From an uncultured Veillonellaceae bacterium (GTDB lineage: Bacteria; Bacillota; Negativicutes; UBA1444): a stretch of DNA of 64,000 nucleotides. The notes below the pieces were generated by a model, which saw only the letters and a list, made by a program, of their open reading frames with translations, ran no database searches and was not told where the DNA came from. The stretch is taken from positions 19,166-83,165 of the forward strand of contig CAZRLN010000001.1 of NCBI GenBank assembly GCA_964601085.1, written 5' to 3'. Position numbers and translations under genes: made by a program. Below are positions 1-64,000 of the stretch, in pieces. Numbering within the stretch: position 1 is the first letter of the stretch; every line of letters begins with the position of its first letter.

Positions 1-731
1 AAGGGCGCGAATGGCTGGAAAAAGACAGCAAGCGCCTGGGGTACGAGTGGAAAGAGTTGTCGAAAGGCGACCGGCTGGAAGATATCGCCCGCAAGATGAA
101 TTTCGCGAACGAGGAGGATCTGCTGGCATCGCTCGGTTTTGGCGGCGTGACGGTTCATGCCATCATGGTCAAGCTGATCGAGCTGTTTAAGAAAGAGCAA
201 AAGGCCACGGCGCCGCCCGATCTGAGCCAGGTTCTGTCGGAGTTGAAGCCGAAGCGTTCCAAGAGCAAGGGGAGCCATGGCATTCTGGTGAAAGGCGAGA
301 GCGGTCTGATGGTTCGTCTGGCCCGCTGCTGCAACCCAGTGCCGGGCGACGTGATTGTCGGCTATATTACCCGGGGGCGGGGCGTTTCCGTGCATCGGGC
401 GGATTGTCCGAACATTTCTTCCGAACCGGACGAGTTCGAGCGGATGATCGAGGTAGAATGGGATATCGGCGTCGACGACCTGTACAAGGTTACGATCGAG
501 ATTACGGCGCTGGATCGTCCGGGGATGCTGACCGATATCATGATGGTTTTGGCCGAGCACAAGATTAACGCCAGCACGGTGAACGCCAAGACTTTCAAGG
601 ATAAGCGGGCCCTGATCAGCATGTGCATCGATACCAAAAATATAGGGCAACTGGAGAATATCATGGCGAAGATGAAGAGGGTCCGGGATGTGTTTGAAGT
701 GCACCGGGCATCTTCGGTCACGGGAGGGTAA
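1..731 (+). CDS. relA: GTP pyrophosphokinase / (p)ppGpp synthetase RelA/SpoT family, C-terminal part (5' end outside window)
   Basis: ORF runs off the window start in the same frame as 57..731. The motif CCNPVPGDVIVGYITRGRGVSVHRADCPN is the conserved RelA/SpoT C-terminal zinc-finger-like region. It is followed by an ACT-like regulatory domain. Confidence 0.8.
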   Translation, partial: GREWLEKDSKRLGYEWKELSKGDRLEDIARKMNFANEEDLLASLGFGGVTVHAIMVKLIELFKKEQKATAPPDLSQVLSELKPKRSKSKGSHGILVKGESGLMVRLARCCNPVPGDVIVGYITRGRGVSVHRADCPNISSEPDEFERMIEVEWDIGVDDLYKVTIEITALDRPGMLTDIMMVLAEHKINASTVNAKTFKDKRALISMCIDTKNIGQLENIMAKMKRVRDVFEVHRASSVTGG

Positions 732-734
732 TGG

Positions 735-1184
735 ATGCGGGCGGTGGTGCAGCGGACCGGTTGGTCCGAGGTGATGGTCGGCGGCGAATGCGTCGGCCGG
801 GCCGGGTTCGGTCTGACGGTTCTGCTGGGCGTTGGGCGGGAAGACGATGCGGCCGATGCCGTAGTATTAGCGGAGAAGATATCCCATTTGCGGATTTTTG
901 AAGATGAAGCCGGTAAGATGAACCGGTCGGTGCTGGATGTTTCCGGACAAGTTCTGGCGATTTCCCAGTTTACGTTATATGGCGATTGTCGAAAAGGCCG
1001 GCGGCCGAGCTTTGACACGGCGGCGTCGCCCGAAACCGCCAGAATTCTGTATGAAAAGTTTGTCGATGCGTTGCGGGTCCAGGGCCTGAGCGTCGAATGC
1101 GGCAGATTCCAGGCGGAAATGAAGGTTACGCTGGAAAATCAGGGGCCGGTCACCATATTGCTCGACAGTAAAAAAAGTTTTTAG
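735..1184 (+). CDS. dtd: D-aminoacyl-tRNA deacylase
   Basis: 149 aa. The N-terminus MRAVVQR and the SQFTLY motif are typical of Dtd. RBS GGGAGGG lies 6 nt upstream. It sits directly downstream of relA, as in many Firmicutes. Confidence 0.85.
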
Positions 1185-1198
1185 CGGGAGGTTCATCG

Positions 1199-1819
1199 AT
1201 GAAAGTTTTACAACTGGAAGTCGGCAGTCTGGGAACAAATTGTTATATCGCCTACTGTGAAAATACCAAAAAAGCCGTGATTATCGATCCGGGTGGCGAC
1301 GCGGTGCGGATTCTCGCCCTGGTCAACCGGGAGGGGCTGGCGGTGGAGGCGATCATCAACACCCACGGCCATGCCGACCATGTCCTGGCCAATGTCAAAG
1401 TGCAAGAAGGAACCGGCGCGCCAATCTGGATCCATAGCGCCGATGCGAATATGCTGGGCAGCGGTTCGCGCAATCTGTCGGCCTACATGGGCGCTTCCAC
1501 CAGTTGCGGGGCGGCGGACCGGCTGCTGGCGGACGGCGAAGTGTTGACGATCGGCGATTTCACGTTGAAGGTGCTTCATACCCCGGGGCATACGCCGGGC
1601 GGGATCAGCCTGCTTGGCGACAAAGCCGTTTTTGTAGGCGACGCCCTGTTTGCCGAATCCATCGGTCGCACGGATTTTCCGGGCGGATCTTACAGTCAGC
1701 TGATCCAAAGCATCAAAACCAAACTAATGGTCCTGGACGACGATGTCAAGGCGTTCCCCGGGCATGGCCCGGCGACGACCATTGGTTGGGAACGCCGGCA
1801 GAATCCGTTTATCCAATGA
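1199..1819 (+). CDS. MBL-fold metallo-hydrolase (hydroxyacylglutathione hydrolase-like)
   Basis: 206 aa. Beta-lactamase fold metal motif HGHADH with downstream His/Asp ligands. RBS GGGAGG. Confidence 0.75.
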   Translation: MKVLQLEVGSLGTNCYIAYCENTKKAVIIDPGGDAVRILALVNREGLAVEAIINTHGHADHVLANVKVQEGTGAPIWIHSADANMLGSGSRNLSAYMGASTSCGAADRLLADGEVLTIGDFTLKVLHTPGHTPGGISLLGDKAVFVGDALFAESIGRTDFPGGSYSQLIQSIKTKLMVLDDDVKAFPGHGPATTIGWERRQNPFIQ

Positions 1820-1848
1820 TTTAATGCTGGGAAAGTCAGGTGAGGAAA

Positions 1849-2298
1849 ATGGCCATTGACTTGGTCGACTTGCGGCGCAGATTCCGGGAAAAACAGTATA
1901 AGGTTACCCCGCAGCGGCAGAAAATCCTCCAGGTATTCGCCGATCACCAGGAAGAACATCTGAGCGCGGAAGATGTGTATTCGCTGCTGCGGTCGGATGC
2001 GCCGGACATTGGACTCGCTACGGTCTACCGGACACTGGAGATGCTGGAGGAATTGGGATTCTTGCACCGAATCGAGTTCGGCGACGGCAAAAGCCGGTAT
2101 GAACTCGCGACCGGCGATTCGGCCCATTCGCATCATCATCTGATTTGCTTGTCCTGCGGCGCGGTGACGGAGTTCGGCGATGATTTGATGGAAACGCTGG
2201 AGAGCTTTGTTTCCCGGACCGCGAATTTTCAGATCACCGACCATCAGGTGAAGTTTTATGGCTATTGCGGCAAATGCCGGAGCGACAGTGAACGCTGA
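1849..2298 (+). CDS. Fur-family metalloregulator (Fur/PerR/Zur-like)
   Basis: Winged-helix N-terminus, HSHHHLIC metal site and two CxxC pairs (CLSCG, CGKC). Alternative GTG start at 1840. Confidence 0.8.
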   Translation: MAIDLVDLRRRFREKQYKVTPQRQKILQVFADHQEEHLSAEDVYSLLRSDAPDIGLATVYRTLEMLEELGFLHRIEFGDGKSRYELATGDSAHSHHHLICLSCGAVTEFGDDLMETLESFVSRTANFQITDHQVKFYGYCGKCRSDSER

Positions 2299-3493
2299 CC
2301 TTCCTTGGGGAATTTTAACCGGCGTGCGGCCGGCGAAGATCGTGCATCGCCTCCTGGACCACGGCGAAGCGCCGGACTCAATCCAGCGATATTTGCAGTC
2401 CCACTATGGGGTATCGGCCGGGAAAGCTTCGCTGTTGACGGAGGTGGCCGTCAACAATCGCCGCTTCGTGCCGACGCCGGCGGTTCACGAACAAGAGAAC
2501 CGCATAGTATCGCTGTATATGGGGATTCCTTACTGCGCGTCCCGCTGTGTGTACTGCTCCTTTCCTTCGGCGTTGCTGCCGGCGGACGAGGGGCAGATTG
2601 TTTCCCTGCTGCAGGCGATTGGACAGGATATACAAGCTGTGGTAAAATTGTTGAGTACTTGTGGGCTATCGCCGCAATCACTGTATATTGGCGGCGGAAC
2701 GCCCACCTGTCTGCCGGAAAAACAATTCGGACAGCTTCTGGGATGGATCCGTGACGCCTTTGACATTCCATCGATGAAGGAGTTTTCGGTGGAGGCGGGT
2801 AGACCCGACAGCATCGACGAAGCAAAACTGCGTTTGATGCGCGAGGCCGGGGTGACCCGCGTTAGCGTCAATCCCCAGACCTTGCAGCAACGAACGTTGG
2901 ACCGCATCGGCCGCCGTCATCAGGCGGAGCAGACGTTCAGCGCCCTGCGGCTGGTGAGAAAGGCCGGGTTCCGGTTCGTGAACATGGACCTGATCGCCGG
3001 TCTGCCGGGAGAAACTCCCGCGGATCTGCAATCTTCCCTGGCGCAGGTATTGGCGCATCATCCTGAAAACATCACGGTGCATACCCTGGCGATCAAACGC
3101 GGGGCTGAGCTAAAGGACTGTTTCGACAGCGCTGGCTTGCCGGAACCACGGACGGTGCAGGAGATGGTGGAAATGTCGGCCGCCATGATCCGCGCCGGTG
3201 GTTGGTCGCCATACTACTTGTATCGACAAAAGAACTCGCCGGGCAATATGGAGAATGTCGGGTATGCAAAACCCGGCGCCGAATGCATTTATAACATTGA
3301 CATCATCGAGGAAAGACGGACGATTATCGGCATGGGACCATCCGCGGCTTCCAAGGCGGTATGTCCGGAGGAATGGCGGTTGGACAGCTGCCATTTCCCC
3401 AAAGACATTCCGACCTATGTGAATCGGATCGCCGAATTGACTGCCAAACGGGATCAACTGATTACTAATCTTTTCAGCCGCAACGGAGGCTGA
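2258..3493 (+). CDS. HemN/HemZ-like radical SAM protein (oxygen-independent coproporphyrinogen dehydrogenase family)
   Basis: CASRCVYC CX3CX2C radical SAM motif. GILTGVRP motif as in HemZ. The annotated start overlaps the Fur-family gene by 41 nt, so the true start may be an internal GTG/TTG. The N-terminus is shorter than Bacillus HemZ. Confidence 0.65.
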   Translation: MAIAANAGATVNADLPWGILTGVRPAKIVHRLLDHGEAPDSIQRYLQSHYGVSAGKASLLTEVAVNNRRFVPTPAVHEQENRIVSLYMGIPYCASRCVYCSFPSALLPADEGQIVSLLQAIGQDIQAVVKLLSTCGLSPQSLYIGGGTPTCLPEKQFGQLLGWIRDAFDIPSMKEFSVEAGRPDSIDEAKLRLMREAGVTRVSVNPQTLQQRTLDRIGRRHQAEQTFSALRLVRKAGFRFVNMDLIAGLPGETPADLQSSLAQVLAHHPENITVHTLAIKRGAELKDCFDSAGLPEPRTVQEMVEMSAAMIRAGGWSPYYLYRQKNSPGNMENVGYAKPGAECIYNIDIIEERRTIIGMGPSAASKAVCPEEWRLDSCHFPKDIPTYVNRIAELTAKRDQLITNLFSRNGG

Positions 3494-3516
3494 AACAGCA
3501 ATAGGGGGCGCCCAGC

Positions 3517-4782
3517 ATGTTGACCACAGGACCACGGGGAACTCACGACATTACGCCGGGGGAAGTGAAAAATTGGCGCCGGGTGGAGGAAGCCGCCCGG
3601 AAGATTTGTGCGCTGTATCATTACGGCGAAATCCGGACGCCGATTTTTGAGCATACGGAGTTATTTTTGCGCGGCATCGGCGAAACCACCGATGTAGTGC
3701 AAAAAGAAATGTATACTTTTACCGACCGGGGCGGGCGCAGCGTAACCTTGCGGCCGGAAAACACCGCCGCTGTGGTGCGGTCCTATCTCGAACAGAAGCT
3801 GTATGCCGATTCCCAGGCGGCCAAACTGTTTTATATCGGACCGATGTTCCGGTATGACCGGCCGCAGGCTGGGCGGCTCCGCCAGTTTCATCAGTTCGGC
3901 ATCGAAGCTATCGGTCCGGTTGGCCCGTCGGTGGATGCCGAGATTATACTGTTGGCGGTTCGATTTTTTGAAAGTCTGGGTCTGACCAATCTCAATCTGT
4001 TGATCAATTCGGTCGGCTGCCCGAAGTGCCGGCCGCAATACCGGCTCCTGTTGCAAGATTTTTTGCGGGATAAACAGGCGGACCTTTGTGAAAACTGTCA
4101 ATCGCGCTTTGACCGCAATCCGATGCGGATTCTCGACTGCAAGGAAGAGAAGTGCAACCGGTTGTCGGCTGGTGCACCGCAGATGGTGGATTGCCTGTGC
4201 GATGAATGCTCGGCCCATTTTGCCGGTTTGCAGCAATATCTGAACGCGGCGGGAATCACTTATACGTTGAATCCGCGACTGGTCCGCGGATTGGATTATT
4301 ATACGAAAACCGCTTTCGAGATCCAGTACCCTTCCCTGGGCGCCCAAAGCGCCATTTGCGGCGGCGGTCGCTATGACGGGCTGATCGAAGAATGCGGCGG
4401 TCCGGCGACCCCGGGCATCGGCTTCGCGATTGGGCTGGAACGGGTGCTTCTGGCCATGGAAAAGCAGGAACTGCTCGGTTCGGCGGAAGACACGCTACCG
4501 GTATGGGTCATCCCCATCGGGGCGGAGGCCATGTTACCGGCGCTTTCGTTGTTGAACCAGCTGCGTGACGCAGGAATCGCTTCGGACATGGACCATGGCG
4601 GAAAGAGCCTGAAATCGCAAATGAAACAGGCGAACCGGCTCGGCGCCCGAACGGTGGTCATGATTGGCGAGGAAGAAGCCCGCACCAATCAGGTCACGCT
4701 GAAAAATATGGAAACCGGTGAACAAATCCGGCTGTCGGCGATCGACGCGATCAATCAATTGAAACAGGAGATGAACGACTGA
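3517..4782 (+). CDS. hisS: histidine--tRNA ligase
   Basis: 421 aa with class II aaRS motifs and a HisRS N-terminus (GTHD...YGEIRTPIFE). RBS AGGGGG. Confidence 0.95.
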   Translation: MLTTGPRGTHDITPGEVKNWRRVEEAARKICALYHYGEIRTPIFEHTELFLRGIGETTDVVQKEMYTFTDRGGRSVTLRPENTAAVVRSYLEQKLYADSQAAKLFYIGPMFRYDRPQAGRLRQFHQFGIEAIGPVGPSVDAEIILLAVRFFESLGLTNLNLLINSVGCPKCRPQYRLLLQDFLRDKQADLCENCQSRFDRNPMRILDCKEEKCNRLSAGAPQMVDCLCDECSAHFAGLQQYLNAAGITYTLNPRLVRGLDYYTKTAFEIQYPSLGAQSAICGGGRYDGLIEECGGPATPGIGFAIGLERVLLAMEKQELLGSAEDTLPVWVIPIGAEAMLPALSLLNQLRDAGIASDMDHGGKSLKSQMKQANRLGARTVVMIGEEEARTNQVTLKNMETGEQIRLSAIDAINQLKQEMND

Positions 4783-4783
4783 A

Positions 4784-6580
4784 ATGGATACATTGGCGGG
4801 AATGAAGAGGACTCATGCGTGCGGGGAACTCCGCGCCGAACATGCCGGAGCGGAAGTTGTGCTGTGCGGCTGGGTTTCACGGCAGCGGGATCATGGCGGA
4901 CTGATTTTTGTTGACCTGCGGGACCGCTCCGGTATTGTGCAGTTGGTCTTTTCTCCGGAGATCGATGCGACGGCTTTGACAAAAGCGGACGGAGTTCGGA
5001 CTGAATATGTCATCAGTGTTCGGGGCAAAGTCCGGCTGCGTTCCGAGGATACAGTGAACTCCCTGATGGAAACCGGCGCCGTGGAGGTTTGCGGGCAAGA
5101 AATCCGTATTCTGAATCCGGCCAAAACTCCACCGTTTTATATTCAGGATAACGTCGACGTGGATGAGATTGTTCGTCTCAAGTACCGTTATCTGGATCTC
5201 CGGCGGCCGGAGATGCAACGTAACCTGATGCTGCGACATCGTGTGGCGAAAGCTATGCGTGATTTCTTTGACCGACGGGATTTCGTCGAAGTGGAAACGC
5301 CGATGTTGACGAAAAGCACGCCGGAAGGTGCGCGGGACTATCTTGTCCCCAGCCGGGTCAACCCCGGCAAGTTTTATGCGTTGCCGCAATCCCCGCAGAT
5401 TTTCAAGCAAATTCTCATGGTGGCCGGGATTGAGCGCTATTTTCAGATCGTCCGTTGCTTCCGGGACGAAGATTTGCGGGCGGATCGCCAACCGGAGTTC
5501 ACTCAGCTCGACGTCGAGATGTCCTTTGTCGAGCGGGAGGATATCCTGTCCATCATGGAAACCATGATTGCGGAAATTTTCAAGACAGCCTTGGACGTGG
5601 ACGTGCCGCTGCCGATGCAGCGACTCTCCTACGACGAAGCCATGGACAAATATGGTTCGGATAAACCGGATCTGCGTTTCGGCATGGAGATATTTGATCT
5701 GTCGGACGCAATGCGCGGTTCCGATTTCAAGGTGTTTGAGGCGGTGCTGGCTGCCGGCGGCTGCATCAAAGGGATCAATGTGAAAGGCAATGCGGGAATT
5801 CCTCGCCGGGAACTCGATGGTCTGGTGAATTATGTCGGCCAGTACGGGGCCAAGGGGATGGCTTGGATCGGCTATACGGCGGAAGGCCTGAAATCCCAGA
5901 TTTCGAAATTTTTCAGCGAGGAGCAGCTGGAAAAAATCCGCCGGACCGCGCAGGCCGAAGAAGGTGATTTGGTGCTGATCGTCGCCGACAAGCCGAATGT
6001 GGCGGTCAACGCCATGGGACAGTTGCGGCTGGAAATGGGGCGGCGGATGAACCTGATCGATCCCGATAAACTTTCGTTCGCCTGGGTGCTCGATTTCCCG
6101 ATGTTTGAATATGATGAAGAAGAGAAACGGTTTGTGGCGATGCATCACCCCTTCACTTCGCCGCGGGACGAGGATCTTCAATATCTGGAGAGCGACCCGG
6201 GCCGGATCAAGGCCAAGGCGTATGATATGATTTTGAACGGCACCGAGATCGGTGGCGGCAGTATCCGAATCTTCCAGCGGGATGTCCAGGAAAAGGTGTT
6301 TAAAGCCATCGGGCTGTCGGATGAAGAGGCCAACGGCAAGTTCGGTTACTTGCTGGAAGCGTTCGATTACGGCACGCCGCCGCATGGCGGAATCGCCTTC
6401 GGTCTCGACCGCCTGATTATGTTGATGGCGAAACGGTCCTCCATCCGCGACGTCATCGCTTTCCCGAAAACGCAGAGCGCAACGGACCTCATGTCGCAAG
6501 CGCCTTCCGAAGTGGCCCTGCGCCAGTTGAAGGAACTGTCGATTCGCACCGAAGTGGCGGCCAAGAAAACACCGAAGTAA
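4784..6580 (+). CDS. aspS: aspartate--tRNA ligase
   Basis: 598 aa. MKRTHACGELR resembles the canonical AspRS N-terminus, so an alternative start lies at 4802. Class II motifs and the QSPQ motif are present. The 4-nt overlap with hisS indicates an operon. Confidence 0.95.
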   Translation: MDTLAGMKRTHACGELRAEHAGAEVVLCGWVSRQRDHGGLIFVDLRDRSGIVQLVFSPEIDATALTKADGVRTEYVISVRGKVRLRSEDTVNSLMETGAVEVCGQEIRILNPAKTPPFYIQDNVDVDEIVRLKYRYLDLRRPEMQRNLMLRHRVAKAMRDFFDRRDFVEVETPMLTKSTPEGARDYLVPSRVNPGKFYALPQSPQIFKQILMVAGIERYFQIVRCFRDEDLRADRQPEFTQLDVEMSFVEREDILSIMETMIAEIFKTALDVDVPLPMQRLSYDEAMDKYGSDKPDLRFGMEIFDLSDAMRGSDFKVFEAVLAAGGCIKGINVKGNAGIPRRELDGLVNYVGQYGAKGMAWIGYTAEGLKSQISKFFSEEQLEKIRRTAQAEEGDLVLIVADKPNVAVNAMGQLRLEMGRRMNLIDPDKLSFAWVLDFPMFEYDEEEKRFVAMHHPFTSPRDEDLQYLESDPGRIKAKAYDMILNGTEIGGGSIRIFQRDVQEKVFKAIGLSDEEANGKFGYLLEAFDYGTPPHGGIAFGLDRLIMLMAKRSSIRDVIAFPKTQSATDLMSQAPSEVALRQLKELSIRTEVAAKKTPK

Positions 6581-6847
6581 AGTCGCGATAGTGGTTGCCA
6601 GTTGCGGCGGAGTCTGATACACTCATAGTAGGGAATATGAAACGCAGCAAAACCATGATTTTTCCCTGCTGTGTGCGTATACGTCCATTGTTTTGATCCA
6701 ACACTTTCACCTTGGGAGCAATGTCTCTGATCGTTGCGTGGATGCCCCGCCTGGTTCGGGGATCATTACGCGGTCAGGCACGCACCCACCTGCCTGCGGC
6801 AGGTTCAAAACACGGATAGAAAACGGCACGGCGGGGGATAAAAAATA

Positions 6848-6879
6848 AGACTACCGAAAAGCGGTAGTCTTTTTCTTTT
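6848..6879. terminator. bidirectional rho-independent terminator
   Basis: Perfect 9-bp stem agactaccg/cggtagtct with a 5-nt loop, an A-run upstream and TTTTCTTTT downstream. Confidence 0.75.
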
Positions 6880-7181
6880 GAACCTAATTTTGCATGAATA
6901 CTACGCGTTGATTTCAAGAACGATTTGCTGAGAAGGCGGTAGTGAGAGACAACCAAAATGAAACAAAGGTGGTATTATATAACTATTATAAAAAAAGCGG
7001 GGGCATATTCTAAATATCTAGTTGAGTGAATAAATGCTTTCGTTACGACAGAGAATTATGATATAAGAGGAAGCGCTGATTATAGATTCCAAAGCGTTTT
7101 GGCAGTTTCGCTTCAATTTCGTTGAAATTGGTTTCCGCCTGGCAATAACGGAGTCCGAAATTCAATGGAAGGAGACTGGGC

Positions 7182-8207
7182 GTGAATACCAACGTCAATG
7201 CAAGCAGCCGTATAGAATGGATTGACGCCGCCAAAGGAATCGGGATTATTTTTGTTGTATTGGGCCATATCTGGTTAATCGGTCCGGGGCAAAAGTACAT
7301 TAATTCTTTTCATATGCCGTTATTCTTCTTTTTGTCGGGATATATATTTAGAGTTGGCAATTATAGGAATTTAAGGCAGTTTGTATGTTCGAAAGTGAAT
7401 CGAATACTGATCCCTTACGCCTGGTTTTCGATTTTTACTTATATATATTGGGTGATGTTTGAACGAGCGGTATCAGGTAATACTGTCAGTCCAGTGACGG
7501 CATTTGTGAACATTTTTGTATGCCAGGGCACTGATCGGCATTTGCCGCATAACCCCGCGCTCTGGTTTTTGCCGTGTCTATTTATTGTCGAAGTGATGTT
7601 TTTTTGTATCGCCAGAAATATAAAACGGGAATTTGTCCCGATAATATTGCTCATTAGTTCTATCGCCAGTAATTATATAACAAGATGGTTTCCGGGCAAT
7701 GTTTTCTGGAGCGCCAACGTTGCCTTAACCGGCCTGGTTTTTTATGGTATTGGTTATGTCACTCAAAGTACCAGGCGGTTGCTGATTTCTTCCAGTGGGC
7801 GGATCGCTTTCATTTTTGTGACCGCCACTACGATTGGGCTCTTCCTGTCACTGAAAAACACCTATGTTATTATGGCTGCCTGCGTATATGGGGATTATTT
7901 TTACTTTTATTTGGCAGCATTCTTGAATATCACCGGAATTATCGCCATATCGGTTCTATTGAAAAAAACAAATTGGCTAATTTATCTGGGACGAAATTCT
8001 CTCACCATTTTTGCGCTTCATTTTCCGATTAAACGACTCGTTGTCGGGATTCATGGAGTTCTATTGAATATTCCGGCAGAGCAGGTAAAAGCTTCATTCC
8101 TGATGAGCAGTATCGATACCATAGTAACAATTGTTGTTCTGTTGCCAATTACCTGTCTGATTCGGAGACGGTTTGCATTTATACTTGGCGCAACGCGAGG
8201 TTGTTAA
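7182..8207 (+). CDS. acyltransferase family 3 (OafA/YrhL-like membrane O-acyltransferase)
   Basis: 341 aa, about 10 predicted TM segments. N-terminal motif IEWIDAAKGIGIIFVVLGH is typical of Acyl_transf_3. GTG start with RBS GGAAGGAG. Its GC is markedly lower than that of its neighbours. Confidence 0.75.
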   Translation: MNTNVNASSRIEWIDAAKGIGIIFVVLGHIWLIGPGQKYINSFHMPLFFFLSGYIFRVGNYRNLRQFVCSKVNRILIPYAWFSIFTYIYWVMFERAVSGNTVSPVTAFVNIFVCQGTDRHLPHNPALWFLPCLFIVEVMFFCIARNIKREFVPIILLISSIASNYITRWFPGNVFWSANVALTGLVFYGIGYVTQSTRRLLISSSGRIAFIFVTATTIGLFLSLKNTYVIMAACVYGDYFYFYLAAFLNITGIIAISVLLKKTNWLIYLGRNSLTIFALHFPIKRLVVGIHGVLLNIPAEQVKASFLMSSIDTIVTIVVLLPITCLIRRRFAFILGATRGC

Positions 8208-8303
8208 GTCCTTGCAAAAAATATAGTTAATGGTTGTTTTTCAGCAGTACGGAAAGTGGACGCTATTGTTAAAATTCCCGGGCTTTCAGGAGTTTGGCTC
8301 TTT

Positions 8304-9056
8304 TTATTTTGGATGCCCCACCGTTGTCGCCAGGATGATTCTTTGTTCCGGCCGGAGGTTTAAAATTTTTGCCAATGAATCCGAGTCGATATTGATGCGA
8401 GGCACGGAGTTAAATCCTGCCGATGCGCAGAACAGTGCGGCGTTTTCGGCAATAAATCCGGCATCCAGGCTGGCGATCAATATTTTGACATTCAGGTCCC
8501 TTGTCCAGTTGATTTTTGCAAGGTCAGCGACATAGATCAAATTGACCGGAGCAGCCGCCACATAACTGTCCCGGCCGGCGCTTTTCCGATGGTCTCCGTC
8601 GGCCACGGGCAGGAGGCGGTGCGCGTTGGGATCGTACACAAAGGCGCCATTCTTCAGAATCGTATAGATTTCGAACTCCCGAACATTTCTGGCGGATGGT
8701 GCGGTGCGGCGACCGTCGCTGCGGTTGATTCCGTTCGCCGCCCATAGTAGGTTGGCCAGATCCTGATGCGAAAGCGCTTTGTCGGCGAAACTTCGCTCCG
8801 ACCTTCGTTCCTGCAAGACCTGCATCAGTGGCTTTCCCTTGTCCGTTTCCGGCGGTGGCAGCGGAATGACCGTTAACCCTGAAGCGGGTTCGGTGGCCGG
8901 TGCGGTTGTTGCGCTCTTGCTACGGGTCGATTCCCAGGTTTGCGTGAGCAATTCGCTTACAACCGTGAATCCGCCTTTTTGATGGATAAAGAAACCAAAA
9001 ACTGACAGCGCGATAAGGTTGAAAACCAATGAGAGGACCAAGATCGTCGCCTTCAT
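8304..9056 (-). CDS. SagB-type dehydrogenase / nitroreductase-family protein with N-terminal signal-anchor
   Basis: Hydrophobic N-terminus MKATILVLSLVFNLIALSVF, then a Pro/Thr-rich linker, then a nitroreductase-fold domain with RRSERSF. RBS GGAGGT precedes the ATG at 9056. The longer ORF reaching 9116 is probably an over-extension. Confidence 0.7.
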   Translation of the reverse strand: MKATILVLSLVFNLIALSVFGFFIHQKGGFTVVSELLTQTWESTRSKSATTAPATEPASGLTVIPLPPPETDKGKPLMQVLQERRSERSFADKALSHQDLANLLWAANGINRSDGRRTAPSARNVREFEIYTILKNGAFVYDPNAHRLLPVADGDHRKSAGRDSYVAAAPVNLIYVADLAKINWTRDLNVKILIASLDAGFIAENAALFCASAGFNSVPRINIDSDSLAKILNLRPEQRIILATTVGHPK

Positions 9057-9365
9057 ACAGTTTACCTCCTCGACAATGGCTGGATGATTTTGGATTACAA
9101 GGGTAATGTTCTTCAAAGGTTTTGTTTATCCTGTCAGGCAAGCGGCGAGTGAGAAATGATTTCTGACAGACATCATATTAAAGAAGCCTGCGGTTATTTT
9201 TTTTTGAAGGATTACGGCCATACAGCACGAAATTATAATAGCAGGCGGTTGCTAAAAGCCCGCCAGCGAAAGCCATTGAAAAAATTGTCGCGACAGAACG
9301 GGGCTTTTTTTGTTTTCGCCGGTTGATGGCGCATAAAAACGAGCAGGAAGGGATTGTGAATTTCA

Positions 9366-10400
9366 ATGAATAGGATTGATTTGCGAAGCGATACCGTTAC
9401 GCTGCCGACGGCCCAGATGCGGGAAGCGATGTACCGGGCCGAAGTGGGCGATGATGTGTACGGAGAAGACCCAACCCTGATTGAGCTTGAGGCGCTGGGG
9501 GCCCGCATGACCGGCAAAGAAGCCGGCTTGTTCGTAACCAGTGGAACGATGGGAAACCAGGTAGCCGTATTGACGCACACGCAGCGTGGTGATGAAGTGA
9601 TCTGTGAGGCCGAGTCTCATATTTTTTATTCCGAAGTGGCAGGGCTGGCGGTATTATCGGGAGTGCAGGCCAGGACCGTTCCTTCGATCAAGGGGATCTT
9701 AAGCGCGGAAACGATTGAGGCGGCGATTCGTCCCCAGGACATTCACCAACCGAAAACGACGTTGATCTGTCTGGAAAACTCGCACAACCGGGCTGGCGGA
9801 ACCTGTTATTCGCTGGATTCTCTGGCCGCTATCCGCAAAATGGCGGATCGCCGAAAACTACCGGTACACATGGACGGCGCCCGCCTGTTCAATGCGGCGC
9901 TGGCCCAGGGCGTGACAGTCGATAAAATCGCCCAATACGCCGATACGGTCCAATTCTGCCTCTCCAAAGGCTTGTGCGCTCCGGTGGGGAGCTTGCTTGT
10001 CGGTCCGGCCGATTTCATTGCCCGGGCCCGACGGTATCGCAAAATGCTGGGCGGGGGGCTGCGTCAGGCGGGAATTTTGGCGGCGGCAGGAATCGTCGCG
10101 TTACAGAACATGACGGACCGCCTGGCGGAAGATCACGCGAACGCCGCCCAATTGGCGGAAGCCGTTGCTTCGGCAGGTTTTGCCATCGATTTGTCGACCG
10201 TGCAGACCAATATTGTAATCTTTGATGTTTCCCGCATGGGCGTGAAGGCGGCGGATTTTGCCGCCAAACTGAAAAAAGCCGGCGTGTTGGCCAGCGTGTT
10301 CGGCGAATACCGGGTTCGCATGGTGACGCACTACGGGATTACCGCTGATGATATCGCCGCCGTGACGGACATCCTGCACCGGTTGCTCAAGAAAGGCTAG
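9366..10400 (+). CDS. ltaE: low-specificity L-threonine aldolase
   Basis: N-terminus [11 protein letters not shown]...MGNQ is typical of the Beta_elim_lyase / threonine aldolase family (PLP fold type I). Confidence 0.85.
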
Positions 10401-10402
10401 TC

Positions 10403-11746
10403 ATGGAAGATCTGTTTGCCGACCAATTGACACAGCGACTCCAGAAGAATGAACCGTTGGCTTTGCGTATGCGGCCCCGCACTCTGGACGAATTTGTCGG
10501 CCAGAGTGAACTGATCGGGGTGGGACGTTTTTTACGCCGGGTGATTCAGTCGGATTCCATTCCTTCGTTGCTGTTCTTTGGACCGCCCGGCACGGGAAAA
10601 ACGACGTTGGCGAATATTGTGGCGCGCTCCACCGGATCACACTTTGAAGAGATGAATGCGGTTTCCGCCGGGGTGGCAGATATCCGCAAGGCGGTGGAAA
10701 AGGCTCGTGAGCGCCTGATTACGGCTAATCGCGGCACGATCCTGTTTATCGATGAAATTCACCGGTTCAACAAGTCGCAGCAGGATGCCTTGTTGCCCTA
10801 CGTCGAAAACGGCACGATTGTTCTGATTGGCGCCACTACCGAAAATCCTTATTTCGAAGTGAACTCGCCTTTGCTGTCGCGGATGAGGGTATTGCGACTG
10901 GAAGCCCTGACCCGTGACGAGATCATCCTCATCTTGCGCCGGGCCTTGACGGACGAACAGCGCGGGTTGGGGCGGTTTTCGGTCGAGGCGGCGGATGAAG
11001 TGCTGGGAATTTTATCGGACCGGGCGGGCGGCGATGCTCGGGTTGCGTTGAACCTGCTGGAACAAATGGTGCTGCTGCTGCGGGGCGATGCCGAAAAAAG
11101 CGGCGAACCGGCGGTGCTGACCCGCGAAGTCGTGGAAACGGTGGCCGTGCAAAAACTGCAGTCCTACGATAAAAAAGGCGACAACCATTATGACGTTGCC
11201 TCGGCATTCATCAAAAGCATGCGGGGCTCGGACCCGGACGCCGCGATGCACTATTTGGCACGGATGATCGAGGGCGGCGAGGATCCCCGGTTCATTGCCC
11301 GGCGGATCGTGATTTGCGCGGCGGAGGACGTGGGAAACGCCGATCCGGTGGCGCTGATGCTGGCGGTGTCGGCCATGCAGGCGGCTCACATGGTCGGGTG
11401 GCCGGAAGCGCGGATTCCGTTGGCGCAGGCAGTGGCGTATATTGCGGCGGCGCCCAAAAGCAACGCGGCATATCTGGCAATCGACCGGGCGATGGCTGAT
11501 GTCCGGGACCGTGATTGCGGCAGGGTGCCGGCGAATTTGCGGGACAGTCACTACCGGGGCGCGGAACTGCTGGGGCATGGCGCTGGCTATCTTTACCCGC
11601 ACGATTACCCGGAGGGTTATGTGCCGCAACAGTATCTGCCGGATGAACTGGCGGGGGCCAGTTATTACCGGCCGACCGAGCATGGCCGGGAGAAGGACAT
11701 CCGGGCGCGGATGGCGCTGCGACGCAAATCTCCGGATCAAAAATAA
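10403..11746 (+). CDS. rarA: replication-associated recombination protein A (AAA+ ATPase RarA/MgsA)
   Basis: Walker A GPPGTGKTTLA and Walker B ILFIDEIHRFNKSQQD, plus the MgsA C-terminal helical domain. Confidence 0.9.
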   Translation: MEDLFADQLTQRLQKNEPLALRMRPRTLDEFVGQSELIGVGRFLRRVIQSDSIPSLLFFGPPGTGKTTLANIVARSTGSHFEEMNAVSAGVADIRKAVEKARERLITANRGTILFIDEIHRFNKSQQDALLPYVENGTIVLIGATTENPYFEVNSPLLSRMRVLRLEALTRDEIILILRRALTDEQRGLGRFSVEAADEVLGILSDRAGGDARVALNLLEQMVLLLRGDAEKSGEPAVLTREVVETVAVQKLQSYDKKGDNHYDVASAFIKSMRGSDPDAAMHYLARMIEGGEDPRFIARRIVICAAEDVGNADPVALMLAVSAMQAAHMVGWPEARIPLAQAVAYIAAAPKSNAAYLAIDRAMADVRDRDCGRVPANLRDSHYRGAELLGHGAGYLYPHDYPEGYVPQQYLPDELAGASYYRPTEHGREKDIRARMALRRKSPDQK

Positions 11747-11785
11747 GCAGGAAGCAATTGCAAAAACAGTTTTTTTATAAAACGC

Positions 11786-11815
11786 TTTGACTATTCCGAC
11801 GGCTTATGTTATATT
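11786..11815 (+). promoter_or_regulatory. sigma-A type promoter for the Rrf2-nifS-nifU operon
   Basis: -35 TTGACT at 11786-11791. After an 18-nt spacer comes an extended -10 TGTTATATT at 11807-11815. The gene start is about 45 nt downstream. Confidence 0.6.
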
Positions 11816-11860
11816 TTAAACATAAATCCGATTAAAATAGTCGGAATAAGAGGAGCTTGT

Positions 11861-12325
11861 ATGAAAGTCTCAACCAAGAGTCGCTATGGCGTGGCGGCGA
11901 TGGTCGATATCGCCCAGCATCACGGCGCCGGACCGGTGGCCTTGCGCAGCGTGGCCGAGCGGCAGCAGGTTTCGGAACATTATCTGGAACAACTGATGTC
12001 CAGCTTGCGGAATGCGGGATATGTGCGAAGCATCCGCGGCGCTCAGGGCGGATACGTATTGGCGAAAAATCCAGCCCAGATCACCGTTGGCGATATCGTA
12101 CGGGCCATGGAAGGGCCGATTGCCCCGGTGGACTGCATTCTGGCCGAAAAAGGGCCTGACAATCCCTACTGCGCTAAAAGCGGCGAGTGTATCCGACGGA
12201 ACATTTGGCTCAAGATGGGGGAAAGCATTACTTCGGCGTTGGACTCCATTTCGCTTGCGAGTTTATGCGAGGAACATCAACAACAAACAGACGTCAAAGA
12301 AGTCAAGGAAAGAGGCGAACATTGA
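11861..12325 (+). CDS. Rrf2-family transcriptional regulator (IscR/CymR-like, Cys-ligand type)
   Basis: Winged-helix N-terminus MKVSTKSRYGVAAMVD. Three clustered Cys (CILAEKGPDNPYCAKSGEC) are consistent with Fe-S-binding IscR. RBS AGGAG. It is followed by nifS and nifU. Confidence 0.85.
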   Translation: MKVSTKSRYGVAAMVDIAQHHGAGPVALRSVAERQQVSEHYLEQLMSSLRNAGYVRSIRGAQGGYVLAKNPAQITVGDIVRAMEGPIAPVDCILAEKGPDNPYCAKSGECIRRNIWLKMGESITSALDSISLASLCEEHQQQTDVKEVKERGEH

Positions 12326-12327
12326 GA

Positions 12328-13557
12328 ATGAAACGGGTTTATTTTGACCACGCGGCGACTACGCCGACTGACCCGGCGATTGCCAAGACCGTCTATGAAT
12401 ATATGACGGAGGTTTTTGGCAATCCCGGCAGTGTCCACAGTTTTGGCCGTCAGGCCCGACAAGCAGTGGATGTGGCGCGGGAACAAGTGGCGAATTTAAT
12501 TAATGCTCAACCGGCCGAGATCTTTTTTACTTCCGGCGGAACGGAAGCCGACAACACGGCATTAAAAGGAGTGGCTTACGCCAACCGGAACCGGGGCAAC
12601 CATATTATCACTTCCGCGGTGGAACATCATGCGGTCCTGGAACCTTGCGAACAGTTGCAAAAAGAGGGCTTTGATCTGACGGTGCTGCCGGTGGACGAGT
12701 ATGGCCAGGTCAGCGTCGAAGCGGTGCGGAATGCGATTAAACCGGAAACGATCCTGATCAGTATCATGTTCGCTAACAACGAAGTGGGCACGATCCAGCC
12801 AATTGCCGAGATCGGTGCATTGGCGCGGGAACGAAAGATTTATTTCCACACGGATGCCGTGCAGGCCGTCGGCAACTGGCCCATCGACGTCAAGGAAATG
12901 AACATCGATTTACTGACCATGTCCGGTCATAAATTCAATGCTCCCAAAGGAATCGGCGCCCTGTATGTCCGCAAGGGAGTCCGGCTGCGTTCCATCCAGC
13001 AGGGCGGCGGACAGGAGCGTCACTTGCGCCCGGGAACCGAAAATGTGCCGGGGATCGTGGGGTTGGGACTGGCGGCGGAAAAAGCCCGCTTGGGAATGAC
13101 AGAAAAGATCCGCTACACGACCGGGCTGCGGGACCGGCTGTTGTCGGGCATTTTGGCGACTGTGCCGGAAATCAAGCTGAACGGGCATCCGACGCAGCGA
13201 TTGCCGGGAAATGTCAATGTTAGCGTGATTTATGTAGAAGGGGAATCCCTGCTGTTGAATCTGGATATGAAAGGAATCGCCGCATCAAGCGGGTCGGCCT
13301 GCACTTCGGGTTCGCTGGATCCATCCCATGTGCTTCTGGCGATGGGCTTGGATCATGCCACGGCGCACGGGTCGCTGCGACTGACGTTGGGCGATGATAA
13401 TACGGAAGAAGACGTGGATTATTTCCTGGCGGAGTTTCCCGCCATTGTCGAGCGCCTGCGCAATATGTCCCCACTATATGCGACGAGGGGGTTAACCCAG
13501 CAGCGCTGCGATTCGGCTTCATGCAAAGAATCTGAATGTAAAATCAGGGGGTCTTGA
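12328..13557 (+). CDS. nifS: cysteine desulfurase (NifS/IscS, class I)
   Basis: MKRVYFDHAATTP N-terminus, PLP lysine motif SGHKFNAPKG, and active-site loop SSGSACTS. The ORF-track start at 12187 is an upstream over-extension. Confidence 0.9.
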   Translation: MKRVYFDHAATTPTDPAIAKTVYEYMTEVFGNPGSVHSFGRQARQAVDVAREQVANLINAQPAEIFFTSGGTEADNTALKGVAYANRNRGNHIITSAVEHHAVLEPCEQLQKEGFDLTVLPVDEYGQVSVEAVRNAIKPETILISIMFANNEVGTIQPIAEIGALARERKIYFHTDAVQAVGNWPIDVKEMNIDLLTMSGHKFNAPKGIGALYVRKGVRLRSIQQGGGQERHLRPGTENVPGIVGLGLAAEKARLGMTEKIRYTTGLRDRLLSGILATVPEIKLNGHPTQRLPGNVNVSVIYVEGESLLLNLDMKGIAASSGSACTSGSLDPSHVLLAMGLDHATAHGSLRLTLGDDNTEEDVDYFLAEFPAIVERLRNMSPLYATRGLTQQRCDSASCKESECKIRGS

Positions 13558-13559
13558 GT

Positions 13560-13934
13560 ATGTATTCACAAAAAGTAATGGATCATTTTTCAAACCCGCG
13601 CAATGTCGGGGAACTGTCGAACGCCGACGGCGTGGGCGAAGTCGGCAACGCCAAATGCGGCGATATCATGAAGATTTTTCTCAAGGTGGAGAACGGCGTC
13701 ATCGAGGATGTGAAATTCCAGACATTCGGCTGCGGTGCGGCGATCGCCACGAGTAGCATGGTGACGGAAATGGTCAAAGGAAAAAGCCTGGAGGACGCTC
13801 TCCGGGTTACCAATGAAGCGGTAGCGGAAGCATTGGACGGACTGCCGCCGGTCAAAATGCACTGTTCCAATCTGGCGGCCGATGCTGTGCATGCCGCGAT
13901 CAAGGATTACATGGAGAAGCATCCGAACGGCTGA
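13560..13934 (+). CDS. nifU: Fe-S cluster assembly scaffold (NifU/IscU N-terminal domain type)
   Basis: Conserved Cys in GNAKCGD, GCGAAIA and MHCS. 4-nt overlap with nifS. Confidence 0.9.
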   Translation: MYSQKVMDHFSNPRNVGELSNADGVGEVGNAKCGDIMKIFLKVENGVIEDVKFQTFGCGAAIATSSMVTEMVKGKSLEDALRVTNEAVAEALDGLPPVKMHCSNLAADAVHAAIKDYMEKHPNG

Positions 13935-13975
13935 TTTTTTCTCCTGGCTGTTGATAAAGTCCCATCTGCTGTTTC

Positions 13976-14001
13976 AAGGAGCCGACAAACGGCTCCTTTT
14001 T
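13976..14001 (+). terminator. rho-independent terminator of the Rrf2-nifS-nifU operon
   Basis: Stem ggagccg/cggctcc with loop acaaa, followed by TTTTT. Confidence 0.7.
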
Positions 14002-14025
14002 CGTGTTCGCCGGTTGATGCGGCAA

Positions 14026-14055
14026 ATTGACAAGAGTTCGGTAAATTGTGTATAA
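14026..14055 (+). promoter_or_regulatory. sigma-A type promoter upstream of alaS
   Basis: -35 TTGACA at 14026-14031. After an 18-nt spacer comes an extended -10 TGTATAAT at 14048-14055. alaS ATG is at 14098 with RBS GGAGG. Confidence 0.65.
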
Positions 14056-14097
14056 TTCCTTGAGAATGCGCCCGTTAGGCCAATTGGAGGTTAAAGC

Positions 14098-16707
14098 ATG
14101 ACCGGAAATGAATTGAGACAAAAATATCTGCAATTTTTCGCTGGGAAAGACCATTTGATTCTGCCCAGTTATCCCTTGGTTCCCGACAATGATCCGAGCC
14201 TGTTGCTGATCGGGGCGGGAATGGCTCCGTTCAAACCGTTCTTTACCGGAAAGATGAAGCCGCCCCATTTGCGGATTGCAACTTCCCAGCGCTGCATCCG
14301 GACGGGGGATATCGAGAATGTCGGCCGCACGGCCCGCCATCATACTTTCTTTGAAATGCTGGGTAATTTTTCATTCGGCGATTATTTCAAAAAGGATGCC
14401 ATCGCTTGGGCCTGGGAGTTTGTAACAATCGAACTGGGCCTGGCGCCGGAAAAACTTTGGGTTACCATCTATACCGACGATGATGAAGCATTTGAAATCT
14501 GGAACAAGGATATTGGTTTGGCCCCGGAACGGATTATCCGGATGGAGGATAATTTCTGGGAAATCGGCACCGGTCCCTGTGGTCCCTGTTCGGAGATTTA
14601 TGTCGATTTGGGCGAGGACCGCGGCTGCGGCAAACCGGATTGCGCAGTCGGCTGCAATTGCGATCGCTATCTCGAAATCTGGAATCTGGTCTTTACCCAG
14701 TTTAACCGCAACGATGACGGCAGCTATACGCCGCTGGCCAAGAAAAATATCGATACCGGCGCCGGCCTGGAACGGATCGCTTCGGTGCTGCAAAATAAAA
14801 GGTCGAATTTTGAGACGGATTTACTCTTCCCGATTATCGAGCATGCCATGAAAGTGGCTGGCGTCGAATATGGCAAACAAGCCCGTACGGATGTATCCCT
14901 GAAGGTGATTGCCGATCATGCCCGTAGCGTGACGGTCATGATTTCCGATGGGATTCTGCCCTCCAACGAGGGGCGGGGGTATGTGTTGCGCCGCTTGTTG
15001 CGCCGAGCCGTCCGGCACGGACGCCTTCTGGGAATCGACAAGGCCTTTTTGGCGGATATCGTGGATGTCGTGGCGGAGATTTTCCGCATGCCGTATCCGG
15101 ATATCGGCGAAAAACGGGAATATATCAAAAAGATCATTCAGCTGGAAGAGGCCCGGTTCAGTGAAACCCTGGCGCAGGGTACCGAGTTGCTGAATCAGCA
15201 GATTGAAGTTTTGATTGCCGACGGTGGGGATACGCTCGATGGCGCGGTCATATTCAAACTATATGACACATTTGGTTTCCCTTGGGAATTGACGGATGAA
15301 ATTCTGGCCGAGCAAGGTCTGAAACTGGACAAGGCTGGATTCGACAAGGCAATGGCCGAACAGCGGGAACGAGCCCGGGCGGCGCGGCAGGAAGAAGCGG
15401 CGGCTGTTGTGATTCCCGATTTGTCGGGATTGGGCGTTGACAAGCTGCGAGTTGATTATTCGACGAGCGTTGCTACCGTCGTCGGCATGTTCCGCGAAGG
15501 CCGGATTGTGACCGAGACCCGGGATGGCGAAGAGGTGGCGGTTATTTTGGATGTGACGCCGTTTTATGCCGAGGGCGGCGGTCAGGTCGGCGATGTCGGA
15601 ATTCTGACGGGACCGCTGGGGAAAGTGGAAGTCGCCACAACCCGCAAGCTGCCGGATGGAACCGTATATCACCTGGGTCAGGTGACCGAAGGGTTCCTGA
15701 AACAGGGAGACGCCGTCAAGATCGAGTTGGACGGAGAACGACGCGCGGCCAGCGCCCGGAACCATTCCGCGACGCATCTGCTTCAGGCGGCGTTGCGTCA
15801 AGTTTTGGGAACGCACGTAAATCAGGCGGGCTCCTATGTGGGCCCGGATCGTCTGCGGTTCGACTTTTCCCATTTTACGGCCATGACGCCGGAAGAAATC
15901 GCGACTGTGGAATTAAACGTTAACCGGGCGATTCTGACGGATACACATATCGGCACAATCGAAACCAGCCAGGAAATGGCCAAGCAAATGGGGGCCATGG
16001 CCCTGTTCGGCGAAAAATACGGTGAAAAAGTGCGTGTGGTTGTTGTCGGCGATATTTCCAAGGAATTGTGCGGCGGTACCCATGTGGAGTCGACCGGTGA
16101 AATCGGCCAGTTCAAGATTGTCGCCGAATCCAGCGTCGGCGCCGGGTTGCGCCGGATTGAAGCCGTGACCGGGCTGGCGGCTCTGGAATATGCCAACCAA
16201 CGGGAAGCCATTCTGGAACAGGCGGCGCAACTTTTGAAGACCCGTCCGGAAGAATTGGTCAGCCGAATGGAGATTTCCCAAAATCATGTGCGGGAATTGG
16301 AAAAAGAAATCGCGGCGCTTCAGAAACAGCTTTCCCAGGGTATCGTGCAGGAACTGCTGCAGCAGGTGCGTGATGTCAAAGGAATCCGTTATGTTGCGGC
16401 TGCGGTAAGTGCGCCGGATATGGACGAATTGCGCTCCATCGCCGACCGGGTCCGCGATGGGCTTGCCGGCGGCGTAGTGGTATTGGGCGCGGTTGTCGGC
16501 GACAAGGTGAACTTTGTGGCGATGGCCGGCAAGGAAGCGATCGCACACGGCGTTCACTCCGGCAATATTGTCAAGGAAGTATCGTCGGCAGCTGGCGGCG
16601 GCGGCGGCGGCCGGCCAGAAATGGCGCAAGCCGGCGGCAAGAACCCGGAAAAAATGTCGGCTGCGTTGGCGTTGGTCGAGACGATTCTGGAAAAACAGGT
16701 GAAATAA
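14098..16707 (+). CDS. alaS: alanine--tRNA ligase
   Basis: 869 aa with class II core, editing domain HxxxH...CxxxH and C-terminal DHHA1 domain with a Gly-rich tail. Confidence 0.95.
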   Translation: MTGNELRQKYLQFFAGKDHLILPSYPLVPDNDPSLLLIGAGMAPFKPFFTGKMKPPHLRIATSQRCIRTGDIENVGRTARHHTFFEMLGNFSFGDYFKKDAIAWAWEFVTIELGLAPEKLWVTIYTDDDEAFEIWNKDIGLAPERIIRMEDNFWEIGTGPCGPCSEIYVDLGEDRGCGKPDCAVGCNCDRYLEIWNLVFTQFNRNDDGSYTPLAKKNIDTGAGLERIASVLQNKRSNFETDLLFPIIEHAMKVAGVEYGKQARTDVSLKVIADHARSVTVMISDGILPSNEGRGYVLRRLLRRAVRHGRLLGIDKAFLADIVDVVAEIFRMPYPDIGEKREYIKKIIQLEEARFSETLAQGTELLNQQIEVLIADGGDTLDGAVIFKLYDTFGFPWELTDEILAEQGLKLDKAGFDKAMAEQRERARAARQEEAAAVVIPDLSGLGVDKLRVDYSTSVATVVGMFREGRIVTETRDGEEVAVILDVTPFYAEGGGQVGDVGILTGPLGKVEVATTRKLPDGTVYHLGQVTEGFLKQGDAVKIELDGERRAASARNHSATHLLQAALRQVLGTHVNQAGSYVGPDRLRFDFSHFTAMTPEEIATVELNVNRAILTDTHIGTIETSQEMAKQMGAMALFGEKYGEKVRVVVVGDISKELCGGTHVESTGEIGQFKIVAESSVGAGLRRIEAVTGLAALEYANQREAILEQAAQLLKTRPEELVSRMEISQNHVRELEKEIAALQKQLSQGIVQELLQQVRDVKGIRYVAAAVSAPDMDELRSIADRVRDGLAGGVVVLGAVVGDKVNFVAMAGKEAIAHGVHSGNIVKEVSSAAGGGGGGRPEMAQAGGKNPEKMSAALALVETILEKQVK

Positions 16708-16799
16708 AATCTCGCTTTGCGGCAGGAACCTGTCCGTCGCAGTCGAATAGTAAATTCAATGGGATGAATCGCTATTGATTCAGGAAGGAGATGGCCAAG

Positions 16800-17123
16800 A
16801 TGAGTTTTTCCGCCGATGAAACAATTCATACTCCTTTGGCGGCCGGCGAAAATCTCGGCGTGGATTCTTCCGGCGTGAATTTTGACGAGACCATGAAATT
16901 TACGGTGGAGAAGGAAAAAACCGAAGCCGGTAAGATTCTGGACACCGTGTATGCGGCCCTGAAGGAGAAAGGCTATAATCCGATCAATCAACTGGTTGGA
17001 TATTTGCTCTCTGGCGATCCCACCTATATTACGAATTTTAAGGAGGCCCGCAGCCAGATCCGACGGGTGGAGCGGGATGAACTGCTGGAAGAGTTGGTGC
17101 GGTTTTATTTGAAAGATCGGTAA
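16800..17123 (+). CDS. IreB-family regulatory phosphoprotein (UPF0297/YrzL)
   Basis: Small conserved protein encoded downstream of alaS in Firmicutes. Start assigned to the second ATG because of RBS spacing (GGAGG at 16786-16790). Confidence 0.7.
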
Positions 17124-17199
17124 GCTTTTTGTGAGTCATTGCCGCTGTGAGAAGGTTCACGGCGGTATTTTTTTGCAACGATGGTACGGAGGTGACAGA

Positions 17200-17640
17200 A
17201 TGCGTATTTTGGCGCTCGATCTGGGGGAAAAACGAATCGGCGTGGCGGCCAGCGACGAGTTGCTGTTGACGGCGCAGGGATTGTGCGTTCTTGCCAGCAA
17301 AGGAACGGTGAAAGATCTGGGCCAGGTTGCGGACCTGATTCGAAACCAGGCGGTCTCGACTGTTGTACTGGGCTTGCCCCGAAACATGGACGGCAGTATT
17401 GGCCCCATGGCGGAGAAAGTTCGCGAATTCGGCCGGCTGTTGCAGGAACAACACCCGGATGTTCCGGTGGAGTACTGGGATGAACGACTCACGACCGCAG
17501 GGGCGCAGCGGATGTTGATCGGCGCCGATATGAGCCGGTTAAAACGACGCCAGGTTGTGGACAAAGTTGCGGCGGTCCTGATTCTTCAAGGGTATCTGGA
17601 TCACCGGGCCAACCGGCGCAATGCGTCGTCGGAGGGATGA
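17200..17640 (+). CDS. ruvX: Holliday junction resolvase-like nuclease RuvX/YqgF
   Basis: MRILALDLGEKRIGVAASD N-terminus is the YqgF signature. The ORF-track start at 17131 is an over-extension. Confidence 0.85.
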   Translation: MRILALDLGEKRIGVAASDELLLTAQGLCVLASKGTVKDLGQVADLIRNQAVSTVVLGLPRNMDGSIGPMAEKVREFGRLLQEQHPDVPVEYWDERLTTAGAQRMLIGADMSRLKRRQVVDKVAAVLILQGYLDHRANRRNASSEG

Positions 17641-17710
17641 CGGCAGTGGCATTGACAGGCAAAGCGTTATAGTATACCATTAAATCACATTATTTATTGC
17701 GAGGTGTATT

Positions 17711-18052
17711 ATGGCTGATTTTGAACATGACGAGGCGGAAGAAGTCGAAATATTTACGGATGAAGAAGGAAATGAATATTACGTTCATCGGTATATCGAT
17801 ATCGGCGAAAAGAAATATGCAATTTTAGTCTATATCGACGACGAAGAGGATCTCGAGGACGAAAGCGCCGGTTGCGGCTGCGGCGATGAATCGTGCGGCT
17901 GTGACGATGAGTGTGAGGTGGAGATCGCCCGGCTGGAAACCTTGGCCAACGGAGAATCAACATTCGTTTTCATCGACCCGGAGGATCCGGAATATGACAA
18001 AGTATGCGAGGCTTATGAGAAGCTGATGGACTCCGAACCTTATGAAGCCTGA
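17711..18052 (+). CDS. DUF1292 (YrzB-like) acidic protein with Cys-rich insertion
   Basis: MADFEHDE...EIFTDEEGNEYYV...KKYAIL core matches the DUF1292 family, in the conserved alaS-ruvX-mltG neighbourhood. It carries an extra CGCGDESCGCDDEC segment. Confidence 0.7.
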   Translation: MADFEHDEAEEVEIFTDEEGNEYYVHRYIDIGEKKYAILVYIDDEEDLEDESAGCGCGDESCGCDDECEVEIARLETLANGESTFVFIDPEDPEYDKVCEAYEKLMDSEPYEA

Positions 18053-19112
18053 CCGGCTTCTTTTTTTCTGTGGGGCTGCTTCCGCCAAACCGTCCGGAAA
18101 AGGGACTTCACCTCGCTTGTTACTGGCTGCGGCAGCCTTGCTGCTGATTGGCGGAGCGATTCTGGCTTTCGGCTGGTATTCCAATCAACTGAAATCGGTT
18201 GCCCCGAATGATGGAAAAAGTGTGACGGTACAGGTTAAACCGGGCATGACAACCGGCGATATCGCCGGAATTCTTTGGGATCGCGGTCTGATTCGCGACA
18301 AAAATGCGTTTCTGGTTGCCGCGAAACGGGCCGGCCTCGATACATCCCTGCAGGCGGGCGAGTATGAACTGTCACGAAATATGGATGTCCGCCGGATGAT
18401 TGAAGTCATGGCCAAAGGCGAAACCGTGTTTTCCCAGTTCACAACGCCGGAAGGATATACGGTGGAGCAAATTGCCGCTTTGCTGGAGGAAAAGGGACTG
18501 GCCCGACGGGACCGTTTCCTGACTCTGGCTCGGGAATATGCGCCGTTTGACCGGGAACCTTCCCGCCCTGACGTAAAGTACCGGGCGGAAGGTTTTCTGT
18601 TTCCCGATACCTACCGTATCAGCAAGGGCGCTGGGGAAGAAGAAATCCTGCAGACCATGGGCGGTGAGTTCCAGCGGCGGTTTTCGCCGGAACTGCGGGA
18701 AAAATCCCGTAACATAGGTCTATCCGATTATGAGGTCGTTGTGCTGGCTTCCCTGATTGAACGGGAAGTTCAAGTCGCGAAGGAACGACCGATGGTTGCC
18801 CGGGTTTTTCTGAATCGGTTGCAATTGGGGATGCCGTTGCAGTCCTGTGCTACGATCCAGTATATTTTGGGATATCCAAAAGAAGAGTTGACTATTGCCG
18901 ATACCCAACTTCCATCGCCATACAATACCTATCTTCATCCTGGATTGCCGCCTGGACCGGTCGCCAGCCCAGGGTTGGCATCCATTCAGGCCGCGTTGAA
19001 TCCGGCGGAAGGGGATTGGCTTTATTTCGTTGTCGACGGCAAGACTGGCGGTCATCGGTTCAGCCGGACTCTGGCCGAGCATGAGGCGGCGATCGAACAA
19101 ATCGGGAAATGA
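18042..19112 (+). CDS. mltG: endolytic murein transglycosylase MltG (YceG family)
   Basis: N-terminal TM anchor, YceG-like domain. Conserved position downstream of ruvX/DUF1292. Confidence 0.85.
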   Translation: MKPDRLLFFCGAASAKPSGKGTSPRLLLAAAALLLIGGAILAFGWYSNQLKSVAPNDGKSVTVQVKPGMTTGDIAGILWDRGLIRDKNAFLVAAKRAGLDTSLQAGEYELSRNMDVRRMIEVMAKGETVFSQFTTPEGYTVEQIAALLEEKGLARRDRFLTLAREYAPFDREPSRPDVKYRAEGFLFPDTYRISKGAGEEEILQTMGGEFQRRFSPELREKSRNIGLSDYEVVVLASLIEREVQVAKERPMVARVFLNRLQLGMPLQSCATIQYILGYPKEELTIADTQLPSPYNTYLHPGLPPGPVASPGLASIQAALNPAEGDWLYFVVDGKTGGHRFSRTLAEHEAAIEQIGK

Positions 19113-19121
19113 GGAAAGCCA

Positions 19122-20345
19122 TTGAAACTGCCTGAATTGCTGGCGCCGGCCGGCGACATGGAACGTCTGAAAATTGCGCTGGCGTATGGAGCCGATGCCG
19201 TCTATCTGGGCGGCAAAATTTTTGGCCTTCGGGCATTCGCCGATAATTTTTCTCCGGCGGAGCTTGCCGAAGCCTGCCGGTATGCCCATACCCGGTCGCG
19301 CAAAGTTTACGTGACCGTGAACATGTTTCCGCATAACGCCGAAATGGCCTTGTTGCCCGACTATCTGAGCACTTTGGCGGACATCGGTTGTGACGCAATT
19401 CTGGTGGCGGATCCCGGTGTGTTTCGGACCGCACGGAAAGTGGTTCCCCAACTGCCAGTCCATATCAGCACGCAGGCCAACACGACCAATTGGCAATCGG
19501 CGCTGTTCTGGCAGGAACAGGGCGCGAGCCGTATCGTTCTGGCCCGGGAACTGTCCCTGGCGGAGATTCGGGAGATTCGGCAAAATGTTGCAGCGGAACT
19601 GGAGTGCTTTGTGCACGGCGCGATGTGCGTATCGTATTCCGGACGCTGCCTGATGAGCGCCTACATGACGGGACGGGAGGCGAACCGGGGAGAATGTGCC
19701 CAACCCTGCCGCTGGCGCTATGCCCTGGTGGAGGAAAAGCGCCCGGGACAGTATTTTCCGGTGGAGGAAGACGAACACGGGACGTATATCCTGAATTCGA
19801 GGGATCTGTGCCTGCTGGAACAATTGCCGGAGCTGGCGGCGGCGGGAGTCGAGAGTTTCAAGATCGAGGGCCGGATGAAAAGCGTTCATTATCTGGCAAC
19901 AGTAGTCCGGGTGTACCGGGAGGCGTTGGACCGAATGGCGGCCAATCCTGCGATGTATGCGGTTTCGGATCTTTGGCGGGACGAGCTGTACAAGATCGCC
20001 AGCCGCGGTTATACCACCGGCTTTTTTAATGGACCGCCGGCTGCCGACATGCAGGAATATGAAACGGTGCGGGTGTTGCCGGAATGGGAATACTCGGGTC
20101 TGGTCAGGCAGTGGGATTCCGGGCGGGGAATGGCCCTGGTCGAACAACGCAATCATATGCAGCTCGGGGATGAGATCGAGATACTCCGGCCCAATGGAAC
20201 CATCTTCCGACAAACGTTGGACACCATGACCGATGAGGACGGGATGCCGATTGAACGGGCGCCGCACCCGCAACAGCTGCTTTGGTTGCGATTGGCGGAC
20301 GCAGTCGGCGAATATTCGATGATCCGGCGTCGACGCCGCAACTGA
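19122..20345 (+). CDS. peptidase U32 family protein
   Basis: 407 aa with the U32 collagenase-like core (E-x-F-x-H-G-A-x-C-x-S-x-S-G-x-C) and a C-terminal beta-barrel. TTG start with RBS GAGGAAAG. Confidence 0.85.
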   Translation: MKLPELLAPAGDMERLKIALAYGADAVYLGGKIFGLRAFADNFSPAELAEACRYAHTRSRKVYVTVNMFPHNAEMALLPDYLSTLADIGCDAILVADPGVFRTARKVVPQLPVHISTQANTTNWQSALFWQEQGASRIVLARELSLAEIREIRQNVAAELECFVHGAMCVSYSGRCLMSAYMTGREANRGECAQPCRWRYALVEEKRPGQYFPVEEDEHGTYILNSRDLCLLEQLPELAAAGVESFKIEGRMKSVHYLATVVRVYREALDRMAANPAMYAVSDLWRDELYKIASRGYTTGFFNGPPAADMQEYETVRVLPEWEYSGLVRQWDSGRGMALVEQRNHMQLGDEIEILRPNGTIFRQTLDTMTDEDGMPIERAPHPQQLLWLRLADAVGEYSMIRRRRRN

Positions 20346-20435
20346 CGGATTTTTCTGTCCGTCCCTTCGGATGAGTAGCCAAGATCAGGCTTCTTGTGAT
20401 AAAATAAAAAAATCAAAAGTTGTAAAGGCGAGGCA

Positions 20436-20903
20436 ATGGACGCGACAAAACAAAAACGGATTCTGGTGCTGCACGGGCCCAACCTGAATCTGTTGGGCCG
20501 GCGGGAACCTGAAGTCTATGGCAAATTGACGTTGCCGGAGTTAAATGCCCTGTTGCAGGCGAAAGCGATGGAACTGGGCGTGACGCTGGAGTGTGTCCAG
20601 ACCAACCACGAAGGTGTGATGGTGGACACGATTCAGGCGGCGGAAGGACGGTTTGACTTTATTCTGATCAATCCGGCGGCGTTTACGCATTATAGCGTGG
20701 CGGTGCGGGACGCCCTCGCCGCGGTTACGGTTCCGGCCATTGAAGTCCATTTGTCGAATATTTATCGCCGCGAAGAATTCCGACACCATTCCGTTACGGC
20801 GGCAGTCGCAGTAGGACAGATCGCCGGCCTGGGAGCGCAGGGATATCTGTTGGCATTGCAGGCAGCCTGCGGGTTATTGGAAAACAGGAGCAATTCAATT
20901 TGA
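20436..20903 (+). CDS. aroQ: type II 3-dehydroquinate dehydratase
   Basis: [22 protein letters not shown]-terminus and the HLSNI motif. Confidence 0.9.
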
Positions 20904-22000
20904 TGACTGCATGGAGAAATCTTGCGTCTTGGCTGCGCCAACAAGAACTGGAAGCAGTTCTTGTCACCGGTCGAACGAATGTGAGATACTTTAGCGGGTT
21001 TGCCGGATCGGCGGGCGTTTTGGCGGTGTCCGGCGATGTCCGCAAAATTTTCGTGGATTTCCGCTATGTCGAACAAGCGGAACAAACGGCGCCCGAATTT
21101 GAAGTGGTCCGATGCCAGGGAAACCCGCTGGATGCGGCGGCTGATTTTTTTCAGCAGCAGGCGTGGCGCAGCATCGGCTTCGAGGAAGAAATATTGACGG
21201 TGGCGGAATTCAGCCGTCTTCAGGCAAAGGTGACCGCAGACCGTTGGCGTCCGGTTCGGCTGGAGCCGTTGCGGACCGTAAAAACGGCGGCGGAGATCGA
21301 AAACATCGTGGCGGCCGCCGTGATCGCCGATACCGCTCTGATTAAGCTATTGCCGATGATCCGACCAGGTGCGACGGAGATAGAACTTGCCGCCGCATTG
21401 GAATATGAGATGCGCAAACTGGGATCCGAGAAACCCGCGTTTGAAACGATTTTGGCCAGCGGACCGCGTTCGGCTCTTCCCCACGGCTCTGCCTCCGGGA
21501 AAAAGCTCGATGCCGGCGATTTCGTGGTGATCGATTTCGGCGCAACCTTTTCGGGGTATCGTTCCGACATGACCCGGACGGTATGTGTGGGAATGGCTTC
21601 CGCCAGGCAGCGGGAAGTCTACGGAACGGTTCTGAAGGCGCAATTGGCGGGTTTGGCGGCGGTTCGCCCCGGCGTATTGTGCCGGGATGTTGATAAAGCC
21701 GCACGGGCGGTCATTGAAGCCGCTGGATATGGAGCGCATTTCGGGCATGGGCTCGGACACGGCGTGGGTCTGGATATTCACGAAAGCCCCCGGTTATCGC
21801 CGACGGCCGGCGAATCCAGACTGGAACCCGGCATGATGGTTACGGTGGAGCCGGGCGTTTATCTGCCGGGCTGGGGCGGAGTTCGGATTGAGGATCTTGT
21901 AGTGGTCACGGAAACGGGTTGCCGAATTCTCAGTCCGATGACCAAAGAGTTGCTGGAACTGAACGAAACGATCGGTTGCCACTTGGAAGGTCTCATTTAA
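20903..22000 (+). CDS. pepP: Xaa-Pro aminopeptidase (M24B family)
   Basis: Creatinase N-terminal domain and M24 pita-bread domain with the metal ligands D...D...HGLGHGVGLDIHE...E...E. Confidence 0.85.
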   Translation: MTAWRNLASWLRQQELEAVLVTGRTNVRYFSGFAGSAGVLAVSGDVRKIFVDFRYVEQAEQTAPEFEVVRCQGNPLDAAADFFQQQAWRSIGFEEEILTVAEFSRLQAKVTADRWRPVRLEPLRTVKTAAEIENIVAAAVIADTALIKLLPMIRPGATEIELAAALEYEMRKLGSEKPAFETILASGPRSALPHGSASGKKLDAGDFVVIDFGATFSGYRSDMTRTVCVGMASARQREVYGTVLKAQLAGLAAVRPGVLCRDVDKAARAVIEAAGYGAHFGHGLGHGVGLDIHESPRLSPTAGESRLEPGMMVTVEPGVYLPGWGGVRIEDLVVVTETGCRILSPMTKELLELNETIGCHLEGLI

Positions 22001-22019
22001 ATGAAGGGGTGGAGTACAA

Positions 22020-22577
22020 ATGATTTCGAGCAATGAATTTCGGAACGGCGTGACGGTGGAGATGGACGGGGATGCCTGGCAAGTGGTTGAGTTCCAGCAT
22101 GTCAAGCCCGGTAAGGGCGCGGCGTTTGTGCGGGCGAAAATGAAAAACATCCGGACTGGCGCCGTGGTTGAGCGGACATTCAATCCGGGCGAAAAAATGG
22201 CCCGGGCCCATCTCGACAACCGGCAAATGCAGTATTTGTATGAATCGGATGGCGCATACAATTTCATGGACAACGAAAATTATGAACAGATCGCCATTAC
22301 GGCGGAACAATTGGGCAACGCGACAAATTTCCTCAAGGAAAACATGAATATCAGCGTTCAGTTTTATCAAGGAGCGATCATGGGAGTTGAGCTGCCGGTT
22401 TCCGTTGAATTGGAAGTGGTGGAAACCGATCCCGGCATCCGTGGCGATACTGCGACCGGCGGCACCAAACCGGCCAAGGTAGAGACCGGTTACGTTGTGA
22501 AAGTGCCGCTCTTCATCAATATTGGCGATGTTTTGCGAGTCGATACCCGAACCGGCGACTACATCGAACGGGCGTAA
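22020..22577 (+). CDS. efp: elongation factor P
   Basis: 185 aa. [10 protein letters not shown] and the [10 protein letters not shown] loop carrying the modified Lys. Confidence 0.95.
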
Positions 22578-22607
22578 CCAAACTGCGAATACGTGACAGC
22601 ATGTTTT

Positions 22608-22635
22608 AAAAATCCCGTTTCGACGGGATTTTTAT
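22608..22635 (+). terminator. rho-independent terminator after efp
   Basis: Stem atcccgt/acgggat with a 4-nt loop, followed by TTTTTAT. Confidence 0.75.
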
Positions 22636-22762
22636 GCTATTGGCAAACAGCACGCAGTGTTCGCGAAAAATGTATAAAATAGAAGGGATATTCAGAGGGT
22701 AAGTTGAATATAATTACAACGGACAGAACAGGCGTGCAGTCTCGCCGTAAGGAGGGGCCGAA

Positions 22763-23170
22763 GTGGATGATTCCAAATTAACGGACATTGCGGGAGACCA
22801 GGGGATGGATTTGGGCAGTGTTCGAATTGCCGATGAAGTTATTGCCTCGATTGCGGGGATCGCCGCAGCCGATGTCACCGGCGTGGTCGGAATGAGCAGC
22901 GGTCTGATCGGCGGCATGGCGGAAATGATGGGGAAAAAGAATCCGGCCAAGGGTGTCAAGGTTCAGGTCGGCGCCCGGGAAGTAGCGGTCGATTTGTATA
23001 TCATTGTCGAATATGGTCTGCGGATTCCGGATGTGGCGCTGCAGGTCCAGGAAAAAGTGAAGGAAGCCGTGGAAACCGCCACCGGTCTGTCGGTAATTGA
23101 AGTCAATGTTCATGTGCAGGGAGTGGGATTCTCCCAGGTCGACACGGATGAAGAGCTCCGGTTGCGATAG
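22763..23170 (+). CDS. Asp23/Gls24 family alkaline shock protein
   Basis: Asp23 family (DUF322). GTG start with RBS AAGGAGGGG. Confidence 0.8.
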   Translation: MDDSKLTDIAGDQGMDLGSVRIADEVIASIAGIAAADVTGVVGMSSGLIGGMAEMMGKKNPAKGVKVQVGAREVAVDLYIIVEYGLRIPDVALQVQEKVKEAVETATGLSVIEVNVHVQGVGFSQVDTDEELRLR

Positions 23171-23181
23171 GAGGACTGCGG

Positions 23182-23721
23182 ATGGGCATTATTGACAGAA
23201 TCATTCTTTCAATCTATACGATCTTGTTAACCGTCCTTTCCCTGATCGCCATCCTGCTTTCAGCGAAAATTTTGCCGCAGGAGTATTGGCAGCAAGGGCT
23301 GTCGCTCATTTATGGGCGGTGGGAAGCGGCGTTGATCGGGGGAGTGTTTTTTCTGGTCAGCATCCGTCTCTTACTGGCGGGACTACGATCGCGCCGAGGA
23401 CCGAGTAAAATCGTGCATCAGACGGAAATGGGCGTGGTCGAGATTTCGATCGGCGCCGTGGAAGATCTGATTGCCAAAACCGCCCGACACACCCGGGGGG
23501 TTCGGAACGCCAAGGTGCATATCAAACAATTGGCGGAGGAAGTCAAGGTGGATCTGCGGATCGTGGTGGGGCCGGAATATAATATCCCGAAGGTCGCGGC
23601 GGAAATTCAGCAGCGGACCCAGGAATACCTGAAAAATACCGTTGGCGTTTCGATGAGCGAAGTCCGGATTTTGGTGAATGATATTTCCAATGAGTTCAAA
23701 AGCAAGACGCGTGTGGACTGA
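23182..23721 (+). CDS. alkaline shock response membrane anchor protein (AmaP-like)
   Basis: N-terminal TM helices followed by an Asp23-like C-terminal region. It is in an operon directly after asp23. Confidence 0.6.
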   Translation: MGIIDRIILSIYTILLTVLSLIAILLSAKILPQEYWQQGLSLIYGRWEAALIGGVFFLVSIRLLLAGLRSRRGPSKIVHQTEMGVVEISIGAVEDLIAKTARHTRGVRNAKVHIKQLAEEVKVDLRIVVGPEYNIPKVAAEIQQRTQEYLKNTVGVSMSEVRILVNDISNEFKSKTRVD

Positions 23722-23739
23722 GAACGGGGAGGAAAAAAC

Positions 23740-23967
23740 ATGGACCCGATTTTGTTTCAGGAAATCTGGCGGGCGCACAGCGGCAAGATCATAGGAGTAT
23801 CCATCGGCTTTTTTCTGGGACTGATGATTCTTGCCATCGGTTTCTTCCAGGCGCTGTTTGTTTTGTTTTGCATGGTGGTCGGGTATATTGTCGGAAAACG
23901 GATCGATGATAAAGAAGATTTGATGGAGATTTTGGACAAGTTGTTACCTCCGGGAACCCATCGATAG
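23740..23967 (+). CDS. DUF2273 small membrane protein
   Basis: 75 aa with two TM segments. It is the third gene of the asp23-amaP operon, as in staphylococci and bacilli. Confidence 0.55.
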   Translation: MDPILFQEIWRAHSGKIIGVSIGFFLGLMILAIGFFQALFVLFCMVVGYIVGKRIDDKEDLMEILDKLLPPGTHR

Positions 23968-23987
23968 ATAGGAGCGCATAATATAAC

Positions 23988-24401
23988 ATGAGTCGAAGAA
24001 AGGCCCGCGAACTGGCTTTGCAGATTTTGTTCCACATCGACTTCACCGGCGGTTCTCCCCGGGAGGTCATTACTGCTGTTTATGATATGCAGGATGAAAC
24101 TGTATCGGACAGCGTGAATGAGTACGTGGAATGGGTTGTTTTGGGGACACTGGAGCATCAGGCGGAAATCGACAAGCTGATTTCGGAGCTGGCGCACGAT
24201 TGGAAGCTGGAACGCATGGGCGGGGTGGATCGCGCCGCGACGCGGATGGCGATTTATGAAATCAAGTTCGGCGAGAGCCGGATTCCGCCTCGCGCCGCAG
24301 TGAACGAAGCGGTGGAGTTGGCCAAGCATTATGGCTCCGAAGAGTCGGGGCGGTTTGTCAACGGGATTTTGGGATCCCTGGTGCGAGGCTTGCCGGAATA
24401 A
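23988..24401 (+). CDS. nusB: transcription antitermination factor NusB
   Basis: 137 aa. RRKARELALQ N-terminus is the NusB signature. Confidence 0.9.
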   Translation: MSRRKARELALQILFHIDFTGGSPREVITAVYDMQDETVSDSVNEYVEWVVLGTLEHQAEIDKLISELAHDWKLERMGGVDRAATRMAIYEIKFGESRIPPRAAVNEAVELAKHYGSEESGRFVNGILGSLVRGLPE

Positions 24402-24402
24402 G

Positions 24403-25356
24403 ATGGAAGTGGCTGTTGGGATCGATACCAGCTGTTATACCACATCCACCGCTGCAGTGGACCCAGCGGGCAACCTGATTGCCGATTGCCGGATTCCTTT
24501 GCGGGTGAAACCGGGCGGCAAGGGACTGGCCCAGTCGGAGATGGTTTTCCAGCATGTGCGTAACTTGCCGGTTGTCATGAAGGAGTTGCGCCGTGCCATC
24601 GGGAAGGATGCTCGCATTGTGGCCGTAGGCGCATCGTGGCGGCCCCGGCCGCTGGAAGATTCTTATATGCCGGCATTTCTCGCCGGGTTCGGCCTGGCGG
24701 AAGCGCTCGGTGCAGTGTTGAACTGCCCGGTTGTCGGAATCAGCCATCAGGAGAATCATGTTTTGGCGGGAATGTGGTCTGTTGGCGAAGCGTTTGACGA
24801 ATCTTTCCTGGCGGTGCATGTTTCTGGCGGCACCACCGAGATTTTGCATGTCCGGCAGTTTCCGGACCGTCTCGATCTGGAGTTGATTGGCGGCAGCCGC
24901 GACCTGCATGCCGGGCAATTCGTCGATCGGGTGGGAGTGGCGTTGGGCTTGCCGTTTCCGGCCGGGCCGCATCTGGAGGCATTGGCGGAGAAGTGCAGCG
25001 GGCCAGTTCTGGAACTTCCCGTTTCCGTAGATGGAACCCAGATCAGCTTTTCCGGTCCTGAGTCCCATGTGCGGCGCTGGCTGGCAGCGGCGCCGGAACC
25101 GGCCGCAGTGGCGGCGGCGGTCCAGGAGTGTATAGCCGGTTCGTTGTTGCGGGCTATTCTGGCGGCGATCGGGCAGACTAAGTCCAAAACGGTGCTGTTG
25201 GTGGGGGGAGTTGCGGCCAATCGTTTCATCCGCGCTAAACTGGCGGTGGAAATGCAACGGAGAGACTGTGCAACGGTTTGTTGGCCTGAACCCCAATATA
25301 GCGGGGATAATGCGGTGGGAGCGGCTTGGTGGGCGCTTCACCACAGGGTGGTGTGA
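24403..25356 (+). CDS. Kae1/TsaD-like (peptidase M22 / glycoprotease family) protein
   Basis: GIDTSCYTTSTAAVD N-terminus and HQENH metal site parallel the TsaD GIETSCDDT and HHMEGH motifs. ASKHA fold. The ORF-track start at 24331 is an over-extension, and the ATG at 24403 abuts the nusB stop. Confidence 0.65.
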   Translation: MEVAVGIDTSCYTTSTAAVDPAGNLIADCRIPLRVKPGGKGLAQSEMVFQHVRNLPVVMKELRRAIGKDARIVAVGASWRPRPLEDSYMPAFLAGFGLAEALGAVLNCPVVGISHQENHVLAGMWSVGEAFDESFLAVHVSGGTTEILHVRQFPDRLDLELIGGSRDLHAGQFVDRVGVALGLPFPAGPHLEALAEKCSGPVLELPVSVDGTQISFSGPESHVRRWLAAAPEPAAVAAAVQECIAGSLLRAILAAIGQTKSKTVLLVGGVAANRFIRAKLAVEMQRRDCATVCWPEPQYSGDNAVGAAWWALHHRVV

Positions 25357-26588
25357 CAGAGCTGACGAATTTTCTAGAAGCCGATGCTCTGAGCGTGACG
25401 GAATTGACGTCCCATATCCGTCGCCTGTTCGAGGACGATCCGTTGTTGAGCCGGGTTCGGGTCCGGGGTGAACTCTCGAATTTCCGTCGGCATCATTCGG
25501 GGCATTGTTATTTTACGCTGAAGGATTCCGGCGCCTCCCTGCGGTGCGTAATGTTCCGCAGCCGGGCCACCGGCTTGCGTTTTGAACCGGCTGATGGAAT
25601 CCAGGTGCGGATCAGCGGACATGTTTCCATTTATGAACGGGATGGATCGTATCAGTTGTATGCCGATTCCATGGTTGCCGACGGGTTGGGCGATTTGAGC
25701 CTTGCCTTCGCCAAGTTGCGGGAAAAGCTGCTTGCTGAGGGAATGTTCGATGAATCCCGAAAAAAAACGTTGCCGTTGTTGCCGCGGGCCATTGGCGTGG
25801 TAACTTCGCCAACCGGTGCGGTGATCCGGGATATTGTAAGCGTCGCGCGGCGTCGTCACGCAGGAATTCCGATCTTGCTGGTTCCGGCGCAAGTGCAGGG
25901 CGAAGAAGCTCCGGAGCAGATTGTGCGGGGAATTCAGCTGCTGGATCGTTCCGGTCGGGTGGATGTAATCATCATCGGGCGAGGCGGCGGCAGCATCGAG
26001 GAATTATGGGCGTTTAACGATGAACGGGTTGTAAGGGCCATCGCGGCTGCGGTTACGCCGGTTGTATCGGCTGTGGGCCACCAGACGGATTTTACGCTCA
26101 GCGATTTTGCAGCCGATCTGCGGGCCGCTACGCCTTCGGCGGCAGCGGAACTGACGACGCCGGACCGGGCGGCTATGACCCGGCGGTTATTGGCGGCGCA
26201 GCATCGGTTGAACCAAGGGTTGCGACACCGGCTGATCCGGCGGCGGTTGCGGTTGGAGCGCTGTCTGGCGTCTAGACTGTTTCGGCGGCCCGGCGAATTG
26301 CTGCAGGAACGGATTCAGCACCTGGACCAAATTCAGGAGCGCCTGGCGAACGCGATCGCGAACCTGATGAGTCGGAAACGGCAGCGCTGGCAGCTGGCCG
26401 ATGAAAAACTGAACCTGCTGAACCCCTTGCAGGTATTGCAACGGGGCTATAGTGTCGTACGGCGATCTGACGGACAGGTGGTTCGTCGGGCGGAAACCGT
26501 CCGGCAGGGTGAGCGCCTTGATGTATGGCTGCAGGAGGGACGGTTGGGCGTTATTGTAGAGGAAGCGGAGAAGGTGAGGCAGTCTTGA
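25326..26588 (+). CDS. xseA: exodeoxyribonuclease VII large subunit
   Basis: OB-fold N-terminus (LSVTELT...) followed by a long coiled-coil C-terminus. TTG/GTG start. Confidence 0.9.
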   Translation: MVGASPQGGVTELTNFLEADALSVTELTSHIRRLFEDDPLLSRVRVRGELSNFRRHHSGHCYFTLKDSGASLRCVMFRSRATGLRFEPADGIQVRISGHVSIYERDGSYQLYADSMVADGLGDLSLAFAKLREKLLAEGMFDESRKKTLPLLPRAIGVVTSPTGAVIRDIVSVARRRHAGIPILLVPAQVQGEEAPEQIVRGIQLLDRSGRVDVIIIGRGGGSIEELWAFNDERVVRAIAAAVTPVVSAVGHQTDFTLSDFAADLRAATPSAAAELTTPDRAAMTRRLLAAQHRLNQGLRHRLIRRRLRLERCLASRLFRRPGELLQERIQHLDQIQERLANAIANLMSRKRQRWQLADEKLNLLNPLQVLQRGYSVVRRSDGQVVRRAETVRQGERLDVWLQEGRLGVIVEEAEKVRQS

Positions 26589-26845
26589 GAAAGAAAGAGT
26601 CTACGGAATCTGTCGCCAATCTGAGTTTTGACGAAGCGCTGGCGCGGCTGGAAGCGTTAGTGGATGAGATGGAACACGGCGAGTTGAGCTTGGAGGCGGC
26701 CATGAAAAAGCATGCGGAAGGATCCGCGCTGTCCCAATATTGTCTGCAACAACTGCAGATGGCGGAAACGGCTGTCAACAAGGTGATCCGGGAATCTAAC
26801 GGAGCCTTGTCGGAGATGGAACTGATTTTGCCGGAGGCGGACTGA
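26585..26845 (+). CDS. xseB: exodeoxyribonuclease VII small subunit
   Basis: LSFDEALARLEALVDEMEHGELSLE signature. TTG start overlapping the xseA stop. Confidence 0.85.
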   Translation: MRKKESTESVANLSFDEALARLEALVDEMEHGELSLEAAMKKHAEGSALSQYCLQQLQMAETAVNKVIRESNGALSEMELILPEAD

Positions 26846-27723
26846 TGTGGCGTAACTATTTAAAAGAACACCAAATTCAGGTGGAAGCCTGGATGCAATC
26901 GTTGGTTCCGGCGCAGCCCGGTCCTCTGACGCAAGTGATGGAGTCGATGCGGTACAGTCTGTTCGCCGGCGGCAAAAGGCTGCGGCCGATATTGCTGATG
27001 GCGGCGGCTGATGCCGTCGGTTCTGATGGACAACGCTTTTTGCAGTCCGCCTGCGCGTTGGAAATGATTCACACCTATTCCCTCATTCATGATGACTTGC
27101 CGGCCATGGACGACGATGATTACCGACGGGGCCGCTTGACCAATCACAAGGTCTTTGGCGAAGGAATGGCGATATTGGCGGGAGACGGGCTGTTGACGCT
27201 GGCGTTTGAAACCTTGCTTTCCCAGCCGGGAGTGACGCCGGACGTCTTGGTGCGTGTAACGAGCGAAGTGGCGCAAGCCGCGGGTCCATCGGGAATGGTG
27301 GGGGGACAGGCCATTGATTTGGGTTCGGAGGGGCAGCAACCTTCGCCGGAAGTCATGAAACTGATGCATCGGCTGAAAACGGGCGCACTGTTTCGGGCTA
27401 GCCTGCGGGCGGGCGCGATGTTGGGCGGCGGATCCGACGAAGATGTTCGGGGATTGACCGATTACGCGGAACAATTTGGCCTGGCCTTCCAGATTACGGA
27501 TGATATTCTTGACGTCACCGGCACCGAAGCGGCCTTGGGAAAACCTATCGGCAGCGATGAAAAGAACAATAAGGCAACCTATGTTTCCGTCTATTCCCTG
27601 CCGGCAGCGCGACGGATGGCGCAAGAGGCGGTGACGGACGCGGTCGCCGCTCTCGACCGGTTTGGCGACAGGGCGTGGGTGTTGCGGAGTCTGGCGGAGT
27701 ATCTGCTGACTCGCGACAGTTGA
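26845..27723 (+). CDS. ispA: farnesyl diphosphate synthase (polyprenyl synthetase)
   Basis: FARM motif LIHDDLPAMDDDDYRRG and SARM motif FQITDDILD. Confidence 0.9.
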   Translation: MWRNYLKEHQIQVEAWMQSLVPAQPGPLTQVMESMRYSLFAGGKRLRPILLMAAADAVGSDGQRFLQSACALEMIHTYSLIHDDLPAMDDDDYRRGRLTNHKVFGEGMAILAGDGLLTLAFETLLSQPGVTPDVLVRVTSEVAQAAGPSGMVGGQAIDLGSEGQQPSPEVMKLMHRLKTGALFRASLRAGAMLGGGSDEDVRGLTDYAEQFGLAFQITDDILDVTGTEAALGKPIGSDEKNNKATYVSVYSLPAARRMAQEAVTDAVAALDRFGDRAWVLRSLAEYLLTRDS

Positions 27724-27733
27724 GGGCTAGACA

Positions 27734-28192
27734 ATGAATGAGTTGTTGGCTGCGCTACTTCGCAATCAGGTTTTCATGTCGGCGCTTGCAGCCTGGACCG
27801 TGGCCCAACTGACCAAGATCCTGCGCGATGTTTTTCGGGGGAATTTTCGCTGGGAACGGGTAACTGGCGCTGGCGGGATGCCGAGTTCCCATTCGGCGAT
27901 GGTGGTGGCCACGACGTTGTCCTCCGGTTTGACGGCTGGCTTTGACAGTCCTTTTTTCGCCATTTCTTTTGTCCTGTCCGGCATCGTCATGTATGACGCC
28001 GCCGGCGTTCGCCGTCACGCCGGGCGACATGCCCGGGCCTTGAACCGCATCATTTTGGAACTGAAAGCGGAACATCCGTTGAAAAACATCCGACTGAAAG
28101 AACTGATCGGCCATTCTCCCCTGGAGGTGTTGGCCGGAGCGATCCAGGGATTGATTGTCAGTTGGTTGGTTTGCCGAATTATTTATACCTGA
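27734..28192 (+). CDS. divergent PAP2 / DUF212 family membrane protein
   Basis: Acid phosphatase/vanadium-dependent haloperoxidase-related family with motif GMPSSHSA. Confidence 0.7.
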   Translation: MNELLAALLRNQVFMSALAAWTVAQLTKILRDVFRGNFRWERVTGAGGMPSSHSAMVVATTLSSGLTAGFDSPFFAISFVLSGIVMYDAAGVRRHAGRHARALNRIILELKAEHPLKNIRLKELIGHSPLEVLAGAIQGLIVSWLVCRIIYT

Positions 28193-28206
28193 AAGGAGCC
28201 CTGTTT

Positions 28207-30105
28207 TTGAAAGGTTATTTGGAAACCCTTCACTTGCCTGACGAACTCGCCAAGCTTTCCTTCGAAGAGATGGCGGGCCTGGCTGAGGAAATCCGCGATG
28301 TGATGATTCAGACGGTTTCCCGTACTGGCGGTCATTTGGCTTCCAATCTGGGGGTTGTTGAACTGACCTTGGCGTTGCACAAAGTGTTTGACACGCCCCG
28401 GGACCGTATTGTATTCGATGTCGGCCATCAATCCTATGTGCACAAAATTTTGACCGGCCGCCTTGATCGATTCGGCACTCTGCGGACATACAAAGGAATC
28501 TGCGGGTTTCCCCGGCGGGATGAAAGCGTGCATGACGCGTTCGGGGCCGGTCACTCCAGCACTTCCGTCTCAGCGGCGCTCGGAATCGCGTTGGCGCGGG
28601 ATATGCGCGGCGAGAAACACAAGGTGGTCGCCGTCATCGGCGATGGTTCCCTGACGGGCGGGTTGGCGTTTGAAGGCTTGAATCACGCCGGGCATTTGAA
28701 ACGGGATCTTATCGTGGTTTTAAACGACAATGAGATGTCCATCAGCAAAAATGTCGGCGCCGTTTCACATTATCTGGCGAAAATGCGACTGACACCCACG
28801 TATTCCTGGGCGAAACACAATATTGAATTTTTTCTGCGTCGGATTCCAGCCATCGGCGACAGTGTGGCGAACACGGCGGAGCGGATGAAAGACAGCGTGA
28901 AGTATTTGCTGGTTCCCGGGATGTTTTTCGAGGAATTGGGATTTACCTATCTGGGTCCAATCGACGGGCATGATTTGCCGTTGCTCGTCGAGGTGATGGA
29001 AAAGGCGAAAAGCATGCGGACGCCGGTTCTGGTGCATGTATTGACTCAGAAGGGCAAAGGATATCCGCCGGCGGAATGTCAGGCGGATAAGTTTCACGGC
29101 GTCGGGCCGTTTTGCATCGAATCCGGAAAAGTGCTCAAAGGTGTGCAAGCGCCAACCTATACTTCCGTGTTTGGCGACGCCATGGTGGAAATCGCGGCAA
29201 GCAATCCCGATGTGGTGGGCATCACGGCGGCAATGTCGGGCGGTACGGGACTGGATGGATTTGCCGCGAAATATCCGGACCGTTTTTTTGATGTCGGCAT
29301 TGCCGAGCAGCACGCCGTTACGATGGCGGCCGGGCTGGCCTCCCAGGGCAAACGGCCGGTTGTTGCGGTGTATTCCACGTTTTCACAACGGGCCTATGAT
29401 AGCCTGATTCATGATGTGTGTCTGCAAAACCTGCCGGTCATTCTGGCGTTGGACCGGGCTGGACTGGTAGGGGAAGACGGCCCGACGCATCATGGCGCGT
29501 TTGACTTGTCTTTCTCGCGACTGATTCCCAATCTTACGATCATGGCCCCCAAAGATGAAGCGGAATTGCGGGATATGCTGCATACTGCGCTGTCCATCAA
29601 CGGTCCGGTGTTGATCCGCTATCCGCGCGGACGCAGCGACGGGTTTACCATGCCGGAACAACCGACTTTGCTGCCGGTCGGCCAGGGTGAATGGCTGCGG
29701 CAAGGCGGTGAAGTCGTATTTTGCGCGGTAGGCGCCATGGTTCAGGTGGCGCTGAAGGTGGCAGATATTCTCAAAACAAACGGAATTTCTTCAGGTGTGG
29801 TGAATGCCCGTTTCATCAAACCGATCGACGAGGAGCTGCTCTGCAAGATTGCCCAGCAGGCCCGATACATTGTAACTCTGGAGGAAAACTGTTTAATCGG
29901 CGGTTTTGGCTCCGCCGTAATGGAAACGTTGAATTCGGCCGGCATTGCGGCCCCGCGAATTCTTCGTCTCGGCTTGCCGGACCGTTTCATCGAGCAGGGA
30001 TCCCGGGAAGAACTGTTGGAGTGCTTGGGACTCGATCCTATCAGCATTGCCGAAAAAGTGCGAAATTTTATCGGAGTGGATTCTCATGCCAACCCATCGG
30101 CTTGA
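28207..30105 (+). CDS. dxs: 1-deoxy-D-xylulose-5-phosphate synthase
   Basis: TPP-binding GHxSTS and GDGxxxxG motifs with a transketolase-like C-terminus. TTG start at 28207 with RBS AAAGGAG. The ORF-track start at 28162 is an over-extension. Confidence 0.95.
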   Translation: MKGYLETLHLPDELAKLSFEEMAGLAEEIRDVMIQTVSRTGGHLASNLGVVELTLALHKVFDTPRDRIVFDVGHQSYVHKILTGRLDRFGTLRTYKGICGFPRRDESVHDAFGAGHSSTSVSAALGIALARDMRGEKHKVVAVIGDGSLTGGLAFEGLNHAGHLKRDLIVVLNDNEMSISKNVGAVSHYLAKMRLTPTYSWAKHNIEFFLRRIPAIGDSVANTAERMKDSVKYLLVPGMFFEELGFTYLGPIDGHDLPLLVEVMEKAKSMRTPVLVHVLTQKGKGYPPAECQADKFHGVGPFCIESGKVLKGVQAPTYTSVFGDAMVEIAASNPDVVGITAAMSGGTGLDGFAAKYPDRFFDVGIAEQHAVTMAAGLASQGKRPVVAVYSTFSQRAYDSLIHDVCLQNLPVILALDRAGLVGEDGPTHHGAFDLSFSRLIPNLTIMAPKDEAELRDMLHTALSINGPVLIRYPRGRSDGFTMPEQPTLLPVGQGEWLRQGGEVVFCAVGAMVQVALKVADILKTNGISSGVVNARFIKPIDEELLCKIAQQARYIVTLEENCLIGGFGSAVMETLNSAGIAAPRILRLGLPDRFIEQGSREELLECLGLDPISIAEKVRNFIGVDSHANPSA

Positions 30106-30901
30106 CGCGCTGGTCGTTCAAAAAGGCCTGGCGACAGGCCGGGATCAGGCGAAAGCCTATATTCTGGCCGGCCAGATTACGGTGAACGGGCAACGGGTCG
30201 ACAAGGCTGGCGCCATGGTCGAGGAGACCGCTGAATTGGCGTTTACCGGCCATGCCAATCCCTATGTCAGCCGCGGCGGACTGAAACTGATCAAGGCGCT
30301 GGAAGCCTTTAAGATCGATCTTGCCGGAAAACGGGTGCTGGATTTGGGAGCTTCCACCGGTGGATTTACCGATTGCGCACTGCAGCGGGGCGCCTGTCAT
30401 GTTGTCGCCGTTGACGTGGGATACGGTCAATTGGCCTGGTCACTGCGAAATGATTCGCGGGTAACGGTGCTGGAGCGGACCAATGCCCGCTATCTGAAGT
30501 CTGGATTGGTCGGCGAGGCGGTCGATTTTATCAGCGCCGATCTTTCTTTTATTTCCCTGACCAAGATCATTCCGGTTCTGCCGTCGTTGCTTAAGCCGGG
30601 AGGAGAACTGGTGCTGCTGGTGAAACCGCAGTTTGAAGCCGGCCGGGAACAGGTCGGCAAAAAAGGCGTGGTGAAAGATCCTGCCGTTCACATCGAGGTG
30701 ATCGCGCGGGTGGCCGATTGCGCCCGGGATCACGGCCTGATCCCGATTAATCTTGATTTTTCGCCGATAACCGGGCCGGAAGGAAATATCGAATATTTGC
30801 TGCATTTGTCGTTGGCGGCCGAGGCGGCAGCCGATTTTTCGACGCAGATCGCCCAAACCGTTGCGAAAGCCCATCAAAGTCTTCAACCGGTTCGGAGGTA
30901 G
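30086..30901 (+). CDS. tlyA: TlyA-family rRNA 2'-O-methyltransferase (hemolysin A-like)
   Basis: MPTHRLDALVVQKGLA S4 domain followed by an FtsJ-like MTase with GASTGGFTD. Confidence 0.85.
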   Translation: MPTHRLDALVVQKGLATGRDQAKAYILAGQITVNGQRVDKAGAMVEETAELAFTGHANPYVSRGGLKLIKALEAFKIDLAGKRVLDLGASTGGFTDCALQRGACHVVAVDVGYGQLAWSLRNDSRVTVLERTNARYLKSGLVGEAVDFISADLSFISLTKIIPVLPSLLKPGGELVLLVKPQFEAGREQVGKKGVVKDPAVHIEVIARVADCARDHGLIPINLDFSPITGPEGNIEYLLHLSLAAEAAADFSTQIAQTVAKAHQSLQPVRR

Positions 30902-30908
30902 CATTTTG

Positions 30909-31775
30909 TTGACTGTTGGCTTGTTTCCCAATACAAAAAAGCAGGGAGTGGCGACCGTTCTTGAATGGTTGATCCATTATTTACAGGAACAGAACGTTAC
31001 GGTTCGAATGCCGGAAGAAGCCGCCAAAATCATGGACCATCCGGAATTGGGCCGAAGCCGGGAGGAATTGGGCGCTGAACTGACCGTGGCCATGACTCTG
31101 GGCGGTGACGGAACGTTGCTGTGTACGGCGCGGGAGGTAGCTCCGTTCGGGGTGGCGGTATGTGGAATCAACATGGGGCAACTGGGCTTCTTGACGGAAA
31201 TTGAACTGGCCGAGTTGGCGCCTTCCATGGAACGGCTGGTCCGCGGCGAATATTCCATCGAGGAACGTCCCATGCTGGAAGCGGTGGTAGACCGGCCGGA
31301 GGGAGCGATCGTAGCTTCCTCTGCCCTGAACGACGTGGTGATTGCCAAAGGCGGTTTTTCCCGGATGATCCGGTTGAAACTATATATCGGCGATTGTCTG
31401 ACCGCCAACTACCCGGCGGATGGATTGATTGTCGCGACCGCAACCGGCTCCACGGGGTATTCCCTGTCCGCCGGCGGACCCATCGTCAGTCCCAACCTGC
31501 CGGTGACCATCATTACGCCGATTTGTCCGCACAGTCTAAATACTCGGTCGCTGGTTGTGTCGGACACGGAGGAGATTCGGATTGAAACGCTGGCCACCCA
31601 TGAAGATATCGTCTTGACAGTCGATGGACAGACACTGCACAACCTTCGTTCCGGCGACCGGATTTTCGTGCGGCGGTCGCCATTTCAAGCCCGGTTTTTA
31701 AAACTTAAGGGCAGCAGTTTTTATGAAGGACTTCGAACGAAACTTCGCCGCAGTGATCCCGATGATCCCGCGTAA
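30909..31775 (+). CDS. nadK: NAD kinase
   Basis: GGDGT motif and NDVVI...DGLIVATATGSTGYSLSAGGPI motif. TTG start after RBS GGAGGTA. Confidence 0.85.
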   Translation: MTVGLFPNTKKQGVATVLEWLIHYLQEQNVTVRMPEEAAKIMDHPELGRSREELGAELTVAMTLGGDGTLLCTAREVAPFGVAVCGINMGQLGFLTEIELAELAPSMERLVRGEYSIEERPMLEAVVDRPEGAIVASSALNDVVIAKGGFSRMIRLKLYIGDCLTANYPADGLIVATATGSTGYSLSAGGPIVSPNLPVTIITPICPHSLNTRSLVVSDTEEIRIETLATHEDIVLTVDGQTLHNLRSGDRIFVRRSPFQARFLKLKGSSFYEGLRTKLRRSDPDDPA

Positions 31776-32400
31776 TGCGGTGGAAGCCTCCCGGCTTTTT
31801 TTGGCGCCCGTGTTGGCCGATGCGGCGTGCGTAGTCGATGCGACGGCCGGAAACGGGCATGATTCCTTGTTCTTGTGTAAGCAGACAAAACCGGAATGCC
31901 GGGTTTGGGCGTTTGACATTCAGGCGGCTGCCGCCGCCGCCTGCGGCAAACTGCTGGCCCAGCACGGTTTTGCTGATAAAGTGCGGCTGATTCAGGCCGA
32001 TCACGCGCTGTTGCGGGAGGTTATCCGGGAGCCGGTGGATGCCGCGATATTCAACCTCGGCTATTTGCCGGGGCACGATCATGCGGTGACTACCCGCGTG
32101 GAATCTTTGGCGCCGGCGCTGGATTCGTTGCGCGATTTATTGGCGCCGGGCGGTCGGATCGCTCTTGTGGCCTACCCCGGACACTCGCCGGGCCGGTTGG
32201 AGATGGAGTTTTTGGAAGAATATTTGCCCCGGTGGTCCCAGCAGGTTTTTACCATCAGTCGTCTCAGCTTCATCAATCAGAAAAATTATCCGGCAGTCCT
32301 CTATTCTATTGGTAAAACAGGGAGGAAACAGCATGAAAACACATCGCCAGACCAGAGTAAAGGAAATCGTGGAGCGACTGGTGATCCGAACCCAGGATGA
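31762..32400 (+). CDS. class I SAM-dependent methyltransferase (YtqB-like putative rRNA methylase)
   Basis: SAM motif VVDATAGNGHDS...FDIQ. Start uncertain (31723 or 31762). The 3' end overlaps argR by 68 nt. Confidence 0.6.
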   Translation: MIPRNAVEASRLFLAPVLADAACVVDATAGNGHDSLFLCKQTKPECRVWAFDIQAAAAAACGKLLAQHGFADKVRLIQADHALLREVIREPVDAAIFNLGYLPGHDHAVTTRVESLAPALDSLRDLLAPGGRIALVAYPGHSPGRLEMEFLEEYLPRWSQQVFTISRLSFINQKNYPAVLYSIGKTGRKQHENTSPDQSKGNRGATGDPNPG

Positions 32401-32782
32401 ACTGGCCGATGCTCTGCGCAACGAAGGAATTGATGTGACGCAGGCCACGGTATCGCGTGATATCAAAGAATTGATGCTGGTCAAAGTACCAACGGGGGAC
32501 GGCAGTTATCGGTACGCTTTTCCGGCGGAACGCAACGTCACGGTCTCGGTGGCCCGGCTCGAAAAAACGTTTCAGGATTCAGTTCTGTCCATGGATAGCA
32601 GCGGCAATATCATCGTGTTGCGAACCTTGCCCGGTACCGCCCAGGCCGTGGCTTACGTTCTGGATAATGTCCGTTGGCCGGAAATTATCGGCACGGTGGC
32701 CGGCGATGATACGATATTCCTTGTCGTGAAACCGGAAAGTGCGGTTGAGCACGTGAAAGAACGCATGGAATCCATTATGTAG
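32333..32782 (+). CDS. argR: arginine repressor
   Basis: MKTHRQTRVKEIV...QATVSRDIKEL winged-helix domain and an ArgR C-terminal oligomerisation domain ending GTVAGDDTIF. RBS GGAGGAAACA. Confidence 0.9.
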   Translation: MKTHRQTRVKEIVERLVIRTQDELADALRNEGIDVTQATVSRDIKELMLVKVPTGDGSYRYAFPAERNVTVSVARLEKTFQDSVLSMDSSGNIIVLRTLPGTAQAVAYVLDNVRWPEIIGTVAGDDTIFLVVKPESAVEHVKERMESIM

Positions 32783-32793
32783 AGGCGATTCAT

Positions 32794-34500
32794 TTGCTGC
32801 AGGTACTCAAAGTTTTTAATTTTGCGTTGATCGAACAGGCGGAAATCGAATTTTCCGGCGGCTTTAATGTGCTGACGGGGGAAACCGGCGCTGGCAAATC
32901 GATTGTGATCGATGCGTTGAGCGTGGTGCTGGGGGGGCGATCCTCCCTGGATATGATCCGCAGCGGCTGCGAGCAGTATCGGGTGGAAGCGGTGTTTAGC
33001 CTGCAAAATCATCCGGCGGTGTTGTCTTTGTTAGCGGATCAGGCCATTCCGATGGAAGAGGACGGCGCCCTGTTTATAAGCCGGACGGTGTCCCGCCAGG
33101 GGAAAAACACGCTGTTGCTGAATGGAACCCATGCGCCGTTGTCGTTGTTGCGGATGGTTGGCGACCTATTGCTGGATATGCATGGCCAACACGAAAATCA
33201 GGCGTTGCTTCGCCCCGAGTCGTACCTGGCTTTATTGGATGGCTTCGACCCGCAGTTGGAAGCCTTGCTTGGCGCTTACCGGAAAATCTATGAACGCTGG
33301 CGGCAGATCCGTGAGAAAATTGCGACCGTCGATAAAGACGAGCGGCAAAGGGCCCAGCGGCTGGACATGTTGCGATGGCAGCTGGACGAAATCGAAGCAG
33401 CCCGGTTGAGGGAACAGGAAGAAGCGGAATTGACCCGACAAATCGCTTTGTTGACGAATGCGGAAAAAATCGGCGCCGCAGTGGGCAATGCGTGGGCCGC
33501 TCTCGCCGATGGCGGGCGTCAGGGAAAAAGCGTGACGGATATCCTGCAAGAGTGCCGACGGAATTTGGAGAGCGCCGTCCGTTATGATGAAGAGTTGTCC
33601 GTCTATGCGCAGCAGTTTTCGGAAGTTTTGATTTTGCTCGAGGATATAAAGCCGGGGCTGCGGGATTATCTGGACCGGATCGAGCCGGACCCGGCCCGGT
33701 TGTCCAAACTGCAGGAACGGATGGATCTGATTTATCGGCTACGGCAAAAATATGGCGCTTCGGTGGCGGACGTTCTGGCGTACGCCGCGCAATCACGAAC
33801 GGAACTGGAAAGCCTGGAGCGACACGATGAATTGCTGGCGGCATTGCAGCAACAATTGCAACAGCAGGAGACTGAACTGGCGCAGGCTGCGGAGGATTTG
33901 GGCAAGCGGCGGCTACAAGCCGCCACTGAAATGAGCCGGGCGATCGAAGCCCAGCTTAGGGACTTGGGGATGCCGGGCGGCCGCTTCAAGATCCAGGTAA
34001 CTTCGGGGCAGGACTACACTCCGCATGGGCGGGACCAGGTCCGATTCGAGTTTTCCGCCAATCCGGGCGAAGAACTGCGATTGTTGTCCAAAGTCGCTTC
34101 CGGCGGGGAACTGTCCCGGGTTGCCTTGGCGATTAAAACGGTCTGCTCCCGGAATGCGGGGGCCCAAGTCATGGTGTTCGACGAAATCGATTCCGGGGTG
34201 GGCGGGCAAACGGCGCGCAAGGTTGCGGAGAAAATCGCCCAGGTGGCAGCACGAAAACAGGTGCTGTGCATTACGCATCTGCCACAGATCGCTTCCATGG
34301 CGGATTGCCATATCCATATCGAAAAGAAGCTGATGGAAGACCGGACGCAGACCTTCGTGCTAAAACTGTCCGCCGAAGAACGGTTGGCGGAATTGGCCCG
34401 AATGATCGGCGGCGAACCAATTTCCAGGGCCGGCCTGGATAATGCCGCCGAGATGGTCCGAATGGCGGCGGCAATGAAAATTGGCCTGTCCACGCCATAA
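32794..34500 (+). CDS. recN: DNA repair protein RecN
   Basis: 568 aa SMC-like protein with Walker A GETGAGKS and coiled coils. TTG start. Confidence 0.95.
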   Translation: MLQVLKVFNFALIEQAEIEFSGGFNVLTGETGAGKSIVIDALSVVLGGRSSLDMIRSGCEQYRVEAVFSLQNHPAVLSLLADQAIPMEEDGALFISRTVSRQGKNTLLLNGTHAPLSLLRMVGDLLLDMHGQHENQALLRPESYLALLDGFDPQLEALLGAYRKIYERWRQIREKIATVDKDERQRAQRLDMLRWQLDEIEAARLREQEEAELTRQIALLTNAEKIGAAVGNAWAALADGGRQGKSVTDILQECRRNLESAVRYDEELSVYAQQFSEVLILLEDIKPGLRDYLDRIEPDPARLSKLQERMDLIYRLRQKYGASVADVLAYAAQSRTELESLERHDELLAALQQQLQQQETELAQAAEDLGKRRLQAATEMSRAIEAQLRDLGMPGGRFKIQVTSGQDYTPHGRDQVRFEFSANPGEELRLLSKVASGGELSRVALAIKTVCSRNAGAQVMVFDEIDSGVGGQTARKVAEKIAQVAARKQVLCITHLPQIASMADCHIHIEKKLMEDRTQTFVLKLSAEERLAELARMIGGEPISRAGLDNAAEMVRMAAAMKIGLSTP

Positions 34501-34567
34501 GCCTCTCCAGCCGACCTGTTCTTGAGCTTTTTCACAGGGATAAAACACAATGAAAAGAGGCAGGAAC

Positions 34568-35641
34568 ATGAAGAAAAAATATCGCGTTCTGGCGATCAAT
34601 CCAGGATCCACTTCTACGAAAATAGCAGTATACGAAGAAGAAACCAGCCTGTTCGAAGAAACGATCCGGCACAGCGCCGAGGAACTGGCGGGTTTTGCCG
34701 ATATCTACGCCCAGTATGACTTTCGGCGGGAAATGGTGGAGCAGGCCTTGGCGAAACACAATTTCTCCGTTGCCGATCTGCATGCGGTTGTCGGCCGGGG
34801 CGGGGCGCTGAAACCGATTTCCGGCGGAACGTATGCCGTGAATGAAGCCATGGTGGATGATCTTCACCACCGGGTGCAGGTTCACCATGCTTCCAACCTG
34901 GGCGGGCTGATTGCGCTGGGGATTGCCGAGCCCCATGGATTGCCGTCGTTTATCGTCGATCCGGTCTGTGTGGATGAAATGGAACCGATTGCCCGGATCA
35001 GCGGCTGGCCGGAAATGCCCCGGCGCAGTATTTTTCATGCGCTGAACCTGAAGGCTACCGCCCGTCGCGCCGCCCATGAACTGGGCAAACCGGTCGAAGA
35101 TGTGACGTTGGTCATGGGACATTTGGGCGGGGGAATTTCTTTCACCGTGCAGCAGAACGGACGGATGATCGATGTCATCAACCCGATGGACGGCGGGGCC
35201 CTGTCGCCGGAGCGGGCCGGCTATTTGCCGCTCAGCCCCTTGGTTGAACTCTGTTATTCCGGACGCTACACATTCAAAGAGCTGATGCGGAAGATGGTTG
35301 GCCAGGGCGGCTTGATCGCCCATCTGGGGACCGGCGACGCCCGTGAAGTGGAACACCGGATTGATGCGGGCGACGAACAGGCGGCGTTGGTCTATCAGGC
35401 AATGGCTTATCAGATCGCCAAGGAACTGGCGGCAATGACTGTGGTGGTCAATGGCCGTTTTGACGCGATTGTTCTGACCGGGGGATTGGCGTATTCCCGA
35501 CGGCTCGTGGAAATGATCCGGGAACGGGTCGAGTTTTTGGGACAAGTTCTGGTATATCCGGGCGAAGACGAGTTGCTGGCCCTGGCCCAGGGAGCGCTGC
35601 GGGTGCTGCATGGAGAAGAAAAGGCGAAAGTATATGAATAG
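34568..35641 (+). CDS. buk: butyrate kinase (acetate/propionate kinase family)
   Basis: MKKKYRVLAINPGSTSTKIAVYEE N-terminus is typical of Buk. Confidence 0.85.
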   Translation: MKKKYRVLAINPGSTSTKIAVYEEETSLFEETIRHSAEELAGFADIYAQYDFRREMVEQALAKHNFSVADLHAVVGRGGALKPISGGTYAVNEAMVDDLHHRVQVHHASNLGGLIALGIAEPHGLPSFIVDPVCVDEMEPIARISGWPEMPRRSIFHALNLKATARRAAHELGKPVEDVTLVMGHLGGGISFTVQQNGRMIDVINPMDGGALSPERAGYLPLSPLVELCYSGRYTFKELMRKMVGQGGLIAHLGTGDAREVEHRIDAGDEQAALVYQAMAYQIAKELAAMTVVVNGRFDAIVLTGGLAYSRRLVEMIRERVEFLGQVLVYPGEDELLALAQGALRVLHGEEKAKVYE

Positions 35642-35652
35642 AGGCTTGCAAA

Positions 35653-36351
35653 ATGGAATTTGATTTAGGCGTGTTCCGTCATGATGAGGAAACAAGGCCC
35701 CGGATTAAGGTTCTGGTGGGCGAGTTTGGCAGCGGCAAAACGGAACTGGCGGTAAATTTGGCGACTTATCTGCAAAAGTCGGGTCTGACGACAGCGGTCG
35801 TCGATATGGATCTGGCCAAACCCTATTTTCGGACCCGGGAGCACCGACAACGGCTGGAAGCGGATGGCGTAACCGTGGTCATGCAGCAGGCAGGCCTGGC
35901 CCATGCGGATCTGCCGATCATGCCGCAGGGATTGACACGGGTTCTGTACAGTCCGGAATATCGGGTGGTGATCGATGTCGGTGGAGCGAAAGCGGCGATT
36001 GTTCTGGGGCAGGTTCGGGAACAAATCCGGGAAAATGGCTGCGAAGTCTTGATGGTAATCAATGTTTGCCGGCCGTTTTCGCGTAACGCTACCGAAATTG
36101 TCGATGCCATGCGGAATGTGGAGATGGCTTCCGGCCTAGCCATAACGGGGCTGGTGAGCAATACGAATCTGGGCGCCGCGACGACGCTGCAGCATGTGGA
36201 GTCCGGGGCGCAGGTGGTTCGCCAAGTCTCGGAAACGACGGGTCTGCCGTTGCGCTGGCTGGTGGCGCCGTCCTGGCTGGCCGGGCAAGTTCGGGACACC
36301 GCGCCGATATTGCCGCTGTATCCCCGGACTACCTATCCGTGGGATGAATAA
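35653..36351 (+). CDS. P-loop NTPase of unknown function
   Basis: Walker A GEFGSGKTE near the N-terminus and a possible Walker B VVIDVGG. No confident family assignment. It lies 12 nt downstream of buk. Confidence 0.5.
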   Translation: MEFDLGVFRHDEETRPRIKVLVGEFGSGKTELAVNLATYLQKSGLTTAVVDMDLAKPYFRTREHRQRLEADGVTVVMQQAGLAHADLPIMPQGLTRVLYSPEYRVVIDVGGAKAAIVLGQVREQIRENGCEVLMVINVCRPFSRNATEIVDAMRNVEMASGLAITGLVSNTNLGAATTLQHVESGAQVVRQVSETTGLPLRWLVAPSWLAGQVRDTAPILPLYPRTTYPWDE

Positions 36352-36435
36352 TGAATAAGGAACATATCCGGCAATGGCCCTGACAGGGGCCATTTTGCTG
36401 CGGAGAAACAAGTTCGGGTTTAAGGAGACGGTTGT

Positions 36436-36972
36436 ATGGACGAGCATTTGATCGAAACGTTTGTTTCCACCGAAAAAATTTATTCCGGTAAGGTCGTGAA
36501 TTTGCGCCGGGATATCGTGTGTTTGCCCAACGGCAAGGAAGCCTCCCGGGAGGTCGTGGAACATCCGGGGGCTGTCGCCATCGTGCCGGTGCTGGCGGAT
36601 GGCAGAATCTTGATGGTTCGGCAGTTTCGACATCCAATCGGCCGGGTGCTGCTGGAGATTCCGGCCGGTAAGCTGGATGCGGGCGAAAATCCGGATGAAT
36701 GCGCTGCCCGCGAACTGGAAGAGGAAACCGGCTACCGGGCCAAGGTTTTGGAACAGCGCGCTTCGATTTTTACCGGTCCGGGTTTTACCGACGAAGTGAT
36801 TCATTTGTATCTGGCGCGGGACTTATATAAAACTTTGGCCAACCCGGATGACGATGAATTTTTGGAAGTTGGCGCCTATGCGCCGGGAGATATCCGACGC
36901 ATGGTCAGCGAAGGAATGATCTGCGACGCCAAAACAATTTCCGGGTTGTATCTGCTTCAGGCTGAAAAATGA
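36436..36972 (+). CDS. NUDIX hydrolase (ADP-ribose pyrophosphatase-like)
   Basis: Nudix box GKLDAGENPDECAARELEEETG. Confidence 0.8.
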   Translation: MDEHLIETFVSTEKIYSGKVVNLRRDIVCLPNGKEASREVVEHPGAVAIVPVLADGRILMVRQFRHPIGRVLLEIPAGKLDAGENPDECAARELEEETGYRAKVLEQRASIFTGPGFTDEVIHLYLARDLYKTLANPDDDEFLEVGAYAPGDIRRMVSEGMICDAKTISGLYLLQAEK

Positions 36973-38153
36973 ATCATTATTACGCCGATTTTCACATCCA
37001 TGTCGGAATCAGTGAATCCGGTCGCTGGGTGAAGATCCCCACATCCCGCCGCCTGACTGTCCGGACGATTCTGGAGACCGCGCTGCGGCGCAAGGGGATC
37101 GAAATTGTCGGAGTCGTCGATGCGCTGTCGCCCTGGGTGCAGGAAGACATCCAGCGCCTGGTGGATGAAGGCGGTCTGGTGCTGCAAAGCGGCGGCGGCT
37201 ATTTGTATCACAACGGAGTTTCCCTGATTCTTGGCGCTGAGATTGAGACTTGCGAGGAAGGCGGTGGCATGTGCCATTCGCTTTCCTATCTGCCGGATTT
37301 GGACTCCATGCGGGAATTTTCCCGGGAAATGTCGGGATACATCCGAAATATCGGCTTGAGTTCGCAAAACGCCCATTTGCCGTTTCGCCGCCTGGTGGAG
37401 ATTGCTGCGGCGCATGAAGCGCTGTTTGTGCCGGCGCATGCGTTTACCCCGCACAAAAGTTTGTTCGGTTCCTGCACCGATTCCTTGGCTGCAGTGCTGC
37501 CAACGGCGCTGCGATCCTGCATTGCCGCCGTTGAGCTGGGCTTGTCGGCGGATACGGCGATGGCCGATCGCATCAATGACCTGTGGGGCTTCGAGTACCT
37601 CACGAATTCGGATGCGCATTCTCCGGATAAGATCGGCCGGGAATATAACCGGATGGTTCTGGAGGCTTCTTCGTTTGCGGAATGCGCTCTGGCCTTCCGG
37701 CGGCGGCAGGGACGCTGCATCGCCGAAAATTACGGAATGGATCCCCGACTGGGGAAATACCACCATAATTGCTGCGATCACTGCGGTCTGGTCTATGACG
37801 GCAGTGATACAGCGGGAATTTGTCCGGACTGCGGCGGCGCCAAACTGGTAAAAGGCGTTTCCGAGCGGATCGGGGAGCTGGCCGATTTGCCGCCAGGCGC
37901 CCATCCCTCAACCCGGCCGGTCTATCATTACCATGTGCCGCTGCCGATGCTGCCTGGCTTGGGCGGAAAAACACTCGACAAGTTAGTGGCCGAACTGGGA
38001 ACGGAAATGGAACTGATTCATCAAGTTCCCTTGACGGAAATACATCGGGTAGGCGGAACGCGGGCGGCCCGGGCTTTTTCCGCCGTGCGTAGCGGCAGTG
38101 CAACCGTTCAGAGCGGCGGTGGCGGGATCTACGGACGAATCCGCCTTGATTGA
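36969..38153 (+). CDS. endonuclease Q-like PHP-domain protein (TIGR00375 family)
   Basis: ADFHIHVGIS PHP N-terminus and a C-terminal Zn finger CCDHCG...CPDCGG. Confidence 0.7.
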   Translation: MNHYYADFHIHVGISESGRWVKIPTSRRLTVRTILETALRRKGIEIVGVVDALSPWVQEDIQRLVDEGGLVLQSGGGYLYHNGVSLILGAEIETCEEGGGMCHSLSYLPDLDSMREFSREMSGYIRNIGLSSQNAHLPFRRLVEIAAAHEALFVPAHAFTPHKSLFGSCTDSLAAVLPTALRSCIAAVELGLSADTAMADRINDLWGFEYLTNSDAHSPDKIGREYNRMVLEASSFAECALAFRRRQGRCIAENYGMDPRLGKYHHNCCDHCGLVYDGSDTAGICPDCGGAKLVKGVSERIGELADLPPGAHPSTRPVYHYHVPLPMLPGLGGKTLDKLVAELGTEMELIHQVPLTEIHRVGGTRAARAFSAVRSGSATVQSGGGGIYGRIRLD

Positions 38154-38167
38154 CAGGAGTACGGCGT

Positions 38168-39055
38168 ATGGAAGAATTATTGCAGGAGTTTTTGCATTAT
38201 ATCGCGGTGGAACGGGGACTGGCGAGGAACACGATCCTTGCCTATGAACGGGATCTGCGGCAGTTTTTCAACTATTTGGCGGATAACGGAATTCAGGGCG
38301 TGGATCAACTGCAGCCGCCAATTTTGGTGAAATATCTTCGCAGCCTCCAAGCCGACGGTTTGCGGGCCACCTCCATATCCCGAAAATTGGCGGCAATTCG
38401 CAATTACTGTCAATATGCCGTTCGGGAACGGATATTGAAGAAAGATCCCTCCGGCATGATTGAATCCATGAAAACTCCGCTGCGGTTACCGAAAGTACTG
38501 GACGAAAAAGAAATCGCCGCATTGCTCGAACAGCCGGCTGAGCTGAAACCGTCCGGACTGCGCGACCGGGCAATGCTGGAACTGATGTACGCTACCGGAG
38601 TTCGGGTATCGGAACTGGTTTCACTGAAAGTGAACGATGTGAATATGGACATGGGGTACATCCGGTGTTTCGGTAAGGGTTCCAAGGAACGCATCGTCCC
38701 GATGGGCGAGATCGCCCAATCGGCGGTGCGGGACTACCTGAACCGGGGACGGCCGAAACTTTTGAGCCGTTCTCTGGAGGACACGCTGTTTCTCAACCGG
38801 CGCGGCCAAAAAATGACCCGGCAGGCTTTCTGGCTGATTATCCAGGCGAAAGCCCGGCAGGCCGGGATTGCCAAAACGGTGACGCCGCATATGCTGCGGC
38901 ATTCATTCGCCACCCATCTGCTCGACCATGGGGCCGATCTTCGCTCGGTTCAGGAAATGCTGGGACATGTAGATATCACGACCACACAGATTTATACGCA
39001 TGTGACCCGGACCCGGTTGAAGGAAGTCTACAACCGGACTCATCCCCGGGCATAG
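38168..39055 (+). CDS. xerD: site-specific tyrosine recombinase XerD
   Basis: N-terminal SAM-like domain and catalytic R...K...HxxR...Y with LGHVDITTTQIYTHV. Confidence 0.85.
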   Translation: MEELLQEFLHYIAVERGLARNTILAYERDLRQFFNYLADNGIQGVDQLQPPILVKYLRSLQADGLRATSISRKLAAIRNYCQYAVRERILKKDPSGMIESMKTPLRLPKVLDEKEIAALLEQPAELKPSGLRDRAMLELMYATGVRVSELVSLKVNDVNMDMGYIRCFGKGSKERIVPMGEIAQSAVRDYLNRGRPKLLSRSLEDTLFLNRRGQKMTRQAFWLIIQAKARQAGIAKTVTPHMLRHSFATHLLDHGADLRSVQEMLGHVDITTTQIYTHVTRTRLKEVYNRTHPRA

Positions 39056-39070
39056 TTGGGGGGCGGCGAA

Positions 39071-40399
39071 ATGCGCATGGTGGATCTGATCGAAAAGAAG
39101 AAACAGGGCGGCGTTCACGACGACGTCGAGATCCGGCATATTGTTGAAGGGTATCTGGCGGGTGCAATCCCGGATTACCAGATGTCGGCCTGGCTGATGG
39201 CGGTGTGGTTCCGGGGGCTTTCGAAGGCGGAAACGGTGAATTTGACGCTGGCGATGGCGCAATCCGGAAAGATCCTCGACTTGTCGATGATCGAAGGCGT
39301 CAAGGTCGATAAACACAGCACCGGCGGCGTGGCGGACACTACCACGCTGATTGTCGCTCCTCTGGTGGCGGCGACCGGGGTCAAGGTCGCCAAAATGTCA
39401 GGGCGCGGATTGGGCTTTACCGGCGGCACCATCGACAAGTTAGAGGCGATTCCTGGTTTTCGAACGAACCTGGAAATTACGGAATTTATTGACCAGGTCC
39501 GGCGGATCGGCTTGGCCATCATCGGACAGACCCACGATCTGGCGCCGGCCGATGGCAAGATCTATGCGTTGCGGGATGTTTCGGCGACAGTGGACAGCTT
39601 GCCGTTGATCGCAGCTTCGGTCATGAGCAAAAAAATTGCTGCGGGCGCAGACAAGATCCTGTTGGATGTCAAATTCGGCAGCGGCGCGTTTATGAAGGAT
39701 CTTGATTCCGCCAAAGAACTGGCGCGGTTGATGGTTGAGATAGGCAACGGCGCCGGCCGGCAGACGGCGGCCCTGGTGACCGGAATGGCCGAACCTCTGG
39801 GTACGGCGATCGGCAATAGCCTGGAGGTGAGGGAAGCGGTGGAAGTCCTGTCTGGCGCCGGGGATATGCGGTTGCGGGATTTTTGCTTGTTTATGGCGGC
39901 CAGGATGCTGATGCTGGCGAAACCGGAATGGAACAGCGCAAAGGCGGCGGCAGCCGTCCGGACGGCATTGGACAGCGGTGAGGCATTGGCGAAATTCCAG
40001 GAGTTTGTTGTCGCCCAGGGCGGTGACGGTCGTATTGCGACAGAACCGGATCGCCTGGGAGTCGCAGCGTGCAGTCAGGAGATCCGTGTCGACAGGGAGG
40101 GCTTTATCCTTGGAATGGATTCAGCTCGAATCGGAAATGCCGCGATCCTGCTGGGCGCCGGCCGAGCCAAAAAGAATGACGGGATTGATCTGACAGCCGG
40201 AATTCGGTTGCATCGACGCTGCGGCGATTATGTCCAAGCAGGGGACTTGCTGGCGACCCTGTATTTTAAAGATGGTGTGGACCCAACGCCGGCCCGGCGG
40301 AATGTTGAGAAGGCGATTGCGATGGGGACGGCGGCAAAAAAAGAAAATCGCCTGGTTATTGGAATCATGGATGAGACTGGTTGGAATAGCCTGGAATAG
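39071..40399 (+). CDS. pdp: pyrimidine-nucleoside phosphorylase / thymidine phosphorylase
   Basis: KKKQGG...SAWLMAVWFRG and DKHSTGGVADTT motifs of the glycosyl transferase family 3. Confidence 0.9.
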   Translation: MRMVDLIEKKKQGGVHDDVEIRHIVEGYLAGAIPDYQMSAWLMAVWFRGLSKAETVNLTLAMAQSGKILDLSMIEGVKVDKHSTGGVADTTTLIVAPLVAATGVKVAKMSGRGLGFTGGTIDKLEAIPGFRTNLEITEFIDQVRRIGLAIIGQTHDLAPADGKIYALRDVSATVDSLPLIAASVMSKKIAAGADKILLDVKFGSGAFMKDLDSAKELARLMVEIGNGAGRQTAALVTGMAEPLGTAIGNSLEVREAVEVLSGAGDMRLRDFCLFMAARMLMLAKPEWNSAKAAAAVRTALDSGEALAKFQEFVVAQGGDGRIATEPDRLGVAACSQEIRVDREGFILGMDSARIGNAAILLGAGRAKKNDGIDLTAGIRLHRRCGDYVQAGDLLATLYFKDGVDPTPARRNVEKAIAMGTAAKKENRLVIGIMDETGWNSLE

Positions 40400-40470
40400 C
40401 TGAAATTCCGGGCTATTTTTTAGAGGGAGAACAGGCTGGGGGAATTCCATAAAGTTGCGTATTGTCTTTG

Positions 40471-40503
40471 TGCGAGTTGGATAATTCTCGCATTTTTTTT
40501 TTT
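40471..40503 (+). terminator. strong rho-independent terminator after pdp
   Basis: Stem tgcgag/ctcgca with a 10-nt loop, followed by a run of 11 T. Confidence 0.7.
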
Positions 40504-40861
40504 GTGTTTGTTAAACCGGAGCGATAATGAAGTTAGAAATAAAATGGGATACAATCAAGCCACAAGTTGGTCAAGAGCTTAAACAACGAACGATTTGACA
40601 TCTTTTCCCCAACTTGGCAGATAGGTGAAGTTATTGTTTGGACCGGGAATATATGGAAAAATGCGGTGTTTGATATGCGAATATTGACCTGTGGGCAAAA
40701 CTGTCGAAAGACAGTGACGCAATGCTATGGATCTGTAGACGTAAACCGTCCAGGATTGCCAGGCTGCCGGCGCAAAGCGCCGATAGTCGGCAATCCTTTT
40801 GTTTTTTTCGAGAACCAATTCGGTATTGTTCAAAATCATTATCCCAGTGGAGGAGAAAATG

Positions 40862-41152
40862 ATGTCGAAAAAAGGTAATCGTTACAACGCGGATTTTAAG
40901 AAGAAAGTCATTGCCCACAGTCGTCAGCCTGGCAATACTATTGCCGGAACCGCCAAGCAGTTTGACATCAGCGATCAGACTCTGCGCAACTGGCTTAACC
41001 AACGCGAGGATCAGAAACATCTGGACCGACTGCGATTGATGCAATTGGAAAAGGAATTGGCGGAAGCAAAACGACGATTGGCGGACATGGAATTGACCAA
41101 TGAAATTTTGATCAAGGCCACCGCAATTTTTGCCGCTAATAAGCAAGCCTGA
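40862..41152 (+). mobile_element. IS3-family transposase OrfA (HTH + leucine-zipper) lacking an OrfB partner; IS remnant
   Basis: MSKKGNRYNADFKKKVIAHSRQ...QTLRNWLNQ HTH_Tnp_1 domain followed by a coiled-coil, ending ...IFAANKQA*. RBS GGAGGAG. No OrfB-like ORF or frameshift partner follows; a polysaccharide export gene starts 54 nt later. Confidence 0.65.
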
Positions 41153-41205
41153 TGTTATTGTCTGAATCAACCGAACACTTAGTGGACAGAATGGAGGGGA
41201 AGCCG

Positions 41206-41940
41206 ATGAAGAAGTGGTTTTTGCTACTGCTGATTTTGTTGATTATGCCGCACGCCGGCAGTTTGGCAGCCGAACTAAATATCCCTTATATTTTGCACCC
41301 TGGCGATGTGCTGTCGATTAATGTCGCCGGCTATCCCGAATTGAGCTTCCCGCAAACAGAAGGCCGTCAGGGCATTACAATCGGCCTGGATGGGAAAATA
41401 GCCTATCCGTTTTTAGGCGAGGTTTCCACGCAGGGATTGACTGCGGACCAATTGGCAACCTCCTTGGCGGAACGGCTCAAAGGAGTGTATGTAAACGCCG
41501 CTGTCAGCGTAAATATCATGCGGTATGGCAAAGAAAGGATTTATGTTTTGGGGGAAGTGAATCGACCCGGGTCCTACGAACTGGACAAAGTTCGGACCCT
41601 ATTGGACGCGATAGGCGCAGCCAGCGGCTGGCAAACCGATGCGGCGAAAACCAAGGTTTTTATTATTCGCCGTGATCAGAACGGCAAACCACCGATCAAG
41701 GTTAATTTGATGAGTTTGTTGGAAAATGGCGATACCAGCAAAAATCATCGGCTTCGCGAAGGCGATGTCGTATTTTTGGTTGGCTCAAACAAATTGAATT
41801 TGGCGACGGACCTTCTTCCCTTAGTTAATGCGGCGTATCAATTGGCGAAATTCAATCATCTGAATCCCAATAATAACCAAGCGTCGCAGACTTCTCAGAA
41901 CCCCAATAATCCTAATAATCCTGATCCTGGGTGTCACTGA
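41206..41940 (+). CDS. Wza-like polysaccharide export protein (OPX; Poly_export + SLBB domain), paralog 1
   Basis: Signal peptide MKKWFLLLLILLIMPHAGSLAAE, PGD(V/M)LSI Poly_export motif, and an SLBB domain. The C-terminus is low-complexity NPNNPNNPDPGCH. Confidence 0.8.
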   Translation: MKKWFLLLLILLIMPHAGSLAAELNIPYILHPGDVLSINVAGYPELSFPQTEGRQGITIGLDGKIAYPFLGEVSTQGLTADQLATSLAERLKGVYVNAAVSVNIMRYGKERIYVLGEVNRPGSYELDKVRTLLDAIGAASGWQTDAAKTKVFIIRRDQNGKPPIKVNLMSLLENGDTSKNHRLREGDVVFLVGSNKLNLATDLLPLVNAAYQLAKFNHLNPNNNQASQTSQNPNNPNNPDPGCH

Positions 41941-42023
41941 TCTGTATTCCGTCTGGCGTTGGAAATCCAAAGTTTTGCGGGTCTCGATAATCAGGGATTG
42001 TGAATATTTAAGGGGGTGTACTA

Positions 42024-42725
42024 ATGAGAAAATGGTTGTTTCTGGTGATGATTCTGGTGATCCTGCCGCATACAGGCGTGCTGGCGGCTGAAACGAATCC
42101 GGCGCCCACGCCGGACGTTAACAATTCTAATGGCGCCTATATCCTTCATCCGGGCGACATGCTGTCGATCAATGTGTTTGGGTATCCGGAATTGAGTTTT
42201 CCCAATCAGGGCCATATGGAAGGACTGACGATTCGCCCGGACGGAAAACTGACCTATCCCTTTCTGGGGGAAATCGCGGCAAAAGGAATGACGGTAAAAG
42301 ATTTCGCCAAGCTTCTTTCGGAACAGTTGGGCGAGATCTACGTGAACCCGGTTCTCAGCGTGAACATTATGCGTTTTGGTACGGATCGGATCTATGTCTT
42401 GGGCGAAGTCAACCAACCGGGAGCGTATGAGCTGGATAAGAGCCGAAATCTTCTGGACGCGATTGGCGCGGCGCGCGGCTGGACCAAAGATGCGGCGAAA
42501 ACCAAGGTTTTCATTATCCGTAAAGATCAAAACGGCAAGCCGCCACTAAAGATCAATCTCATGTCTTTGCTCAAGGAAGGCGATACCAGCAAAAACTATC
42601 CCCTTCAACAGGGCGACGTTGTATATCTGACGGAAAATCATCGGATTGATTTTGCCAGAGATATTGTGCCGCTCATCAATGCCGCCTACATGATTACCTG
42701 GATTTCCGACAACAACAAACGGTGA
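42024..42725 (+). CDS. Wza-like polysaccharide export protein (OPX), paralog 2
   Basis: About 65% identical to paralog 1 over the core, with signal peptide MRKWLFLVMILVILPHTGVLAAE. Confidence 0.8.
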   Translation: MRKWLFLVMILVILPHTGVLAAETNPAPTPDVNNSNGAYILHPGDMLSINVFGYPELSFPNQGHMEGLTIRPDGKLTYPFLGEIAAKGMTVKDFAKLLSEQLGEIYVNPVLSVNIMRFGTDRIYVLGEVNQPGAYELDKSRNLLDAIGAARGWTKDAAKTKVFIIRKDQNGKPPLKINLMSLLKEGDTSKNYPLQQGDVVYLTENHRIDFARDIVPLINAAYMITWISDNNKR

Positions 42726-42770
42726 CCAGTGCGGGAGAGTGAAAAAATTCAACATTGGGGAGGCACAATT

Positions 42771-44144
42771 ATGTTCGAGGAAAAATTGGAGATGCGTACC
42801 ATTGCCACAATTATCGGTCGACGGCGCAAAATCATTGGCGGCGTTTTGGGGGCAATGATCATTGCTGCGCTGATCTTCAGCTTTTTGCAACCAACCCAGT
42901 ATGAAGGAACGGTAAGCCTTCGGGTCCAATACCCGCTGGGGCTGAACGACAGGCTTTCGGCGCTGCCGTCAGACCAAATGATCACGCAGCAGATCATGAC
43001 CTATGCCGAAATTGCCAAAAGTCGGGCCGTTGTTCAACCGATCATTGAATATCTGTACGCCGATGCCGAGGAAAAGCCGCTCTATGAAGATATGGCCAAA
43101 CGGATCGATGCCAAACCGGTACGCGGGACCGACATGCTGGTATTGAGTATCTTGGCCGGAACACCGGCGGAAGCGCAAAAAGCGGCGGATTATCTATTGA
43201 TGACTTTCAATGCGAAACTTACGGACATTGTCAGACTCCAGGGGAAAGAGTCGCGGGTATTTATTGGCGGCCGACTGGAAGAAGCCAAGCTGGAATTGGA
43301 TAAAACGGAACAAGCGTTGGTCGACTTCAAGTCGAAAAACCAGACGGTGTCCATTAGCGACCAAACAAGAACCTTTGTGGAACGCCAGGCAAATTTGCGA
43401 AGACTGGCGGTGGACAATCAGTTGGCGTTGGAGAAGGCTTGGGCTCAAGTGAGATCGCCGGCGTTAATTTCCGATACGCCCACGATCACAAATCTGAAAA
43501 GTCGTCTTGCCGACCAGGAAGCCGAGCTTGCCGCATTGTTGAAAAACCATACGGATAAGCATCCCAAGGTGAAAACCTTGCAAGCGGCCATGGGCGAAAA
43601 CAAGGCGAAACTGAATGAAGAAATGAAACGTGTGGCCCAAGGCGAACTGGCATTGGGACAAACTCAGCGGGCCACGATCGCCAGACTTAGCAGCCAGGAA
43701 GAACAGGAGATGGCAGCGCTGCCGGCCAAAGAACAGGGTCTCGCCCGGCTGATGCTCAATTATACGGTGGCGCAGGAACTCTATGTCATGCTGGCCAAGC
43801 GGTATGAAGATGCCCGGATCAGTGAAGTGATGCAACCGACCAATGTTCAGGTCGTCGATGTCGCCGCAATGCCGGAAAAAACTGCTCGACCTCGCTGGTT
43901 GCTGAATTTGGCGATCGCCGGCCTGATTGGTCTGTTTTCCGGTGTTACCGCCGCGTTTTTCGTCGATTATTTCCGCAAGACGATCGATACGGCGGAGGAT
44001 GTCAAGAATTATCTTGGACTCCGGGTGATCGGCAGTATTCCCAGCTATGGCATGCAAAAGGAACCGGAAAAAGCTTGGAGCAACTTTACGCACAGGGTAC
44101 CGCAAGTGATCAAATCCGCTGAAGCGAAAAGTCAGGAGGGATGA
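42771..44144 (+). CDS. polysaccharide co-polymerase (Wzz/GumC-like chain-length determinant, PCP)
   Basis: N- and C-terminal TM helices flank a long coiled-coil periplasmic domain. There is no fused kinase domain. Confidence 0.8.
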   Translation: MFEEKLEMRTIATIIGRRRKIIGGVLGAMIIAALIFSFLQPTQYEGTVSLRVQYPLGLNDRLSALPSDQMITQQIMTYAEIAKSRAVVQPIIEYLYADAEEKPLYEDMAKRIDAKPVRGTDMLVLSILAGTPAEAQKAADYLLMTFNAKLTDIVRLQGKESRVFIGGRLEEAKLELDKTEQALVDFKSKNQTVSISDQTRTFVERQANLRRLAVDNQLALEKAWAQVRSPALISDTPTITNLKSRLADQEAELAALLKNHTDKHPKVKTLQAAMGENKAKLNEEMKRVAQGELALGQTQRATIARLSSQEEQEMAALPAKEQGLARLMLNYTVAQELYVMLAKRYEDARISEVMQPTNVQVVDVAAMPEKTARPRWLLNLAIAGLIGLFSGVTAAFFVDYFRKTIDTAEDVKNYLGLRVIGSIPSYGMQKEPEKAWSNFTHRVPQVIKSAEAKSQEG

Positions 44145-44146
44145 TC

Positions 44147-44821
44147 GTGGGAAAACAAACTCGATATATCATCCGGGATCGGGAACAGTCGGCGGTTGCC
44201 GAATCTTTCCGGGTGCTGAGTTCGACACTGCAGGAGACGCAGGCGGAAACCGGCGCTAAAACTATCTTGTTTTCGACCGTTACGACCGGTGAAGGCGATT
44301 CGATGGCAGCTGTCAACACTGCTGCATCCTTGGCATATGCCGGCAAAAAAGTAATTTTGGTGGATTGTGATATGCGACGCCCGGTATTGCACGAAATCTT
44401 CCACGTCGATGTTTTTGGCTTGACCAACGTTATCATCCAGGACAGGGAAGTGGCGGAAATGCTGCAAGACACGGATATCGCCGGACTTAAAGTCTTGTCC
44501 AGCGGATCGGTTCCGGTGGGGCCCGTGGAATTGCTTTCCAATCCCAAACTGCGGGAGGTTCTGGAAACATTGAAGACGATGGCCGATTATGTATGTATTG
44601 TTTGTGCCCCGCTGATCATCCGTTCTTCCAACATACTCTCCGATGCCTGCATTGTGGCGTCCAAAGTCGATGGGGTAATTTTGGTCATCGACAGCCGGTC
44701 CGTGAAAACGCAGACTGCGAAGAAAGCGGTGGAGTTGTTGAACGGCGCCAGGGCAAAGGTGATCGGGACGGTGCTGAACGATGTGAAAGCGGCAGACGAG
44801 TTCATGTATTTTGCCTCTTAG
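44147..44821 (+). CDS. BY-kinase (CpsD/CapB-type) homolog with degenerate catalytic motifs (predicted pseudokinase)
   Basis: AESFRVLSSTLQ N-terminal motif and overall CpsD-like architecture. The Walker A position reads TTGEGDSM instead of GEGKST. The Walker B-equivalent reads DYVCIVCAP instead of DYVIIDTPP. There is no C-terminal Tyr cluster (ends ...EFMYFAS). GTG start is inferred from AGGAGG spacing; the alternative ATG is at 44141. Confidence 0.75.
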   Translation: MGKQTRYIIRDREQSAVAESFRVLSSTLQETQAETGAKTILFSTVTTGEGDSMAAVNTAASLAYAGKKVILVDCDMRRPVLHEIFHVDVFGLTNVIIQDREVAEMLQDTDIAGLKVLSSGSVPVGPVELLSNPKLREVLETLKTMADYVCIVCAPLIIRSSNILSDACIVASKVDGVILVIDSRSVKTQTAKKAVELLNGARAKVIGTVLNDVKAADEFMYFAS

Positions 44822-44839
44822 AGGATACCTGGCGACCAG

Positions 44840-46753
44840 ATGAGAAAAGGCAGGCGAATTCAGGTGCGACAAAAAATAAACCGCTTATGCCTGATGGTTG
44901 CTGATGCAGCGGTTTTTGCCGTCAGCCCCTTCATAGCATTATATCTGCGAGTAGACGACATAGCCGGAAGCGTATATTTGGATAAAATCATCCATTATCT
45001 GCCGGTGCTTCTGGCGGTCCACTTTCTTGCCTTTTTTGCCCTCCAACTGTACCGTCGGGTATGGAAATACGCCGGTATCCATGAATTGCTGTCGATTGTC
45101 GGGGCGGCGACGCTGGCGCAATTGTCGTTGTACCTTCTGGCCCAGGCGGGCGGGATTGGTTTGCCGCGAAGCCTCTATATTCTCTGCGGGTTGTTGGAAG
45201 TTGCAATGATTGGCGGAATTCGGCTGTCGGTAAGAATTGCATCGAACAAATGCCTCGAATTTCTTGGCCGCCCCGAAAAAATTCTGATATTTGGCGCCGG
45301 TGATGTGGGATCTTGGATTGTAAAGGAAATCCGTGCCCATTATGGCGCCAACAAGAAAATTGTTGGATTCATCGATGATGACCCGAAGAAATTGGGTTGC
45401 ATACTGAATGGCGTAAAAGTGCTGGGCGGGCGTTATGAAATTGAAAAAATTGTCACGCAGCATGGAATCGATGAAATCATTGTCGCCATCCCATCCGCCC
45501 GCAGCATGCTAGTTCGGGAAATTGTTAAAATGTGCCGTAGTACGAAAAGTAAAGTCAAAATTGTCCCCGCACTTCATGAGGTCATTGACGGATTGGTTAC
45601 AATTCGCCAGTTGCGGGATGTCAATCTGGAAGATTTGTTGCACCGGGAACCGATCAAACTGGACATTGCCCTGATGCGAACGCAATTTCGGCAAAAACGA
45701 GTGCTGATCACCGGCGCCGGTGGCTCCATCGGATCGGAGATTTCCCGCCAGGTAGCCAAGATGTTACCGGCTAAGCTGTATTTGTTGGGCAAGAGTGAAA
45801 ACAATATTTTTGAAATTGAACGCGAATTGCAAAGGTTGTATCCACACCTGGAAATGGAGCCGATTATTGCGGATGTTCGTGATGAAAAGCGCATCCGCAG
45901 CATATTCGCCGAACGACGTCCGGAAATCATCTTTCACGCCGCCGCGCACAAACATGTTCCCCTGATGGAGAGCCAACCGGTAGAGGCGGTTCAGAATAAT
46001 ATTTTCGGGACGATGACTGTCGCCAGAGCCGCAATGGCCGTGGAAGCAGAATGTTTTGTCATGGTGTCCACGGACAAAGCCATTAATCCTTCCAGTGTCA
46101 TGGGGGTAACCAAGCGAGTGGCGGAGATGGTCATTTGTTCCATGAACGGGAAGAGCGCCACAAGATTCGCCGCGGTACGCTTCGGCAATGTGCTGGGCAG
46201 CAGGGGCAGCGTGGTTCAACTGTTTCGCAAACAAATCGCCCAAGGCGAGGCCATCACGATCACTCACCCCGACATGTGCCGCTACTTCATGACGATTCCG
46301 GAAGCTTCGCAACTGGTGCTCCAGGCCGGCGCCATGGCGAAGGGCGGCGAAGTGTTTGTCCTCGACATGGGGGAACCGATCAAGATTGTGGATTTGGCTT
46401 GCCACTTGATTGAGCTGACCGGTTTGGTTCCCCACAAGGACATAAAAATTGAATATACAGGCTTACGTCCCGGCGAAAAACTGTTTGAAGAGTTGTTGAC
46501 GGCGGAAGAGGGCAGCTCGGCAACAAAACATGAAAAAATATTTGTGACTAATTTGAAAAAAGTGGATGAAGAAAAGTTGTATGAAAGCCTGACGGTTTTG
46601 AGAAATATCGAGGATTCGGATAAAATCGTCAACCTTCTGGCAAAATTGGTTCCCACGTACCAAGGTTCCAGGGTACGGCGGCTGCGCCTGATCGAAGGCA
46701 AAGAAGCGCTGACGACGGTTGATGGGAAAATGGTTCCCGAGGAGGCGCTTTGA
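44840..46753 (+). CDS. membrane-anchored UDP-N-acetylglucosamine 4,6-dehydratase (CapD/PglF/WbpM family)
   Basis: 637 aa. Four N-terminal TM helices, then tandem Rossmann domains with GAGGSIGSE, and an SDR catalytic region. Confidence 0.85.
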   Translation: MRKGRRIQVRQKINRLCLMVADAAVFAVSPFIALYLRVDDIAGSVYLDKIIHYLPVLLAVHFLAFFALQLYRRVWKYAGIHELLSIVGAATLAQLSLYLLAQAGGIGLPRSLYILCGLLEVAMIGGIRLSVRIASNKCLEFLGRPEKILIFGAGDVGSWIVKEIRAHYGANKKIVGFIDDDPKKLGCILNGVKVLGGRYEIEKIVTQHGIDEIIVAIPSARSMLVREIVKMCRSTKSKVKIVPALHEVIDGLVTIRQLRDVNLEDLLHREPIKLDIALMRTQFRQKRVLITGAGGSIGSEISRQVAKMLPAKLYLLGKSENNIFEIERELQRLYPHLEMEPIIADVRDEKRIRSIFAERRPEIIFHAAAHKHVPLMESQPVEAVQNNIFGTMTVARAAMAVEAECFVMVSTDKAINPSSVMGVTKRVAEMVICSMNGKSATRFAAVRFGNVLGSRGSVVQLFRKQIAQGEAITITHPDMCRYFMTIPEASQLVLQAGAMAKGGEVFVLDMGEPIKIVDLACHLIELTGLVPHKDIKIEYTGLRPGEKLFEELLTAEEGSSATKHEKIFVTNLKKVDEEKLYESLTVLRNIEDSDKIVNLLAKLVPTYQGSRVRRLRLIEGKEALTTVDGKMVPEEAL

Positions 46754-48063
46754 ACAACGACAGGAGTGTTGCGGACATCAGGGGTCGGCTTATTTCCGGC
46801 ATCAAATGGACGGCGGTAGTAGCGGTTGTGGTGTCGGCAAGTCATTTGGCTTCTTCGGTAATCGCGGCAAGACTGTTGGGGTTGGAGGAGTTTGGCAAGT
46901 TTTCGATTATTCGGAGTACGGCGATTATGATGGCCAACATTGCGGCAATGGGAATCGGTGTAGCCGCGACAAAATATGTGGCCGAACTTCGCAACACGAC
47001 TCCGGAACGACTGGGTAGAATCTTGGGACTGTGCTCCTCCATCACCATCGTGACCAGCGGATTGTTCGCACTGGCGCTGTTGCTGCTGGCGGAGGAGATT
47101 GCCACCACCAGCTTCAATTCGGGACAATTGGCCGGACAGTTGCGGATTTCCTCCATCTATATCTTCTTTGTCACACTGAATGAATATCAGAATGGTGTGT
47201 TGGCGGGGTTTGAATCCTTCGCGAAGCTGGCCCGAATCAATGCCATCCAGGCGGTGGGCAGCCTGTTGCTGATATCCGTGCTCGCCTTTTTGTGGGGGTT
47301 GACGGGCGCCGCGTGGGCGCTGGGCCTGTCCGGAGTGCTGAACTGGTACCTGAATCGGTTGGAAATTCGAAAACAACTGGCGAAATATCAGATCGCCGCG
47401 ACATATCAGGGGATTTTTCAGGAGAAGGCCGTGCTGACAAATTTCGCGCTGCCGGTGGCTTTTTCCGGAATGATCGGGGCGGTGACAGTATGGGGTTGCA
47501 ATGCTTTTTTGGTCCGACAGCCGGAAGGAATGGCGCAAATGGCCATATTTACGGCAGCAGGGTCTTTCCGGTCGCTCGTTATGTTTGTACCTGGAATGGT
47601 GATCCGCGTTGCAACTCCCATTTTGTGCAACCTGGTCGGCGAAAAAAATTATTTGGCATCATCGCGAGTTTTTAAGATCAATGTCCTGATTTCGGCTCTT
47701 GCCTCCTCCTGTGTTGCAGGCGTAATTATTTGGATGGCTCCGGAACTGTTGGCGCTGTTTGGGAAAAAATTCGTCATCGGCTCAGAAGTTGCAATAGTAG
47801 TTGCGCTAGTGTCAGTCATTGAAGTAATGGCCAGTACGTTGTATCAGCCTTTACTGGCTCATGGAAGAATCTGGTGGCAAGTCCAAGTGATCGTTTGCTG
47901 GAGCATCACTTTATTATTCGTAACCTTCTTGACTGCCGGCGATTATGGCGCTCTTGGATTGGCTGGTTCATATATGGCGGCGCATTTGGTTTCACTGAGC
48001 CTGTATGTATTCATGGGGCATCAGATCCGAAAAATAGCAAAACCGGATTTGGTTAGGATTTGA
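46750..48063 (+). CDS. oligosaccharide flippase Wzx (MOP superfamily polysaccharide biosynthesis protein)
   Basis: 437 aa, about 12 TM segments, typical PST family. TTG start overlapping the upstream stop. Confidence 0.75.
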   Translation: MNNDRSVADIRGRLISGIKWTAVVAVVVSASHLASSVIAARLLGLEEFGKFSIIRSTAIMMANIAAMGIGVAATKYVAELRNTTPERLGRILGLCSSITIVTSGLFALALLLLAEEIATTSFNSGQLAGQLRISSIYIFFVTLNEYQNGVLAGFESFAKLARINAIQAVGSLLLISVLAFLWGLTGAAWALGLSGVLNWYLNRLEIRKQLAKYQIAATYQGIFQEKAVLTNFALPVAFSGMIGAVTVWGCNAFLVRQPEGMAQMAIFTAAGSFRSLVMFVPGMVIRVATPILCNLVGEKNYLASSRVFKINVLISALASSCVAGVIIWMAPELLALFGKKFVIGSEVAIVVALVSVIEVMASTLYQPLLAHGRIWWQVQVIVCWSITLLFVTFLTAGDYGALGLAGSYMAAHLVSLSLYVFMGHQIRKIAKPDLVRI

Positions 48064-48086
48064 CATGACAGGGGAGGCAATTTTAT

Positions 48087-49091
48087 ATGGAATCTGAAGG
48101 AGTGGGCATCCCCTTTTTCAGCATCGTGATACCAGCCTATAACCGGGAAAAAGAAATTGTCCGGGCGATCGATAGTTGTCTCAATCAATCTTTTCACGAG
48201 ATTGAAGTGGTAGTGGTGGATGATGCATCTACTGACCATACGGCGGAAGTTGTTGCGGCAATGGACGATCCGCGGGTGAGACTGATTCGTCATACTATCA
48301 ATCGCAATGTATGCCCAGCTCGGAATACCGGGAGCGATCACAGTCGAGGCGAATGGGTGGTTTTTCTGGACAGTGACGACATCCTGACGCCAGGCGCTCT
48401 CCAAATGATGTGGAAATACGCGCGGGTTTGTCCTGATGAAATTGCCCAGTTGGGTTTCCAATTTGACCGCGAAGATGGCAGGGTATCGCCGGAACCGATT
48501 CCCCAGGAGTGCCTGTTGGACTATACCGGGTTTATCAGACTTTGTGAAGACTTGGTTCTTACGGATTGGGTGCAATGTACCCGACGATTCACATTTGACT
48601 TCGTCAGGTTTCCTGAAAGTCGAGCATATGAAAGCCCTTATCTTCTAGACTTTACGCAAAAATATAAAATTCATCTGATTCCTGAAATTGCTGGATACAA
48701 ATTTTTGGATAGTCCTAACAGGATTACATTGAATGTTGGCAGCGATGTTGTCTTGAAAATTTCCCGGGTTGCTCCCGATCACTTAGCGGCAACTGATTAT
48801 ATTTTGAAGCGACATGGTAAAATGCTCAAAATCCATTCGCCAAGACGATATCGCCTTTTCCGAAAAATGCAGCTTTTGGCCTGTTTCCTTGCAGGCTGGC
48901 GCTGGCGGGGAAGCCACCTGGGAATGAGCTATCTGCTGTCCTACCCCGGAGATGTCAGCGGGTGGGCGATAACCATGGCTGGACTTGCGGGACCGCAGAC
49001 ACTGACCAAAATTCGGCTGATGAAGCAACAACTGGCCAATTTGGCGGCAAAATATAGTTTGCGCTCAAAGACAACTGGAGGGGGAGCATAA
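48087..49091 (+). CDS. glycosyltransferase family 2
   Basis: FSIVIPAYNREKEIVRAIDSCLNQ...VVVDDASTDHT and the DSDD motif. Markedly lower GC than the housekeeping genes. Confidence 0.85.
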   Translation: MESEGVGIPFFSIVIPAYNREKEIVRAIDSCLNQSFHEIEVVVVDDASTDHTAEVVAAMDDPRVRLIRHTINRNVCPARNTGSDHSRGEWVVFLDSDDILTPGALQMMWKYARVCPDEIAQLGFQFDREDGRVSPEPIPQECLLDYTGFIRLCEDLVLTDWVQCTRRFTFDFVRFPESRAYESPYLLDFTQKYKIHLIPEIAGYKFLDSPNRITLNVGSDVVLKISRVAPDHLAATDYILKRHGKMLKIHSPRRYRLFRKMQLLACFLAGWRWRGSHLGMSYLLSYPGDVSGWAITMAGLAGPQTLTKIRLMKQQLANLAAKYSLRSKTTGGGA

Positions 49092-49092
49092 C

Positions 49093-50361
49093 ATGAAAAC
49101 GATGGAAGCCACCTTTGGCGCCTATCCACAAGTGAACGCCCAAGAGGGATTCGGATTTCACAAACTCTTTATGACCGCCTTGGCCGCCGGCTTAATGGGA
49201 GTGCTTTCTTCGTCCGCATTGTTCCCGCCTTCGTCGCCGCCGTTTTTCCGATTGCCGGCGGCTGCGGCGATTGTGGCGCTGATGTTTTTGTTGTCGGGCT
49301 TGCGGATTGGTAAATTTTCGACGGGACGGCTGCTGGCATTGGCCTGTTGGACTGGTTTCGCCCTGACATCCGTGATTTCCGCACTGCTTCACCGGGATTC
49401 CCTGTTGCCGGAAGTGTGGCAAGCCATTGGCGTGCCGCTCATCTTGTTCACGCTGTTTCCCCGGAGCGTCAGCCGGTTTGGCGATAAAATCGTCCTGTTT
49501 GCCATCATTCTGGCCTTTGCGCCCTATATTATCGTTTCCATCATTAAGGTGCCATTCTTTACCCCATATAACGGAGTGTTTTTGAACGCCAACATGTTCG
49601 GAATGATTGTTTCAACGATGTCGGCGGCAATTCTCGCGCTGTTGCGGGGTTCTTTGGATCAACGGGAATTTTCGCTGGCGAATTTGCTATGGCAGGCAAT
49701 GCTGTTGGGGATATTGGCCGGATCGTTGGTGCTGATTTTTTTAAGCGGATCCCGAACGAGTCTGGTGACGTTCAGCATCATGTGTCTGATCTTTTTCGCC
49801 TCCCTGTTTGTGAATATGTCGCGCAACCGTTACATGATCGCGATGTCGATCGCCGGGATTTTCGGCATTCTCCTGTATATTCTGGGAAGCGTTGCCATGA
49901 ATGCTTCGGCGACCGGTTTCGTCGAATACTTGACCAACAAATTCCTCACCAAAATTGCCCAGGACGATACGACCGGCGGACGTTTATACATATGGAGACT
50001 GGTACTGACCCACGCGCAGCTGATGGGATTGGGCAGCAACATATTAGGCGAACAGCCGGCCCACAATACCTACATGATGATTTTGGCGACAAAAGGTCCG
50101 ATCGCCATGGCGTTTATGATGGCGCTTCATTTGACAACCCTGGCGATGGCTTGGCGGCGAGTCGCGGTTGCGATCAAATATGATGGCTATTCCATCGGGC
50201 CATTGCTGATTGTCGTGAACTATCTGGTGATGGGACTGACCGAGAACGTATTTGGATCGCTGGGAAACGGCATCAACATTTCCTTTCTTCTAGCGGCCGG
50301 AATCCTTATTAATCAAGGTCAATACCTGCGGCTGGGGCATCCTCGGCAAGGGATGCGCTAG
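49093..50361 (+). CDS. O-antigen ligase/polymerase family membrane protein (Wzy-like)
   Basis: 422 aa polytopic membrane protein with a Wzy_C-like periplasmic loop. Confidence 0.7.
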   Translation: MKTMEATFGAYPQVNAQEGFGFHKLFMTALAAGLMGVLSSSALFPPSSPPFFRLPAAAAIVALMFLLSGLRIGKFSTGRLLALACWTGFALTSVISALLHRDSLLPEVWQAIGVPLILFTLFPRSVSRFGDKIVLFAIILAFAPYIIVSIIKVPFFTPYNGVFLNANMFGMIVSTMSAAILALLRGSLDQREFSLANLLWQAMLLGILAGSLVLIFLSGSRTSLVTFSIMCLIFFASLFVNMSRNRYMIAMSIAGIFGILLYILGSVAMNASATGFVEYLTNKFLTKIAQDDTTGGRLYIWRLVLTHAQLMGLGSNILGEQPAHNTYMMILATKGPIAMAFMMALHLTTLAMAWRRVAVAIKYDGYSIGPLLIVVNYLVMGLTENVFGSLGNGINISFLLAAGILINQGQYLRLGHPRQGMR

Positions 50362-50363
50362 AA

Positions 50364-51584
50364 ATGAAAGCGATGTTTGTACACGAACACAAGTTTGTTC
50401 GCGACGAAACCGGTAATTACTATTCTTCCGGACAATTTCCCTATCGGATTTGGCAACGGTATCTGGAGAATTTTGACGAATTGGTGGTCGTAGGCCGATT
50501 AAGGCCATTGCGGTCCGGGGAAAACTATCAATCCATGGATTTGTCGAGCGGTCCGAACGTAAGCTTCATGGAAGCGCCTTCACTCAGCGATCCTTGTTCC
50601 ATGATTTTTCGACGGCAGGAAGCAGCGGACAGAATCCGGAAAGCAATGCAAACCTGTGACGCCGTTATTATCCGAACCAGCGCCATGGGGCAACTTGCGG
50701 CTGAAATCGCCATGCAACTAAAGAAACCATGGGCGGTGGAAGTCGTGGGGTGCGCGTTCGATTCGCTATGGAATTATGGCAACTGGCAGGGAAAGTTATA
50801 TGCGCCATTTGCGGCCACCATGAACCGAAGAATGATCGGCAAGGCCCCTTTCGCGATCTACGTGACGCAAAGATTTCTGCAAAACCGCTATCCCTGTCCC
50901 GGTTATTCCGTCGGCTGTTCGGATGTGCAACTGGAAAAACGGGATGAGAAGATATTGATCAATCGGCTCAAGAGAATAGAAGGTAATGGCCCGGTTTTCA
51001 AAATTGGCCTGATTGGATCCCTCGTACATTCCCACAAGGGAATCGATACTGCGCTGCGGGCTTTGAAAAGGAGCAGGGAAAAACTGCCGCCGTTTGAATT
51101 CAGGATTCTTGGCGCTGGCGATCCCAAACGCTGGCAAACACTGGCCGAAGAGTGCGGAGTCGGTTCACAAACTGCATTTTGCGGTACGTTGGCCAACGGC
51201 GCAGCCGTAAGTCATTGGTTGGATGAAATCGACCTGTATATTCAGCCCAGCCGGGTCGAAGGCTTGCCCAGGGCGCTGGTGGAAGCGATGAGCAGGGGTT
51301 GCCCGGCATTGGGGTCGAATGTTGGCGGAATTCCTGAACTTCTGGATTCGCAGTGCCTTCACAAACCGGATGACGTCAATGGCTTGGCCCGGCTGTTGCT
51401 CACTGCCATTGGCAATAGAGAATGGCGGGTTGAGCAAGCCCAAAAGAACTTTTTACACGCCGGGGAATATGATGGCGAGGTGCTGGGCGAAATTAGACGG
51501 AATTTTTGGCGGAAGTTCGTCAACTATTGCCAAAGGGTTTCGGGTCCGGATTCCAACAAAGTATACCGCGATTGCATCGTTTGA
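50364..51584 (+). CDS. glycosyltransferase family 4
   Basis: C-terminal GT-B motif EGLPRALVEAMSRGCPALGSNVGGIPEL (E-x7-E). Confidence 0.85.
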   Translation: MKAMFVHEHKFVRDETGNYYSSGQFPYRIWQRYLENFDELVVVGRLRPLRSGENYQSMDLSSGPNVSFMEAPSLSDPCSMIFRRQEAADRIRKAMQTCDAVIIRTSAMGQLAAEIAMQLKKPWAVEVVGCAFDSLWNYGNWQGKLYAPFAATMNRRMIGKAPFAIYVTQRFLQNRYPCPGYSVGCSDVQLEKRDEKILINRLKRIEGNGPVFKIGLIGSLVHSHKGIDTALRALKRSREKLPPFEFRILGAGDPKRWQTLAEECGVGSQTAFCGTLANGAAVSHWLDEIDLYIQPSRVEGLPRALVEAMSRGCPALGSNVGGIPELLDSQCLHKPDDVNGLARLLLTAIGNREWRVEQAQKNFLHAGEYDGEVLGEIRRNFWRKFVNYCQRVSGPDSNKVYRDCIV

Positions 51585-51624
51585 CCAGAATTTCGGAACG
51601 CAGGCGAGCTTGGAGGATGAAGCC

Positions 51625-52995
51625 GTGAACTTGCGGGAAAAATCGTCGTCAAAGGCCGGGCTGTACTTGATGATTACCGTTTTACTTGTTCTTGCGGGCT
51701 TTGTTTGGTGGAAAGAGAGCAATGCCTTTGGTGTGACGCATTCGAATCCGGCCGGAAAAAAAATGACGGCGTCCCGGAATCAGGTTGCGGGGGCCGGGGG
51801 AACGGAATCAGGTTCGGTCACGGATGTCATCAATGTGAAGTCGTTTGGCGCCCGCGGCGATGGGGAACACAACGATACGGCGGCGATCCAGGCCGCAATC
51901 GATGCCGCCGGAGGCAAAACAACAACCGTTTTCATCCCGCCGGGAGAATATAAAATTGATGCGGTTCAGTCACTGACGCTAAAAAGCGGCACTACCCTGC
52001 AAATGACCCCGGACACCATCCTGCGCGTGATTCCCAATTCTGCACCGCGTTACGCCTTGATCACAGTGAACGGCGTAGAGAATGTCCGGATTCTCGGCGG
52101 TATTCTGATCGGCGACCGCAAGCAACACTTCGGCATAACCGGCGAATGGGGCATGGGGATTCGCATTACCGGCGCGAAAAATATACTTGTTCAGGATACG
52201 ACCTGCAATGAATTTTGGGGTGACGGGTTTTATATCGGCGAAACGACGCCGGGCAAGCCAAGCGAAAATGTCCGCCTGGTGGGCATCAAGGCGGACCGGA
52301 ACCGCCGTCAGGGATTGTCGCTGATCAGCGGGAAAAACATTGAGATTATCAACGCCGGTTTTACAAATACCAATGGAACGGCTCCGGCGGCAGGAATAGA
52401 TATCGAACCCAACAACCCGCGTAATGTATTGGAAAATATTATCATCCGGGATTTAACCACGGCTGGAAATCAAGGCGCGGGAATTATCATCAGCTCGGGA
52501 GCTTTGGCCGGCACGACGAATCCTGTCGGCATCCGAATCCTGAATCACCGGGATGAAGGCAGCGATCGCGGTATGCAGATTTCCACCAAAGGCATCATTT
52601 CCGGTGAGATCCTTATCGATCATCCGGAATGGAATAACACCCGCCGGAATGCAATCGCCATCCAGGGGCATGATCATCGTTCTTTCCACATCCAGATCAA
52701 TGCCGCCGCGATAACCGACGTGAATCAGAGCCTCCCGGGGGCAGCAATCGACATATACAGCTTTAAAGGTAGCAGTCCCAATGAAAATGGCGGGATCGGC
52801 AATGTCAGCGTCAACAGCCCGGTGATCGCCGATACCAGGGTCAATCCCAAGACCATTGCAGCTTTCTATATTTGGGATATTCCCGGCCATCGGATTCGGC
52901 GGTTGTCAATCAGCAATCCGGTTTTAAAAGGAAATTTGACGATGCTTTCTCTCCAAAATAATATTCATGAGTATGTGAACTATACGCAAAAATAG
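51625..52995 (+). CDS. right-handed parallel beta-helix (pectate-lyase fold) protein with N-terminal signal-anchor
   Basis: GTG start after RBS GGAGGA. TM helix LYLMITVLLVLAGFVWW. The Pectate_lyase_3-like motif VKSFGARGDGEHNDTAAIQAAIDAAG is followed by repeated beta-helix coils. Confidence 0.7.
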   Translation: MNLREKSSSKAGLYLMITVLLVLAGFVWWKESNAFGVTHSNPAGKKMTASRNQVAGAGGTESGSVTDVINVKSFGARGDGEHNDTAAIQAAIDAAGGKTTTVFIPPGEYKIDAVQSLTLKSGTTLQMTPDTILRVIPNSAPRYALITVNGVENVRILGGILIGDRKQHFGITGEWGMGIRITGAKNILVQDTTCNEFWGDGFYIGETTPGKPSENVRLVGIKADRNRRQGLSLISGKNIEIINAGFTNTNGTAPAAGIDIEPNNPRNVLENIIIRDLTTAGNQGAGIIISSGALAGTTNPVGIRILNHRDEGSDRGMQISTKGIISGEILIDHPEWNNTRRNAIAIQGHDHRSFHIQINAAAITDVNQSLPGAAIDIYSFKGSSPNENGGIGNVSVNSPVIADTRVNPKTIAAFYIWDIPGHRIRRLSISNPVLKGNLTMLSLQNNIHEYVNYTQK

Positions 52996-53029
52996 TCGGA
53001 TGCCTGAAGGAAAACCGGAGGTGTTATTT

Positions 53030-54313
53030 GTGAACCGAAAGATTGGTGTTATTGGACTCGGGTACGTGGGATTGCCGATTGCCATCGCATTTGCCCGAAA
53101 ATTCGATGGCGTGGTCGGCTTTGACATTAATCCTGCAAAAATCAACTCCTTGCGCCAGGGGGAAGACAACACCGGCGAAGTGGAAATCGCCGATTTGCGG
53201 TCCACTTCCTTGAAATTCACCAATGAGGTTCGGGATCTGGAAGCAGTGGACTTTTTTGTAGTGGCGGTGCCGACGCCGATTGACGAAGCGAATTGCCCGG
53301 ATCTCAGCGCGCTTGAAAGAGCTTCGGAAGTGGTTGGCAGTGTCCTGCGCCCCGGATCGGTAGTGGTTTACGAGTCGACTGTATATCCCGGAGTTACGGA
53401 GGAAATATGCGGTCCCATATTGGCCCGGGTATCCGGACTCAAGCAAGGGGTTGATTTCAAACTCGGATATTCCCCGGAACGAATCAGCCCGGGAGACAAA
53501 AAACACCGGCTGGAAAACATTGTTAAGGTTGTGTCCGGGGAAGATGAACAAACTTTAGATGTTATCGCCCAGGCCTATAATGCGATTGTTGACGCCGGAA
53601 TTTATCGGGCTTCCAGTATCAAAGTGGCGGAAGCGGCGAAAGTCATCGAAAATACGCAGCGGGATCTTAATATTGCGTTGATGAACGAGTTGGCCATTAT
53701 TTTCGAAAAGATGCGGATTTGTACGCGCGATGTCCTGGCGGCAGCCAATACGAAGTGGAACTTTCTTCCCTTTTCCCCGGGGCTTGTCGGTGGACACTGC
53801 ATCGGCGTCGATCCTTATTATTTAACCTATAAGGCGGAAGAAATCGGCTACAGCCCCCAAGTCATCCTGGCCGGCAGACGAATTAACGACGGAATGGGCA
53901 AATATGTGGCCGAGCAGACCGTCAAAAAAATCGCCAAAGAACGGGTGGTGGTTTCGGATGCGAAAGTCGGGATTTTTGGCCTGACTTTCAAGGAGAATGT
54001 GCCGGATATCCGTAATAGTCGGGTCCCGGATATTGTGGATGAATTGCGAAGTTACGGAATTGAAGCGTTGGTGCATGACCCGGCGGCGGATAGAAAAGCC
54101 GCCATGTCCGAGTATGGAATCCTCCTTCGGGATTTGTCGGTGTTGCAACAATTGGATGCCATCATCATAGCGGTGGCCCATGAGGAATATGTAACCGCAG
54201 GCTTGCCGGCGTTTGTCGCTCGGCTAAAAAACCAACAGGGAGTTGTCATGGACGTGAAGTCCATATTCAATCCTGAAAAGTTGCCAATGGGGGTGAGGTA
54301 TTGGAGCCTGTAG
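53030..54313 (+). CDS. UDP-N-acetyl-D-glucosamine/mannosamine 6-dehydrogenase (TviB/WbpA/WecC family)
   Basis: [15 protein letters not shown] Rossmann N-terminus, catalytic Cys region GGHCIG. GTG start after RBS GGAGG. Confidence 0.85.
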
Positions 54314-55353
54314 CAAGCGCATACGAAGTATTGCAGAAACAATTGCGGCATTCGCCCCGAAAGTGGCTTGTGACCGGAGTAGCCGGATTTATTGGATCCA
54401 ATCTGTTGGAAAATCTGTTGTTGATGGACCAGATTGTTGTCGGCGTTGATAATTTTTCAACCGGCTTTCAGGAAAATATCGAAGATGTCCTGTCGAAGGT
54501 CGCTCCGGGACAGGCCGCCCGATTTTCCCTGATCACGGGGGACATTCGAGATGATTCTCTCTGCAGGCAAGCTTGTCAGGGTATCGATATTGTGCTGCAG
54601 GAGGCGGCCCTGGGGTCTGTATCAAGATCCGTCGCCGATCCGGCGACGACTAACCAGAATAATGTCGACGGCTTTTTGAATATGTTGATCGCCGCCCGGG
54701 ATGCAAAGGTAGCGAGATTTGTCTTCGCCTCCTCCAGTTCCGTATACGGGGACTGCACCGATCTTCCAAAAATTGAGGATCATATTGGAAAGCCACTTTC
54801 ACCCTACGCGGTCACAAAATATTTGAATGAGTTATATGCAGGCGTTTTTGGCCGACTTTATGATTTTTCCTGTATCGGGCTGCGGTATTTCAATGTTTTT
54901 GGCCGGCGCCAAAACCCCAATGGCGCTTATGCCGCAGTCATTCCAAAATGGTTTAATAGCTTAATCCGGCGGGAAAAAACTTTCATCAACGGAGACGGAG
55001 CAACCAGCCGTGATTTTTGCTTTATCGATAATGTGGTCCAGGCGAACCTGCTGGCCGGTTGCACCGACAATCCGGCAGCAATCGGCCAAGTTTACAACAT
55101 CGCCTGCGGTGAACGGACAACGCTCAACGAATTGCATTCCATGATCCGAAAGCTGCTGGAAAACGCTAACCCGGATTATCTTTTCACAGAACCGGAGTAT
55201 CGGGAGTTTCTGCCCGGCGATGTACGACATTCCCATGCCGATATTGAAAAGGCCGTTCAGTTGCTTGGTTATTGTCCGACGCATATGGTTCAGGAAGGTT
55301 TGGCAAAAACCGCCGCGTGGTATTTGCAACACGGAACGGGTTGCCCCAAATGA
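54301..55353 (+). CDS. NAD-dependent UDP-sugar 4-epimerase (TviC/WbpP-like)
   Basis: [19 protein letters not shown] Rossmann motif, YxxxK in [11 protein letters not shown]. The adjacent TviB-like gene suggests UDP-GlcNAcA to UDP-GalNAcA conversion. Confidence 0.85.
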
Positions 55354-55372
55354 ATTGATTGGGGGGTCTTCG

Positions 55373-56581
55373 ATGGCTAGAATTCTGGTGATTGGCGGAA
55401 ATGTCCATTCCCTGGTCCTGTTTCGCGGCGATATGATTCAACAAATGGTGGAGGACGGGAATGAGGTTTTTGCGATGGCGCCGGCGACGGATTTGGAAGG
55501 AGAAGCGGCAAACCTATTGACAAAACTTGTGGCGGAGAAGCTTCAAACGCTGGGTGTTCCTTATTTGCCGATTCCGCTGAATCGCACCGGTGTGAACCCT
55601 TTAAAAGATTTGCATACGATTTGTTGGCTTAGCCGAAAAATGAATGAAATAGAACCGGATGTCGTGTTGTCCTACACAATGAAACCGGTGATTTACGGTT
55701 CGATTGCCGCCCGTATGGCTGGCGTGCGAAACATTTTTTCGATGATTACCGGCCTGGGCTATGTGTTTACCGGTGACTCCCTTCGACAACGGGTGTTGGC
55801 GCGGATTGTCATTGTATTGTATAAACTGGCGTTGGGGTTCAATAAAAAGATCTATTTTATGAATCCGGATGATTATAACCTGTTTCGGCAGTTGAAAATT
55901 GTACCTGACGGGAAAAAGACGGTGATGATTAATGGTTCCGGAGTCAATGTGGAGCGTTATTCATTTAAGCCGCCGCAAACGGAGACGTTTATTTTCCTGA
56001 TCATTGCCCGATTGCTTTGGGATAAGGGGGTTGGCGAGTTTGTCAGTGCGGCCCGGTTGTTGAAGGAAAAATATCCGGAAGTTCGCTGGCAAATCGTCGG
56101 TCCGTTTGACAATAATCCCAGCGCCATCCATCGGGAGGATGTGGCGAAGTGGCAGGCGGAAGGCTTGATAGAGTATATGGGGGCAACGGAGGATGTCCGT
56201 CCCTATCTGGAAAAGGCGAGTGTTTATGTGTTGCCGTCTTATCGTGAAGGGACGCCGCGATCCGTATTGGAAGCCATGGCAATGGGGCGTCCGGTTATTA
56301 CGACAGATGCCCCGGGCTGCAGGGAGACCGTGATCGACGGGGTTAATGGTTTTTTGGTTCCGGTGCGTGACAAGGTCGCGTTAGCCGCGGCCATGGAAAA
56401 ATTTATCATTGATAAAGAGCTTATGGCGGAAATGGGCAGAAAGGGACGGGAGATTGCGGAATCCCGCTATGATGTTCATAAAGTCAATCTTTCCATATTG
56501 CGACCGATGGAGTTGGATCAATTTCACGACAAAAGAAATGTTGCCCAGTGGAGTCCGGTCTCCAAATCATCCAAGGCTTGA
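55373..56581 (+). CDS. glycosyltransferase family 4
   Basis: MARILVIGG N-terminus and the GT-B C-terminal EGTPRSVLEAMAMGRPVITTDAPG motif. Confidence 0.85.
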   Translation: MARILVIGGNVHSLVLFRGDMIQQMVEDGNEVFAMAPATDLEGEAANLLTKLVAEKLQTLGVPYLPIPLNRTGVNPLKDLHTICWLSRKMNEIEPDVVLSYTMKPVIYGSIAARMAGVRNIFSMITGLGYVFTGDSLRQRVLARIVIVLYKLALGFNKKIYFMNPDDYNLFRQLKIVPDGKKTVMINGSGVNVERYSFKPPQTETFIFLIIARLLWDKGVGEFVSAARLLKEKYPEVRWQIVGPFDNNPSAIHREDVAKWQAEGLIEYMGATEDVRPYLEKASVYVLPSYREGTPRSVLEAMAMGRPVITTDAPGCRETVIDGVNGFLVPVRDKVALAAAMEKFIIDKELMAEMGRKGREIAESRYDVHKVNLSILRPMELDQFHDKRNVAQWSPVSKSSKA

Positions 56582-56600
56582 TTGAGGCGGTGAGGTTCCT

Positions 56601-57203
56601 GTGAAACGGATGTTTGACCTGGTCGCTTCCGCGACACTGTTGATCTTTCTGTTACCCGTACTGGCCGTTATTGCCGTTTTGGTTCGGTGGCGGCTCGGTT
56701 CTCCTGTAATTTTCAGAGCGATTCGTCCCGGTCTGCATGGCAAGCCGTTTTGCATGTATAAGTTTCGGACCATGACGAATGCCCGTGATAAAGCAGGGCG
56801 TCTATTGCCGGATAAGGAAAGAATCAATCGATTGGGCGAGCTGTTGAGACGGTCGAGTTTGGATGAATTGCCTCAATTGGTAAATGTGATCAAAGGAGAA
56901 ATGAGTCTGGTTGGCCCCCGGCCACTGGCGATGGAATATCTGCCGCTTTACAATATGGAACAAGCTCGGCGGCATCACGTCAAACCCGGGATTACCGGCT
57001 GGGCCCAGGTCAATGGGCGAGCCACGATTTCCTGGACCGAAAAGTTCAAATTGGATGTTTGGTATGTAGATAATCATTCCTTTTCGATCGATATGTTGAT
57101 CTTGTTTCTGACGGTGAAGAATGTAGTTTTTCAACACGGCGTGTGCAACACTGGCGAAACAAAGTATGGCAATTTTTTGGGATCAAATTATAAGGATGGA
57201 TGA
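56601..57203 (+). CDS. undecaprenyl-phosphate sugar-phosphotransferase, small PglC/WbaP-C-terminal type (priming enzyme)
   Basis: Single N-terminal TM helix plus the Bac_transf domain with DELPQL and SLVGPRP motifs. 200 aa, typical of PglC-like enzymes that transfer N-acyl-amino-dideoxyhexose-1-P. Confidence 0.85.
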   Translation: MKRMFDLVASATLLIFLLPVLAVIAVLVRWRLGSPVIFRAIRPGLHGKPFCMYKFRTMTNARDKAGRLLPDKERINRLGELLRRSSLDELPQLVNVIKGEMSLVGPRPLAMEYLPLYNMEQARRHHVKPGITGWAQVNGRATISWTEKFKLDVWYVDNHSFSIDMLILFLTVKNVVFQHGVCNTGETKYGNFLGSNYKDG

Positions 57204-57206
57204 GAA

Positions 57207-57779
57207 ATGTTTATCACGGCAGGGGATATTCGGTTGCGTCGGCCTGAACCCAAGGATGTGGACGAATTATATAGCTATCGTAATGACCCCGGAATTGTTG
57301 GCGCGTTATGCGGGTTTTCTAAAGGATACTCCCGGGCGGATATGTTGGATTGGGTCGAACGGCAACGCAAAAATCAGCAGGACCTTGTTTGGGTGATTGC
57401 TGATGCGGAAGACCGTTGCATTGGTCACTGCGGGTTATACAACATCGATTTCAGTGTTGGTACGGCTGAAGTCGCAATATGTATCGGCAAGGCTGATTTT
57501 CGAAAGGGGCAAAGCCGGGCCATTATGGAGGCGCTAAAAGAATATGGCTTTGGCTATCTGAATCTGCGGAAGATTCGGGGTGAAGTGCTTGGTACGAACA
57601 AATTGGCGATCAATTTCAACAAAAAATGCGGCATGAAAGAAGAAGGCATATTGCGCGAAGAGGAATATAGAGACGGACAGTATGTTGACGTGCATGTTTT
57701 TGGGTTGTACCGAAGGGACTGGAAGCCGATCTTGCCGGGAACTGACGAAAGTGGCCGAGTTTGTGAAACGAGGGGATGA
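57207..57779 (+). CDS. GNAT N-acetyltransferase (RimL/PseH-like), paralog 1
   Basis: Acetyltransf_3-type GNAT: LRRPEPKDVDELYSYRNDP...IGHCGL... Confidence 0.8.
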   Translation: MFITAGDIRLRRPEPKDVDELYSYRNDPGIVGALCGFSKGYSRADMLDWVERQRKNQQDLVWVIADAEDRCIGHCGLYNIDFSVGTAEVAICIGKADFRKGQSRAIMEALKEYGFGYLNLRKIRGEVLGTNKLAINFNKKCGMKEEGILREEEYRDGQYVDVHVFGLYRRDWKPILPGTDESGRVCETRG

Positions 57780-58333
57780 TCTTTTTGCTGATTGACAACG
57801 TCGTCCAGCTGCGGCGGCCTGAACCGGAAGATATTGAAGCGATGTATGACTACCGCAATGATCCTCGGATTGTCGCAACAATGGGGATGACTTCCCGCGG
57901 ATTTGCCCGTGCCGACGTTGCCGAATGGATTGACTCCCATCGAAAGAATAGGGATGATCTCGTTTGGACGATTGCCGATTTGAATGATCGGTGTATTGGC
58001 CACTGTGGACTATACAAGATTAATCCCCGAAACGGAGTTGCGGTGATCGGTATTTGCATTGGCGATGTTGGCCTTTGGGGCAAGGGGATCGGGACAACCG
58101 TAATTGATGGCGTGGTTACGTATGCCTTTCAACAAATGAATCTCCGGAAAATCAAGGCGGAAGTGCTCGCGACAAACATTTCAGCACGGAAGTTGTTCGA
58201 TAAACTCGGTTTCAAGACTGAGGCGATTTTGCGGGAATACAAATATCGAAACGGACAATATCTGGATTTTCATGTTTTGAGTGTATTTAGAAATGAGTGG
58301 GCACAACGGTGCGAACAATGGCAGCCAGAATAA
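57776..58333 (+). CDS. GNAT N-acetyltransferase (RimL/PseH-like), paralog 2
   Basis: About 55% identical to paralog 1 (LRRPEPEDIEAMYDYRNDP...IGHCGLYKIN). 4-nt overlap with the paralog 1 stop. Confidence 0.8.
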   Translation: MIFLLIDNVVQLRRPEPEDIEAMYDYRNDPRIVATMGMTSRGFARADVAEWIDSHRKNRDDLVWTIADLNDRCIGHCGLYKINPRNGVAVIGICIGDVGLWGKGIGTTVIDGVVTYAFQQMNLRKIKAEVLATNISARKLFDKLGFKTEAILREYKYRNGQYLDFHVLSVFRNEWAQRCEQWQPE

Positions 58334-59403
58334 AACCCTGGGAAGCTGGCAGCGAATTTCACTGGATGCCGCTGGCGCATGGTTCACGCAAACCCTATTA
58401 TTTAACGGCGGCAAATCTCTATTCATGCGGCCGGTCGGCATTGGCGGGAATCCTTCAATACGGCAGGGAAGTTTTGGGTTGGAAACGTTTGTGGATTCCT
58501 TCCTATTACTGTCCGGAAGTTGTTGAGACGATATTCGCCACAGGAATTTCAGCAGAATTTTACTTTGACTCTCCAATGGATCAGGTTGTCGTTCCAAGGG
58601 ATATTCTTCCTGGCGATGCAATCCTAATTGTCAATTTTTTTGGCGTGAAAAGTCGGGAAGAGTATGAGGAAATTTTTCGATTGGAGATTCCGGTAATCGA
58701 AGATCATAGTCATGATCCCTGGAGTCTTTGGGTAATGCAAAGCCAGGCCAGTTATCTGACTGCTTCGCTAAGGAAAACATTGCCAATTCCGGATGGCGGC
58801 GCGACTTGGTCGAATATCGGGTCGCATCTCCCGCCTCAACCAGCGCAGAAAGGTCAATCGAGCAACGTACCCGTTGAAAAAATTGAAGCAATGCTACTTA
58901 AAACCTTATATTTAGCCGGAAAGATTTCGGATAAGGAACGGTATCTCGAACTATTCAATTCCGCTAAACATAATCTTTGCCTTTCAACGGTTGATCAGCA
59001 GTGTGGCGAAGAACCGATCAGCGAACTTTCCAAAGGGATTTTGACCTCGTTTCCCTGGCGAGGTTGGCGCGCAAAACGGTTAGCGAATTACCGGCGTTTG
59101 CGACAACAGGTTCTGGAAAAATCGGGGATGAAAATATTGGAATCCAATGACCGGGATGTATGTCCTTTTATGATGACGGTGTTGTTTTCTACCCGAAAAA
59201 AACGGGATCAGATGAAAAAGAGATTAATTAAAAATTCCATTTATCCTGCCATAATTTGGCCGATTGAAGAAAGTCATGCTTGGGCAAGCGAACGGGCAAA
59301 AATATTGTCAGGGCAAATACTGTCCATTCACTGCGACGGCAGATACTCTCTGACCGATATGGACAAAATCGCTGCGATATTCAACCAAGGCATCGTTCCA
59401 TAA
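58318..59403 (+). CDS. divergent DegT/DnrJ/EryC1/StrS-like PLP-fold enzyme
   Basis: Fold-type I AAT pattern is recognisable: YSCGRSALAGIL...EVV...IPVIEDHSHDP...ASLRKTLPIPDGGA parallels the DegT nSGTaAL...DEVI...vIEDaAqAhG...fSFhptKnltxGEGG motifs. Many consensus residues are replaced. Start uncertain (GTG 58297 or ATG 58318), overlapping GNAT-2. Confidence 0.5.
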   Translation: MAARIKPWEAGSEFHWMPLAHGSRKPYYLTAANLYSCGRSALAGILQYGREVLGWKRLWIPSYYCPEVVETIFATGISAEFYFDSPMDQVVVPRDILPGDAILIVNFFGVKSREEYEEIFRLEIPVIEDHSHDPWSLWVMQSQASYLTASLRKTLPIPDGGATWSNIGSHLPPQPAQKGQSSNVPVEKIEAMLLKTLYLAGKISDKERYLELFNSAKHNLCLSTVDQQCGEEPISELSKGILTSFPWRGWRAKRLANYRRLRQQVLEKSGMKILESNDRDVCPFMMTVLFSTRKKRDQMKKRLIKNSIYPAIIWPIEESHAWASERAKILSGQILSIHCDGRYSLTDMDKIAAIFNQGIVP

Positions 59404-59427
59404 ATTGAACCAACAAGGATGGGAATT

Positions 59428-60498
59428 ATGGAATTTTTTAAAATGCTGGACGCTTCCAACAGGGAGGAATATGAAACTTGGCTGCAGGTTTGGTCAGAGT
59501 GGCCGGCGCGCGAAGTGTTCGCGCACCCGGAATATGTCAATCTGTTTGCCAGAAAATGTGATCGTTCGGTATGCGCCGTTCAGAAAAAAAGCGATGGATT
59601 GATCATCATGCCGATGATTATGCGACCAATTTCGGCGGAAATTTGGGCGGACGAGGAAAACCAGTCGTATGATATGGTTGCGCCTTATGGCTATGGTGGA
59701 CCGTATGTGTCAGGGCAATATAACTTGCAAGAATTTTGGCGCCACTTCCTGCGATGGGCGACTGAGAGAGGAATTATCGCCGCGTTTTTTCGCTTTTCTC
59801 CGTTTGCGGCCGATATTTCCGGATTAATTGATTCAGTGGATGTTACCGGCGGAAATGTGATCCGGTCTCTGACCGAAGGAAAGGATGGAATCTGGAACGA
59901 TTACAAGCATGCGGTTCGAACTTGTGTCCGATCGGCAGAAATGAACGAGGTTACAGTGGAATTTGATGAAACGGAAGAGCGATTGCCAAGTTTTATTCGC
60001 CTATATTACCAAACAATGCAACGATGCCATGCGGATCGGCAATATTTTTTCCCAGTGGAATTTTTTCATCGAATCGTTGCGAATTTGCGGGGACAGTATT
60101 TCTTTGCCTTTGCAATGTTTCAGGGGAAAGAGATTGCCGGGAAATTGGTTTTGTATTCGCAAGAACATCTGTATCCGTTTCTCGGCGGAGCTGATGAACG
60201 ATTTTTCAACTTAAATCCGAATCAACTTTTGGACACCAGGATTTTTTACTGGGGAGTTGAAAACGGGAAAAAAAGTTGTGTTCTGGGTGGCGGTTATGAC
60301 GGATACGATGGTGTTTTTCAGTATAAAAAAAAATTTGCTCCAACTGGTGTTGTCCCTTTTTCAGTAGGGAAACACATTCTTGATCCCACTGAATACAGAA
60401 AAATGTATGCAAAACGGCAAGAATATGAAATGAAACAGGGGCGGAATTGGAACAATGAAGGGATCTTCTTTCCCGAGTACCGGTCAAAAAGCGATTGA
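59428..60498 (+). CDS. FemAB-family / BioF2-like (Acetyltransf_6) transferase, paralog 1
   Basis: Family pattern LYYQTMQRCH...FF, NPNQLLDTRIFYWGVENGKK...LGGGYDGYDGVFQYKKKFAP (cf. FemAB/TIGR03019 PEP-CTERM-associated FemAB-related proteins). Alternative start at 59419. Confidence 0.7.
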   Translation: MEFFKMLDASNREEYETWLQVWSEWPAREVFAHPEYVNLFARKCDRSVCAVQKKSDGLIIMPMIMRPISAEIWADEENQSYDMVAPYGYGGPYVSGQYNLQEFWRHFLRWATERGIIAAFFRFSPFAADISGLIDSVDVTGGNVIRSLTEGKDGIWNDYKHAVRTCVRSAEMNEVTVEFDETEERLPSFIRLYYQTMQRCHADRQYFFPVEFFHRIVANLRGQYFFAFAMFQGKEIAGKLVLYSQEHLYPFLGGADERFFNLNPNQLLDTRIFYWGVENGKKSCVLGGGYDGYDGVFQYKKKFAPTGVVPFSVGKHILDPTEYRKMYAKRQEYEMKQGRNWNNEGIFFPEYRSKSD

Positions 60499-60535
60499 TA
60501 CAGGAATGTGGACCGTCGATGGAGGCTGTGCAAAT

Positions 60536-61600
60536 ATGTTTAAGATTTTGGATGCCGCCGATCATAATGATTATTCAAAATGGCTTCGGATATGGGAGAG
60601 TTGGCCATTACGAGAAGTCTTCGCGCATCCGGAGTATGTTAAGCTGTTCGCGCGAGGATGTGATCGCGCCGTGTGCGCGGTTCAGGAGAATGCCGACGGA
60701 ATGATTCTTCTGCCGTTGATTTTGCGTCCATTAGCAGCGGAACCTTGGGCGGGAAAAGATACTCCATATTTTGATGCAGTTGCGCCCTATGGCTTTGGCG
60801 GTCCATTTATCAACGGGCGATACGACATGGAGGAGTTTGGACGTCATTTCAAGGCTTGGGCGCAAAACGTCGGAATTGTGTCCGCGTTTTTCCGGTTGTC
60901 GCCATTTGCCGCAGATATTAGGAATATGGTCGATACCGTGGATGTGAGCGGCGGCAACGTGATCCGATCGCTATCGGAGGGGTATGACGAGATTTGGCGG
61001 GATTATAAACAACTGGTCCGCACTCATGTCAAAAAAGCAACCCAAAGCGGGGTAACCGCGGAGTTCGATGAAACCGGCGATAGCTTGCCGGCCTTTATCC
61101 GCTTGTATTACCGGACGATGCAACGATGCCATGCAGCGCAGCAATACTATTTTTCTGCAGATTTTTTCCGAAAAATCACAACGCGTCTGAAGGGGCAGTA
61201 CTTCCTTGCCAAGGCCAAGTATAAAGAGGAAGTGATCGCAGCGTACATTGTGCTGGTATCGCAGGAAAGCATTTATTATTATCTTGCCGGATCGAATGAA
61301 AATTTCTTTCACCTCAGACCCAATCAGTTTTTAACCAATGCCGTATTCCAATGGGGGATCGACCACGGAAAGAAATGGTGTATTCTAGGGGGCGGATATG
61401 AGGGGTATGATGGTGTGTTTCAATATAAAAAAGCGTTTGCACCCGCAGGAGTAGTTCCCTTTTTGGTTGGCAAACACATTTATTATCCGTCGGAGTATCA
61501 AGATTTCTGTGAAAAGCGAAAAGCGCATGATCTTCAAAATGGATTGAGCTGGATTACCAATGATTCCTTTTTCCCAGCCTATCGAACTAAGAATGATTGA
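60536..61600 (+). CDS. FemAB-family / BioF2-like (Acetyltransf_6) transferase, paralog 2
   Basis: About 60% identical to paralog 1 (FAHPEYVKLFARGCDRAVCAVQ..., RPNQFL...GGGYEGYDGVFQYKKAFAP). Confidence 0.7.
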   Translation: MFKILDAADHNDYSKWLRIWESWPLREVFAHPEYVKLFARGCDRAVCAVQENADGMILLPLILRPLAAEPWAGKDTPYFDAVAPYGFGGPFINGRYDMEEFGRHFKAWAQNVGIVSAFFRLSPFAADIRNMVDTVDVSGGNVIRSLSEGYDEIWRDYKQLVRTHVKKATQSGVTAEFDETGDSLPAFIRLYYRTMQRCHAAQQYYFSADFFRKITTRLKGQYFLAKAKYKEEVIAAYIVLVSQESIYYYLAGSNENFFHLRPNQFLTNAVFQWGIDHGKKWCILGGGYEGYDGVFQYKKAFAPAGVVPFLVGKHIYYPSEYQDFCEKRKAHDLQNGLSWITNDSFFPAYRTKND

Positions 61601-61653
61601 AGCATGACGACTGAGATACAGGTGACGAAGAATTAAAAAAGGAGTGAGCCTTC

Positions 61654-62901
61654 ATGGCAATTCCGCAAAAACGTATCTGTCTTTCGCCGCCCCATATGAG
61701 CGGTTTCGAGCAGGAATATGTGTCGGATGCTTTTGCGTCAAACTGGATTGCTCCGTTGGGTCCCCACGTGGATGCCTTTGAAGCCGGAATTGCCAAGTAT
61801 GTCGGGTGCAAGGCGGCAGCAGCCCTGTGTTCAGGAACTGCGGCCATTCATCTGGCATTGAAATGCGCCGGTGTTCAAAAAGGCGACTGGGTATTTTGTT
61901 CCTCATTGACCTTCGCGGCGTCCGCCAATCCGATTCTGTATGAAGGAGCCCGGCCGGTCTTCATTGATTCGGAACCCGAGTCATGGAACATGTCGCCCAT
62001 CGCCTTGCGCAAGGCGATGGCGGATGCAAAAAGAGAGTGCAGACTTCCCAAAGCGGTGATTATTGTCAATTTGTATGGGCAAAGCGCCGATATGGATAAG
62101 TTGTTGCCAATCTGTGAAAGATATTGCGTTCCCGTTATTGAAGATGCGGCGGAATCCCTTGGCGCGACCTATCGGGGCAAAGCCAGCGGCACTTTTGGCA
62201 AATACGGCATGTTCTCTTTCAATGGCAATAAAATCATCACGACCTCGGGCGGCGGCATGCTCATATCGGACGATGTCGAGGCGATACAGAAAGCCCGGTT
62301 CTGGGCAACCCAGGCGCGTGACCCGGCCCGGCATTACCAGCACAGCGAGATTGGCTACAACTATCGCTTGAGTAATATCGCGGCGGCGATTGGCCGGGGA
62401 CAGTTGTGCGTATTGCCAGATCGCATAAAAAAAAGGCGCAAAATATTTGCGCGGTATTTTTCAGAACTGGAACGATATGATGGGCTTGAATTTATGCCTG
62501 AAGCCCCGTATGGACAGTGTAATCGCTGGTTGACAACGATGACGATCGATCCGGCCCGATCAAAAGTAACCGTCAACGAGGTGATGGATGCTTTGGCGGA
62601 AGAAGATATCGAATCCCGGCCTGTCTGGAAACCGTTGCACCTCCAACCGATTTTCGCCACATATCCTTACTATGCGCATGGCACGACGGAGAGTGTGTCG
62701 GACCGATTGTTTGAGCAGGGGATCTGTTTGCCGTCTGGCAGCAACATGACCGAAGAAGAGCAAGCGAGGGTGATCAAGGTGATTCAGGACTGCCTTGGGC
62801 ATCGCGAGGCAAGTTCCGTCGGATTTTTCTACGGCTCAAAGGGCGGAAACAGCCATTGGCTCAATAATGAGGCCGTTTTAGGCAATACATCGACAAATTG
62901 A
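61654..62901 (+). CDS. DegT/DnrJ/EryC1/StrS-family sugar aminotransferase (PglE/WecE/Per-like)
   Basis: Canonical motifs CSGTAAIHLALK, IVNLYGQSADMD, IEDAAESLGATYRGK and FSFNGNKIITTSGGGML (PLP Lys). RBS AAAGGAGTG. Confidence 0.9.
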   Translation: MAIPQKRICLSPPHMSGFEQEYVSDAFASNWIAPLGPHVDAFEAGIAKYVGCKAAAALCSGTAAIHLALKCAGVQKGDWVFCSSLTFAASANPILYEGARPVFIDSEPESWNMSPIALRKAMADAKRECRLPKAVIIVNLYGQSADMDKLLPICERYCVPVIEDAAESLGATYRGKASGTFGKYGMFSFNGNKIITTSGGGMLISDDVEAIQKARFWATQARDPARHYQHSEIGYNYRLSNIAAAIGRGQLCVLPDRIKKRRKIFARYFSELERYDGLEFMPEAPYGQCNRWLTTMTIDPARSKVTVNEVMDALAEEDIESRPVWKPLHLQPIFATYPYYAHGTTESVSDRLFEQGICLPSGSNMTEEEQARVIKVIQDCLGHREASSVGFFYGSKGGNSHWLNNEAVLGNTSTN

Positions 62902-63233
62902 CAACCATAACAAGATTCTTCTTTCCACATTACAGTTGCGGAAAAAAACAATTTTCCCAGGGAAGTTTCCAGCTCCAATCCTATTTGTTGCTGCAATTCC
63001 AGGAATGAATCGGTCTGAATTGTCAATCCTTCCGGAGAAATTTGCGAAGCTAGAACCTGGTTGCGAATATCAGGCTGATTTTTGGTGAACAAAATAGCAG
63101 GCAGGGATTTTTTCACTCTCGACCGACCTTCTTTTTTCCTTAATAAATGCGATATGCTTGCTCAAGCATAATACATTTTATTTATCATACCATATTGGGA
63201 ATCAAGTTTGAAGAAAATGGAGGATTGATTCAT

Positions 63234-64000
63234 ATGCCGGACCGATCCCGGCCGTTAAGAATTTTGCATATCGTGGGACGCATGAACCGGGGCGGCGTGG
63301 AAACTTGGCTGATGAATCTGCTGCGAACGGTAAGTCGGGATTCCTGGCAAATGGATTTTTTAGTCGGCGATCCCACACCGGCTGACTATGATGAAGAGAT
63401 TCGGCAACGTGGCGCCCGAATATTCCCGTGTTCGCTCCAGAATCCTTTTCTGTACATTTTTCGCTTGATCGGCATTTTGCGGAAGTTTGGTCCTTATGAT
63501 GCGATTCACAGCCATGTGCATCATTTTAGCGGAATAACCCTGCTGATCGCCTATTGGGCGGGAATTCCCGTACGAATTGCCCATAGCCATAGTGACACGG
63601 CGGGCTTGGACTCCAAAGCGGATTGGCGGCGCAGGCTCTATCTGACATTAATGAAAAAATTGATTGACCGCTATGCGACGGTGGGCATGGCAGTGAGCCG
63701 GGAAGCTGCAACGGCTCTTTCCAACGGGAATGCATCCCGCCTGACATGGCAAGTCCGACATTGCGGAATCAATCTTGCGGATTATAGCCATCCCGTTGAT
63801 CGGGAAGCGTTGCGGCAAGAATGGGGAATTCCCCGAACTTCGTTTGTGATCGGGCATGTGGGGAGCTTTACTTTGGTAAAAAACCATAGATTCATTTTGC
63901 AGGTGGCGCAGGAAGTGTTCCGACGGAAACCGGACAGTAGATTGGTGCTTGTCGGGGATGGACGCTTGCGTATCGATATCGAGAATCAGGCAATGAGGCT
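63234..64000 (+). CDS. glycosyltransferase family 4 (N-terminal part; 3' end outside window)
   Basis: LRILHIVGRMNRGGVETWLMNLLR GT4 N-terminal domain. No stop before the window end. RBS GGAGGA 10 nt upstream. Confidence 0.8.
   Translation, partial: MPDRSRPLRILHIVGRMNRGGVETWLMNLLRTVSRDSWQMDFLVGDPTPADYDEEIRQRGARIFPCSLQNPFLYIFRLIGILRKFGPYDAIHSHVHHFSGITLLIAYWAGIPVRIAHSHSDTAGLDSKADWRRRLYLTLMKKLIDRYATVGMAVSREAATALSNGNASRLTWQVRHCGINLADYSHPVDREALRQEWGIPRTSFVIGHVGSFTLVKNHRFILQVAQEVFRRKPDSRLVLVGDGRLRIDIENQAMR

Follow-up and report, generated by a model that had tools for sequence, protein, structure and literature searches.

Two tandem Fem-type transferases in a Wzx/Wzy polysaccharide locus and their probable role in the aminoacylation of a bacillosamine-type sugar

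Introduction

Two adjacent genes for Fem-type transferases, here named Fem1 and Fem2, are located in a Wzx/Wzy surface-polysaccharide locus of a Negativicutes-like bacterium, which raises the question of what group they transfer and to which acceptor. An earlier note on this DNA had predicted that one or two amino acids, possibly a dipeptide built sequentially by the two paralogs, are attached to a sugar amine of the repeat unit. According to the analysis presented here, Fem1 and Fem2 probably catalyze the tRNA-dependent aminoacylation of a 4-amino-4,6-dideoxy-HexNAc-type sugar of the polysaccharide, the product being capped by a GNAT enzyme. As part of this explanation, and with the same probability, they are regarded as cytoplasmic enzymes tailoring a nucleotide sugar or lipid-linked sugar for the Wzx/Wzy polysaccharide and not as enzymes of peptidoglycan synthesis.

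Organization of the locus

The window, i.e., the whole analyzed stretch of 64,000 nucleotides, contains the following features around the Fem pair.

44840..46753, + strand: PglF/WbpM-like membrane-anchored UDP-HexNAc 4,6-dehydratase (PF02719, 394 bits; CoA_binding_3 and PglD_N-like N-terminal matches)
56601..57203, + strand: small PglC-like polyprenyl-phosphate sugar-phosphate transferase (Bac_transf; PF02397, 212 bits)
57207..57779, + strand: GNAT1, Acetyltransf_3, best NCBIfam match PseH below its cutoff; candidate N-acetyl capping enzyme
57776..58333, + strand: GNAT2, Acetyltransf_3, best NCBIfam match PseH below its cutoff; candidate N-acetyl capping enzyme
58318..59403, + strand (ORF also given as 58297-59403): divergent nucleotide-sugar (DegT-type) aminotransferase-fold protein with the motifs VIEDHSHD and ASLRK
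59428..60498, + strand: Fem1, Fem-type double-GNAT transferase of 356 aa (359 aa from the alternative ATG at 59419); ancestral-type paralog
60536..61600, + strand: Fem2, second Fem-type transferase, 354 aa (PF13480, 58.3 bits; PF02388, 43.1 bits); derived paralog
61654..62901, + strand: PglE/LegC-like nucleotide-sugar 4-aminotransferase (PF01041, 325 bits; TIGR04181, 373 bits, below the cutoff of 420)

The genes from the PglC-like to the PglE-like one form a co-oriented operon in the order PglC-like, GNAT, GNAT, aminotransferase-fold protein, Fem1, Fem2 and PglE-like, with the PglF-like gene upstream. The two GNAT genes and the DegT-like gene before the pair, and the DegT gene behind it, are arranged as the earlier note had described. 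GNAT1 and GNAT2 share 49% identity. A 4,6-dehydratase, a 4-aminotransferase and a small phosphoglycosyl transferase, together a bacillosamine-type set, are thus all co-located with the Fem pair, and the same locus also carries Wzx, Wzy, glycosyltransferases and Wza-, Wzz- and kinase-like genes. A scan of approximately 36 proteins encoded from 32.8 to 64 kb revealed no exosortase, VimE-type CE4 deacetylase or Wbp-pathway gene. The window contains no tRNA genes, which speaks against the explanation favored here. PADLOC gave no matches in it and hence no hint of a defence role.

Just past the end of the window, near-identical contigs encode a PglD-like acetyltransferase; the genes accompanying it are of the carrier-protein, AMP-ligase and formyltransferase-like types. 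Acyl-transfer enzymes thus outnumber the evident amines of the locus, and acetylation of the 4-amine could fall to PglD or to a PseH-like GNAT instead.

Both ORFs claimed for positions 59428 to 61600 are present on the same strand. The full ORF of Fem1 (59419-60498) indeed encodes the 359 amino acids reported before, whereas the start at 59428, which is the second ATG, gives 356. This second start is preceded by AAGGA 8 nt upstream and was chosen by the gene callers on near-identical metagenome contigs. For Fem2, the mechanical ORF from 60455 comprises 381 amino acids; homologues and a GGAGG ribosome binding site 10 nt upstream support the ATG at 60536 and a length of 354 amino acids, one fewer than previously counted. 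A pairwise BLASTP alignment of the two proteins shows 57% identity in 353 ungapped residues, close to the value of about 60% given earlier. Their isoelectric points of 5.9 and 7.8 show that they are not basic overall, a further point against the explanation favored here.

Family membership, fold and catalytic lysine

All sequence motifs that had been quoted for the pair were recovered (LYYxTMQRCH, NPNQL/RPNQF and GGGY(D/E)GYDGVFQYKK(K/A)FAP), and the profile searches agree with the FemAB/Acetyltransf_6 assignment made from them. Fem1 and Fem2 match PF13480 with 56.9 and 58.3 bits (cutoff 22) and PF02388 with 30.9 and 43.1 bits (cutoff 24), the latter over only the C-terminal third of the profile (positions ~300-394). 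TIGR03019, named as a further check, was not reached, the scores being 19.3 and 30.8 bits against a curated cutoff of 260. The family to which the two proteins belong is large, with approximately 2,300 sequence clusters at an E-value of 1e-30 or better, and its members are labeled in public records as "GNAT family N-acetyltransferase" or "CelD/BcsL", some of them also as "methicillin resistance protein".

A search of the PDB sequences with Fem2 as a single sequence returned nothing relevant, and FemX of Weissella viridescens was reached by the family profile only (E-value 2e-11). This match covers FemX residues 146-334, corresponding to GNAT domain 2 alone; for the acceptor-binding domain 1, the same comparison detected no sequence match to FemX. 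In the profile alignment, F304-K305 of FemX aligns with Y302-K303 of the family. K303, which thus matches the catalytic lysine of FemX, is invariant in 39 diverse members and is preceded by Y, F or H. In the active site of FemX, K305 is the sole reactive residue, and its counterpart in DhpH-C, Lys329, is indispensable (PMC12945691).

The AlphaFold2 model of the Fem protein (pLDDT 94) predicts two GNAT domains per chain which are superposable on solved Fem structures. The fold is therefore that of a double GNAT and not the left-handed beta-helix of PglD-type acetyltransferases. The helix matching the K/R-rich segment of FemX (Fem1 residues 160-178) has a family mean of 5.3 lysines and arginines and a net charge of +3.2, with R167 being invariant in the aligned segment. 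The coiled-coil or helical insertion for tRNA binding, which the earlier note had suggested to look for, is absent, and the model shows no long helical hairpin. This insertion is present in FemA and FemX of Staphylococcus aureus and absent from FemX of W. viridescens and is thus not a defining trait of the whole Fem family; with 354 to 356 amino acids, Fem1 and Fem2 are similar in length to the W. viridescens enzyme (335 aa), the S. aureus enzymes having 400 to 420. The C-terminal domain of MprF and aminoacyl-phosphatidylglycerol synthases (DUF2156) is not the closest structural class, and a flippase domain is missing in Fem1 and Fem2. In summary, both proteins have the shape and the key lysine of the cell-wall Fem enzymes but lie outside the TIGR03019/VimA family.

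The same data have to be weighed against a role as ordinary acyl-CoA N-acyltransferases with a tandem-GNAT fold, which would place an acetyl or short acyl group on the sugar amine and fill the role of PglD by a different fold. The source annotations ("GNAT family N-acetyltransferase") and the name of the best Pfam match, an acetyltransferase domain, are in line with this, and the CoA-using tandem GNATs MshD, MAB_4324, clavulanate ORF14 and VipF appear lower in the structural match lists. In the Campylobacter pgl locus, the N-acetyltransferase gene lies between the genes for PglC and PglE, and the Fem genes occupy this same position of the classical pgl loci. A strict regular expression for the CoA-binding loop has no match in the Fem proteins; it is given no weight, since it misses the two genuine GNATs next to them as well. 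Overall, we consider an acyl-CoA donor unlikely and aminoacyl-tRNA the probable one.

Conserved linkage in other phyla

Relatives of the Fem genes in at least seven other phyla adjoin PglC-, PglE- or PglF-like genes. The subfamily has members in Acidobacteriota, Planctomycetota, Myxococcota, Gammaproteobacteria, Cyanobacteria and Chloroflexota, whose genes lie without exception in sugar-tailoring contexts, and the placement of the pair in an amino-sugar branch is thereby supported beyond the locus itself. The most constant neighbor is a PglC-like gene: of 26 distinct loci, 22 have one at a distance of at most 10 kb from Fem, and approximately 15 have a PglE-like gene in the same range. A cassette of PglC, GNAT, a short DegT-like protein, Fem and PglE, in some cases followed by PglF, recurs in Shewanella, Bryobacterales, Thermoguttaceae, Longimicrobium and Chloroflexota, often with overlapping start and stop codons. 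In Myxococcota, the Fem gene often has a PglC-like gene as its only partner, and no aminotransferase gene lies within 10 kb. Cultured carriers include Shewanella sp. TB4-MNA-CIBAN-0142 and Micromonospora sp. WMMC241. The parts of the cassette are further tied together by fusion proteins, namely Fem-Fem, PglD-Fem-Fem, Fem-Unk368-Fem, Fem-ATP-grasp and PglC-Unk368, in which Unk368 denotes the aminotransferase-fold protein.

Among the genes listed with their Pfam families for the cassettes of Shewanella, Bryobacterales and Thermoguttaceae, no PglD-type acetyltransferase was present, which leaves Fem and the GNAT as the sole candidates for acylating the 4-amine. A simple replacement of PglD by Fem still fits these cassettes. 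As the whole story for the locus studied here it was dropped, given the PglD-like gene just past the window end.

Gene context and phyletic spread also bear on true FemABX/MurM cross-bridge enzymes of peptidoglycan that came to lie in a polysaccharide locus by chance. Such enzymes would account for the PF02388 match, the "methicillin resistance protein" records and the Firmicutes-related host lineage, yet the pair lies between a PglC-like and a PglE-like gene within a single co-oriented operon, and the subfamily extends from Acidobacteriota to Gammaproteobacteria, invariably with sugar-tailoring neighbors. Moreover, the acceptor domain has no sequence likeness to FemX, and the NCBIfam FemX model (NF047883) scores 31.6 bits, far below its cutoff of 500. 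A peptidoglycan role with UDP-MurNAc-pentapeptide or lipid II as acceptor is thus highly improbable and was rejected on gene context and phyletic spread.

Another alternative retains the aminoacyl-tRNA and changes the acceptor, which might be a sugar hydroxyl (giving an ester), an undecaprenyl-diphosphate-linked glycan or a protein-anchoring "linking sugar" as in the VimA system. MprF-type relatives form esters, and the name of S. aureus FemX, lipid II:glycine glycyltransferase, implies a lipid-linked precursor as its substrate. Across phyla, the Fem gene is coupled most tightly to that of the PglC-like membrane enzyme and not to an aminotransferase gene, and Myxococcota have PglC-Fem pairs with no aminotransferase nearby. 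A different amine could come from the extra aminotransferase-fold protein. In addition, VimA makes a protein-linking sugar (PMC7468200). Such an acceptor is judged rather unlikely here, the free 4-amine of the bacillosamine-type sugar being preferred.

The two paralogs

In the tree, every tandem pair consists of one Fem1-type and one Fem2-type copy, which points to a single old duplication with both copies retained. Only two positions separate the types, and both are located in the beta4 strand that matches W253-Y254...A257-G258 of FemX; Fem2 has Y248 and A251 there, where Fem1 has P253 and G256. The close relative L003 keeps both GNATs but possesses only the Fem2-type gene, a gene content which does not fit a simple scheme of one Fem and one cap. 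As the Fem2-type copy alone appears to suffice in L003, the sequential dipeptide would be one of at least two readings of the pair.

The aminotransferase-fold neighbor

The gene product between GNAT2 and Fem1 has no Pfam or NCBIfam match. It has at least 1052 homologues, and no Pfam domain is recorded among the 120 listed. H130, H132, D133, S150, R152 and K153 are invariant in this family. The AlphaFold2 model (pLDDT 87) gave WlaRG, NtdA, QdtB, PseC and WecE as top Foldseek matches. In L003 this protein is missing together with Fem1, and it is fused to PglC or placed between two Fem modules in the fusion proteins mentioned above.

Proposed route

Family, fold, conserved lysine, gene order, linkage across phyla and fusions are all observed directly. 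For the preferred explanation, we infer from them the tRNA donor, the acceptor atom, the amino acid, the order of the steps and the role of the aminotransferase-fold protein as follows. The PglF-like dehydratase and the PglE-like aminotransferase would convert UDP-HexNAc to UDP-2-acetamido-4-amino-2,4,6-trideoxyhexose. A Fem enzyme would then bind an aminoacyl-tRNA, with the acceptor stem on the basic helix of GNAT domain 2 and the aminoacyl-A76 at Y302-K303, and transfer the aminoacyl group to the free sugar amine, by which an amide and a new free alpha-amine would be formed. The second paralog may either extend this to a dipeptide or aminoacylate another amine, for which the neighboring aminotransferase-fold protein is a possible source. 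GNAT1 or GNAT2 would acetylate the terminal alpha-amine. The repeat unit would be started by the PglC-like transferase, which would link this sugar, completed or still as a precursor, to undecaprenyl phosphate. The expected product would resemble known structures, as N-acetyl-aminoacyl groups are common on 3- and 4-amino-6-deoxy sugars of O-antigens (PMC3210612, PMC7685785).

A more far-reaching and doubtful extension is that an unnamed, widespread cassette of a PglC-like enzyme, one to three Fem proteins, a PLP aminotransferase-fold partner and a GNAT cap builds short aminoacyl-tRNA-derived peptides on bacillosamine-type sugars. The tandem or fused Fem proteins would act in series like FemX, FemA and FemB on lipid II, and the PLP partner might edit the residue, e.g., by alpha-epimerization of the L-aminoacyl group. 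If true, this would account for the N-acetyl-D-alanyl and D-allo-threonyl groups that O-antigens have long been known to carry and for which, to our knowledge, no biosynthetic origin has been established.

O-antigens and capsules recurrently display N-acetyl-glycyl, -alanyl, -seryl, -threonyl and similar groups on their 3- and 4-amino-6-deoxy sugars as immunodominant features (PMC3210612, PMC7685785), and the enzymes installing them are mostly unassigned as far as literature was found. If the proposed role is correct, the Fem cassette would represent a second major envelope pathway fed by the translation machinery, besides peptidoglycan bridges and aminoacyl-lipids. Amino-acid-decorated glycans could then be predicted from genomes by an easy marker beside PglC-like genes, and glycoengineering would gain a handle, e.g., by using a Fem cassette for pglD in E. 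coli pgl systems. Chemistry so far undescribed is also suggested by the tandem and fused Fem modules and by the unnamed aminotransferase-fold family.

Comparison with known systems

FemX of W. viridescens (UDP-MurNAc-pentapeptide:L-Ala transferase; PDB 1NE9, 4II9) shares only 13-14% identity with the Fem pair. The invariant AHPEY and PYGYGGP motifs and the C-terminal FFPxYR tail occur in the Fem1/Fem2 family only and have no counterpart in this enzyme, which serves murein synthesis, whereas the context of Fem1 and Fem2 is the tailoring of a polysaccharide sugar.

The type of glycan modification had been called poorly characterised, but the precedents VimA, Orf11 and Sba18/Sbb17 make it less uncharted. 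The closest functional analogue is VimA of Porphyromonas gingivalis and Tannerella forsythia, which according to genetics sets the Ser or Gly amide-linked to a surface-glycan amino sugar; a swap of VimA between species changed Ser to Gly on the sugar 2-amine (PMC7468200). VimA matches TIGR03019, whereas Fem1 and Fem2 remain at 19-31 bits against 260. Its partner is the deacetylase VimE, and its site of action is the 2-amine of a 2,3-diamino uronic acid from the Wbp pathway, while the partners of Fem1 and Fem2 are PglC-, PglE- and PglF-like enzymes and the aminotransferase-fold protein, no deacetylase being seen among the ~36 proteins scanned.

Orf11 of the BD-12 pathway glycylates an amino sugar from Gly-tRNA (PMC12945691). 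The PDB entries of Sba18/Sbb17 (9WQY, 9WQW and 9WQX, with the Orf11 group) were deposited as aminoacyl-tRNA-dependent peptide synthases bound to the amino sugar of Orf11. These proteins of ~285 amino acids act on a Streptomyces antibiotic intermediate, have ~13% identity to the Fem pair and, unlike Fem1 and Fem2, no tie to polyprenyl-phosphate glycan assembly.

In the flagellin glycosylation locus (type B) of Clostridioides difficile, the FemAB-like gene CDR20291_0244 lies beside an ATP-grasp ligase and a sugar aminotransferase, and a peptidylamido sugar is present in the product of the locus (PMC5207246). The Fem-ATP-grasp fusion combines similar parts, but the target in C. difficile is a protein O-glycan instead of a Wzy polysaccharide. 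Literature searches for PF13480 in polysaccharides or for Fem proteins with bacillosamine yielded nothing relevant. The spore-coat (Exo) locus of Myxococcus xanthus contains acetyltransferase-like and aminotransferase genes and makes a glycine-containing glycan; as a lead, this locus might be a characterized relative of the Myxococcota PglC-Fem pairs.

Finally, PglD of Campylobacter and PglB/PglB2 of Neisseria acylate N4 of UDP-4-amino-4,6-dideoxy-GlcNAc. The PglD system would share with Fem1 and Fem2 the proposed step, and it has the same neighborhood of PglC, PglE and PglF, the Fem gene taking the place of pglD in several phyla. The folds differ, PglD being a left-handed beta-helix enzyme that uses acetyl-CoA and PglB2 having an ATP-grasp domain, both unrelated to the double-GNAT fold of the Fem proteins.

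The reading of the earlier note, that amino acids are attached to a sugar amine of the repeat unit, is supported within the reach of sequence analysis, structure prediction and comparative genomics.

Organization of the polysaccharide locus

The tandem Fem-type transferase genes, here called Fem1 and Fem2, belong to a Wzx/Wzy-type polysaccharide locus, which occupies the forward strand between about 41 kb and the end of the window.

Genes of the polysaccharide locus (window positions, strand, product)
41152-41940, +, Wza-like protein (Poly_export and SLBB), 262 aa, short, head of the locus
42024-42725, +, Wza-like protein (Poly_export and SLBB), 233 aa, short, in tandem with the former
after the Wza-like pair, +, Wzz-like protein, then tyrosine-kinase-like ATPase
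44840-46753, +, PglF/WbpM-like 4,6-dehydratase
after the PglF-like gene, +, Wzx, GT2, Wzy and GT4, in this order
51694-52995, +, right-handed beta-helix (pectate-lyase-like) protein, after Wzy and GT4
between the beta-helix and PglC-like genes, +, WbpO-like dehydrogenase, WbpP-like epimerase, GT4
56601-57203, +, small PglC-like phosphoglycosyl transferase
between the PglC-like and PglE-like genes, +, two GNATs, aminotransferase-fold protein, Fem1 and Fem2, in this order
58318-59403, +, aminotransferase-fold protein, 361 aa, no Pfam match, directly before Fem1
59419-60498, +, Fem1 ORF, co-oriented with Fem2
60455-61600, +, Fem2, mechanical ORF
61654-62901, +, PglE/LegC-like aminotransferase, following Fem2
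62829-63116, -, PilZ-domain protein, 95 aa, convergent to the PglE-like gene
after the PilZ gene, GT4

The GC content drops from about 0.57 (0.56-0.58) before 40 kb to 0.46-0.52 across the locus, with 0.46-0.47 at 58-62 kb and the minimum of 0.46 over the Fem genes, a pattern typical of variable loci for surface glycans that are exchanged horizontally. Just 5′ of this drop, at 38150-39055, lies a gene for a XerD-like integrase. The beta-helix protein, whose gene is conserved in the related loci L001, L002 and L004, may act in the modification or depolymerisation of polysaccharide. The PilZ gene overlaps the 3′ end of the PglE-like gene by about 73 nt, and over this overlap the PglE-like protein is extended at its C-terminus by about 30 aa. 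The PilZ protein may regulate the locus in response to c-di-GMP.

Beyond the window end, the near-identical metagenome contigs L029-L032 (L029:6896-10437) continue after the last GT4 with genes for a PglD-like hexapeptide acetyltransferase and a 77-aa carrier protein and, further on, for an AMP-binding ligase, a formyltransferase-like protein and a second carrier protein. These possibly constitute an acyl-carrier-dependent N-acylation module of the same locus.

Translation starts and family assignment of Fem1 and Fem2

The probable start of Fem1 is the ATG at 59428 (356 aa), which has an AAGGA 8 nt 5′ and was chosen identically by gene callers on near-identical metagenome contigs. Fem2 probably starts at the ATG at 60536 (354 aa), with a GGAGG 10 nt 5′, a start shared by its homologues. 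In automatic calls on related contigs Fem2 begins at the upstream ATG 60455, giving 381 aa and a 44-nt overlap with Fem1; this long form is probably mis-called, because both the alignment of homologues and the GGAGG site speak for 60536.

Both ORFs, described before as tandem FemAB-type proteins of about 60% identity, were confirmed, the identity being 57% over 353 residues without gaps, and the motifs quoted for them (LYYxTMQRCH, NPNQ(L/F)L and GGGY(D/E)GYDGVFQYKK(K/A)FAP) were found. Among the profiles proposed in the earlier note, PF13480 is clearly matched (56.9 and 58.3 bits for Fem1 and Fem2; gathering threshold 22), PF02388 exceeds its cutoff of 24 (30.9 and 43.1 bits) with a match confined to the C-terminal third of the profile, and TIGR03019 stays at 19-31 bits, far below its cutoff of 260. 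The match to NCBIfam FemX is weak as well (31.6 bits, cutoff 500). Since the Pfam thresholds are passed and the NCBIfam matches are weak, Fem1 and Fem2 are, judged by profile scores, members of the Fem/Acetyltransf_6 superfamily outside both curated equivalogs (FemX and TIGR03019). Their family comprises 2,290 clusters (50% identity) at E ≤1e-30 and 12,858 at E ≤1e-3.

Fold and active site

Fem1 and Fem2 have a Fem-type fold and contain the catalytic lysine. A single-sequence search of the PDB sequences gave no relevant match; a profile built from the 39 diverse homologues in alignment A1 matches FemX of Weissella viridescens (FemX_Wv) over GNAT domain 2 with an E-value of 2e-11. FemX F304-K305 aligns to Fem1 Y302-K303, of which K303 is invariant in A1. 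K305 is described as the sole reactive residue in the FemX active site, and its equivalent in DhpH-C, Lys329, is essential (PMC12945691). A Foldseek search with the AlphaFold model of Fem1 (pLDDT 94, pTM 0.91) returned FemX_Wv as top match, then Sba18 and Sbb17, followed by FemA, S. aureus FemX and MprF C-domains. Sba18 and Sbb17 are aminoacyl-tRNA-dependent enzymes, whose structures contain the amino sugar streptothrisamine.

The coiled-coil insertion known from FemX/FemA, raised in the earlier note, is absent from the Fem proteins, which therefore resemble the short FemX_Wv. Across the family, the net charge of the helix that aligns with the K/R-rich FemX segment averages +3.2. A weak point is domain 1, for which no sequence relation to FemX was found. 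The invariant family-specific motifs AHPEY, PYGYGGP and the C-terminal FFPxYR tail lie outside the FemX-alignable region and presumably form an acceptor site unlike that of FemX.

The aminotransferase-fold protein

The protein encoded directly before Fem1 is part of a family that comprises at least 1052 proteins, and no Pfam domain was found in the 120 homologues listed. H130, H132, D133, S150, R152 and K153 (motifs EDHxHD and SLRK) are invariant in the family alignment A3. The label 'DegT-like', given to this gene before, is right at the fold level, because the predicted structure (pLDDT 87) matches the nucleotide-sugar aminotransferases WlaRG, NtdA, QdtB, PseC and WecE. The family looks like an unnamed, highly divergent branch of DegT-type sugar aminotransferases. 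Its member here may produce a second amine on a sugar or alter the residue once it is attached; alpha-epimerisation is an attractive but speculative option, since O-antigens contain D-alanyl and D-allo-threonyl groups.

Recurrent cassette and gene fusions

Negativicutes and 'Veillonellaceae' MAGs are the nearest genomes. Within 10 kb of a Fem gene, a PglC-like gene is present in 22 of 26 distinct loci; for PglE-like genes, the number is about 15 of these 26. The cassette PglC-like / GNAT (~267 aa) / short DegT-like / Fem / PglE-like (/PglF-like) was identified in five lineages (Shewanella, Bryobacterales, Thermoguttaceae, Longimicrobium and Chloroflexota), with frequent overlaps of start and stop codons. 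Among the genes listed with Pfam families, a PglD-type enzyme is absent from the Shewanella, Bryobacterales and Thermoguttaceae cassettes. Myxococcota possess tight PglC-Fem pairs with no aminotransferase within 10 kb (L026:7314-9053; L006, L007, L016, L021). These pairs may be connected with the Exo system of Myxococcus xanthus, which makes a spore-coat polysaccharide containing glycine. Near the pair in L026, an ATP-grasp gene is located on the opposite strand.

Fusions comprise Fem-Fem (P0276, P0324, P0334, P0248), PglD-Fem-Fem (P0297, 937 aa), Fem-ATP-grasp (P0283, 717 aa), PglC-aminotransferase-fold (P0162, 630 aa) and Fem-aminotransferase-fold-Fem proteins (P0384, 1060 aa), the last of which combine the three parts that are encoded in the window, arranged differently. 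Being numerous and consistent, they argue that the fused parts work together, although artefacts of assembly or gene calling could account for some of them.

Two paralogs and a two-gene module

In a neighbour-joining tree, each tandem pair (window, L001, L002 and two metagenome contigs) consists of one Fem1-type and one Fem2-type copy with the single-copy relatives outside, suggesting a single ancient duplication after which neither copy was lost. Just two positions cleanly split the types, P253/G256 in Fem1-type and Y248/A251 in Fem2-type proteins, the outgroups having the Fem1 state. They are located in strand beta4, aligned with FemX W253-Y254...A257-G258, where Y254 is a mutagenesis target (PDB 1XF8). 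This fits a changed substrate specificity of Fem2.

The close relative L003, a MAG contig with flanking proteins of 94-96% identity, keeps both GNATs, a Fem2-type gene and PglE. Comparison of L003:2040-3818 with window positions 57776-61600 revealed a strain-level presence/absence difference: the aminotransferase-fold gene and Fem1 are jointly missing and, because of this, behave as an add-on two-gene module.

Proposed pathway

The PglF-like and PglE-like enzymes would form a UDP-2-acetamido-4-amino-2,4,6-trideoxyhexose, to whose amine a Fem enzyme would transfer an aminoacyl group from aminoacyl-tRNA. The second Fem enzyme would lengthen the chain or act on a second amine, a GNAT would cap the terminal alpha-amine with acetyl, and the PglC-like enzyme would make the decorated sugar the first of the repeat unit. 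Aminoacyl-tRNA is the likely donor; with less assurance, the acceptor may well be the amine of the PglE product. Two weak points are that the acyl-transfer enzymes here (two GNATs, two Fems, PglD-like, formyltransferase-like) outnumber the obvious amines, and that the gene set of L003 conflicts with a simple scheme of one Fem and one cap.

Comparison with known systems

The closest functional precedent is VimA: when it is exchanged between species, the residue carried by the 2-amine of the linking sugar in a surface glycan changes from serine to glycine (PMC7468200). VimA matches TIGR03019, of which Fem1 and Fem2 are not members, and its donor is unproven. Orf11 demonstrates that aminoacyl-tRNA can serve Fem-like enzymes as donor in the aminoacylation of amino sugars (PMC12945691), which is supported by the Sbb17 and Sba18 structures with bound streptothrisamine. 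In the type B flagellin locus of C. difficile, a FemAB-like gene occurs together with ATP-grasp and sugar aminotransferase genes, the product being a peptidylamido sugar (PMC5207246). Compared with these systems, Fem1 and Fem2 represent a distinct, large Fem subfamily that is tied to the PglC/PglE/PglF sugar pathway, occurs as tandem or fused modules and has a new partner with a PLP fold. The proposed pathway offers a concrete, testable route to amino-acid decorations on bacterial surface glycans.
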